Positions 1-42,286 of a DNA stretch of 42,286 nt are shown piece after piece. The translations under genes were made by a program, and so were the position numbers. How positions within the stretch are numbered: position 1 is the first letter of the stretch; each line of letters begins with the position of its first letter. Below the pieces are notes generated by a model that had not been told where the DNA came from, ran no database searches, and was given only the letters and a program-made list of their open reading frames with translations. The DNA comes from Candidatus Treponema scatequi (GTDB lineage Bacteria; Spirochaetota; Spirochaetia; Treponematales; Treponemataceae): contig JAGHSB010000075.1 in assembly GCA_018066075.1 (NCBI GenBank), forward strand, positions 1 to 42,286, in the 5' to 3' direction.

Positions 1-15
1 TATTAATTGTTAAAT

Positions 16-57
16 AAAAACAGTTCATGATGTATAATATCTTGAACTGTTTTTTTT
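16..57 (+). terminator. Rho-independent terminator of an upstream transcript outside the window (possibly bidirectional)
   Basis: AAAAACAGTTCA (16-27) pairs with TGAACTGTTTTT (43-54); inner stem GATGT/ATATC; T-run to 57. Confidence 0.7.
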
Positions 58-63
58 ATGCCC

Positions 64-92
64 TTTACATTTTCCAACTAACTTACTAAAAT
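64..92 (+). promoter_or_regulatory. Sigma70-type promoter for the leader peptide/paaK operon
   Basis: TTTACA (64-69), 17-nt spacer, TAAAAT (87-92); the predicted +1 is about the ATG at 99. Confidence 0.6.
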
Positions 93-98
93 ATAATC

Positions 99-182
99 AT
101 GTTAAATAACACAAAGGCTTTCGCCTTTTTTAACATCCTCAGTTTTCTCTTTACTTTAAGCTTCGCCAGTTGGCGAGTATAA
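99..182 (+). CDS. Putative Phe-rich leader peptide, 27 aa (MLNNTKAFAFFNILSFLFTLSFASWRV)
   Basis: ATG at 99, TAA at 180-182; 6 Phe and 1 Trp codons; lies between the promoter and paaK and overlaps the hairpin TCGCC-AGTT-GGCGA (163-176). Confidence 0.5.
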   Translation: MLNNTKAFAFFNILSFLFTLSFASWRV

Positions 183-266
183 TTTCTTTTTTTGTGCAAC
201 GAGCTTTTTTAGCCGTACACGGTAACCATTCAAATTAACGAACTTCCCTTTAAGGACAATAAAACT

Positions 267-1574
267 ATGTGTGAAAAATATTATCAGAAAGAATATGAAA
301 CAATGCCGCGCGAAGAGATTCGTGAACTTCAGTCAAAGAGACTTGCAGAACAGTTCCGCCATGTTTATGAAAATGTAGAATATTACCGCGAACGCTGCAA
401 ACAAGCCGGCGTAACACCAGACGACATCAAATCAATCGACGACCTTGATAAAATTCCATTTACATGCAAAGACGATTTAAGACAGACTTATCCGTACGGA
501 CTTTTCGCCGTTCCGATGAAAGATGTAGTTCGTCTTCATGCTTCAAGTGGAACTACAGGCAAGCAGATTGTTGTGGGTTATACAAAAGGTGACCTTGATA
601 TCTGGGAAGATATTTGTGCGCGTCAGCTTGTTGCAATCGGTGCGAGTGCGGGAGACTTTTTGCACAACGCATACGGTTATGGTTTGTTTACTGGTGGTTT
701 TGGAATTCACGGCGGCGCGACAAAACTTGGTTGTACTGTAATTCCAATCAGCGCAGGAAATACTCAGCGACAGATTGCAGTTATGCACGATTTTGGTTCG
801 AGCGTTTTGTGCTGTACTCCGTCGTATGCTGCTTATCTTGGTGAGACATTGAAAGAGATGGGACTCGGTCCTGATTATATTAAACTTAAAGCCGGAATCT
901 TTGGTGCAGAACCTTGGACAGAAGAAATGCGAAAGAGCATTGAAAAATCACTCGGAATCAAAGCGTATGACATTTATGGTTTGACAGAAGTTATGGGACC
1001 TGGTGTTGCCTACGAATGTTCTGAGCAGAATGGAATGCACGTCAACGAAGATCACTTCATCGTTGAAACGATCGATCCAAAAACTGGAAAGAGACTTCCT
1101 GACGGAGAAAAAGGAGAACTTGTTTTCACTGCTCTTACAAAAAAAGCATTTCCGCTTTTGAGATTCCGTACAAAAGACATCGGTGTTTTAAATACAGTAA
1201 AATGTTCATGCGGAAGAACTTTCATCCGTATGTCAAAACCGATGGGAAGAACAGACGATATGCTCATCATTCGCGGCGTAAATGTTTTCCCGAGTCAGAT
1301 CGAAGAAGTTTTGTTAAAGCAGGGTTATACTTCAAACTATCAGATTATTGTTGGCCGCGAAAATAACAACGATACATTCGAAGTAAAAGTAGAAATGACA
1401 CCTGATAAATTCTCAGATGTAATCGCAGAAGTTAAGGCAGAAGAAAATAAACTTTCAAATGCACTTTTGACAATTCTTCAGATCAAGGCTAAAGTAACAT
1501 TAGTAGCACCAAAGTCAATCGAGCGTTCAGAAGGAAAAGCAAAGCGTGTAATTGATACACGAAAACTCATTTAA
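267..1574 (+). CDS. paaK: Phenylacetate-CoA ligase (ANL adenylate-forming family)
   Basis: HASSGTTG P-loop, YGYGLFTGG, GAEPW, DIYGLTE, GRTDDMLIIRGVNVFPSQIE and terminal GKAKRVID motifs. Confidence 0.92.
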   Translation: MCEKYYQKEYETMPREEIRELQSKRLAEQFRHVYENVEYYRERCKQAGVTPDDIKSIDDLDKIPFTCKDDLRQTYPYGLFAVPMKDVVRLHASSGTTGKQIVVGYTKGDLDIWEDICARQLVAIGASAGDFLHNAYGYGLFTGGFGIHGGATKLGCTVIPISAGNTQRQIAVMHDFGSSVLCCTPSYAAYLGETLKEMGLGPDYIKLKAGIFGAEPWTEEMRKSIEKSLGIKAYDIYGLTEVMGPGVAYECSEQNGMHVNEDHFIVETIDPKTGKRLPDGEKGELVFTALTKKAFPLLRFRTKDIGVLNTVKCSCGRTFIRMSKPMGRTDDMLIIRGVNVFPSQIEEVLLKQGYTSNYQIIVGRENNNDTFEVKVEMTPDKFSDVIAEVKAEENKLSNALLTILQIKAKVTLVAPKSIERSEGKAKRVIDTRKLI

Positions 1575-1604
1575 CCAGCGATGTGGTTTTAGAAGGAGAA
1601 AAAA

Positions 1605-2036
1605 ATGGCGATTAAACAGATTTCAATTTTTCTTGAAAACAAACAGGGAACTCTCGTAAAAATTACACAGACTTTCACAGACCTTAAAGTTAACCTTCGC
1701 GCAATGTCGCTCGCAGATTCTACTGACTTTGGAATTGCCAGAATCATCGTCGATAACCCGGAAGAGTTTTCTGATGAACTTACTAAAAAAGATTACATAG
1801 TAAAAATCAACGAAGTACTTGCCATCGAAATTCCAGATGAAGTCGGAAGCTTGAATAAGATTCTTCGTCTTCTTGCCGAAAATGACCGCAATGTTGAATA
1901 CATGTATGGTTTTACAGGCAAAAAGACCGGAAGTGCATATATGATCATGCGAACAACTGATGTCGAAAAAGCGCAGTCTGTCCTTAAATCAAACGGAATT
2001 CGCGTTCTCGAACAGAAAGAATTGCAGGAAATCTAA
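1605..2036 (+). CDS. ACT-domain amino-acid-binding protein (tandem ACT), typical PaaK neighbour in anaerobes
   Basis: KQISIFLENKQG...NLRAMSLAD..FGIARIIV; second ACT repeat PDEVGSL; SD AAGGAG upstream. Confidence 0.88.
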   Translation: MAIKQISIFLENKQGTLVKITQTFTDLKVNLRAMSLADSTDFGIARIIVDNPEEFSDELTKKDYIVKINEVLAIEIPDEVGSLNKILRLLAENDRNVEYMYGFTGKKTGSAYMIMRTTDVEKAQSVLKSNGIRVLEQKELQEI

Positions 2037-2114
2037 ATCTTTTTTTCAAAATATCTATCGGGATTCCTTTTATTCTGTAGTTTTTTATAGCACAATGTTG
2101 TAAAATATTATGTT

Positions 2115-4010
2115 ATGCAAAATGAAAATAATGAGTCCCGAGTTTTAAATCCTCTTATCGTTCAAAGTGACAGAAGCATTTTGATGGACGTTCATGCACC
2201 TCGTGCAGAAGAATGCCGCAATGCCCTGATTCCATTTGCAGAACTCGAACGCTCTCCTGAACATTTGCATACTTACCGCCTCACTCCGCTTTCATTGTGG
2301 AATGCAACGAGTGCCGGTTTTACTTTTTCAGATGTTATTAAAGTTTTGAGGGAATTTTCCCGCTTTGATGTCCCTGAATCAGTTGAAGTCTGGATTGAAG
2401 AAACAGCAGGCAAATTTGGAAAAATAAAACTGATTCCTGCACCAGAAGAGATTTCAGATAAACAGAATGAAATTAATTCTGAAGATTTGGAAAGCGTTGA
2501 TGAAAATTCCACTAAACCAAAAATCAAAGTCGAATACTTATTACTTCAAACCGCTTCAAAAGCAATTTACAAACAGCTCGACACAAATCCATTGTTGAAA
2601 AAATATCTGTTGCCTTGCGAAATTGAAAACTCATTTGCACTTTTACTCACAGACCGCGGAACAGTAAAACAGAAATTAATCGAACTCGGATGGCCTGTTA
2701 AAGATGAAGTTCCGCTTTGTGACGGTGATCCGTTTGAAATTAATCTTCGCGAAAAATCTCTTTCAGGAAAAGAATTTGAAATCCGTGATTATCAGAAAGA
2801 GGCTGCAAAAGCGATTGTCGGTGACAAAGGTCCGGGCTCTGGATTTGGAACAATCGTTCTTCCATGCGGTGCAGGTAAGACAATCGTCGGAATTGAAATC
2901 ATGTCGATGCTTAAGACAAACACTTTGATCATTTCGACAAACATTACTTCAGTTCATCAATGGATTGAAGAATTAAAAGATAAAACAGATATTAATCCTG
3001 ATGACATTTCTGAATACACAGGTGAATCAAAAACTATTAAACCGGTTACAGTTGCAACTTATCAGATTTTAACCTGGCGTCCTGAAAAGACAGAACCTTA
3101 TCCGCACTTCAGTATTTTTCGCGAGAGAAACTGGGGTCTTATTATTTACGATGAAGTTCATCTTTTGCCGGCTCCTGTGTTCCGTGTTGTTGCAGAGCTT
3201 CAGGCTGTTCGCCGTGTCGGTTTGACAGCGACTCTCGTTCGTGAAGACGGATGTCAGGGTTATGTTTTTTCTCTCGTTGGACCAAAGCGCTACGATGTTC
3301 CATGGAAAGAACTTGAACACACTGGCTGGATTGCAAAAGCAGAATGCATCGAAGTACGACTCGACCTTTCTGAAAAAGATGAATTTGAATATGCAGTTGC
3401 ACTTCCACGCGAAAAACATCGTATTGCAAGTGAAAACTGCGTAAAAGTAAAAATCGTTCAGGAACTTGTAGAAAAATTTAAGGACGATAAGATTTTAATT
3501 ATTGGCCAGTATCTTTCGCAGCTCGATGAAATTGCAAAACTTTTAAATGTGCCGATCATCACAGGTAAAACAAAAAATGCTGACCGCGATGCAATCTATT
3601 CTGATTTCAGAAACGGAAAGATCCGTGTTCTCGTCGTTTCAAAAGTTGCAAACTTTGCAGTAGACCTTCCTGATGCCTCGATGGCAATTCAGGTAAGCGG
3701 AACTTTTGGAAGCCGTCAGGAAGAAGCTCAGCGCCTTGGCCGTATTTTAAGACCAAAAGAAAGAACATCAAGATTCTTCACTTTGATTACACGCAACACA
3801 GTCGAAGAAGATTTCGGTTCAAACAGACAGAAATTTCTCGCAGAACAGGGCTATACTTATCGCATTGTAAAATACGCAGATGCAAGTTCATTTGATGGAA
3901 TTGTGGACGACGCAGAAAAGATTGACGGGGCACGCGAAGGGATGCGTGGCGTTGAAATGAATGACAGTTCTGATTTTGAGATCTCTTCTCAGTCAGGAGG
4001 TTCTGTATGA
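2115..4010 (+). CDS. xpb: XPB/Rad25-family SF2 DNA helicase
   Basis: N-terminal PLIVQSD..AELERSPEHLHTYRLTPLSLWNA; Walker A LPCGAGKT; DEVH; LTAT; GSRQEEAQRLGRILR. Confidence 0.92.
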   Translation: MQNENNESRVLNPLIVQSDRSILMDVHAPRAEECRNALIPFAELERSPEHLHTYRLTPLSLWNATSAGFTFSDVIKVLREFSRFDVPESVEVWIEETAGKFGKIKLIPAPEEISDKQNEINSEDLESVDENSTKPKIKVEYLLLQTASKAIYKQLDTNPLLKKYLLPCEIENSFALLLTDRGTVKQKLIELGWPVKDEVPLCDGDPFEINLREKSLSGKEFEIRDYQKEAAKAIVGDKGPGSGFGTIVLPCGAGKTIVGIEIMSMLKTNTLIISTNITSVHQWIEELKDKTDINPDDISEYTGESKTIKPVTVATYQILTWRPEKTEPYPHFSIFRERNWGLIIYDEVHLLPAPVFRVVAELQAVRRVGLTATLVREDGCQGYVFSLVGPKRYDVPWKELEHTGWIAKAECIEVRLDLSEKDEFEYAVALPREKHRIASENCVKVKIVQELVEKFKDDKILIIGQYLSQLDEIAKLLNVPIITGKTKNADRDAIYSDFRNGKIRVLVVSKVANFAVDLPDASMAIQVSGTFGSRQEEAQRLGRILRPKERTSRFFTLITRNTVEEDFGSNRQKFLAEQGYTYRIVKYADASSFDGIVDDAEKIDGAREGMRGVEMNDSSDFEISSQSGGSV

Positions 4011-6157
4011 TAAATCGCGAACCTCTTATGAGCGAACATGCAAAAAAAGTTCTCAGATGGCGCGAAAGTTTTTTACTTTTAGAAGAGAACCGTTTTTTTG
4101 AAATAATGCGAATGTATCTTGGAGAAATTAAAACTCCGTATAATAAACAAAAATTAATTGAAAGCCTTTCTGCATTTTTCAGAAAAAGAGAAAATCTTGT
4201 TGCAGTAAAAAGTTTTTTGACAAAAGAAGAAATTGAAATCATTTGTGCAATCGTTTTCATTCCTGATGCGACAGAATCAAAGCTTATAAACTTTTTTGAA
4301 AACAGTTTTACATATTCATTTTTATACGAAACGCTTCGCAATCTCGAAGAACGACTTATTATTTTTTCAAGCAAAACTGAATACAACGAAGAATGCATCG
4401 AACTTGCTCCGATCTTTGACGAAGCATTTTACGATTTGATAAACATAAAAAATCTTTTGCCCGAAATCGAATACACAGAAAAAGAAAGTGAAATCTCTGT
4501 AATTACACCCGAGTTCATTTCTTGTTTTACATCTTATGTAATTGAAAATCCAAACATCGCAAAGCAGGACGGAACTCTTAAAAAACATACTCTCGAAACA
4601 GCAAGCTTGATTTTTGGTCTGCAGAAAAACAGACTTTCTGTTTTGTACAGTTCGTTTTTAAATCTTTCGATTTTAAAAGAAAGCGGCAAGGGTGTCGAAA
4701 TTGACTGGAGCAAGCTCTATCAGTTTGTAAATCAGAGTTTTATCGAACAGATTGTTTACATTGCAGTTTCGAGCACAGGTCATTTTAGCCGCGACAGTCT
4801 TCGCGTTCAGGCGCAGACGCTCATTGATACATTTGTAAATCTTGGGGACATCGCATTTACGAGAGATTTATTTTTGAGAACAGGTTTTCTTGTGGCTGCG
4901 CGTCCGAGGGATGTTGAAGTTTCAAAGGGAATCGGCGCTGGTCGTTTTGCGAAAATGATTTCAGAAAGCCGTGCGAGAATTGCAGGTGTTTCGAATGTGG
5001 ATGCTGCAGGGTTTGCGACAGCCGGTGGTCTGGATCGTGTTTTTGATGTTGCGCTTGCGTTAGGTTTGATTTATGAGTGTGGAACTTCTGAAAACGGATC
5101 CCCAGTTTACAAACGCGGCCTCGATTTTAACAAATCAAAATCAGAATCACAAACCGCATCCGAAAATTCCACAAGTCTCCGCGGAATGATCAACATCGAA
5201 GCCGGAATGGAATTAAATCTCATGCCTGGTTTTGCGGTAAAAGATTTTATCGAGCTTACAAAATTTATTTCGCTCAAAAGAGTTGATACTGTCTGTTCAT
5301 TCTCGATTTCGCGACAGAGCATAATGCGCGGATTTGATTCTGGACTTACATCTGAAAAAATAATTTCACTTTTGAAAGAAAGAGCTTCATATGAAATTCC
5401 GGAAACGCTTTTAGTGCAGATCGAAGAATGGAGTGCATCTTATTCGATGGCTTCTTTCTACAAAGGATTTGTACTCAAGCTCGAAGGAAAAGCTGCGATG
5501 GTTGCAGAACACAACAGCATTCTTGCTCCGCATATTCATACAGTCATCGCACCAGGAATTTTTCTTCTTGATGTTAAAGATGATGCTGAGGCAATGGAAC
5601 TCATCAAGGCAAGCGGTCTTGATTTTATCGGAAAAATCAAAACTGCAAAAACAGAAAATGAAAGTCTTGAGTTTATGAAGCTCAATCTTTATGGCAAAAA
5701 AATTGATGATAATTCGGGACTTGATAAACCTGATGAAATTATCGAAACAGAGAGTTCTGAAGAAATTGAAAAAAATCTTTATGCAGAACTCGACAAACTT
5801 TCTCTCGATGCAGAACAGCGTGACAGTCTAGAACTTAGAATCGATCACAAAGTAATCGTCAATCCATCTCAGTTAAATACAAATGTCATTCGTCTTGAAC
5901 GAATCAGTGCTGACGGAATGGACTTTGCCGGAAAAGTTTATGTCGTTGAACAGGCAATTAAATGTGAAGAGAACATCGAACTTCAGTTTGGACAAAATGG
6001 TCTGATTGTTTTCGGTCTTCCTGTTGCGCTTACAAAACGACGCGATGAAACTTATGTCGAAATGAATTTGATTCCTGAAAATGTAATTCGTGAATATGAA
6101 ATTGGGAAAGCAAGTTCGGTAAAACGAATCAGAAAAAATATTTATCGCGATAGATAG
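4007..6157 (+). CDS. XPB-associated protein with an XPB/Ssl2-like helicase-associated domain and a probable C-terminal WYL-like domain
   Basis: ATGA overlap with the xpb stop; FSISRQSIMRGFDSGLTSEKIISLLKERASYEIPETLLVQIEEW resembles the XPB N-terminal-like domain; C-terminal EQAIK..IELQF..LPVAL..IREYEIGKASSV resembles WYL. Confidence 0.7.
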   Translation: MINREPLMSEHAKKVLRWRESFLLLEENRFFEIMRMYLGEIKTPYNKQKLIESLSAFFRKRENLVAVKSFLTKEEIEIICAIVFIPDATESKLINFFENSFTYSFLYETLRNLEERLIIFSSKTEYNEECIELAPIFDEAFYDLINIKNLLPEIEYTEKESEISVITPEFISCFTSYVIENPNIAKQDGTLKKHTLETASLIFGLQKNRLSVLYSSFLNLSILKESGKGVEIDWSKLYQFVNQSFIEQIVYIAVSSTGHFSRDSLRVQAQTLIDTFVNLGDIAFTRDLFLRTGFLVAARPRDVEVSKGIGAGRFAKMISESRARIAGVSNVDAAGFATAGGLDRVFDVALALGLIYECGTSENGSPVYKRGLDFNKSKSESQTASENSTSLRGMINIEAGMELNLMPGFAVKDFIELTKFISLKRVDTVCSFSISRQSIMRGFDSGLTSEKIISLLKERASYEIPETLLVQIEEWSASYSMASFYKGFVLKLEGKAAMVAEHNSILAPHIHTVIAPGIFLLDVKDDAEAMELIKASGLDFIGKIKTAKTENESLEFMKLNLYGKKIDDNSGLDKPDEIIETESSEEIEKNLYAELDKLSLDAEQRDSLELRIDHKVIVNPSQLNTNVIRLERISADGMDFAGKVYVVEQAIKCEENIELQFGQNGLIVFGLPVALTKRRDETYVEMNLIPENVIREYEIGKASSVKRIRKNIYRDR

Positions 6158-6180
6158 TTTTTAATAGAGAGGAGATGAGA

Positions 6181-7125
6181 ATGATAAAAACTGTTGTGAA
6201 CGTTGACCTTCCGATTGATGAAAAACTTTTGATTAAAAAGAAAGTTCTTTGTCCGACTGGTGTCAGTGAAAATGATCCGAAAGGCGACAGAAAGAAAATC
6301 AGTATCGTAACTGGAATTCATGGCGACGAACTTGAAGGGCAGCTCATCTGTTTTGAAGTTCAGAAAAGAATTAACGAACATCCTGAGTTTTTAAAAGGAA
6401 TCGTTGATATCTATCCGGCTCTCAATCCTCTCGGAATAGATTCCATCTCTCGAACAATTCCCGCTTTTGACATGGACATGAATAAAACTTTCCCGGGCAC
6501 TCGCGACGGCACAATGGTTGAGTTTATTGCATCAACCATAATGCAGGACCTCAAAGAAGCAGACTTCGTTGTCGACATTCACGCGTCAAGTATCTTTATC
6601 AGAGAGCTTCCGCAGGTACGAATTCCACTTAAATTTAAAGACAAACTCATAGACAAATGCCGGTTTATGAATCTTGATTTGATCTGGGCATACAACAGTT
6701 CGAGCGTTCAGGAAAATTCCCTTGCATACAGTTTAAACGAAAGTGGAATTGATGCGGTCGTAATTGATATGGGAATTGCGATGGCGTGTACGAAAAATTA
6801 TTGCGAGCAGGTGACTGACGGTTTGTTTGCATTGATGAGTCATCTTGGAATTTGGGAAGGCCCTGTTTCTGAGACAAAAAAATCGATATATGCAGAAAAT
6901 ACGGAAGCAGTTGAGGTTCTCAGTTCTGCAATTGCAGGAATGTTTGTTCGCGAAGTTGAATGCGGAAGTCATGTTGAAAAAAATCAGCTTCTCGGAAGAA
7001 TTATTGATCCGCTGAATGGAACTGTAAAAGAAGAAGTTCTTGCTCCTGAAAGCGGACTCCTGTTTACTATCAGGGAATATCCTGTTGTTGAAGTTGGTTC
7101 TTTAATCGGGAGAATACTTGTATGA
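6181..7125 (+). CDS. M14 succinylglutamate desuccinylase/aspartoacylase-family protein with a C-terminal lipoyl-like barrel (copy A)
   Basis: GIHGDE, DMNKTFPG and VDIH motifs; SD GAGGAG at 6169-6174 favours ATG 6181 over 6175. Confidence 0.85.
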   Translation: MIKTVVNVDLPIDEKLLIKKKVLCPTGVSENDPKGDRKKISIVTGIHGDELEGQLICFEVQKRINEHPEFLKGIVDIYPALNPLGIDSISRTIPAFDMDMNKTFPGTRDGTMVEFIASTIMQDLKEADFVVDIHASSIFIRELPQVRIPLKFKDKLIDKCRFMNLDLIWAYNSSSVQENSLAYSLNESGIDAVVIDMGIAMACTKNYCEQVTDGLFALMSHLGIWEGPVSETKKSIYAENTEAVEVLSSAIAGMFVREVECGSHVEKNQLLGRIIDPLNGTVKEEVLAPESGLLFTIREYPVVEVGSLIGRILV

Positions 7126-8057
7126 GAGAGATAAATCTTTTCCAGATGGGCGGTCTTTACCGCGATGATTTTAATGTAAAGGGATTTGTTTTTGGCAGCG
7201 GTAAAAAATCAGTCTGCATTGTCGGCCCGACCCGAGGAAATGAATATCAGCAGCAGTTTATCGCTTCAAGAATCGTAAAACGGCTCAAAGAACTTGAAGA
7301 GGCCGGAGAAATAAACGAAGGCTATGAAATAATGGTAATTCCGAGTACGAATCCATATTCGATGAATACAAAGAAGAAATTCTGGTCTATCGACAGTACA
7401 GACATGAACAGAATGTTTCCCGGAAGGTCCAACGGTGTAACAACAGAAATCATAGCCAAAAATGTTTATGATGCCACAAAGGATTATGAATACGGAATCC
7501 AGTTTGCAGCATTGATTACTTCGGGGTCTTTTTTGCCTCATGTACGCATTTTTAAGTCTGAGCTCGAATATTCTGAATGTGCAACAGACTTTATGATGCC
7601 ATACGTAGTAACCAGCAATCCTCATCCGGACGAAAGAAGAACTCTCAATTATTCTTGGCAGCTTTCCGGAGTGAAAGCATTTAGTATTTATTCCACTTCT
7701 ACAGACGAAATCGACAGAAATTCGGCTCATCTCGTGCTCCGTTCTGTTTTGCTTTTTATGAAAAACAGGGGTATAATTAATACGGAGATTTTAGGCGGTT
7801 ATGAGTCGGATGTTCTGTCAGAAACAGATGATATCATCTCTGTAAGGACTCCTGCTGCAGGATTTTTTGTTTCAAAAGTTAAAGTTGGATTTGAAGTTTC
7901 AAAAGGCGATCTTCTCGCAGAAATTCATGATCCGTTTACTGATGAAATAATCTCAGAAATATTTGCACCAGCTTCTGGTGTAGTTTTCTTTATGCATTCT
8001 GCTCCAATGACTTATAGCCATACCGCTGTGTTTAAATTAATAATTAAAAATTGTTGA
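7122..8057 (+). CDS. M14 desuccinylase/aspartoacylase-family paralogue lacking the Zn-binding His residues (copy B)
   Basis: TRGNE in place of HGxE; DMNRMFPG; GIQFAA in place of DxH; ATGA overlap with copy A. Confidence 0.8.
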   Translation: MREINLFQMGGLYRDDFNVKGFVFGSGKKSVCIVGPTRGNEYQQQFIASRIVKRLKELEEAGEINEGYEIMVIPSTNPYSMNTKKKFWSIDSTDMNRMFPGRSNGVTTEIIAKNVYDATKDYEYGIQFAALITSGSFLPHVRIFKSELEYSECATDFMMPYVVTSNPHPDERRTLNYSWQLSGVKAFSIYSTSTDEIDRNSAHLVLRSVLLFMKNRGIINTEILGGYESDVLSETDDIISVRTPAAGFFVSKVKVGFEVSKGDLLAEIHDPFTDEIISEIFAPASGVVFFMHSAPMTYSHTAVFKLIIKNC

Positions 8058-8084
8058 AAAAAATCTTACTTTTAAGGGCGTGGC

Positions 8085-9407
8085 ATGAATTACAATATTG
8101 AATTTCAAATTGCCAGTATAATTTTTATTTCAACATTAATGGTTGTATTTTTCTCGAAACGCAGATGGTCTTCTCCTGCAAATTATGTATTCAGATTTGT
8201 AATGATTCTGACATTTGCAACTCTCGCACTTGATATAGCAAGCGTAATTACAATCACAAAGTTTATTGCCGGTAATGAAAAAATTTCTGGTCTGAATACT
8301 TTCCTTTCAAAAACATATCTCATCGTAATGACAGCATATATCGTTTCAATTGACATCTATGTAATCACAAATACACTTTATTCGAAGATTTCACAGAGAC
8401 ACCTTACATGGAAGTATGTCGAGGCAATCGTTTTCATCATCGGTTTTGTAATCGGAACAATTGTAATCATCAACACTCCGCTTTTATACGGTGGAACTGG
8501 TAAATACATTTATTCTTTCGGAACACCTTCAAATGTTGTCTATACGATTTCTTCTTTGTCTGTAGTGTTCGTACTTTGTGTAATGCTTACTAATCTTAAA
8601 AAAGTTTCGTTAAAGAGATTTATTCCGATTATTATTTTCTGCTGCACACAGGGCGCAATTGCATTGATTCAGATGTATAACCGCGACCTTTTGATTGTCG
8701 GACTTGGTACTGCAATTACATGTCTTGTAATGTATTTTGGTCTTGAAAACCCTGACATGAACATGATCGAAGAATTGAACAGCGCAAACAAGCGCTCACG
8801 CGATTTGATCATGAATGTTCTTCCGCTTTCGATTGCAAATAAAATTGATTACAACATGGAACCTGTTTTTGAAGAGTTTGACAATGTTTCTGTTTTATTT
8901 ATGAATATTGCTAATTTTACAAAAATTGCTTCAGAAATCGGTGAAATAAAACTTGCAAAACATCTTCATGCATTTTTTGAAGATCTTGATGCTGTTTCTT
9001 CTCATTACAGAATTGCAAAAATTAAATCTGTAAGTGATTCTTACGTTGTTGTTTCTGGTGTTCCTGACAAATATGAAAACACTTGTGAAGAAACGATTAA
9101 GTTTGGGCTTGAAATTCTCAGGGATCTTAAAACTTTCAATGAGAAAAATAAAACAGATTTGAAAGTTAAAATTGGAATTCACAGCGGAAGGGCAGTGGCA
9201 ACTGAATTCGGAAAGAAAAAGTTTGTATATAATTTGTGGGGCGATACAGTTGATTTAGCTTCGCGCATTGTCCACGAAGGAAAAATAAATGGTATTACAG
9301 TGTCTGAACGCGTAAAATCTACTCTTGGCTCAAGATATGATTTTGAAAATCATGGTTCAGTTGAATTTAAAGGATTTGGTAATGTTAAGACATTTGTAAT
9401 TAAATAG
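8085..9407 (+). CDS. Multi-TM membrane protein with a class III adenylate/guanylate cyclase-like domain (degenerate)
   Basis: About 7 hydrophobic segments, then LIMNVLP, VSVLFMNIANFT, KIKSVSDSY, KIGIHSG, YNLWGDTVDLASR, VEFKGFG. Confidence 0.85.
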   Translation: MNYNIEFQIASIIFISTLMVVFFSKRRWSSPANYVFRFVMILTFATLALDIASVITITKFIAGNEKISGLNTFLSKTYLIVMTAYIVSIDIYVITNTLYSKISQRHLTWKYVEAIVFIIGFVIGTIVIINTPLLYGGTGKYIYSFGTPSNVVYTISSLSVVFVLCVMLTNLKKVSLKRFIPIIIFCCTQGAIALIQMYNRDLLIVGLGTAITCLVMYFGLENPDMNMIEELNSANKRSRDLIMNVLPLSIANKIDYNMEPVFEEFDNVSVLFMNIANFTKIASEIGEIKLAKHLHAFFEDLDAVSSHYRIAKIKSVSDSYVVVSGVPDKYENTCEETIKFGLEILRDLKTFNEKNKTDLKVKIGIHSGRAVATEFGKKKFVYNLWGDTVDLASRIVHEGKINGITVSERVKSTLGSRYDFENHGSVEFKGFGNVKTFVIK

Positions 9408-9411
9408 AGAG

Positions 9412-12400
9412 ATGAGTAGGTTTAGTTTGTTCAGTTTCATAAAAAAGAATATTCGCATTTTAATGTGCTTTATATTGAGCACAGTTTTTGCTTTTAATTG
9501 TTTTGCCGCATCATCAAAAGATAAGAAAATTCTTTTTCTTGGATCTGCAGCAGTAGATACAGCAGTTACTTCAGTACAGATAGAATCTTTGAAAGATTCA
9601 TTGAAAGAAGGCTATGAATTGTTCTATCAGTTCATGGATGATGATGAATCACTTGAGATTGACGGCTACAAAAGTTTCTATAACAGAATATCAGAATATA
9701 TAAAGACAAAAAGTTTTGATGCAATCATCGCATCAGGAAACGAAGCATTTCACTTCTGCCTTACTTACAATGAAGAACTTTTTTCGAAAATTCCAATCGT
9801 GTTCTTCGGTGTTTCTGCATCTGATTTAATCATTGAAGGAATGACTTATGACAACATCACTGGTATTCGTGAAGTACTGTACTTTGATGAAAATGTTCTT
9901 CTTGCAAAACGTCTTTTTCCAAATTTGAAATCAATTTATCTTATTACCGATGATTCATTCCTTGGTCAGATGGGATCAAAAATCTATGGCGACCTTGCGA
10001 TGAAGTTTAAAGGAATAAACTTCAAAGAAATTAATGTTGCAGATAGAAGTGATTCATTGATAAGAGAGTCACTTGAGAATAATGATGAAGCAAGCGTTGT
10101 TTTTTATCTTTCTGCAGAAAAATCAGTTGATGGTCCTTTGCATAACCGATCTAAGTATATTCTTGATTGCTGTGCTGAAAGATCGATTCCGGTTTTCAGC
10201 TGTACTCCATCTGGTTTGAATGACGGCGTTTTAGGTGGTTACTGCAGCTCGTATAAAGAAATGGCTTCAATTGCAGGAGAAAGAATCTGGGAATTGTTTG
10301 AAGGAATCGAGCCTCGCTATCTCAGCATCAACACAGACTGTCCTGCAAAATATTATTTTGACAGAAGAATGATGGAGCGCTTTTCAATCAAGAAACAGCA
10401 GCTCCCGAATGATACGATTTACTTAAACGAAAATGAAAGTTATGCAAGTACAATCAGAATTGCAATTGTTGCTTTGATTTTAATTCTTGCAATTTTTATC
10501 GGTGGAATCGTATTAATAATTATTCAGGTTAACAAGAGAAAAGAAATAGAAGAGCGACTTTCAGAAAACAGAAAGATGCTCCATGCCGTAATGGATCAAA
10601 GTGAAACTGTTTACTGGGAATGTGACTTTTCTAAAACAGAAGCAGAAGTTCCTGAAGATACTGATTTTCTTCTTGAAGAGCTCGAGCCTGTTGATGAAGA
10701 TGAAGAAGTTGTTCCGAGTGCAACAGAACCTGTAGCAGATACTGGTGTTGTTGATAACGCACTTCTTGATATCAAGACAGATGATGTCGTAATGGGATGG
10801 ATCTATTCAGGAATCATCCAGCGTGAATATCGTGAACAGTTTAACCGCATGCTTCAGGATTTTAAGGAAGGCAAGACTAAAAAATCAATTGAAATTGATA
10901 TTCCAATCGGAATCGAAGATATCAGAAACAATGTATTTACAGACAGATGGAAGCACATTGTTTACAGAGCTATCAAAACTGAAAATGAAAAGGTTGTAAG
11001 GGCAATCTGTTCTTCAACTGATGTCACAAGCCAGAAACGTGCAGAACGCGAATACGAAGGTATCATGAAGTACCAGAGTTTCGTTCAGCAGAGTTATCCG
11101 GCATATACACGACTTAACTTAACAAAAAATATTGTTCTTGAAAGATTTATCAATGTTCCTGATTTGAATAAAGGTGTTGCAGGAAATTCTGCAGTAAGCG
11201 AATTAAATTTCCTTCGCAGCATCATCACAACACGAGAACAGAACAAAGGTTTTGCAACTACACTTGAACGCGAAGAGCTCATCATCTCTTTCAAAAACGG
11301 TGCCCGTCAGAAAGAATGTGACTTCTGTTACCAGCTTTCAAACGGTGCACTTCACTGGTTTAATTTCTGTATGGAACTTGCTTTCAATCCGACAAGCGGT
11401 GACATCGAAGCATATTGTTATTTGAAAGACATCACAAGCCAGACGATTTCAACAATTACAAAAGACTCTGTATTGAATGAAGACGTTGAATATATTTTCT
11501 GGCTCAATACGATTACAGGTGTAGTTCAGTTTATCAACAAGTCAGAAGGCCTTACATGGATTCCGGATGATGAAGTAATTGATTATTCAAACTTCATGGC
11601 AGAGTTCCTTAAGAAAAAAATTCCTGATTCAGATAAAGATAAAATCAGAGAAGACTTTAATGTAACTAACATCAAGGAAAAACTTAATTCTACTGATGAA
11701 GTAAGTTTTACTTATCATACAAGAACAGAAGACGGCTCAATCGAAATCAAGCAGGAAAAAGTTTACTATCTTGAAAAGAATGCAAACGTTTTGATTTTCG
11801 TTTGTACGGATATTACTGCAATTACAATGATGGAAAATCAGCAGAACGAAAAACTTGCCCTTGCCATCAAGCAGGCTGAAAAAGCAAATTATGCAAAGAG
11901 TGACTTTTTGTCACGAATGTCACACGACCTTCGTACTCCAATGAACGGAATCATGGGTATTGCAGAACTCGCAAGTAAAGAGCTTGAAGATCCTGTTGCA
12001 CTTGAAAGAGATATTAATAAAATCAGATCTTCAAGTTCCTACATGCTTGGTCTTTTGAATGATATTCTTGATATGTCAAAAATTGAAAGTGGTAAACTTG
12101 AAATCCGAAAATCAAAAGCATCTTTTGGTGACATGCTTGAAAATATCATCACTCTTGCCCATGTTATGTGTGACAAAAACGGAATTACATTCTACTGCAA
12201 TCGTGATCCTGACAAATACCGCGGTTATATGGTTAACGTTGACCGCCTTCACATTCAGCAGGTAGCAATGAATCTTTTATCAAATGCTTCAAAATATACA
12301 CCTGATGGCGGTCGAATTGAATTTTTACTTGATGTAGTGGAACAGAAAGAGTCCAGCGTTGAAGTAAAAGTTGTAATCAGGGACACTGGTGTCGGAATGA

Positions 12401-13044
12401 CTAAAGAGTTCCAGAAGATTATGTACGATGCATTTACTCAAGATTCCAACTCTGTAAACAAAGTCGGTACAGGACTTGGACTTGCGATTGTTCATAACCT
12501 TGTTCGTCTCATGGGCGGAACAATTGATTGTGTTTCGGCTCCAGGCGAAGGAACAGAGTTTACAATCGTTCTTGAAATTGAAACTCTTGATTCTGAAGTA
12601 ACAGCCGGAAAAGAAACATCTGCTGGTAAAAAATCAGTTACAGAAGTTTCAATTAAAGGAAAACGGGCACTTCTTGTTGAAGATAATGAACTTAATCAGG
12701 AAATTGCATCTCGACTTCTTATTAACGAGGGAATGGAAGTTGAAATTGCAGGAAATGGTCTTGAAGCTCTTAATAAGTTCAGTGAAAAAGAATTGAATTA
12801 TTATGATGTCGTTTTGATGGATGTCATGATGCCGGTAATGGATGGATTACAGGCAACTCATCTCCTCAGGAATCTTGAAAGAGAAGATGCGCACAAAGTT
12901 CCAATTATCGCAATGACTGCAAATGCTTTTACAGAAGACATCGAGAAATGTGTTGCAGCTGGAATGAACACTCATATTGCGAAACCAATCGAAGTAGACA
13001 AGATGATTTCGACAATTAAGGAATATATAGGCAAAGATTTGTAA
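9412..13044 (+). CDS. Hybrid sensor histidine kinase/response regulator with a periplasmic substrate-binding-like sensor domain
   Basis: Signal/TM, periplasmic region and second TM; H-box FLSRMSHDLRTPMN; N-box NLLSNASKYT; G-boxes DTGVGM and GTGLGL; receiver LLVEDN..VLMDVMMPVMDG..IAKP. Confidence 0.93.
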   Translation: MSRFSLFSFIKKNIRILMCFILSTVFAFNCFAASSKDKKILFLGSAAVDTAVTSVQIESLKDSLKEGYELFYQFMDDDESLEIDGYKSFYNRISEYIKTKSFDAIIASGNEAFHFCLTYNEELFSKIPIVFFGVSASDLIIEGMTYDNITGIREVLYFDENVLLAKRLFPNLKSIYLITDDSFLGQMGSKIYGDLAMKFKGINFKEINVADRSDSLIRESLENNDEASVVFYLSAEKSVDGPLHNRSKYILDCCAERSIPVFSCTPSGLNDGVLGGYCSSYKEMASIAGERIWELFEGIEPRYLSINTDCPAKYYFDRRMMERFSIKKQQLPNDTIYLNENESYASTIRIAIVALILILAIFIGGIVLIIIQVNKRKEIEERLSENRKMLHAVMDQSETVYWECDFSKTEAEVPEDTDFLLEELEPVDEDEEVVPSATEPVADTGVVDNALLDIKTDDVVMGWIYSGIIQREYREQFNRMLQDFKEGKTKKSIEIDIPIGIEDIRNNVFTDRWKHIVYRAIKTENEKVVRAICSSTDVTSQKRAEREYEGIMKYQSFVQQSYPAYTRLNLTKNIVLERFINVPDLNKGVAGNSAVSELNFLRSIITTREQNKGFATTLEREELIISFKNGARQKECDFCYQLSNGALHWFNFCMELAFNPTSGDIEAYCYLKDITSQTISTITKDSVLNEDVEYIFWLNTITGVVQFINKSEGLTWIPDDEVIDYSNFMAEFLKKKIPDSDKDKIREDFNVTNIKEKLNSTDEVSFTYHTRTEDGSIEIKQEKVYYLEKNANVLIFVCTDITAITMMENQQNEKLALAIKQAEKANYAKSDFLSRMSHDLRTPMNGIMGIAELASKELEDPVALERDINKIRSSSSYMLGLLNDILDMSKIESGKLEIRKSKASFGDMLENIITLAHVMCDKNGITFYCNRDPDKYRGYMVNVDRLHIQQVAMNLLSNASKYTPDGGRIEFLLDVVEQKESSVEVKVVIRDTGVGMTKEFQKIMYDAFTQDSNSVNKVGTGLGLAIVHNLVRLMGGTIDCVSAPGEGTEFTIVLEIETLDSEVTAGKETSAGKKSVTEVSIKGKRALLVEDNELNQEIASRLLINEGMEVEIAGNGLEALNKFSEKELNYYDVVLMDVMMPVMDGLQATHLLRNLEREDAHKVPIIAMTANAFTEDIEKCVAAGMNTHIAKPIEVDKMISTIKEYIGKDL

Positions 13045-13173
13045 ACCCGGCACTAAAATTCTCTCCTGGCCGGGCAAATTCCACCATACTCTCTCCAAAA
13101 AAAATCACGAATTTTCTTTAAAAAACATGAATTCTGTAATAAAATTGAATTTACAAACAGTAGAGGGTTTGAT

Positions 13174-14892
13174 ATGAACGCCAAGGATATACAGGAACAG
13201 ATTCAGCTTTACAGCGACAAGACAGAAGAAATTTTTTTGAATCTAGCAGAAAGATTTCCCCTTCTTTTAAATAAAGAAGAAGGCTCTTCAATGGATTCGC
13301 TTCTTGAAATGTTTCACAAGCTAAAGGAACAGAATACAGTAGTCGATTCAAATGAGGAACGCTTTTTTTCTTTCTATGATCGAAAATATACTCCGCTTTT
13401 TGATGCACTCAACGCAAAAATCGTTGACCTTTCAAATGTAAATGCAGACGTAAAAAAAATCAAAGATAATTCAGAAGAGATGGAACTTATTGCGCTCAAT
13501 GCCATGGTAATTTCCATTAAGTCTGGTGAAAAGGGCCGTGCATTCAGTAGTATTACAGAAAGTTTGAAACAGCTTTCTACAGACATGAACATCTATGCAA
13601 ATAAGCTTCTCGAAGAAGAGCAGCAGCTTTTGCATGAAATAAAAGAACTTAAAAAAGTATTTAATGGAATCATGGATTCGCAGAAAAATCTTTCTACATC
13701 CGGTTCCACTTCATCATCAAGCGTTTACAGTTTGATTTCGATGGCTTCAGATCCTCTCAACGAAATTAAAGACATCATCAATTCTGTTTATCCGCCGATT
13801 CAGGCAGCGATGGAAGGATTGCAGCTTCAGGACATTATTCGTCAGGCAATGGAACATATTCTTTTGTGTCTCAAGGAATGTTCTGCAATCGATCTTTCAC
13901 AGGAAGTAAACGAAGATCTTCTTGATAACGTAACATTTAACATTCAGCTTTTGAAACTTTCTAATTCTGTACTCGATGACATTTGTGACAACATCAAGAA
14001 GAGTTCAGAAATATTTGAATCAAACTGGGTAAAAGTATCTGATACTTTGCGCGCAGTTGAACCAAAACGACTTGAATACATCAGCCGCTTTTTGGACAGA
14101 CAGAAAGTTACAAAAGACAACATCTATGCAAACATGGCAAAGATTAATGACAACTTTGCAGAAATTTTATCGATGTTCGGCTTATATCAGTCGAGTCAGA
14201 AATCACTCGAAAGAAACTGTAACGAGATTACTGTAAAAGCACATCAGATGTTTGCAGTATTCGAAGCATTGAAACCAATCATCGACAGACTTCACCATGT
14301 AAGAATTTTGCAGCAGATTGAAGTTGCAAAGAACCCTGCAATCATTGCGGTAAAAGATTCTGTAACAGACATGGATAATCTTATCAACAATGCGAATGAT
14401 TCGCTTGATGAAATGCAGGAAATGCTCGTTACATTCATCACTCAGATTGGTGATCTTCTCGAACAGTTTACATCTGCAATCAGAAATGACAACGCAGAGA
14501 TGAATAAAATCAGAATTGCGAAAAATGCATTCTTCAATGAATTCCGTTCGGTACAGGATGGACTTTCTTCCATTCTTTCATCGTTCAGCGTATTCCCTGC
14601 TGGCTTTGAACAGATTTGTGTTTCAGTTCAGAACAGACTCAATGAACTTGAAGATGTACATAGTAATCTTAAGCATATAATGTCTCAGATGAGCGATGAA
14701 GTTACAAGACTTGAAGCAAAGAAAATGACATATATGCAGCAACTTAATGTCAGCTCATGGGAACTCAAAGATGACAGACTTAAAGAACTTGTACAGCACT
14801 TTACGATTACTGCTCATAAAGAAGAAGCTGGTCAGCTTGGTAGTTTCGAAGTAGAAAACGGTGTTGAATCAGGCGATATAACATTCTTCTAG
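13174..14892 (+). CDS. Soluble methyl-accepting chemotaxis-like coiled-coil protein
   Basis: Divergent MCP hairpin tip ELIALNAMVISIKSGEKGRAFSSITESLKQLS; LQLQDIIRQ motif; C-terminal GDITFF; no TM segment; directly upstream of cheD. Confidence 0.7.
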   Translation: MNAKDIQEQIQLYSDKTEEIFLNLAERFPLLLNKEEGSSMDSLLEMFHKLKEQNTVVDSNEERFFSFYDRKYTPLFDALNAKIVDLSNVNADVKKIKDNSEEMELIALNAMVISIKSGEKGRAFSSITESLKQLSTDMNIYANKLLEEEQQLLHEIKELKKVFNGIMDSQKNLSTSGSTSSSSVYSLISMASDPLNEIKDIINSVYPPIQAAMEGLQLQDIIRQAMEHILLCLKECSAIDLSQEVNEDLLDNVTFNIQLLKLSNSVLDDICDNIKKSSEIFESNWVKVSDTLRAVEPKRLEYISRFLDRQKVTKDNIYANMAKINDNFAEILSMFGLYQSSQKSLERNCNEITVKAHQMFAVFEALKPIIDRLHHVRILQQIEVAKNPAIIAVKDSVTDMDNLINNANDSLDEMQEMLVTFITQIGDLLEQFTSAIRNDNAEMNKIRIAKNAFFNEFRSVQDGLSSILSSFSVFPAGFEQICVSVQNRLNELEDVHSNLKHIMSQMSDEVTRLEAKKMTYMQQLNVSSWELKDDRLKELVQHFTITAHKEEAGQLGSFEVENGVESGDITFF

Positions 14893-14905
14893 GTGATGGT
14901 CTCAA

Positions 14906-15433
14906 ATGGTAAAATATTTAGATAATCACTTTAAGCGTGAAGTTGTAACGATATATCCAGGTGAATTTTACGTTTCAAAAGGTCCAGAGTTTGTTTCAAC
15001 AATTCTTGGTTCTTGTGTAGCAATCGTTTTATTTGATGAAGAAAATAAGATTGGCGGCATTAATCATTTTATGCTCGCAAAAGATAAATTTGCTGATTCA
15101 GAAGCAGATTTGAACGGTGCTCTCAAAACAAAATACGGAAAATATGCAATTGATGAACTCATAAAAGAAATGGAATTCCAAGGCGCAAAGAAATTTAATT
15201 TTCAGGCAAAAATCTTTGGCGGTTCAAATGTCTTTAATATTCCTGATTCAAATCTTGATATGGTTGGAAATGAGAACATCCGTTTTGCAAAAGAATATCT
15301 CGCAAAATTAAATATTCCGATTATCGCAGAAGATCTTGGCGGAGTTCCGTCAAGAAAAGTTGTTTTTGATCCTGCAACTTTTAAAGTGCTCGTAAAAAAA
15401 ATCAACAAACAGAATGATGATTCTGAATGTTGA
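14906..15433 (+). CDS. cheD: Chemoreceptor glutamine deamidase CheD
   Basis: STILGSCVAIVL, GGINHFML, KYG, AKIFGG, VGNEN, EDLGG motifs. Confidence 0.92.
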   Translation: MVKYLDNHFKREVVTIYPGEFYVSKGPEFVSTILGSCVAIVLFDEENKIGGINHFMLAKDKFADSEADLNGALKTKYGKYAIDELIKEMEFQGAKKFNFQAKIFGGSNVFNIPDSNLDMVGNENIRFAKEYLAKLNIPIIAEDLGGVPSRKVVFDPATFKVLVKKINKQNDDSEC

Positions 15434-15464
15434 TTTTTATGAAGATTAAATTTCTCTGAAAAAT

Positions 15465-16451
15465 TTATTTCAGTATATTAGAAAATTCTCCTGTGAGTGC
15501 TTCAATGTCAGTTGAATCTGTCGGATCAGAGTCTTCGAGGTTTTCGTTAAAGTTGTAAGTGTGAGAAAGGATTCTGTCACTTGCTGTATTGAGCTGCTTG
15601 ATAAATGGGCTTTCTGGTTTTGAAAGTGCAACAGGAGTTCTTGTTGCAACTGCAAGTTCAACTGAGTTGTCGCGCGGTGTAAAGCCTACGAAGTCGAGCG
15701 TGATGTTGAGCTTATTCCATACGAGGGAACGAAGGCGTCGTGCCATCTCGAGATCCTGAGTTGTTCTTCCCATGTTGAGAATTACCTGAGGTCTGTATTT
15801 GGCAAGTTCCATTTTTGCTTTTGCACCAGACTCTGGAAACAGTCTGCAGATTTCTTCGACGAGTGCAACGTAAGAACTTTCGGCACCGGCAACGCTTGTC
15901 TTGATGTAGTTGTCGATGAGTGCGCGTTCTTCAGATTTTGCCTTGAACTGTCTGTTTAAGAATCTGTATGCTGCAGCTTTTAAAAATGAATATGCGTTTA
16001 GAATGGAAGTAAGTTCCGGGCTGGTGACTAAAAGCGAATTGTATGTCAAAAGATAAATGTCGAGTGTGTTGTAAGTTGTTCCGCCGCCGAGATCGAGAAC
16101 AGCGTAGTCTGCATCAAGCGCTTCGATTTCTTTTATGATTTTTCGCTTGATGAAATATCCCATGTTAGGAGTGCCCGGAAACAGACAGTCACCTGCGATA
16201 AACTTGAGGTTAGGAACACTTGTTTCCTGCATTAAAGGCTCGAGCGAAGTTTCCTGTTTGTAGATGAAGTTTCCAAGACCTGCGTGATTATTTTTGAGTC
16301 CGAGCAAAGTGTGCAGGTTTGCACCACCCAGATCAAAATCCATGAGAACAACTTTTTTTCCTTTTTGCGCCAGAAGTATCGAAAGATTAACGGCAATCGC
16401 GCTCTTTCCGACTCCCCCCTTTCCACTGGCAATCGGCAGAATATTAACCAT
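15465..16451 (-). CDS. MinD/ParA/FlhG-family P-loop ATPase
   Basis: Deviant Walker A ASGKGGVGKS; DFDLGGANLHTLLG; LDLGGG; PELTSILNAY. Confidence 0.88.
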   Translation of the reverse strand: MVNILPIASGKGGVGKSAIAVNLSILLAQKGKKVVLMDFDLGGANLHTLLGLKNNHAGLGNFIYKQETSLEPLMQETSVPNLKFIAGDCLFPGTPNMGYFIKRKIIKEIEALDADYAVLDLGGGTTYNTLDIYLLTYNSLLVTSPELTSILNAYSFLKAAAYRFLNRQFKAKSEERALIDNYIKTSVAGAESSYVALVEEICRLFPESGAKAKMELAKYRPQVILNMGRTTQDLEMARRLRSLVWNKLNITLDFVGFTPRDNSVELAVATRTPVALSKPESPFIKQLNTASDRILSHTYNFNENLEDSDPTDSTDIEALTGEFSNILK

Positions 16452-16564
16452 AGTAATTTAATTATAAGTCCAAAGTTTTGAAAAATAAAGTGGAATTTTA
16501 TCTTGCTGTTTGTGAAAGTTTATTGTCAGATAAAAATTATTTTGAAGATGTTTGTAATCTGATG

Positions 16565-16593
16565 TTGGTGCGTTTTTTGTTCTGTGCTATAAT
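16565..16593 (+). promoter_or_regulatory. Sigma70-type promoter with extended -10, giving a leaderless ltaE mRNA
   Basis: TTGGTG (16565-16570), 17 nt, TATAAT (16588-16593) preceded by TG; ATG follows after 6 nt; no SD. Confidence 0.65.
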
Positions 16594-16599
16594 TCGCTT

Positions 16600-17625
16600 A
16601 TGTTAAATTTTGAATCTGATTATATCGAAGGGGCGCATCCTTTAATTCTGGAACGCCTTGCACAGACTAATATGGAAGCACTCAGCGGCTATTGCGTTGA
16701 TAAATACTGCGAGAGTGCAAAAGAAAAAATCAAAGCTGCGTGTGAAGATAAAGATGCAGTAGTTGAATTTATCGTAGGCGGAACTCAAACAAACCAGCTT
16801 GTAATCGACTCGATTTTAAAACCATTTGAAGGTGTAATTGCAGCTCACACAGGACATGTAAGCGTTCACGAAGCGGGAGCAATTGAATATACGGGACATA
16901 AAGTTTTAACTGTCCCTGGCCACAACGGAAAAATGGATGCGAAAGAACTTGACGAGTACATCGCAGACTTTTACGCAGACGGAAATCACGAACACATGGT
17001 CTTTCCTGGGCTCATTTACATTTCGTTTCCGACAGAATACGGCACATTATATTCAAAACAAGAACTAACTGAAATCTCTCGTGTATGCAAAACGCGTCAA
17101 ATTCCACTTTTTGTAGACGGCGCAAGACTCGGCTACGGACTTACAAGCCTTGAATGCGACATCACATTGGCAGAACTCGCAAAACTTGCCGACGTCTTTT
17201 ATATCGGCGGAACAAAAGTCGGCGCCCTCTGCGGTGAAGCAATCGTTTTCACACACAACAACGAGCCGGCACATTTTGTAAACCTCACAAAAAAGCACGG
17301 CGCACTTCTCGCAAAAGGCCGTCTTCTCGGAGTTCAGTTTGATACGCTTTTCACTGACGATCTGTATTTCAAAATCAGTAAGAATGCAATTGAACAGGCA
17401 ATGGTAATCAAAAAGGCACTCGCAGAAAAAGGCTACAAGTTCTTGCTTGATTCTCCGACTAACCAGCAGTTTGTCGTTGTGGAAAATTTCAAGTTACCGA
17501 AACTTTCGGAACATGTTAAATATGGCTTCTGGGAAAAGGTAGATGATGATCACACCGCGATAAGATTTGCAACAAGCTGGGCGACAAGTGAAGAGAAGAT
17601 GAAAGAACTAATTGAGATTTTGTAA
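16600..17625 (+). CDS. ltaE: Low-specificity L-threonine aldolase (PLP-dependent)
   Basis: FESDY.EGAHP, GGTQTN, HEAGAIE, DGARL, YIGGTK (PLP lysine), IRFATSWAT. Confidence 0.88.
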   Translation: MLNFESDYIEGAHPLILERLAQTNMEALSGYCVDKYCESAKEKIKAACEDKDAVVEFIVGGTQTNQLVIDSILKPFEGVIAAHTGHVSVHEAGAIEYTGHKVLTVPGHNGKMDAKELDEYIADFYADGNHEHMVFPGLIYISFPTEYGTLYSKQELTEISRVCKTRQIPLFVDGARLGYGLTSLECDITLAELAKLADVFYIGGTKVGALCGEAIVFTHNNEPAHFVNLTKKHGALLAKGRLLGVQFDTLFTDDLYFKISKNAIEQAMVIKKALAEKGYKFLLDSPTNQQFVVVENFKLPKLSEHVKYGFWEKVDDDHTAIRFATSWATSEEKMKELIEIL

Positions 17626-17636
17626 GGGGAAAAGAG

Positions 17637-17861
17637 TTAGGCAATCACAACGTCTTTAACGATTTCTTTTATCTGTTCTTCAGACATATCAAGTGACTTT
17701 GAAATGAGTTCTATTGAGACACCGTTTTCGAAAAGTTTTCGGGCGCTGTCGATTTTGGTTTGTTCAATTCCCTTTGTAATTCCTTCTTCAACACCATCTT
17801 CAAAACCATCGTTATAACATCCCTTACGGAAAGCTTCTTCGTCAAATTCTGTCAAACTCAT
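17637..17861 (-). CDS. Putative internally initiated small Rpn (RpnS-like, 74 aa) in frame within the Rpn gene
   Basis: Perfect AAGGAGG (17879-17873) with an 11-nt spacer before the in-frame ATG (MSLTEFDEEAFRKG...). Confidence 0.55.
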   Translation of the reverse strand: MSLTEFDEEAFRKGCYNDGFEDGVEEGITKGIEQTKIDSARKLFENGVSIELISKSLDMSEEQIKEIVKDVVIA

Positions 17862-18545
17862 AGCCAGGATTTCCTCCTTCTGTAATTTGAAAAAGCCGTT
17901 CAAAAAATTTTCTTTAATTGCCCAGTCTACGGCTTCGTTTACTGCTGCAGTCCCAGACAGTCCTTTCTTCTTGTTGTCCGAGATTCGTGAAACGTAACTT
18001 ATATAATTATACAACGGCTCACAAATTTTTTGAAGAGATTCATTGTGCCCTCTGTTGATGTTTATCATTTCAGCAGTCCATTCAAAGAAACCAGTTTTAT
18101 CCGGGATTTCGAATGAGTCTGAAAGTCTAAGCAGCGTTCTATCCGGACATTGCTTTTCTCCGTTGTAGAATACGATGAACTTAGGGTTTGGAATTTTGAT
18201 CAGTTTCGGCCTGTGAACATCCTTTTCGTTCTCCGATAGATACATCTGATACAACTGCGAAAAATACATCAGTCCCCTCAGCGGCATATTCGGATTATAC
18301 GTACTCTGCTGTTCATACAGATTCATCTGAGAGTCGATGAGAAAAGAGATGTCGTTTTTCATCGTGATGTAGATGACGTTGTCGATTGTGTTGAGTTTGA
18401 GAGCGTCCGGGTCGGTGTAGTGAGAATTGTTAAGCGCGTTGTACAGCTGCAGCCTCCAGACTTTGCTCTGCTCCGTGTCACGGCCGAAGATGGCTTTGAA
18501 CAGCCTGTCGCGGTACTGCGGGTGAGTGGTAGTATTACATTCCAT
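17637..18545 (-). CDS. Rpn/YhgA-like PD-(D/E)XK nuclease (putative transposase family)
   Basis: YRDRLFKAIFG, KNDISF, LYEQQST.NPNMPLRGL, VFYNG, C-terminal (E/D)G repeats and a helix-turn-helix-like tail; SD GGAGG favours ATG 18545 over GTG 18560. Confidence 0.85.
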   Translation of the reverse strand: MECNTTTHPQYRDRLFKAIFGRDTEQSKVWRLQLYNALNNSHYTDPDALKLNTIDNVIYITMKNDISFLIDSQMNLYEQQSTYNPNMPLRGLMYFSQLYQMYLSENEKDVHRPKLIKIPNPKFIVFYNGEKQCPDRTLLRLSDSFEIPDKTGFFEWTAEMININRGHNESLQKICEPLYNYISYVSRISDNKKKGLSGTAAVNEAVDWAIKENFLNGFFKLQKEEILAMSLTEFDEEAFRKGCYNDGFEDGVEEGITKGIEQTKIDSARKLFENGVSIELISKSLDMSEEQIKEIVKDVVIA

Positions 18546-18672
18546 TAAAATAACCTCCACTCATAAAATACGCGCGATTGATAAAAATATTACCAAAAAT
18601 ACTACAGCTTTCCAAATTCCACATAAAAACACTCCAAATTCCTCTCTCCCCAAAATTTAAACTCCCGCTTTC

Positions 18673-18701
18673 TTGACTTTCCACCAAAAATTCCCTATAT
18701 T
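18673..18701 (+). promoter_or_regulatory. Sigma70-type promoter of the tetR-efflux operon
   Basis: TTGACT (18673-18678), 17 nt, TATATT (18696-18701). Confidence 0.75.
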
Positions 18702-18704
18702 TTA

Positions 18705-18724
18705 GTTACCGAACATTCGGTAAC
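18705..18724. promoter_or_regulatory. Palindromic operator, probably bound by the adjacent TetR
   Basis: Perfect 9-bp inverted repeat GTTACCGAA-CA-TTCGGTAAC spanning the predicted transcription start. Confidence 0.75.
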
Positions 18725-18738
18725 ATAATTGTTAAGAA

Positions 18739-19944
18739 ATGGCAATGAAACGCAATACAAGGGAACAAATTCTAAACGAGGCTTTTAAGCTTAGTTCCCG
18801 ACCTCGCAATTCGATGTTTTCTCTTTCGGAAGTGGCTGAAAAAGTTGGAATTTCCAAGACAGCCATCTTTCGTCATTTTAAAAACAAAGAAGAGCTTTTG
18901 TCTGAAATGAAAAATGTGTTTTTGACTGACATTGCGGGTTTGCTTTCTGACAAAGAATATTTTTTCAGTTCAGAAAAGCTTGAGCCTTGCGGGTATGAGC
19001 AGTTTCATGAGTTGTGTGCAAAAGTTTTGAATTTCTTTTTTGAGAAACCGGTTTATCTTGGATTTTTTCTTAATCTTAAGAATTTTGAAAATGGAATCGG
19101 GAGCTGCCTGATGCAGGGACTCGAAGAGCACGGTGTTGTTTTTTCTGAAGAGTTTAAGACAAGAGTAATTACATTGCGATTTGTAAAATTGTATTTTTGT
19201 CTTGCGACGATGATTTTTTATTTTACAAGACGAATGTTTATTGAAAAAGATTCTGTTTCAGAAACAAAAGAAGAATTTATCGAACGAATTATTAAGCTTA
19301 CCTGGAATGGAATCGGGCGCGGTGAAATTCCATTTGATAAAAAAAGACTTGAAGAATTGAATGCGATCTGTGATGTAAGTGAAATTGCAAAAATTGAGGA
19401 CACGAGATTTTTTAAGGCATTTGCAAAAGTGTTTGCAGAAAATGGAATTAACGGAGTAACGATAGAACGCTTAAGTGACGAATTGAATCTTGCCAAAAGC
19501 AGTCTCTATTCTTATTTTAATAATAAGGCTGAATTTATAAATAAAATGCTTTATCAGGAACTTAATACAATCAGAGAAGTTCTTGTTGATAAATTAAAAA
19601 GTGTAAAAAGTTTTGATGAGATGATTTATGTAATCATCAAGACTGAAAGCAATTATTTGTTAGAAAGACCTTTCGTTGTAATGATGCATTGCTGGGCTTC
19701 TGAAAGTCACAACACATCTTGTGATGTGGATGGAAAGAAAAATATAATTGATTTTTCACTTCCAGTAAGCTTTAAAGATCCGATTCATGAAAGTATTTCT
19801 GAAAATGTTTTCATCGGATGGGTTTCCGCATTGATCGGAGAGATGGCAACTTTTGTTGATATGAAAGACAGAAAGTTGTTAAGTCAGGAAAAAGATTATG
19901 CATTCGATATTTTTAAATTAATTGAATGTGGAGTGCATAAATAA
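18739..19944 (+). CDS. TetR/AcrR-family regulator with two tandem TetR units
   Basis: HTH 1 SLSEVAEKVGISKTAIFRHFKNKEEL; HTH 2 VTIERLSDELNLAKSSLYSYFNNKAEF. Confidence 0.88.
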   Translation: MAMKRNTREQILNEAFKLSSRPRNSMFSLSEVAEKVGISKTAIFRHFKNKEELLSEMKNVFLTDIAGLLSDKEYFFSSEKLEPCGYEQFHELCAKVLNFFFEKPVYLGFFLNLKNFENGIGSCLMQGLEEHGVVFSEEFKTRVITLRFVKLYFCLATMIFYFTRRMFIEKDSVSETKEEFIERIIKLTWNGIGRGEIPFDKKRLEELNAICDVSEIAKIEDTRFFKAFAKVFAENGINGVTIERLSDELNLAKSSLYSYFNNKAEFINKMLYQELNTIREVLVDKLKSVKSFDEMIYVIIKTESNYLLERPFVVMMHCWASESHNTSCDVDGKKNIIDFSLPVSFKDPIHESISENVFIGWVSALIGEMATFVDMKDRKLLSQEKDYAFDIFKLIECGVHK

Positions 19945-19978
19945 CATATTAAGGTGTCTATATAGTCAGAGGAGTATA

Positions 19979-21430
19979 ATGAAAACTTTTATTACTAAAC
20001 ATTTCGGTAAAATGATCACAGTTTTTGCTGTTTGTCTTTTTACTTGCGGAACAGTTTTTGCTCAGAATGCTGAACAGAAACCAATTGTGTTACCTGGAAA
20101 TGAAGCTAAGTCAACAGTCATTCTTACTGTTGATGATGCAGTTGATTATTCAGTAAAACACAGTTTGACTTTATCAAGTTCACAGATTGATCTCGAACTT
20201 GCAAAATGGAAGTCATATGTTGCATGGAATACATTCTTGCCAGCTGTAAGTACAACTGGTGTTTTATCAAGATCGAATGAAGCTTCGAATCAGATGGCAC
20301 AGATTATGTCTGCAATTAACCCTGGATATGTTGCCTCAGATCCTACAGAATCAGAGCACTGGACAGTAATGGGTAATCTTTCGATTCAGTTTAACTTTAG
20401 CGTTGCAATGATTGAGTCGATGAGAGCAAATATTGAAGGCTACGAAAGCGGAAAGATTACATGGGAACAGGCTGTTAAAAATAATGCAATCAATGTAAAG
20501 AAAACTTTCTATCAGGTTTTGCTTGCACAGGAAAAACTTGCAATTTCACAGGCTAACCTCGTAAATGCAAAGAACAGAATGGATCAGGCTGCAATTAACT
20601 TTAGAAACGGATATATTCCAGAAATGCAGTACCTTCAGTCACAGGTTCAGTACCTTAACCAGGTTCCAACTGTTGAACAGGAAGAAACGACTTATGAGCT
20701 TGCTGTAAAAGGCCTTTTGAATATGATTGGTATGCCTTTGGACACAGATGTTAAACTCGAAGGAGAAATCAATCCTGAGTTTGTTCCAGCTGATCTTGAT
20801 GAAAAGAAACTTATCAATGACACATTAGCAAACAACCTCAGTATCAAAGCTTTGAGACAGCAGATTAAAATCCTGAAGATCAACAAGAGCGCTGCTGACC
20901 TTGGAACTTATATTCCTTCTATTTCAATCGGATGGAACGGACAGCCTACGCTAACAAATGCTTTTGAAAGTGATTGGGGAAACAAAAATAACTGGATGGA
21001 CAGAGGTGCTTTGAGTTTGACTCTCGCATGGAACTTAACAAACATGCTTCCTTGGTCATCTTCAAGAACTCAGGCAAAAGAACTTCAGGCAAACATCGAC
21101 AAGCTTGAAAATACTTTGAAAAATACAGAGCAGCAGATGGAACTTGGAATTATCAAGGCTGTTGCAGGATTAAAATCAAGCCGCAAGGCAATCGAATCAA
21201 GCCAGAGAAACGTAGAGCTTGCACAGAAGTCTTACAACCTCACATGGCAGGCATACAGAAACGGTACAACAGAATATTTGGCACTTGCTGATACAGAAAG
21301 TCAGTTGAAATCTGCACAGCTTGGTCTTGCAAATGCAAAATATAATTACATGATCAGTTTGATGGATCTCGAAAACACTATCAACGGATCAATTGAAAGA
21401 GAACCTACTACAAAGACAGGAGATAAATAA
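19979..21430 (+). CDS. TolC-family outer membrane efflux protein
   Basis: Signal peptide; LTVDDAV, VKKTFYQVLLAQE and AYRNGTTEYLALAD OEP repeats; SD GAGGAG favours ATG 19979. Confidence 0.88.
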   Translation: MKTFITKHFGKMITVFAVCLFTCGTVFAQNAEQKPIVLPGNEAKSTVILTVDDAVDYSVKHSLTLSSSQIDLELAKWKSYVAWNTFLPAVSTTGVLSRSNEASNQMAQIMSAINPGYVASDPTESEHWTVMGNLSIQFNFSVAMIESMRANIEGYESGKITWEQAVKNNAINVKKTFYQVLLAQEKLAISQANLVNAKNRMDQAAINFRNGYIPEMQYLQSQVQYLNQVPTVEQEETTYELAVKGLLNMIGMPLDTDVKLEGEINPEFVPADLDEKKLINDTLANNLSIKALRQQIKILKINKSAADLGTYIPSISIGWNGQPTLTNAFESDWGNKNNWMDRGALSLTLAWNLTNMLPWSSSRTQAKELQANIDKLENTLKNTEQQMELGIIKAVAGLKSSRKAIESSQRNVELAQKSYNLTWQAYRNGTTEYLALADTESQLKSAQLGLANAKYNYMISLMDLENTINGSIEREPTTKTGDK

Positions 21431-21432
21431 AA

Positions 21433-22338
21433 ATGAAGAAAACTACTTTATTGGCAGCAGCTGTAATTGCAATAGCTCTTACAGCATTTACAGGTTGTAA
21501 AAAAGACAACAAAGGAAAGGGAGATGTAGAAGCAATTTTTGCCGTTAACGCATATAAAGTTGCTCCGACTTCTCTTGATGATTATCTTGAATTTGGTGGT
21601 GACGTTGATGCAGCTTCTTCAGTTGCCGTAATGCCGGATACTGCAGGAAAGATTTCACAGATTTATGTAAAGGTTGGACAGAAAGTAACAAAGGGACAGA
21701 TTCTTTGTGCAGTTGATGCAAGCCGTCCTGGCATGGTTTTCGCAGCAAGCCCTGTAAGAGCTCCTGTTGATGGAACAGTTACTTATTTTCCTGTTGTAAT
21801 CGGAACAAGCGTTGCTCAGTCGAGCATCGTTGCAAAAGTTGCAAGCATTACAAAACTTGAAATCGAAACTTCAGTTCCAGAAAGATTTGTTTCCCGCATC
21901 AGCATGAATCAGAAAGCAAAACTTTCTTTCAACTCATATCCAGGTGAAACATTTGATGCTCACATCACAGAAATCAGCCCTGTTCTTGATACATCAACAA
22001 GAACAATGAACATCAAACTTTCTCTCGATACAAACGATCCAAGAATTAAAATCGGTATGTATTCAAAAATTCACCTTGTAACAGAACATAAAGAAGGCGT
22101 AACAGTTGTACCTTATGGAACTGTAATTACAAGAAAAGGTGAAAACTATGTGTTCATCATCGAAGACGATGGAGAACAGAAAAAGGTAGTTCTTTCGCCG
22201 GTAAAAGTTGGTATTCGTGTTGATGAATATCAGGAAATTTTACAGGGTGTAACAAACGGTGACCTTGTTGTAATCAAAGGACAGACTTTGCTTGATGACG
22301 GTTCTTTGGTAAACGTTGTTTCAGTTTCTGAAAACTAA
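21433..22338 (+). CDS. RND efflux periplasmic adaptor (membrane fusion lipoprotein)
   Basis: Lipobox FTGC; VKVGQKVTKGQ, VRAPVDG, ISPVLDTSTRT. Confidence 0.9.
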   Translation: MKKTTLLAAAVIAIALTAFTGCKKDNKGKGDVEAIFAVNAYKVAPTSLDDYLEFGGDVDAASSVAVMPDTAGKISQIYVKVGQKVTKGQILCAVDASRPGMVFAASPVRAPVDGTVTYFPVVIGTSVAQSSIVAKVASITKLEIETSVPERFVSRISMNQKAKLSFNSYPGETFDAHITEISPVLDTSTRTMNIKLSLDTNDPRIKIGMYSKIHLVTEHKEGVTVVPYGTVITRKGENYVFIIEDDGEQKKVVLSPVKVGIRVDEYQEILQGVTNGDLVVIKGQTLLDDGSLVNVVSVSEN

Positions 22339-22355
22339 TTCTTGGAGTGTAAAAT

Positions 22356-25300
22356 ATGTCTCTTTCAGAGCGTTCAGTAAATAAACCGACAACGGTTTTA
22401 ATGATATTTATTTTGTTGGTTGCGCTTGGAATTTACGCAGCGTTAAACCTTCCTATCGATAAATTTCCGGATATGGAACTTCCATACATTGCTGTTGTAA
22501 CAACTTACAAAAATGCAGGTCCGGAAGAAGTAGAACAGACTTGTACGCGAACTCTTGAAAGCGTACTTTCTGGTGTTTCTGGTTTGAAGAATATGACATC
22601 AACATCTTCTACAGGTCAGAGTATCGTCTTTCTTGAAATGAACTATGGTGTAAACCTCGATGAATCTGTTGCGAGCTGTCGTGATAAGATTGATATGGTT
22701 CGAAAATATTTGCCGACTGATGCAGATGCACCAATCATGTTCAAGATGGACCCTTCAATGATGCCAATCATGTCAATTGCCATCAAAGGTAACCGTACAC
22801 CAGAAGAGCTTCGTAAACTTGCAGAAGACATCGTTCAGCCAAAGCTTGAACAGGTAGATGGAATTGCTTCTGCAAACATCTCTGGTGGTCGTGAAAAATG
22901 TATCCGCGTTGATATTCCTCGTGACCGTCTTGAAGCTTACAATTTGACAATTACAGGTGTTGCTCAGCTTATCGGTGCACAGAACGTACAGAGTGCCGGT
23001 GGTCAGATTACAAGTGGTGACATCAACTATACAATTCAGTCTGCTGGTAAATACAACAACCTCGAAGACGTAAAGAATACAGTAATCTCGTGGAAGGTAA
23101 CTTCTGCAGAACCTGGAGCTGTTCCACAGGTAAGAACAATTAAACTCCGTGACATTGCAGATGTTTACGAAGGATATAAAAAGCAGTCAACACTCGCTTT
23201 CATGAACGGTGAACCTTGTGTTTCTCTTTCATTGCAGCGTCAGTCTGGTAAAAACTCAGTACAGGCAGCAAAGAAAGTAAGAAAGCAGATGCTTGAAATC
23301 AAAAAGATTTTGCCAAGTGACGTTACATTCCTTGAAATCTGGAATACAACAGACTCAATCGAAGCAACAATCAATGAAGTAATCAAATCTGTAATCGAAG
23401 GTGCGTTCCTTGCGATTTTGGTTTTGATTATCTTCTTGAGATCTGTAAAGAGTACATTGATCATCGGTATTTCAATTCCGGTATCACTTCTCGTTACAAT
23501 CGTATTGATGTGGCTCCGTGGAATGACACTCAACACAATCTCCCTCGCCGGACTTTTGATCGGTGTAGGTATGCTTGTAGATAACTCAATCGTTGTACTT
23601 GAAAATATTTATTCATACAGACAGAAAGATGCAAAGCCAAAAGTTGCAGCTGTTCTTGGTGCACAGGAAATGGTTGCTGCCATCACTTCTTCAACTTTGA
23701 CAACAATCTGTATCTTCTTACCGATGATTATGCTCAAACAGAAAATGGGTATGATCGGTCAGCTTCTTGATGACCTTGCAGTAACAATCGTATTCTCACT
23801 CGTTTGTTCTTTGATCGTTGCCATTACACTCGTTCCTGTATTGTCTTCAAGTTATCTTGTTGTAAGCAATGCTGGTGACAGACGCGAACACGATGGAAAA
23901 CTTAACAGAGCTTTGGGACAGTTCTTTGATAAACTTGATACAGTTTATTCAAATGCCGTTGCAAAAACTTTAAGACATAAAAAACTTTTGCTTGGTGGAA
24001 TTTTTGGCCTGCTTATTTTGAGTTTCGTAGCTGTTTACTTTATGGGTTACGTATTCATGCCTGAGTCTGAAAGTTCAAACGTTTCAATTACAATTACAAT
24101 GCCTAAAGGAACTCGTCTCGACATTACAGAAGGTGTAGTAAAAGAAATTGAATCAATTGCTCAGCAGGAAGTTGTAGGTATAAAGCACTTGAGTTCTACA
24201 GTTGGTGGCGGTGGATTTATGAGTTCATCTTCTGATACAAACACTGCTACTGTTCGTATTAAGCTTTATGATGAAAAAGACAGAAAGCCTGGATACGATG
24301 GTGCTCAGTCTGTAAGAAATAAAATGAGACCTTACTTTACAAAATTCCCTGGTGCTGAAATTCAGTTTGGTAAACGCCAGGACGGTATGGCAAAAGGTCT
24401 TGTTTGTGAAATCAGATGTGATGACCTTAAGATGCTTACATCTTATACAAAGAAAGTAGAAGAACTCTTTAAAGAAAAGGGAACAGATTATATTGATGAA
24501 GTTGACTCAGATCTCGAAGACGGTTTGCCAGAAGTTAAAATCGTATTCGACCGTGAATTGATGTACAACCTCGCACTCAATGTTTATTCAGTAAGTTCAG
24601 AAATTAAAGCTAACATCGACGGAACAACAGCAACTCGCTATGAAGACAAAGGTGATGAAATTGACCTTGTAGTTTCACTTTCAGAAGAAGATAAAACAAG
24701 ACTTACAGACTTGGACAACATCTTCGTAACAAATTCCAATGGCACAAGAATTCCAATTTCAACATTCGGACATTATGAAGAATCAACTTCACCTGTAAGC
24801 ATTAACCGTAAAGAACAGACTCGTATGACAACACTTACATTGACTCCTAAAAAAGGTCTTTCGGTTAAGATGATTCAGGATAAGATGACAGCTCTTGTAA
24901 AAGAAAATCTTCCTCAGGAAGAAGGCGTAACACTTACATTTACAGGTGATAATGCAGACTTCCTTGAAGCTGCAATGAACTTCTTGGTTGTAATCATCAT
25001 GGCAGCAGCTCTCGTATTTGCTATCATGGCCAGTCAGTTTGAATCATTCAAAGATCCGTTCATCGTTATCTTTACAATTCCATTGTCATTCATCGGTGTA
25101 GTATTAATTTACCTCCTCGCAGGAATTTTCACACACCAGAAAATCTCAATGGTATCAATCTTCGGATTCTTGATGCTCGTAGGTATGATCGTAAATAACG
25201 GTATCGTACTTGTAGACTATACAAACCTTTTGCGTCGCCGTGGATACCAGCTCTTTGAAGCATGTGTTGAAGCAGCTCGCAGCCGTTTGAGACCAATCTT

Positions 25301-25748
25301 GATGTCAACTTTGACAACAATCATTTCTTTGATTCCAATGTCATTCTTCCCAAGTGAAGGTACAGAAATGATTCAGCCAATTTCAATGACAGTACTTGGT
25401 GGTCTTTCATTCGGTTCTTTGATGACATTGTTCGTAATGCCTTCGTTGTACTACATCTTCAATGCAGGTTATGGAAAGAAAATTGCAAAAGTCGACCGCA
25501 AGCTTGCAGCACTTGAAGACCTTCGTAACAGTGACAAAGCTGATAAGATTGCAATTGAAAAAAAGATTAAACGCGTTCAGAAAAAGAAGAACAAGCTTGT
25601 TCTTAAAGATTACAATGAACATGAAGGTTTCGTAACTGTCATTCAGGGTGAAGATAATGTAACTTTGAAGTCAGCTAAACCAAAGCGCACTCGTGCAAAG
25701 AAAGCTGCAGAACCAAAAGTAGAGGAGGCTGATGATGGCAACAAGTAA
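22356..25748 (+). CDS. AcrB/AcrD/AcrF-family RND permease with a basic C-terminal extension
   Basis: LPIDKFP, GPEEVEQ, GMLVDNSIVVLENI, SQFES, GMIVNNGIVLVD, RLRPILMSTLTT. Confidence 0.95.
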   Translation: MSLSERSVNKPTTVLMIFILLVALGIYAALNLPIDKFPDMELPYIAVVTTYKNAGPEEVEQTCTRTLESVLSGVSGLKNMTSTSSTGQSIVFLEMNYGVNLDESVASCRDKIDMVRKYLPTDADAPIMFKMDPSMMPIMSIAIKGNRTPEELRKLAEDIVQPKLEQVDGIASANISGGREKCIRVDIPRDRLEAYNLTITGVAQLIGAQNVQSAGGQITSGDINYTIQSAGKYNNLEDVKNTVISWKVTSAEPGAVPQVRTIKLRDIADVYEGYKKQSTLAFMNGEPCVSLSLQRQSGKNSVQAAKKVRKQMLEIKKILPSDVTFLEIWNTTDSIEATINEVIKSVIEGAFLAILVLIIFLRSVKSTLIIGISIPVSLLVTIVLMWLRGMTLNTISLAGLLIGVGMLVDNSIVVLENIYSYRQKDAKPKVAAVLGAQEMVAAITSSTLTTICIFLPMIMLKQKMGMIGQLLDDLAVTIVFSLVCSLIVAITLVPVLSSSYLVVSNAGDRREHDGKLNRALGQFFDKLDTVYSNAVAKTLRHKKLLLGGIFGLLILSFVAVYFMGYVFMPESESSNVSITITMPKGTRLDITEGVVKEIESIAQQEVVGIKHLSSTVGGGGFMSSSSDTNTATVRIKLYDEKDRKPGYDGAQSVRNKMRPYFTKFPGAEIQFGKRQDGMAKGLVCEIRCDDLKMLTSYTKKVEELFKEKGTDYIDEVDSDLEDGLPEVKIVFDRELMYNLALNVYSVSSEIKANIDGTTATRYEDKGDEIDLVVSLSEEDKTRLTDLDNIFVTNSNGTRIPISTFGHYEESTSPVSINRKEQTRMTTLTLTPKKGLSVKMIQDKMTALVKENLPQEEGVTLTFTGDNADFLEAAMNFLVVIIMAAALVFAIMASQFESFKDPFIVIFTIPLSFIGVVLIYLLAGIFTHQKISMVSIFGFLMLVGMIVNNGIVLVDYTNLLRRRGYQLFEACVEAARSRLRPILMSTLTTIISLIPMSFFPSEGTEMIQPISMTVLGGLSFGSLMTLFVMPSLYYIFNAGYGKKIAKVDRKLAALEDLRNSDKADKIAIEKKIKRVQKKKNKLVLKDYNEHEGFVTVIQGEDNVTLKSAKPKRTRAKKAAEPKVEEADDGNK

Positions 25749-26037
25749 AATTGTTCGTGTTGAATTGATTTTCTCTCAGGCTGTTGAAGAAGACTTCTTT
25801 GACGCATTCAGAAGGGAAAAAGTAGCATATCATTATTCGAAAATTAACAACGTAACTGGTGCCGGTTACAGTAACCCGAAACTCGGTGACGCAATCTGGC
25901 CTCAGCTCAACGAAATGCTCGTAATCTACTGTGCTCCTTTGTCAGCAGAAAAGATCAAGGAAATCGTAGATGAAATCAGAGAACACTATCCTGCAGAAGG
26001 AATCGCATGTTTTATCTCTGATGCAGAAAGCTACTAA
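25735..26037 (+). CDS. PII-like transporter-associated protein (PG0541-like)
   Basis: VTGAGYSNPKLGDAIWPQLN motif; overlaps the RND stop; SD GAGGAGG favours the second ATG. Confidence 0.75.
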   Translation: MATSKIVRVELIFSQAVEEDFFDAFRREKVAYHYSKINNVTGAGYSNPKLGDAIWPQLNEMLVIYCAPLSAEKIKEIVDEIREHYPAEGIACFISDAESY

Positions 26038-27086
26038 TGAAATATCTTTCGGTAAACGAGTATTATAAAAAAACTTTTGGCATCAAGATCTACAAAATTA
26101 CTCTTGATGCAGGCTGTACATGTCCTAATCGTGACGGCACTCGTGGAACCGAAGGCTGCATTTTCTGCAGCGCGTCCGGTTCGGGAGATTTTACGGCGTC
26201 ACGAAATCTTTCGATAACTGAACAGATTGAACAGGCAAAGAAACTTGTAGAGAAGAAAATTAAAAAACCGCAGATTGATGGTAAAGAAGAAATCTTTGTT
26301 AAAAAAGAGATCTCTGGCAATGCAAATTCCACTTCTGATATCCGGGCGGCTCAATACATCGCCTATTTTCAAAACTTTACAAACACATATGGCGACGAAG
26401 AAAAACTCATTTCAAAATACGAAGAAGCTTTGTCCCATCCAGAAATCGCCGGCATCGCCATCGCAACCCGCCCGGATTGTGTAAGCGACTCAATATTAGA
26501 AAAGATAAACGCACTGACAGAGAAAAAATTTTCTGTATATACTGATTTCAATTTAGAAACAGATAACACATCTAATCAGAAAATTACAAAAATAACAAAA
26601 CACTTCTCCCTCGAATTTGGTTTTCAAACTTCAAACGAGAAAACTGCTGAGTACATTAACCGCTGCTATTCGAACGAAGAATATTTTGATGCGGTTCGTC
26701 GTGTGAAAAAAATTAATAAAGACATTCACATTGTTACACATATTATTTTCGGTTTGCCTGGTGAGACAGAAGAAGACATGATGAATACAGTACGAGCAGC
26801 TCTTGATGCAGGTACTGACGGGCTTAAGATTCAGGTTTTGAATGTTCTGAAAGGAACTAGACTTGAAAAAGAATATTATGAAAAGGGATTTCATATTCTT
26901 TCGATGGAAGAGTATTTTGATCTTATCATAAAGGCGCTTAAAATAATTCCACCTGAAATTGTAATTCACAGATTGACTGGTGACGGCCCAAAGTCGCTTT
27001 TGATTGAACCAAAGTGGATTGCAAATAAAAAGCGCGTGCTAAACGAGTTAACACGCGCAATCAATTTTAATTACATCTTTTTTTGA
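26037..27086 (+). CDS. Radical SAM protein, YhcC/TIGR01212 family
   Basis: CPNRDG...GCIFC, YFQNFTNTY, ATRPDC, HIIFGLPGE, IHRLTGD. Confidence 0.9.
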   Translation: MKYLSVNEYYKKTFGIKIYKITLDAGCTCPNRDGTRGTEGCIFCSASGSGDFTASRNLSITEQIEQAKKLVEKKIKKPQIDGKEEIFVKKEISGNANSTSDIRAAQYIAYFQNFTNTYGDEEKLISKYEEALSHPEIAGIAIATRPDCVSDSILEKINALTEKKFSVYTDFNLETDNTSNQKITKITKHFSLEFGFQTSNEKTAEYINRCYSNEEYFDAVRRVKKINKDIHIVTHIIFGLPGETEEDMMNTVRAALDAGTDGLKIQVLNVLKGTRLEKEYYEKGFHILSMEEYFDLIIKALKIIPPEIVIHRLTGDGPKSLLIEPKWIANKKRVLNELTRAINFNYIFF

Positions 27087-28615
27087 AAATATTTGATGAC
27101 GAACATTGTTCCTATGGTTGCGATTAATCCGAAGATTAATGGAACGAATACGTTCTGTGCAATACCTGCGATGATGTAAGTTACAAAAGAGATGACTGCA
27201 ATTGTAATTGCATATGGAAGCTGTGTGTTAACGTGTTTAACGTGGTTACACTGAGCTCCGGCACTTGCCATGATTGTTGTATCTGAAATTGGCGAACAGT
27301 GGTCACCGCAAACAGCACCAGCCATACATGCAGAAATTGAGATGATGTGCAATGGATCGTTGATTCCAGGGAATACTGCAATACAGATTGGAATGAGGAT
27401 TCCGAATGTTCCCCATGAAGTACCTGTTGCAAACGCAAGGCCGCATGCGATGATGAAGATGATTGCAGGCAAGAGATTCTTGAAACTTGCAGCGCTAGAA
27501 CTTACAAGTGTAGCAACATACTCTTTTGCTCCAAGGCTGTCTGTCATTCCTTTAAGTGTCCATGCAAGAGACAAAATCAAAATTGCAGGAACCATTGCTT
27601 TGAATCCTTCTGGGATACATTCCATGCAGCCTTTGAAAGTTAATACTCTGCGGCAGAGATAATAAACAACAGAAACGATTAATGCAGCAAATGAACCGAT
27701 TACAAGACCAACTGAAGCGTCACTGTTTGCAAATGCTTCAATAAAGTTATGATAACTTTCGTTAGCAAGCATCATTCCTTCTTCACCTTCTACTAATGGT
27801 GTGAAGAATCCACCTGAGTAAATCATTCCGATTACGCTGAAGATAATCAAAACAGCGATTGGTATGATAAGGTCGATTACAAGTGCATTTGTTTTTACTT
27901 CTGCAACTGCGGCAGCTTTTTCTTCTGCAGCTTTGGAATCCATTGCTTTTTCAGCTTTCTTCATCGGACCGTAATCCATTTTGAGAAGAGTGATTGTGAA
28001 AAGCATTACGATTGTAAACAAAGCGTAGAAGTTATATGGAATTGCTCTTACGAAAAGTGCGAGTCCGTTTTCGCCTTCTTTTACGAATCCAGAGACTGCA
28101 GCTGCCCATGAAGAAATAGGTGCAATGATACAAATCGGAGCTGCTGTTGAGTCGATTAAGTATGCGAGCTTTTCTTTAGAAACCTTGTGCTTGTCTGCAA
28201 CTGGTTTCATTACAGAACCTACTGTGAGGCAGTTAAAATAGTCATCGATGAAAATTAAGATTCCGAGACAGATAGTTGCAATCTGTGATCCGACTTTTGT
28301 TTTGATATGTTTCTTTGCCCAGTTACCAAATGCGGCAGATCCGCCAGTTTTGTTCAAAAGGGCTACTAAAATTCCAAGTACAACTAAGAAAATTAAAATA
28401 CCGGCATTGTACGAATCAGAAAGTTGTGCGATTAATCCATCTCTGAAAACGTGATCGGCAAAACCACCAAGTGTAAATCCACCAGTAGCAGAGCAGGCAA
28501 AGAAAATGCCGCCCATGATAATTCCAGCAAACAAAGAAGAATAAACTTCTTTAGTAATCAAGGCCAACGCGATGGCAATCAACGCAGGAACAAGGGCCCA
28601 GAAAGTTCCAATCAT
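27071..28615 (-). CDS. NhaC-family Na+/H+ antiporter or amino-acid transporter
   Basis: IFIDDYFNCL, DSTAAPIC, ATGTSWGTF, GDHCSPISDTTI; SD AGGAG; many TM segments. Confidence 0.9.
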   Translation of the reverse strand: MIGTFWALVPALIAIALALITKEVYSSLFAGIIMGGIFFACSATGGFTLGGFADHVFRDGLIAQLSDSYNAGILIFLVVLGILVALLNKTGGSAAFGNWAKKHIKTKVGSQIATICLGILIFIDDYFNCLTVGSVMKPVADKHKVSKEKLAYLIDSTAAPICIIAPISSWAAAVSGFVKEGENGLALFVRAIPYNFYALFTIVMLFTITLLKMDYGPMKKAEKAMDSKAAEEKAAAVAEVKTNALVIDLIIPIAVLIIFSVIGMIYSGGFFTPLVEGEEGMMLANESYHNFIEAFANSDASVGLVIGSFAALIVSVVYYLCRRVLTFKGCMECIPEGFKAMVPAILILSLAWTLKGMTDSLGAKEYVATLVSSSAASFKNLLPAIIFIIACGLAFATGTSWGTFGILIPICIAVFPGINDPLHIISISACMAGAVCGDHCSPISDTTIMASAGAQCNHVKHVNTQLPYAITIAVISFVTYIIAGIAQNVFVPLIFGLIATIGTMFVIKYFQKKM

Positions 28616-28740
28616 AAAAAAATACTCCTATGCTAAGCATAAGCTCTAAACTTTTCTCCAATAATAATTGTAAGTCCAAATGTCTGAAAAAGCAAAAAAA
28701 AATTTTCTTATTTAAACTATGTGTGATAAAATATTAAGTA

Positions 28741-29856
28741 ATGGATAGAACTTTAGTTATTTTAGCGGATTCTTCTGATAGAAATTCTGCAGTAGAAAAA
28801 ATTGTCTCAGAAATTTCTGCAAATCAGGCGACACCGAAAGCAATAATTTATTTTTCTGATTTTGACAATTTCGAATTCTATTCAGAAACGCTTCACGAAA
28901 AATATCCCGACACAGAATTAATCGGCTCGACAACTTATGTAAATTTCACAAACACTGGTACTGAGCATTTTGGAATTTCTGTGCTCGCAATCTTTGCCGG
29001 TATTGAATGTTCCACAGGCGTACTTCATGACATTTCAACTTTCCCTTTGAGACATATTGATCAGGTTAAGAATGCTCTTTCAAAACTTTCGTCGACAGAA
29101 AACACATGCTGTCTTGAATTTTGCAGTGCGTTCTCAAATGGAGAAGAAATTGTTCTTGATACATTTGATGAAGCTTTTAAAGAGACTGACATTCAGCTTG
29201 CAGGAAGCAGTGCAGGGGCCACAGAAGATGTTTATCAGACGCGTGTTGCGTTAAATGGAACTGTTTACAACAACACCTGTGTTTTCATTTTAATTCATAA
29301 TCTTAACGGAAGAGTTTTCATTCATAAAGAAAATCTTTTTAAGCCGACTGCAAAAACTTTGACTGCGACAGATGTAGACTGTGAGAATAGAATTGTATAC
29401 GAGTATGATGAAGAGCCTGCGGCAGACGCTGTGGCAAAGGCGCTCGAAATTCCACTTGAACAGTTTGAACAGGAATCTATTCTGCATCCTGTAGGACGCG
29501 TTTCTGGAAATCAGGTTCACATCACTTCAAACGGAAGAGTTCAGGCTGACGGATCGATTGTCTGTTATTCAAGAATTTATAATCACACGAGAGTTGCTGT
29601 TCTTGAGTTTGCAGATTTTGACAATGCGATGTTTGAACTGTCAGGTTCGATTATTGCAAAGACAAGAGATCCTTCATTTGCAATTGGAATTGAATGTATT
29701 TCGAATGCGATGATTCTTGAAAAGAAAAAATTATTTGGAAAGTTGACTAAGACATTAAATGACAATTTTGAAAAGTTTATCGGTGTCTCTGGATATGGTG
29801 AACAGATTACTGGAGTTCATTTGAATCAGTCGATAATTGTAGTAGTATTTGAATAA
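28741..29856 (+). CDS. FIST N/C-domain sensory protein (NosP-like)
   Basis: LIGSTT, LAGSSAG, RIVYEYDEEPAA, IEC, GVSGYGEQ..HLNQS FIST motifs. Confidence 0.85.
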   Translation: MDRTLVILADSSDRNSAVEKIVSEISANQATPKAIIYFSDFDNFEFYSETLHEKYPDTELIGSTTYVNFTNTGTEHFGISVLAIFAGIECSTGVLHDISTFPLRHIDQVKNALSKLSSTENTCCLEFCSAFSNGEEIVLDTFDEAFKETDIQLAGSSAGATEDVYQTRVALNGTVYNNTCVFILIHNLNGRVFIHKENLFKPTAKTLTATDVDCENRIVYEYDEEPAADAVAKALEIPLEQFEQESILHPVGRVSGNQVHITSNGRVQADGSIVCYSRIYNHTRVAVLEFADFDNAMFELSGSIIAKTRDPSFAIGIECISNAMILEKKKLFGKLTKTLNDNFEKFIGVSGYGEQITGVHLNQSIIVVVFE

Positions 29857-29871
29857 TGCTTGGAGAGAGAG

Positions 29872-32442
29872 ATGGCAAGATTTAATACGGGAATTCTTTT
29901 TACAAATGATAATTGTATAGGCTGCAATAAGTGTGTTTCGCAGTGTTCGATTTTGGGTGCGAATGTTTCTGTTATTAAAGGTGGAAAACCTAAAATCGTA
30001 ATCGATGGTGATAAATGCAATCACTGCGGTAAATGTATTCGCCTGTGTTCTCATGGTGCGAGAGATTATCTTGATGACATCAAGCCGTTTTTTGAAGCGC
30101 TCGAAACTGGAAAAAAGATTTCACTTATCGTTGCTCCTTCATTTTATTTGATTTACAAGGATAATGCTTCACAGATTCTCGGTTACTTAAAGTCACTTGG
30201 AATTCAAAAGATTTATGACGCTGCTTTTGGTGCAGAAATCAGTTTGTGGGGTCATGTAAATTATCTTCATGATCACATCAATGATAACGATGCGGCATAC
30301 ATCACACAGACTTGTCCAGCCCTCATCAATATGATTGAACTTTATCATCCTGATTTGCTTAGTAGAATTATTCCTGTTCAGTCACCGATGATTTGTACTG
30401 CCATCTATGCCCGCAAATATCTTGGTGATAAAAATGAAATTGCTTTTCTTGGACCATGTATCTCTAAGAAAGATGAAATCAGTTCTCTTATGACTGAACA
30501 TAATGTTCAGTATTCGATTACATACAAACGACTTTTTGAATATCTCGGTGATATAGATATGAGTTCATTTAGTGCTGAATCTGATTTGAAGACAGAGGCA
30601 CTTGGAAATTTAATTCCTGTTGCCGGGGGCTTTGCAGAAGCAATTCAGCTGTTTTTTTCACAGAACGAACGCATTATTGCAAAAGAAGGATTTACTCCAT
30701 ATCTTTTTTCACTGTTAAAAGGATGCGCAAGAGTTCCAGCAAGGGATGAGCGTCCGCTTGCAATTGATATTCTTGCGTGTATGAATGGCTGTCAGGAAGG
30801 TCCTGGAGTTGATTTCAGACATCTTGATTATGACAAATTGTACTGTGATTACAACAAGGCAAAGAGAAATATCGATTACAGTTTCTTCAAATCAAATGAT
30901 TCCGAAGATAGAATTAAACAGTTTAATGAGTTTTTCAAAGACCTCAAGCTTGAAGACTTCAAGAGAATCTTTGAAGACAGATATAAACAGCAGTTCAAAG
31001 TTCCGGAAACGACAATTCAGGAAATCTTTTCTGACATGCTCAAGCGTTCAACAGAAGAACAGAACATCAACTGTCACTCGTGCGGATACAATACTTGTCG
31101 TGACATGGCAACTGCAATTGCACTCGGCTACAACAAAAAAGAAAACTGCATCAAATATATGAACGAGCAGATGCTCAAGCAGATCAACACGGACCAGATG
31201 ACAGGATTTATGAACAGGTCTGCATTCCAGAGAAAAGTTCGTGAAACAATCGATGCAAATCCGGAGAAAGCATATATCATTGCAGTCGGAAACATCAACA
31301 AAATTAAAATCGTCAATGACCTTTACACATCAAAAGCAGGTGACCTTGTAATTTGCAAGGCTGCAGAAAATATTATTACAAGTTTGAACTACAATGGTTT
31401 TGTTGCGCGACTCGGCGGTGATACGTTTGCATTCTGTGCTGGGTACACTGTTGAAAACCTCGAGCTTGTTTACAATATTCCGGTTCTCGATTTGTCTGAT
31501 TATGGAATTGAAATTCCTATTACGATGCGTTTTGGAATTTACATCGCTGACACCTCGATGGAAGATATTTTGTCTGTAATGAACCTGGCAACTATTGCGA
31601 TGGTCGATAAAATAAGTTCCACTAAAAATACTTTCTCGATGTTTACAAAAGAAATGCATCAGAACATCAAACGCGAAATCGAAATCACATCCCAGATGCA
31701 GAGCGCAATCGGAAATGATGAATTTCAGCTTTTCTATCAGCTGCAGTTTGATGCGAATACAGAAAGAATTGTCGGTGCAGAAGCTCTCTGCCGCTGGATA
31801 AAACCTGACGGAACAGTTATCAGTCCTGGTGTGTTCATTCCGATTTCTGAAAAGAACGGATTTATCAGGGCACTTGATAAGGCAATTTGGGACAAGGCGT
31901 TTAAGAATGTCCGCAAGTGGATTGATGACGGACTCAAACCTGTTCCGACATCTGTGAACATTTCGCGTGTAAGTTTGAGCTCTGATGATTTGATTTATGC
32001 AATTCAGCGTATCCAGGAAAAATATCAGATTCCAGTAGAACTGATTCATTTTGAAATTACGGAAAGCGCTTACATGGAAGACCAGGACAATCTGATCCGC
32101 AGAATCAATGAGATTCGCAGACTTGGATTTAAGATTGCAATGGACGACTTTGGAAGCGGATATTCTTCTCTCAATACGTTGAAAGATATTCCAATTGACC
32201 TTTTGAAACTCGACATGGGATTCATCAGGGAAAACTCAAACATGGATAAGGGAAACGTCATTATAAATTCCATCGTAAAAATGGCGAAGTCTCTCGATCT
32301 TATCACTGTTGCAGAAGGCGTTGAAACAAAACCTCAGGCAGAGTTTTTGAAATCTCTCGGTGTAAATGTAATTCAAGGTTACTATTATTCAAAACCAATT
32401 CCGCAGCGAGATTACGAAGACCGTCTGAGAGAAATAAAATAG
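29872..32442 (+). CDS. Sensory [FeFe]-hydrogenase-like domain fused to an Fe-S domain, a degenerate GGDEF and an EAL phosphodiesterase
   Basis: Two CxxCxxCxxxC; TQTCP, GPCISKKDE, DILACMNGCQEG; NCHSCGYNTC..C; RLGGDTF; EAL, EITES, DDFGSGYSS, AEGVE, QGYYY. SD GGAGAG favours ATG 29872. Confidence 0.88.
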   Translation: MARFNTGILFTNDNCIGCNKCVSQCSILGANVSVIKGGKPKIVIDGDKCNHCGKCIRLCSHGARDYLDDIKPFFEALETGKKISLIVAPSFYLIYKDNASQILGYLKSLGIQKIYDAAFGAEISLWGHVNYLHDHINDNDAAYITQTCPALINMIELYHPDLLSRIIPVQSPMICTAIYARKYLGDKNEIAFLGPCISKKDEISSLMTEHNVQYSITYKRLFEYLGDIDMSSFSAESDLKTEALGNLIPVAGGFAEAIQLFFSQNERIIAKEGFTPYLFSLLKGCARVPARDERPLAIDILACMNGCQEGPGVDFRHLDYDKLYCDYNKAKRNIDYSFFKSNDSEDRIKQFNEFFKDLKLEDFKRIFEDRYKQQFKVPETTIQEIFSDMLKRSTEEQNINCHSCGYNTCRDMATAIALGYNKKENCIKYMNEQMLKQINTDQMTGFMNRSAFQRKVRETIDANPEKAYIIAVGNINKIKIVNDLYTSKAGDLVICKAAENIITSLNYNGFVARLGGDTFAFCAGYTVENLELVYNIPVLDLSDYGIEIPITMRFGIYIADTSMEDILSVMNLATIAMVDKISSTKNTFSMFTKEMHQNIKREIEITSQMQSAIGNDEFQLFYQLQFDANTERIVGAEALCRWIKPDGTVISPGVFIPISEKNGFIRALDKAIWDKAFKNVRKWIDDGLKPVPTSVNISRVSLSSDDLIYAIQRIQEKYQIPVELIHFEITESAYMEDQDNLIRRINEIRRLGFKIAMDDFGSGYSSLNTLKDIPIDLLKLDMGFIRENSNMDKGNVIINSIVKMAKSLDLITVAEGVETKPQAEFLKSLGVNVIQGYYYSKPIPQRDYEDRLREIK

Positions 32443-32472
32443 CACTCATCTTTTTACAATAAATTAAGTCTC

Positions 32473-32501
32473 TTGCTATCAGAAATAAAATCTGTTAAAT
32501 T
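32473..32501 (+). promoter_or_regulatory. Sigma70-type promoter for the riboswitch/lipoprotein/TBDR transcript
   Basis: TTGCTA (32473-32478), 17 nt, TAAATT (32496-32501) preceded by TG. Confidence 0.65.
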
Positions 32502-32504
32502 CTT

Positions 32505-32613
32505 TTTGTAAATTAATTTTTACCTCCAATCCTGTGAAAATCAGGGCAGTCTATTCTACTGTTAAAGTCAGACGGAGAATTTCAAATCAAAGTACAATCA
32601 ATAGGAGGTTGTA
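32505..32613 (+). ncRNA. Compact cobalamin riboswitch (class II / AdoCbl-variant-like), translational
   Basis: CTCC/GGAG stem; CCTG-TGAAAAT-CAGG T-loop hairpin; GCAGT-CTATTCT-ACTGT; B12-box-like AAGTCAGA; downstream hairpin TACAATC-AATAGGA-GGTTGTA whose loop AATAG is complementary to CTATT; lies upstream of a TBDR. Confidence 0.8.
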
Positions 32614-33143
32614 TGAAAAATTTTTTCAAACTTGTCCGAATAATTTCCGGATTAGTCATTTCATGTTTTATTGTTGCAGGAATTACTTCTTGCAGTTCAC
32701 CAAATGCCGGGCATGCTCCGATAGTTTATCTTGATCCAGTTGATGCTGATCTTGGTGATAATTTTATTGGAACTTGGGAAAACAATGACTACCCGGAATT
32801 TACTTCAACTTATTCTGTAGCAAAAAATCAGATTAAAGATGAATTAATGGGTGTTTTATTTAATGTTGTTTCGGATACTGTTGGTACAAGTTCTGATGGT
32901 TGTACTCTTGTGTTCTGTCAGATTGCAGAAGGGCGTGGAACTAAATGGACTCCGGCCGGTATGTATTATGTTATCGCATTGAGATTTAATACAGATGGAA
33001 AACTTCAAATATGCTGCCCGGTTAATTCATCTTCTGGGTATACAACTCTTTCTGGTTTGATTGATGCATATCCGTCAACTTGCAATATTGAAGAACAAGT
33101 CTATGGTTTTACAGATTGTGAACAACCAGAATCGGATAATTAA
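32613..33143 (+). CDS. Lipoprotein of unknown function, probably part of cobalamin uptake
   Basis: Signal peptide with lipobox ITSC; SD AGGAGG; first gene behind the riboswitch. Confidence 0.75.
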   Translation: MKNFFKLVRIISGLVISCFIVAGITSCSSPNAGHAPIVYLDPVDADLGDNFIGTWENNDYPEFTSTYSVAKNQIKDELMGVLFNVVSDTVGTSSDGCTLVFCQIAEGRGTKWTPAGMYYVIALRFNTDGKLQICCPVNSSSGYTTLSGLIDAYPSTCNIEEQVYGFTDCEQPESDN

Positions 33144-35153
33144 ATGAATCGCAACATACTGAGAATTTTATTCTTTACAATTTCGATATTATTAATTTCT
33201 TTCCCGGCTTTCGCAGAATCAGAATCTTCTCACATCGAAAATCCTCTGTTCGGTCCGACATCAACTTACCGCATCGTAAAAGATAATGACATCAAGTCAT
33301 CCCTCGATCAGCAGGAAGAAAACGACCGCAATGCACAGAAAAAAAATCCTCAGTACCAGAAATCTTTGCACCAGCAGAACGCAGCAACCCGTCAGATAAC
33401 TTCATCTCAGATTGAAGAACGAAATCCAGAAAACCTTCAGGATCTTTTAACATCAGATGGCCTTTTTGTCATGACTACAGGCGGAACTGGCTCAATGTCG
33501 AATCTTTCTTACAAAGGATACGCAGGCTTTTGCATTAAAGTTTACATCGATGGAATCCTTGCAAACAATTCGACTACAGGTGAGTTTGACTGGAACTCGA
33601 TTGATATAAATTCCATTGAGACAATCGAAGTTGAAGATGTTCCGTCATTGAATGAAACAGAATTTGCCGGCTGTATAATTCGCATCACGACAAAAAATGG
33701 CGGAGATAAAATCTCGGCTGATGTATCGACTGCAAGCTATAAAAAAAGTTTGTGTGACAGCTGGTTTGCTCATGTTCAGTATGCAAAAGAGTTTGAAAAA
33801 TTTCATTTTAATGTCGGCTGCAATGTGATTTCTACTGGCAATGAATTTGAAAGACCTGATAATCTCGGAACAGAACTTTATAATTTTTCAAGACAGGGTA
33901 ATTTTAATTTTGCCTGGAATGTAAAACTTTCTGACAGATTAAAATTATACGGAAGCGATATGTTTGCCTACAACAAATTGAAAGCAAACCAAAACAGCGA
34001 CCTCAACACAGGAATCGAAGAAGATGTCGCAACCCGCAACAACATAAATCTTTCATATTCCACCATTGCAGATAACCAGACAGAAAAAAATCTTTCGCAA
34101 AACATTTTTTCAAAAATAAAATCCGACACAAGTCTTTTTTATAACTTCAGTAACGTTAAATATGTAAACAATTATCTCACAAACAATATCGACAACACGA
34201 CTTTCAACAAAATCTCACTTACCGAAAATCTCAGTTGGTTCTGCGACTTTACTGCAGGCTGCGATTTGGAATTTCAACCGGGTCGTTCTGATTGTTCACG
34301 CGTAGTTGAAAAAATTGGCGCCGGTAAAAAGTTTGAAATTGATTTTAAAAATCGCGCGGGCATTACGAGTGATGATGGTAAAGAAAACAACTCTGGTATT
34401 AAAAACAATTTCTATTCTAAACTCACAATCGAGCCGCAGGTTATCGCACTATTCTGGCAGACTTCAAAATCGGGAGCTGCAATTCTTCCGCGATTGACTC
34501 TTTCATACCAGGGAATTACGCTTGCAGCTTACCGCGAATTTATTCTTCCGACCTTCAATCATTTGTACTGGCCTGATACAAGTTACGCGTGCGGAAATCC
34601 TGATTTAAAACCAGAAGATGGCTGGAGCGGATTTCTCGGATTTAGAAGAAATGATTTTCCGCTTTGGGCGCAGTATAAAATTTCTTATTACGGAAATAAA
34701 ATCTGCTGGGGATATGATGGCGCAAGATCTGTTCCTGTAAACAATGGAGATGCATTTTACAATGTTGTAACTCTCGGAACTGACATAAGCATGTTCAATG
34801 ACATTTTGAGATTTACAGCAGACGCAACATGGACGAGTGCAAAACTTGCCGGAACTGATAAACAGATTATGTGGGTTCCTGAATGGCAGACCCATGCTGG
34901 AATTTCTGTAAATGTCTCGCGCGTTTTATTTAAAGCAGATTACAGTTTTACTGCATCGCGATTTACAGACAACGAAAATACTTCTTCATATCCTGCAATT
35001 CACCTTTTAAACGCAAGCATTACGTTCCACATAACAGATAATTTCAAAACTTACATCAAAGGCGACAACCTGCTCGACTGCCGCGTTCCATTCCACGATA
35101 ACTACTATCTTGCTTCGAGAAAATGGACAATTGGGTTGAAATTTGAAAGATAA
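33144..35153 (+). CDS. TonB-dependent outer membrane receptor (BtuB-like by context)
   Basis: Signal peptide; plug ITSSQIE..LQDLL..VYIDG..IETIEV..IIRITTK; PTFNHLYW..GNPDLKPE; DNLLD; terminal beta strand WTIGLKF. Confidence 0.85.
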   Translation: MNRNILRILFFTISILLISFPAFAESESSHIENPLFGPTSTYRIVKDNDIKSSLDQQEENDRNAQKKNPQYQKSLHQQNAATRQITSSQIEERNPENLQDLLTSDGLFVMTTGGTGSMSNLSYKGYAGFCIKVYIDGILANNSTTGEFDWNSIDINSIETIEVEDVPSLNETEFAGCIIRITTKNGGDKISADVSTASYKKSLCDSWFAHVQYAKEFEKFHFNVGCNVISTGNEFERPDNLGTELYNFSRQGNFNFAWNVKLSDRLKLYGSDMFAYNKLKANQNSDLNTGIEEDVATRNNINLSYSTIADNQTEKNLSQNIFSKIKSDTSLFYNFSNVKYVNNYLTNNIDNTTFNKISLTENLSWFCDFTAGCDLEFQPGRSDCSRVVEKIGAGKKFEIDFKNRAGITSDDGKENNSGIKNNFYSKLTIEPQVIALFWQTSKSGAAILPRLTLSYQGITLAAYREFILPTFNHLYWPDTSYACGNPDLKPEDGWSGFLGFRRNDFPLWAQYKISYYGNKICWGYDGARSVPVNNGDAFYNVVTLGTDISMFNDILRFTADATWTSAKLAGTDKQIMWVPEWQTHAGISVNVSRVLFKADYSFTASRFTDNENTSSYPAIHLLNASITFHITDNFKTYIKGDNLLDCRVPFHDNYYLASRKWTIGLKFER

Positions 35154-35252
35154 ATTGGAGATATAAGATTTTCCTTATAAAGTTTATTGCTCTTTTTTGT
35201 AGCGGCTTCTCATTTCCTGGGGTATAATCTTACATACTAGAGAGGTACAACT

Positions 35253-35720
35253 ATGGGAATGGATGTCAAAGTTATAAACCCTTTTTTGAATGCTACGCTG
35301 CAGACTTTTAAAGAGATGTTTCAGGTGGAATCTAAAAATAACGAGCCTTTTGTCGTAGACGTCAATTCTGGCCACCAATGGGAAGTTTCGGGTTTGCTTG
35401 GAATTACGGGCGATTACAGCGGTGTTGTTGCGGTTCGTCTGCATAAGACGCTTGCTTTTAAGCTTCTGGAGCTTTCTGGTTTGACTGATATTCATCCTGA
35501 TGAGAAACTGGAACTTTCACAGGAGCTCGTCAGTGAGTTTACAAACATCATTTCGGGCCATGCTGTTTCAAGCATACCGGGCATCAATTTGACTGTTTCG
35601 CCACCGGTTACTATTACCGGCAAGGATCATGTCATTTCGTGGCCTAAGAATTATCCTGTTGTCGGAATTCCGTTTATTACGGCGTTTGGGCCTTATGAGG
35701 TCGACGTCTGCTTTAAGTAA
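35253..35720 (+). CDS. cheX: Chemotaxis phosphatase CheX
   Basis: INPFLNAT, VSGLLGITGD, SEFTNIISG (ExxN), VSPPVTITG; SD GAGGT. Confidence 0.88.
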   Translation: MGMDVKVINPFLNATLQTFKEMFQVESKNNEPFVVDVNSGHQWEVSGLLGITGDYSGVVAVRLHKTLAFKLLELSGLTDIHPDEKLELSQELVSEFTNIISGHAVSSIPGINLTVSPPVTITGKDHVISWPKNYPVVGIPFITAFGPYEVDVCFK

Positions 35721-35744
35721 GTGTATTTATTTGTGTAGTTTTTT

Positions 35745-35790
35745 GTGGAAAATGGTTGGAATTTCGTCCGATTATTTTCCACTTTTTTTT
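35745..35790 (+). terminator. Rho-independent terminator after cheX
   Basis: GTGGAAAATGGTTGGA pairs with TCCGATTATTTTCCAC (G-U allowed), followed by T8. Confidence 0.75.
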
Positions 35791-35861
35791 CTTAAATACT
35801 TCTACAAAACTTTACTTTTTGTTAATATGGGTTATCTCTTAAAGAAACTCGAGGTAACATA

Positions 35862-37208
35862 ATGAAAAATGAATACGTAAAACGTATCTGGGCTGATGTT
35901 CAGGCTAAAAATGCCGACCAGCCAGAATTCCTGCAGGCAGTACAGGAAGTTCTCACAACTCTTGAACCAGTAGTGGATCAGATGCCGGAACTTGAAGCTA
36001 ATGCTGTTTTGGAACGCTTTGTCGAACCAGAACGTGTTGTTATGTTCCGTGTACCTTGGATGGACGATGCTGGTAAGTATCACGTTAACCGCGGTTATCG
36101 TGTTCAGTTTAACAGCGCTATTGGTCCTTACAAAGGTGGTATCCGCTTTAGTCCAGAAGTAACTCTTGGCGGATTGAAGTTTCTTGGATTCGAACAGACT
36201 TTGAAGAACTCTTTGACAACTCTTCCAATGGGTGGCGGTAAAGGTGGTTCAGACTTTGATCCACATGGAAAGTCAGACAACGAAGTAATGCGTTTCTGCC
36301 AGTCATTCATGACAGAATTGTATCGCCATATCGGTTCTGATACTGACGTTCCAGCCGGAGACAAAGGTGTAGGTGGCCGCGAAGTTGCTTACATGTTTGG
36401 TCAGTACAAGAGAATCGCAAACAACTTTACTGGTGTTTTGACAGGTAAAGGAATCCCATTCGGTGGATCACTCTTTAGAACAGAAGCTACTGGATACGGA
36501 CTTATCTACTTTGCAGACTGTATGCTTGCAAAAGTTGGCGACAGCTTCAAAGGAAAAGTATGTGCAGTTTCAGGAAAAGGAAACGTTGCAGAATACGCTG
36601 TAGAAAAATTGATTCAGCTTGGTGCAAAAGTTGTAACAATGTCTGACTCATCAGGATATATCTACGATCCAGACGGAATCACACAGGAAAAACTCGACTG
36701 GGTAAAAGACCTCAACTATGTAAAACGCGGACGCATCTCAGAATATGCTAAACAGTTCCCATCAGCAAAATTCTTCGAAGGCAAACGTCCTTGGGAAGTA
36801 AAAGTTGACTGTGCATTCCCATGTGCAACACAGAACGAATTGAACGAAGACGATGCAAAAGCACTCGTAGCAAACGGTGTTAAACTTGTTGCAGAAGGTG
36901 CTAACATGCCATCAACTCTCGAAGCAACAGAAGTATTCCAGAAAGCTGGAGTTCTCTTCGCTCCTGGTAAAGCATCAAACGCAGGTGGTGTATCAGTTTC
37001 AGGTCTCGAAATGAGCCAGAACGCAGGACACATTTCTTGGTCAGGTGCAGAAGTTGATAAAAAACTCAAAGAAATCATGACAAACATCCACGACAACGCT
37101 TACGACACAGCCGAAAAATTCGGTATGAAAGGCAACTACGTAGCCGGCGCCAACATCGCCGGATTTATCAAGGTAGCTAAGGCCATGATCGCACAAGGGT
37201 TAGTATAA
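35862..37208 (+). CDS. gdhA: NADP-specific glutamate dehydrogenase
   Basis: GPYKGGIRF, LPMGGGKGGSDFDP, DVPAGD, RTEATGYG, PCATQNE, PGKASNAGGV. Confidence 0.96.
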   Translation: MKNEYVKRIWADVQAKNADQPEFLQAVQEVLTTLEPVVDQMPELEANAVLERFVEPERVVMFRVPWMDDAGKYHVNRGYRVQFNSAIGPYKGGIRFSPEVTLGGLKFLGFEQTLKNSLTTLPMGGGKGGSDFDPHGKSDNEVMRFCQSFMTELYRHIGSDTDVPAGDKGVGGREVAYMFGQYKRIANNFTGVLTGKGIPFGGSLFRTEATGYGLIYFADCMLAKVGDSFKGKVCAVSGKGNVAEYAVEKLIQLGAKVVTMSDSSGYIYDPDGITQEKLDWVKDLNYVKRGRISEYAKQFPSAKFFEGKRPWEVKVDCAFPCATQNELNEDDAKALVANGVKLVAEGANMPSTLEATEVFQKAGVLFAPGKASNAGGVSVSGLEMSQNAGHISWSGAEVDKKLKEIMTNIHDNAYDTAEKFGMKGNYVAGANIAGFIKVAKAMIAQGLV

Positions 37209-37229
37209 GTTATAAAAATTGTATCGCAC

Positions 37230-37258
37230 AGGGGTTCCTTGAAGGGACCCCTTTTTTT
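37230..37258 (+). terminator. Rho-independent terminator after gdhA
   Basis: AGGGGTTCCTT/AAGGGACCCCT stem followed by a T-run. Confidence 0.85.
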
Positions 37259-37337
37259 ATAAATTCCACTTAATTAAGTAACAAATTTATGCTTCTCAGT
37301 TGTTTAATTTATATAAAAACAATTGAGAGGTAACAAA

Positions 37338-37754
37338 ATGAAGAAATTACTTATTCTTATCGCAAGCGCATGTTTAATCGGCTTGACAGGATGTGCTTTT
37401 AGCGTAGACGTTGATTTTGATGATTTTAAAAGTTCAAAATATTCGTCTAGAACTGTAGATGTAAGTTCTAGAATTGATTTTCTTGATATTAACTGGCCGT
37501 ATGGAACTGTAAGATTTATTGAACATGATGGTTCTAATGTGGAATTTTATGAAACTTCATCAAGACAGATTACAGAAAACAATACTTTGACTTATTGCTA
37601 TGACAGTTCATGCAATTCACTTTTTATTGATTACTACAATACAAATCTTCGAAGATGTGAAATCGTAAGAAATAAGGTTCTTATTGTTTATATTCCAAGA
37701 TACAGAAGAATTGATTGTGTAAGGGTAAACGGCGAATATACGGAATGTAAATAG
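37338..37754 (+). CDS. Small lipoprotein of unknown function (weak resemblance to the DUF4097-type N-terminus)
   Basis: MKKLLILIASACLIGLTGC lipobox; SD GAGGT favours ATG 37338 over 37323. Confidence 0.7.
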   Translation: MKKLLILIASACLIGLTGCAFSVDVDFDDFKSSKYSSRTVDVSSRIDFLDINWPYGTVRFIEHDGSNVEFYETSSRQITENNTLTYCYDSSCNSLFIDYYNTNLRRCEIVRNKVLIVYIPRYRRIDCVRVNGEYTECK

Positions 37755-37792
37755 TAGTGCCTGGACGAATCATCAACAAATTTGAAAAGGGC

Positions 37793-37818
37793 AAAAAAAA
37801 GCCGCCTTGTTCGGCGGC
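37793..37818 (-). terminator. Rho-independent terminator on the minus strand with no annotated gene to terminate
   Basis: Minus strand GCCGCC-GAACAA-GGCGGC followed by T8. Confidence 0.85.
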
Positions 37819-37893
37819 CTGATTAATGCGAGGTTCAAACTAAAGTGACCTGCATTGTAAATGTTTTTTCAGCTTAACTGCTGATAGTCTTGT

Positions 37894-37938
37894 TTAGCGT
37901 TTAGCCACGTCCTGGCTTGATAATTCTGTTGGTAACAT
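37894..37938 (-). CDS. Possible 14-aa small ORF (MLPTELSSQDVAKR) within the candidate sRNA; an in-frame upstream ATG at 37977 gives 27 aa
   Basis: AAGGAGG (37951-37945) with a 6-nt spacer before ATG 37938; TAA at 37896-37894. Confidence 0.3.
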   Translation of the reverse strand: MLPTELSSQDVAKR

Positions 37939-37998
37939 TCGTTGCCTCCTTATCAAGTAACCGGTATGCGTCCTCATCTCGCTCCTGACTACATCTAT

Positions 37999-38026
37999 AT
38001 ATTAGCATACAATTAACATAATGCAA
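37999..38026 (-). promoter_or_regulatory. Sigma70-type promoter for the candidate sRNA
   Basis: Minus strand TTGCAT (38026-38021), 16 nt, TAATAT (38004-37999) with TGn extension. Confidence 0.65.
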
Positions 38027-38062
38027 GAAAAAAAGTTGATTTAAAAAAACTTTTTTTCTTGC
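38023..38062. repeat. Perfect 15-bp inverted repeat between the divergent sRNA and purH promoters
   Basis: GCAAGAAAAAAAGTT (38023-38037), 10-nt spacer, AACTTTTTTTCTTGC (38048-38062). Confidence 0.7.
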
Positions 38063-38100
38063 TTTTTTTAAATTCGTGTTATTTTACTTTGGAAACTTTA

Positions 38101-38129
38101 TTGAAATTTTCACCTATTTTTAATACTAT
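38101..38129 (+). promoter_or_regulatory. Sigma70-type promoter giving a leaderless or near-leaderless purH mRNA
   Basis: TTGAAA (38101-38106), 17 nt, TACTAT (38124-38129); ATG follows after 7 nt; no SD. Confidence 0.65.
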
Positions 38130-38136
38130 CTAAAGT

Positions 38137-39309
38137 ATGAAAGAACTTGAACTAAAGTATGGATGCAATCCGAACCAAAAACCTGCAAAGGTTTTTATGG
38201 AAAATGGCGATCTTCCAATTACCGTTGTAAATGGAAGACCTGGATTTATCAACCTTTTGGACGCTCTTAATGGCTGGCAGCTTGTAAAAGAATTAAAAGA
38301 AGCTACTGGTCTTGCTGCAGCAACTTCATTTAAACATGTAAGCCCTGCCGGCGCTGCAGTTGGACTCCCTTTGTCAGATACTTTAAAGAAGATTTATTTC
38401 ACAGATGATGTGGAACTTACTCCACTTGCATGTGCTTATGCTCGTGCGCGCGGTGCTGACCGTATGTCTTCTTTTGGTGACTTCATTTCGTTAAGTGATG
38501 TTTGTGACAAAGCAACAGCTCTTCTTATCAAGAAGGAAGTTTCTGACGGTGTTATCGCACCTGGTTTCTCTCCTGAAGCTTTAGAGATCCTCAAAGCAAA
38601 GAAAGGTGGAAACTACTGTGTAATTCAGATTGACCCGAATTACGTTCCGGCCGATCTCGAAAGAAAGCAGGTATTCGGTGTTACATTTGAACAGGGACAC
38701 AACTTTTTGAAAATCGACAATTCTGTTCTTAACAACATTGTTACAAAGAACAAGAACTTGTCAGAAGATGACAAAAGAAACCTTGTAATCTCTTTGATTA
38801 CTCTCAAATATACACAGTCAAACTCAGTATGTTTCGTAAAAGACGGACAGGCAATCGGTATCGGTGCCGGACAGCAGTCACGCGTACATTGTACACGCCT
38901 TGCTGGTCAGAAAGCCGACAACTGGTGGCTCAGACAGTCTCCAAAAGTACTCGGACTTCAGTTCGTAGACGGAATCAAACGCGCTGACCGCGACAATGCA
39001 ATCGATGTTTACATCGGAAGCGAATACATGGATGTTCTCGCAGAAGGAAAATGGCAGAACATCTTTAAAGTAAAACCAGAAGTATTTACTGCAGAAGAAA
39101 AAGCAGAATGGATCAAACAGAACAACAACGTTGCTGTAGGATCTGATGCATTCTTCCCATTCGGTGACAACATCGAACGCGCAAGAAAATCTGGCGTTAC
39201 AGTTGTAGTTCAGCCGGGCGGCTCTGTTCGCGATGACCTTGTTATCGAAGCAGCTGATAATTACAACATGGTAATGTGTTTTAATGGAATAAGATTGTTC
39301 CATCACTAA
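38137..39309 (+). CDS. purH: AICAR formyltransferase, short PurH-type lacking the N-terminal IMP cyclohydrolase domain
   Basis: Starts at LKYGCNPNQ; SFKHVSPAG, ADRMSSFGD, KYTQSNSV, GAGQQSR, SDAFFPF, QPGGSVRD, RLFHH; 390 aa. Confidence 0.9.
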   Translation: MKELELKYGCNPNQKPAKVFMENGDLPITVVNGRPGFINLLDALNGWQLVKELKEATGLAAATSFKHVSPAGAAVGLPLSDTLKKIYFTDDVELTPLACAYARARGADRMSSFGDFISLSDVCDKATALLIKKEVSDGVIAPGFSPEALEILKAKKGGNYCVIQIDPNYVPADLERKQVFGVTFEQGHNFLKIDNSVLNNIVTKNKNLSEDDKRNLVISLITLKYTQSNSVCFVKDGQAIGIGAGQQSRVHCTRLAGQKADNWWLRQSPKVLGLQFVDGIKRADRDNAIDVYIGSEYMDVLAEGKWQNIFKVKPEVFTAEEKAEWIKQNNNVAVGSDAFFPFGDNIERARKSGVTVVVQPGGSVRDDLVIEAADNYNMVMCFNGIRLFHH

Positions 39310-39317
39310 GATTATTA

Positions 39318-39439
39318 AAGGGGAGTGCCCCTTAAACCCCGATATTTCTGGGAGGGAGAGAAACCGCTACTTCGAAGCGTGGTTTCTTTCCCTCCCAGAC
39401 CCTCCCTCTTTTCCTGCACGACCAAAGCTCCCGCTTTGG
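39318..39439. repeat. GC-rich multi-hairpin palindromic element (REP/MITE-like)
   Basis: AAGGGG-AGTG-CCCCTT; 19-bp arms TCTGGGAGGGAGAGAAACC / GGTTTCTTTCCCTCCCAGA (39347-39399); CCAAAGC-TCCC-GCTTTGG (39422-39439). Confidence 0.7.
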
Positions 39440-39505
39440 AAATGGAAGTGTAACAAGTAGCAAAAAATAGAGTTTCAAGCATCTAAATATCTAAGAGGTT
39501 TTCTA

Positions 39506-40180
39506 ATGAAAAAATTTTTTACAATACTGTTAATTTCCCTTTTGGCATTTTCATCTTTTGCAGACGGATATACAATTCGTGATAAAGCGGAAGTAAATTC
39601 TTTTGATCAGATCTTTATGAAAAAATATGACAAGACACAGGATGATGCTTCTACAGTTCTTGAGATAACGGCTGCTGTTTTTCCGCTTGTATGTTTTATG
39701 GCACCTGGTGAAGATCATCTCGAAATTGGAATTACTTATGCAGAGACGATGGCAGTTGCTTTTGGATTGAGATGTCTTTTTAAGGGAACTGTAGAAAGGA
39801 CTCGTCCGTATATGTATTTTGAAGGTGCGCCGCAAAAAGATATTGATAAAGGTGATGCATACAAATCATTTATGTCGGGTCACAGTATTATGACATTTGC
39901 GGCTGCCGGTTTTACGACTTATACTTTTCTTCGTTACTGTCCCGGCTCAAAATGGACTGCACCAGTTATCGCAGCAACATGGGCTCTCGCACTTGGAACA
40001 GCAACTCTCAGAATTACAAGCGGTTCTCATTTTATGACAGATGTTCTTTCCGGTGCAGCAGTTGGAACGGCTGTCGGCTTTTTAATTCCACTTATGAATT
40101 CTTTATGGTTTGCGCCATCGTTGAAAAACTCTCCGATTGAAGTTTTGGGAAATGGCGTAGCGATAAAATTTCAGTGGTAG
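39506..40180 (+). CDS. PAP2-family membrane phosphatase
   Basis: C1 KGTVERTRP, C2 SFMSGHS, C3 RITSGSHFMTD; signal peptide; SD GAGGT. Confidence 0.88.
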   Translation: MKKFFTILLISLLAFSSFADGYTIRDKAEVNSFDQIFMKKYDKTQDDASTVLEITAAVFPLVCFMAPGEDHLEIGITYAETMAVAFGLRCLFKGTVERTRPYMYFEGAPQKDIDKGDAYKSFMSGHSIMTFAAAGFTTYTFLRYCPGSKWTAPVIAATWALALGTATLRITSGSHFMTDVLSGAAVGTAVGFLIPLMNSLWFAPSLKNSPIEVLGNGVAIKFQW

Positions 40181-40213
40181 AAATTCCACAAAAAAATCAA
40201 ACCAGGAGCTTTT

Positions 40214-41959
40214 ATGAAAAAAACAGATTGGTATAAGAACGCGGTTGTTTATCAGATTTATCCTTTTAGTTTTATGGACGCAAATAATGATGGCTGGGGT
40301 GATATCGAAGGTATTATTTCGAAGCTTGATTATTTAGTGGAACTTGGTATTACCGCCATCTGGTTTTCGCCTTTATACAAATCTCCTGACTGCGATTTTG
40401 GTTACGACATTTCTGATTACCGCGACATCGATCCAAAGTTCGGAACTCTTTCTGATTTTAAAAAACTTCTTAAAGCGTGTCACTCAAGAAAAATAAAAGT
40501 CATTATGGATATGGTTTTAAATCATTCTTCAACAGAACACGAATGGTTTAAAAAAGCGCTCAAAGATAAAAACAGTCCCTACAGAAATTATTACATCATT
40601 CGCGAAGGAAAAAAGAAAAATAACAAAGTATATCCGCCGACAAACTGGGATTCAACTTTCACCGGTTCTGCTTGGGAGCGAATTAATGGAACTGATGATT
40701 TTTACCTTCATCTTTTCTGTAAAGAACAGGCGGACTTTAACTGGGAAAATGACAAGCTTAGAAATGAGATTGTAGATATTTTCAATTTCTGGTTAAAGAT
40801 GGGAGTCGACGGATTCAGGCTTGATGTATTCAATCTCTTTTCTAAAGTGTATCCGCTTCGTGACGGTAAAAAGAAAGTCGCTGGAACTGGTGAAGAATTT
40901 TATGTCGACGGACCAAGAATGCACGAGTTTTTGCATGAGATGAATAAAAAGGCTTTCTCTAAATATGACAGCTTTACAGTTGGCGAATCTTATCACCCGC
41001 ACGAAGAAGATGCAAAAAAATATGTCGCAAAAGAAAGTAAAGAACTCGATACAATTTTCAATTTTGCACATCTTGAAAGTGACAATATCGCAAACTTAAA
41101 ATATTTCAAAAAACCATTCAGCATAAAACAATTTAAAGACGGCCTTTTCGTTCCACAAATCGAAAATTTTAAAACAGGTTGGAATACTCTTGTTCTCGAA
41201 AATCATGACAATGCAAGAAGCGTAAGCCGCTTTGGAATCGATACAAAAAGATATCGTTATGAAGCCGCAACATTTTTAGCAGCAGTAACATTCTTAGGCT
41301 TTGGAACTCCGTTTATCTTTCAGGGCCAGGAAATCGGTATGACAAATGCAGGTTTCAAATCGATTGATGATCTTAAAGATCCTGTAAGTCACTTTGTTTA
41401 CAACATGATGAAAGGTTTTTGCTTTCCAAAGGGAATTGCGTTTAACTGCATCAAATATGGTGCCCGCGATAATTCCAGAACTCCCATGCAGTGGAACTCA
41501 AAAGCAAGCGGCGGTTTTAACAAAGGTAAAACTCCGTGGCAGCGCATGAATGAAAATTATAAAGAGATAAATGTTGAAAATGATTTGAAAAGCCGAAAAT
41601 CGATTTTCAGATTTTATCAGAATGTTTTAAAAATCAAGAAAGGACTTAAGTCTGCAGTTTATGGTGAACCGAAATTGTATGATTCAAAAAATAAGAAAAT
41701 TGTCTGTTATACAAGAATGATGAAAGACGAAGGTTTTGCTGTAATTGGAAATTTCAGCAAAAGGAATGTTAAGTTCAAAGGGAGCCAGGATTTTTCTGAT
41801 GCTGTGAAAAAGTGTCTTGGTTTTAAAAATATTCGGAATGAAGAGGTGGCTGCCACAATAAAAGCCGGAAAGCTTCTGTCAAATTACTGCCAGATTGTCG
41901 AAGATGGTGGAGCAATAAAACTTCGCCCGTATGAAGTGATTGTGTCGCTTTTGAAGTGA
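40214..41959 (+). CDS. GH13 alpha-glucosidase/oligo-1,6-glucosidase
   Basis: YQIYPFSF.D.N.DG.GD, DMVLNH, GFRLDV (nucleophile), VGE, NHD, RDNSRTPMQW; SD AGGAG. Confidence 0.92.
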   Translation: MKKTDWYKNAVVYQIYPFSFMDANNDGWGDIEGIISKLDYLVELGITAIWFSPLYKSPDCDFGYDISDYRDIDPKFGTLSDFKKLLKACHSRKIKVIMDMVLNHSSTEHEWFKKALKDKNSPYRNYYIIREGKKKNNKVYPPTNWDSTFTGSAWERINGTDDFYLHLFCKEQADFNWENDKLRNEIVDIFNFWLKMGVDGFRLDVFNLFSKVYPLRDGKKKVAGTGEEFYVDGPRMHEFLHEMNKKAFSKYDSFTVGESYHPHEEDAKKYVAKESKELDTIFNFAHLESDNIANLKYFKKPFSIKQFKDGLFVPQIENFKTGWNTLVLENHDNARSVSRFGIDTKRYRYEAATFLAAVTFLGFGTPFIFQGQEIGMTNAGFKSIDDLKDPVSHFVYNMMKGFCFPKGIAFNCIKYGARDNSRTPMQWNSKASGGFNKGKTPWQRMNENYKEINVENDLKSRKSIFRFYQNVLKIKKGLKSAVYGEPKLYDSKNKKIVCYTRMMKDEGFAVIGNFSKRNVKFKGSQDFSDAVKKCLGFKNIRNEEVAATIKAGKLLSNYCQIVEDGGAIKLRPYEVIVSLLK

Positions 41960-41962
41960 GAG

Positions 41963-42286
41963 CTAACAGGAAATCTGGTTTTCTTTTTTTGAAGTGAGTT
42001 TTATAAAGAACAGTCCCTGTGTCATCATGTATGCAAAAATGACAGCACCTGTATAAAAAAAGTTGTGCGGTTCAAGAATATGTCGTATTTTTAACGGACT
42101 GAGCATATCGGATAAATCAGATTTAAAAAAGCTCATAATCAAATAAGAAATGAGCGAAAAAAGGAAAATGAAAACAGGGTAAGCGTACAGTAAAACTGTA
42201 TCTTTTCTGTTGTAAGAAAAATGCAGCTCTTTTTTTAAGAAAAGATTTTCAAAGATAAAAAAAAGATAAAGCAGTCCAATAAGAAT
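41963..42286 (-). CDS. 3' end of a membrane protein running in from outside the window (not in the ORF track)
   Basis: Open frame from the window edge, ILIGLLYLFFIFEN...YAYPVFIFLFSLISYLIM...ENQISC, stop TAG at 41965-41963; three hydrophobic segments; convergent with GH13. Confidence 0.7.
   Translation of the reverse strand: MLIGLLYLFFIFENLFLKKELHFSYNRKDTVLLYAYPVFIFLFSLISYLIMSFFKSDLSDMLSPLKIRHILEPHNFFYTGAVIFAYMMTQGLFFIKLTSKKENQISC

What the first reader, a model, noticed from the sequence alone, without database searches (positions are those of the whole stretch)
37793..38026. Orphan ~200-nt structured transcript with looped AGGACG repeats: candidate CsrA-sequestering sRNA in a spirochaete
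Seen: the minus strand between the lipoprotein gene and purH has a promoter (TTGCAT-16-TAATAT) and a strong GC terminator with T8, but no sizeable ORF. The RNA can form TAGTC/GACTA and AGCG/CGCT closing stems, an 8-bp CTTGATAA/TTATCAAG stem, CAGC/GCTG and AATGC-AGGT/ACCT-GCATT hairpins, and two small hairpins whose loops carry the same hexamer (ATG-AGGACG-CAT and AGCC-AGGACGT-GGCT). Two more GGA sites are CAGGAG and AAGGAGG. Known: CsrB/RsmZ-type sRNAs titrate CsrA through CAGGA(U/C/A)G-type motifs in hairpin loops, whereas spirochaete CsrA is described as being antagonised by the protein FliW. I am not aware of a Csr sRNA described in Treponema. Inference: this may be an undescribed RNA sponge for CsrA or another RNA-binding regulator.
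Basis: partly seen in the sequence, partly recalled or inferred. Interest (0 to 1): 0.85.

Follow-up and report, generated by a model that had tools for sequence, protein, structure and literature searches.

The report
Treponema structured RNA with conserved mini-gene
This is a real, uncatalogued, stand-alone RNA gene of about 200 bases in gut treponemes, whose conserved fold always carries a ribosome-binding site, a start codon and a tiny reading frame; it is therefore likely a translated regulatory RNA rather than the multi-site CsrA sponge first proposed.

Summary
The locus is a real gene: sigma-70-type promoter, about 200 nt, six conserved helices and an intrinsic terminator. It has no Rfam match. 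Homologues occur in 50 of 101 genomes of this gut Treponema genus and were not found in other spirochaete genera searched. There are 1-4 copies per genome, among unrelated neighbours.

The repeated looped AGGACG is mostly specific to this strain: two copies in 8 of 82 homologues, and GGA counts are at chance level. What is conserved is a Shine-Dalgarno sequence in a covarying hairpin loop, followed 3-6 nt later by a start codon (114 of 114 copies). An independent set gave 67 of 67, two of them with UUG in place of AUG. The ORF has 6-18 codons in nearly all copies, and a Pro codon stays in frame through indels. One Shine-Dalgarno variant loses GGA in a csrA-positive genome.

Best reading: a translated mini-ORF RNA in which ribosome engagement likely matters more than the peptide. 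One conserved upstream GGA loop leaves CsrA gating possible. Expression is not shown. The scan noted an analogous, unrelated RNA before (e1-5121998).

The parts
38021..38026 (-). -35 hexamer TTGCAT of a sigma-70-type promoter
   Evidence: TTG-type hexamer in homologues, TTGCAT in 50 of 104
37999..38007 (-). extended -10 element (TG-n-TAATAT), 16-nt spacer; start site predicted at about 37993
   Evidence: TG in 99 of 104, 16-nt spacer in 96 of 104; start site not measured
37957..37992 (-). 5' arm: helix P1 (37992-37984 with 37964-37957) enclosing P2
   Evidence: 8 pairs, 93.7% of cells paired, 5 with compensatory change
37968..37982 (-). P2 hairpin, 3-bp stem with purine-rich 9-nt loop ending in GGA; candidate protein-binding site
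   Evidence: stem covaries; GGA kept in 110 of 112, also in the divergent loop of G134/G166
37942..37956 (-). P3 hairpin, 3-bp stem, with the Shine-Dalgarno sequence (37949-37945) in its loop
   Evidence: UUG/CAA, ACG/CGU and AUG/CAU versions, 98.8% paired; GGAGG 108, GGAGA 4, GGGGG 2
37894..37938 (-). mini-ORF, 14 codons (MLPTELSSQDVAKR); family consensus start MQFPTK
   Evidence: start codon invariant, Pro codon kept in frame
37903..37917 (-).
   Evidence: 5 of 5 pairs with compensatory change; two AGGACG in only 8 of 82
37869..37884 (-). P5 hairpin after the stop codon
   Evidence: 98 of 109 full-length homologues vs 7% in shuffles, many stem sequences
37825..37856 (-). P6 two-part hairpin
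   Evidence: 92.1% paired, 6 of 8 pairs compensatory
37793..37820 (-). intrinsic terminator
   Evidence: 109 of 109 full-length homologues

Best explanation
A free-standing gene with its own promoter and terminator makes a predicted 200-nt folded RNA whose conserved Shine-Dalgarno loop and start codon likely recruit ribosomes to a mini-ORF of mostly 6-18 codons, and the likely function lies in that act of translation (holding or pacing ribosomes over the first codons, including a fixed Pro codon) more than in the peptide. Shown: the promoter, terminator, covarying helices, invariant start site and kept frame. Inferred: transcription; translation; gating of initiation by a protein bound to the P2 GGA loop (CsrA is the obvious candidate, since the two GGA loops lie within its bridging range); unwinding of P3/P4 by the ribosome, which would change the RNA's fold or lifetime; and protection of the 3' end by P5, P6 and the terminator. 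On this reading it works as a trans-acting sensor or decoy of translation initiation capacity.
For: A start codon lies 3-6 nt after the Shine-Dalgarno sequence in 114 of 114 distinct true copies (112 parsed plus 2 with GGGGG). In a metagenome set found by a pattern that ends before the start codon, 65 of 68 distinct matches have AUG, 2 have UUG at the same place and 1 is a chance match. The Pro codon is in frame in all six observed spacer/offset combinations, in which the Shine-Dalgarno-to-Pro distance ranges over 9-14 nt. All Shine-Dalgarno variants can still pair with a standard anti-SD (inference; no 16S 3' end was found in G000). Against the peptide being the point: length varies from 6 to 30 codons; only Met and Pro are shared by MQFPTK, MRSPEI and MEPIEL; P4-P6 persist beyond early stops; and codon choice runs against genome usage (CAA 54 of 62 Gln codons vs 14% in G000; CCG 73 of 80 Pro codons vs 27%). 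Neighbours are unrelated: 112 protein clusters among 176 neighbours, and the downstream gene is co-oriented in 55 of 88.
Against: There is no direct evidence of transcription or translation: read laying gave contigs only and was inconclusive. 89 of 112 ORFs are 13-16 codons, and third positions vary synonymously (Lys AAA 35 / AAG 32), which fits selection on a peptide as well. A single Pro codon is not a known strong stall (own knowledge), and two copies have Gln there. The unconstrained fold predicts the Shine-Dalgarno sequence mostly paired (mean unpaired probability 0.35). Whole-body folding is not exceptional (median z -0.47). No target or partner was identified.
Confidence: 0.4

Rival explanations
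1. It is a small mRNA for a micropeptide of 13-16 residues (consensus start MQFPTK) that binds a cellular partner; the helices control its translation and stability.
For: Invariant start and frame; 89 of 112 ORFs are 13-16 codons; synonymous third-position changes and conservative F/Y/I/L swaps; no conserved gene downstream.
Against: Lineages with 6-7-residue products (13 of 112) keep the whole RNA. Residues after position 6 vary with the P4 stem. Codon bias points to nucleotide-level constraint.
Confidence: 0.27
2. It is a CsrA decoy: one CsrA dimer bridges the P2 and P3 loops, and ribosome binding at P3 competes with it.
For: GGA at the 3' side of the P2 loop in 110 of 112 copies, kept even when the rest of the loop changes. 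The two GGA are 23-25 nt apart in 101 of 110; CsrA bridges sites 10-63 nt apart (PMC7652899, passage). csrA is found in 100 of 101 genus genomes and lies beside fliW in 61 of 61 checked.
Against: No GGA or ANGGA enrichment. AUGA precedes the P2 GGA in 97 of 110, whereas the commonest GGA context in 16 flagellin leaders is ACAU, with A at -2 in 32 of 58 sites. A at -2 of the P3 site occurs in 49 of 112, like ordinary Shine-Dalgarno sites (99 of 267). P3 becomes GGGGG in G248, which has csrA and fliW. One single-copy genome (G017) has lost the P2 GGA. About half the genus lacks a detectable copy although nearly all have csrA. A decoy has no need of an invariant reading frame.
Confidence: 0.15
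3. It is the toxin half of a selfish RNA module (type I toxin mRNA or CreT-like mini-ORF toxin), which would explain the patchy, multi-copy, wandering distribution.
For: Patchy presence across the genus tree; up to 4 copies; neighbours more varied than those of tmRNA in the same 30 genomes (20 of 27 and 20 of 26 distinct vs 12 of 30 and 14 of 30). CreT toxins also combine a Shine-Dalgarno sequence, a mini-ORF and a hairpin.
Against: No conserved antisense promoter (median score 0.04 vs 21 for the sense promoter). Peptides are hydrophilic (median GRAVY -0.4). No tandem rare or tandem Pro codons, except Pro-Pro in one copy. No Cas family among 60 of 112 neighbour clusters scanned. No match in phage, plasmid or viral collections.
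Confidence: 0.1
4. It is a cis-acting attenuator (leader peptide) for the next gene.
For: Shine-Dalgarno sequence, short ORF and terminator in series resemble uORF motifs such as fthC (PMC11109978, passage).
Against: In this window the next gene is convergent. The downstream gene is on the opposite strand in 33 of 88 loci and has no shared function.
Confidence: 0.03

Closest known systems
CsrB/CsrC/RsmY/RsmZ sRNAs (PMC7652899, passages read)
   Same: Stand-alone small RNA with terminator; GGA in hairpin loops; CsrA present in the host.
   Different: Two conserved GGA rather than many (CsrB has 22); no enrichment over shuffles; ANGGA context not conserved; invariant start codon and frame; FliW-type host; no Rfam match.
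CreT mini-ORF RNA toxins (PMC8501985; bioRxiv 10.64898/2026.06.02.729485; passages read)
   Same: Shine-Dalgarno sequence, start codon, mini-ORF and protective hairpin, acting through translation rather than a peptide; Pro codons matter in the Pseudomonas form.
   Different: No tandem rare or Pro codons (one exception); no Cas neighbour seen among clusters scanned; longer and more structured; strong consensus promoter; toxicity untested.
uORF/sORF motifs of comparative-genomics surveys, e.g. fthC uORF (PMC11109978, passages)
   Same: Conserved Shine-Dalgarno sequence and start codon among hairpins before a terminator.
   Different: No consistent downstream gene; fits that paper's sORF definition better than its uORF one; Treponema is not mentioned in its main text.
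Type I toxin mRNAs (e.g. aapA, ibs) and dual-function sRNAs (e.g. SgrS, Spot 42) - recalled, no call
   Same: About 200 nt, structured, own promoter and terminator, small ORF, sometimes multi-copy.
   Different: Peptide hydrophilic and variable; no antisense promoter; no conserved base-pairing target identified.

Membership tests
CsrB/Rsm sRNA | Many GGA motifs, above chance | tested here: not met
   4.6 per RNA vs 4.3 in shuffles over 80 full-length homologues
CsrB/Rsm sRNA | ANGGA(N) context in hairpin loops, conserved | tested here: not met
   ANGGA 0.8 vs 1.3 expected; P2 has AUGA before GGA in 97 of 110; P3 has A at -2 in 49 of 112
CsrB/Rsm sRNA | At least two looped GGA within dimer-bridging distance | tested here: met
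   23-25 nt apart in 101 of 110; range from PMC7652899
CsrB/Rsm sRNA | csrA in the host | tested here: met
   the one genome without it lacks the whole flagellar contig
CsrB/Rsm sRNA | GGA-dependent binding of CsrA | not testable with these tools
   needs EMSA or CLIP
Any Rfam family (incl. 6S, tmRNA, CsrB, riboswitches) | Score at or above the gathering threshold | tested here: not met
   0 in the window; best weak hit 21.6 bits vs 63; 0 in 8 homologue loci; tmRNA lies elsewhere; 6S model finds nothing in G000
CreT RNA toxin | Shine-Dalgarno sequence + start codon + mini-ORF + hairpin | tested here: met
CreT RNA toxin | Two consecutive rare or Pro codons | tested here: not met
   codon table; Pro-Pro in 1 of 112
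CreT RNA toxin | Located in a CRISPR-Cas locus with creA | tested here: not met
   no Cas family in 60 of 112 neighbour clusters scanned; only nearest genes within about 1.5 kb examined
Type I toxin-antitoxin | Hydrophobic small toxin and antisense RNA promoter | tested here: not met
   GRAVY median -0.4; no conserved antisense promoter
Leader-peptide attenuator | Consistent co-oriented downstream gene | tested here: not met
Stand-alone translated sORF RNA | Conserved start codon and frame, no fixed downstream gene | tested here: met
Stand-alone translated sORF RNA | Transcript and ribosome occupancy shown | tested here: inconclusive
   contigs only; no ribosome data

The most novel reading that the evidence does not exclude
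A new kind of riboregulator: a stand-alone RNA in which CsrA (at the P2 and P3 loops) and the ribosome (at the P3 Shine-Dalgarno sequence and mini-ORF) compete for the same molecule. It would couple translation capacity to CsrA availability and be the first RNA partner of a FliW-type CsrA in spirochaetes.
Probability: 0.15. Interest if true: 0.85.

Novelty: new variant of a known kind. Interest (0 to 1): 0.58.

Why it matters
It adds an uncatalogued RNA family in abundant gut treponemes, with unusually clean comparative evidence for an obligatory translation start inside a conserved fold (AUG is replaced only by UUG; the frame survives indels). Cultured carriers exist (T. bryantii, T. saccharophilum, T. 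ruminis, T. zioleckii), so two open questions become testable: whether short-ORF RNAs act through the ribosome or through the peptide, and whether an RNA can act on CsrA in a FliW-using bacterium, which a 2020 review lists as undetermined (PMC7652899).

Tried and rejected
Rfam by gathering score and by E-value: nothing credible. 6S: no model match in G000, and the fold is not rod-like. tmRNA: lies elsewhere; ARAGORN missed it.

A pseudoknot between the Shine-Dalgarno GGA and UCC in the ORF, suggested by RNAalifold, has no covariation and is unsupported. G117 seemed to lose csrA together with the P3 GGA, but it lacks fliW, flgL and two flagellins as well (a missing contig), and its relative G248 has the same variant with csrA; rejected as support for CsrA. 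One flagellin leader in G000 shares AUGAGGA with P2, but its orthologues do not.

False matches dropped before counting: Chryseolinea L070, G223 (L158), the second G105 hit (L179), metagenome L386, and the four of seven weak R2 hits that were fetched (L276-L279). A second model added no genome.

Expression: in RNA runs X3 and X4 (one study) whole contigs span 37794-38022 and 37795-38017. They stop at the terminator but run about 25 nt into the promoter; X1 (another study) differs; depth is low. This is inconclusive. One search had a mis-registered structure and was repeated. No match in viral contigs, plasmids or phages.

Full report
OBSERVATION. It lies divergent from a 390-aa AICARFT/IMPCHase-family gene (purH) and convergent with a 143-aa ORF of no Pfam family that has a lipoprotein-like N-terminus. 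The terminator is called by the scan, but the promoter is not. The strand alone folds at z -1.67. Rfam gives no match at gathering score in the window, only chance-level hits by E-value, and none in 8 homologue loci. tmRNA is elsewhere in the genome and the 6S model finds nothing.

FAMILY. BLAST found the element in 20 of 60 genomes of the genus and in 0 of 40 others. A pattern scan of GTDB gave 91 stretches. Of the 80 listed, 79 are titled Treponema or Spirochaetaceae/Spirochaetales/Treponemataceae, mostly from rumen or gut, including T. bryantii, T. ruminis, T. zioleckii, T. saccharophilum and T. pectinovorum; one, in Chryseolinea, is a chance match. A covariance model of the 5' 106 positions matched 50 of 101 genus genomes. 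Of 151 genomes of the order, 11 matched: 10 in this genus and one false hit. Of 151 of the phylum, 3 matched, all in this genus. A retrained model added no genome with a credible hit. Copy number is 1-4. On a FlgL-FliW-CsrA tree of 61 genomes (31 with the RNA, 30 without), carriers fall in most subclades with non-carriers interspersed. This fits an old origin with repeated loss; I did not test transfer. These are 'not found in those searched' results, and the search scored only part of its candidates.

STRUCTURE. On 81 aligned 5' halves, P1 (8 bp), P2, P3, P4 and a trial pseudoknot give 92.9% of cells paired and 14 of 22 pairs with compensatory change. No shuffle of 500 reached this, and slid controls gave 24-42% paired. 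The pseudoknot itself has no covariation. The search pattern constrained part of these sequences, and relatedness inflates the counts. P6 gives 92.1% paired with 6 of 8 pairs compensatory on 24 sequences. P5 is present in 98 of 109 full-length copies against 7% in shuffles, and the terminator in 109 of 109, with a median length of 197 nt. The promoter is conserved in 104 of 110, with no conserved antisense promoter. The neighbours form 112 clusters among 176 genes, and the downstream gene is co-oriented in 55 of 88. They are unrelated metabolic, transport and regulatory genes (60 of 112 clusters scanned), and more varied than tmRNA's neighbours in the same 30 genomes. It is therefore a stand-alone gene, not a leader.

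THE CONSERVED CORE IS A TRANSLATION START. Of 117 distinct profile hits, 112 have GGAGG (108) or GGAGA (4) in the P3 loop with AUG 3-6 nt later, and two more have GGGGG plus AUG. The other three are two partial hits on one decayed copy and the Chryseolinea chance match. For an independent test I used 99 metagenome matches to a pattern that ends before the start codon. Of 68 distinct ones (37 new), 65 have AUG, 2 have UUG at the same position, and 1 is chance. The Pro codon stays in frame across six spacer/offset combinations; I estimate at least four independent events, with a chance of about 1 in 80 if frame did not matter (inference). ORFs run 6-30 codons, and 89 of 112 have 13-16. Most start MQFPTK; others start MRSPEI, MLPTK or MEPIEL. 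The window's ORF is MLPTELSSQDVAKR (37938-37894). Third positions vary synonymously, but CAA and CCG are used far above genome frequency, and P4-P6 persist in lineages that stop at codon 6-7.

THE CsrA HYPOTHESIS. csrA and fliW are adjacent in G000 and in 61 of 61 genomes checked. csrA is found in 100 of 101 genus genomes, so its presence does not discriminate carriers. GGA is not enriched (4.6 vs 4.3), ANGGA is not enriched (0.8 vs 1.3), and two AGGACG occur in only 8 of 82. The CsrA consensus is RUACARGGAUGU with ANGGAN loops (PMC7652899, passages). GGA sites in 16 flagellin leaders of this genus most often read ACAU-GGA, with A at -2 in 32 of 58; T. denticola flaB leaders are reported to carry CsrA sites (PMC9481697, passages). 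The RNA's P2 loop has AUGA-GGA in 97 of 110, and its P3 site has A at -2 about as often as ordinary Shine-Dalgarno sites (49 of 112 vs 99 of 267). G248 has csrA and fliW, yet its P3 reads GGGGG with start and frame intact. That layout resembles a CsrA-regulated leader more than a sponge.

MECHANISM. The most likely reading (0.40) is a translated mini-ORF RNA in which ribosome engagement at the looped Shine-Dalgarno sequence and first codons is the function, possibly gated by a protein on P2. The rivals are a micropeptide mRNA (0.27), a two-site CsrA decoy (0.15), a selfish toxin RNA (0.10) and an attenuator (0.03). That it is a real RNA gene with a functional translation start I put at about 0.85. 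Expression is not shown: RNA-run contigs cover the element and two stop at the terminator, but they come from one study, extend into the promoter and have low depth.

LITERATURE. Nine full-text searches (listings and abstract starts) found no description of this RNA or peptide. Passages were read in PMC7652899, PMC9481697, PMC8501985, PMC11109978, PMC5737381, PMC7160235 and bioRxiv 10.64898/2026.10.21.760802 and 10.64898/2026.06.02.729485. In the supplements of PMC8040213 the core motif has no hit in the files searched, but files 7 and 8 could not be read. One 30-nt candidate there (HMP2_6712) lists T. bryantii and Treponema sp. UBA3813, so overlap with a fragment cannot be excluded. bioRxiv supplements and most subscription papers were not searchable. 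The scan's own index had no look-alike, and one analogous RNA in another phylum (e1-5121998; not checked by me).

VERDICT. It is a real, uncatalogued structured RNA family with an obligatory mini-ORF: a new variant of a known kind, interest 0.58. The multi-site CsrA sponge is not supported, but CsrA gating remains open.

Noticed in passing
L180, L289, L290, L291, L293 (upstream of one flagellin paralogue); L181, L182 and orthologues: Flagellin leaders in this genus carry conserved long helices and recurring ACAU-GGA or GUGU-GGA sites; one paralogue has a structured leader of at least 170 nt. No Rfam hit for L180-L182.
   Followed up: partly
G032:C2:243047-243655 and G137:C42:25889-26456: The RNA gene lies about 85-120 nt downstream of tmRNA on the same strand in two related genomes.
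   Followed up: no
G154:C10 ends (L174, L175): A 36.7-kb contig starts and ends with inverted, near-identical copies of the RNA; recent duplication or assembly break.
   Followed up: no
L167 (G051:C6:51804-53429): Two copies 1.5 kb apart; the second has lost the P2 GGA and has an ORF of at least 30 codons, and looks decayed.
   Followed up: partly
L009, L012, L014, L022 and kin: In the MRSP lineage the ORF starts with the same heptamer as the P2 loop, hinting at an old internal duplication or conversion.
   Followed up: no
window 38137-39309: purH here is a short 390-aa form that matches only positions 76-311 of the Pfam AICARFT/IMPCHase profile.
   Followed up: no
G000 whole genome: No 6S RNA detectable by Rfam at E<=1; ARAGORN misses the tmRNA that Rfam finds.
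   Followed up: no
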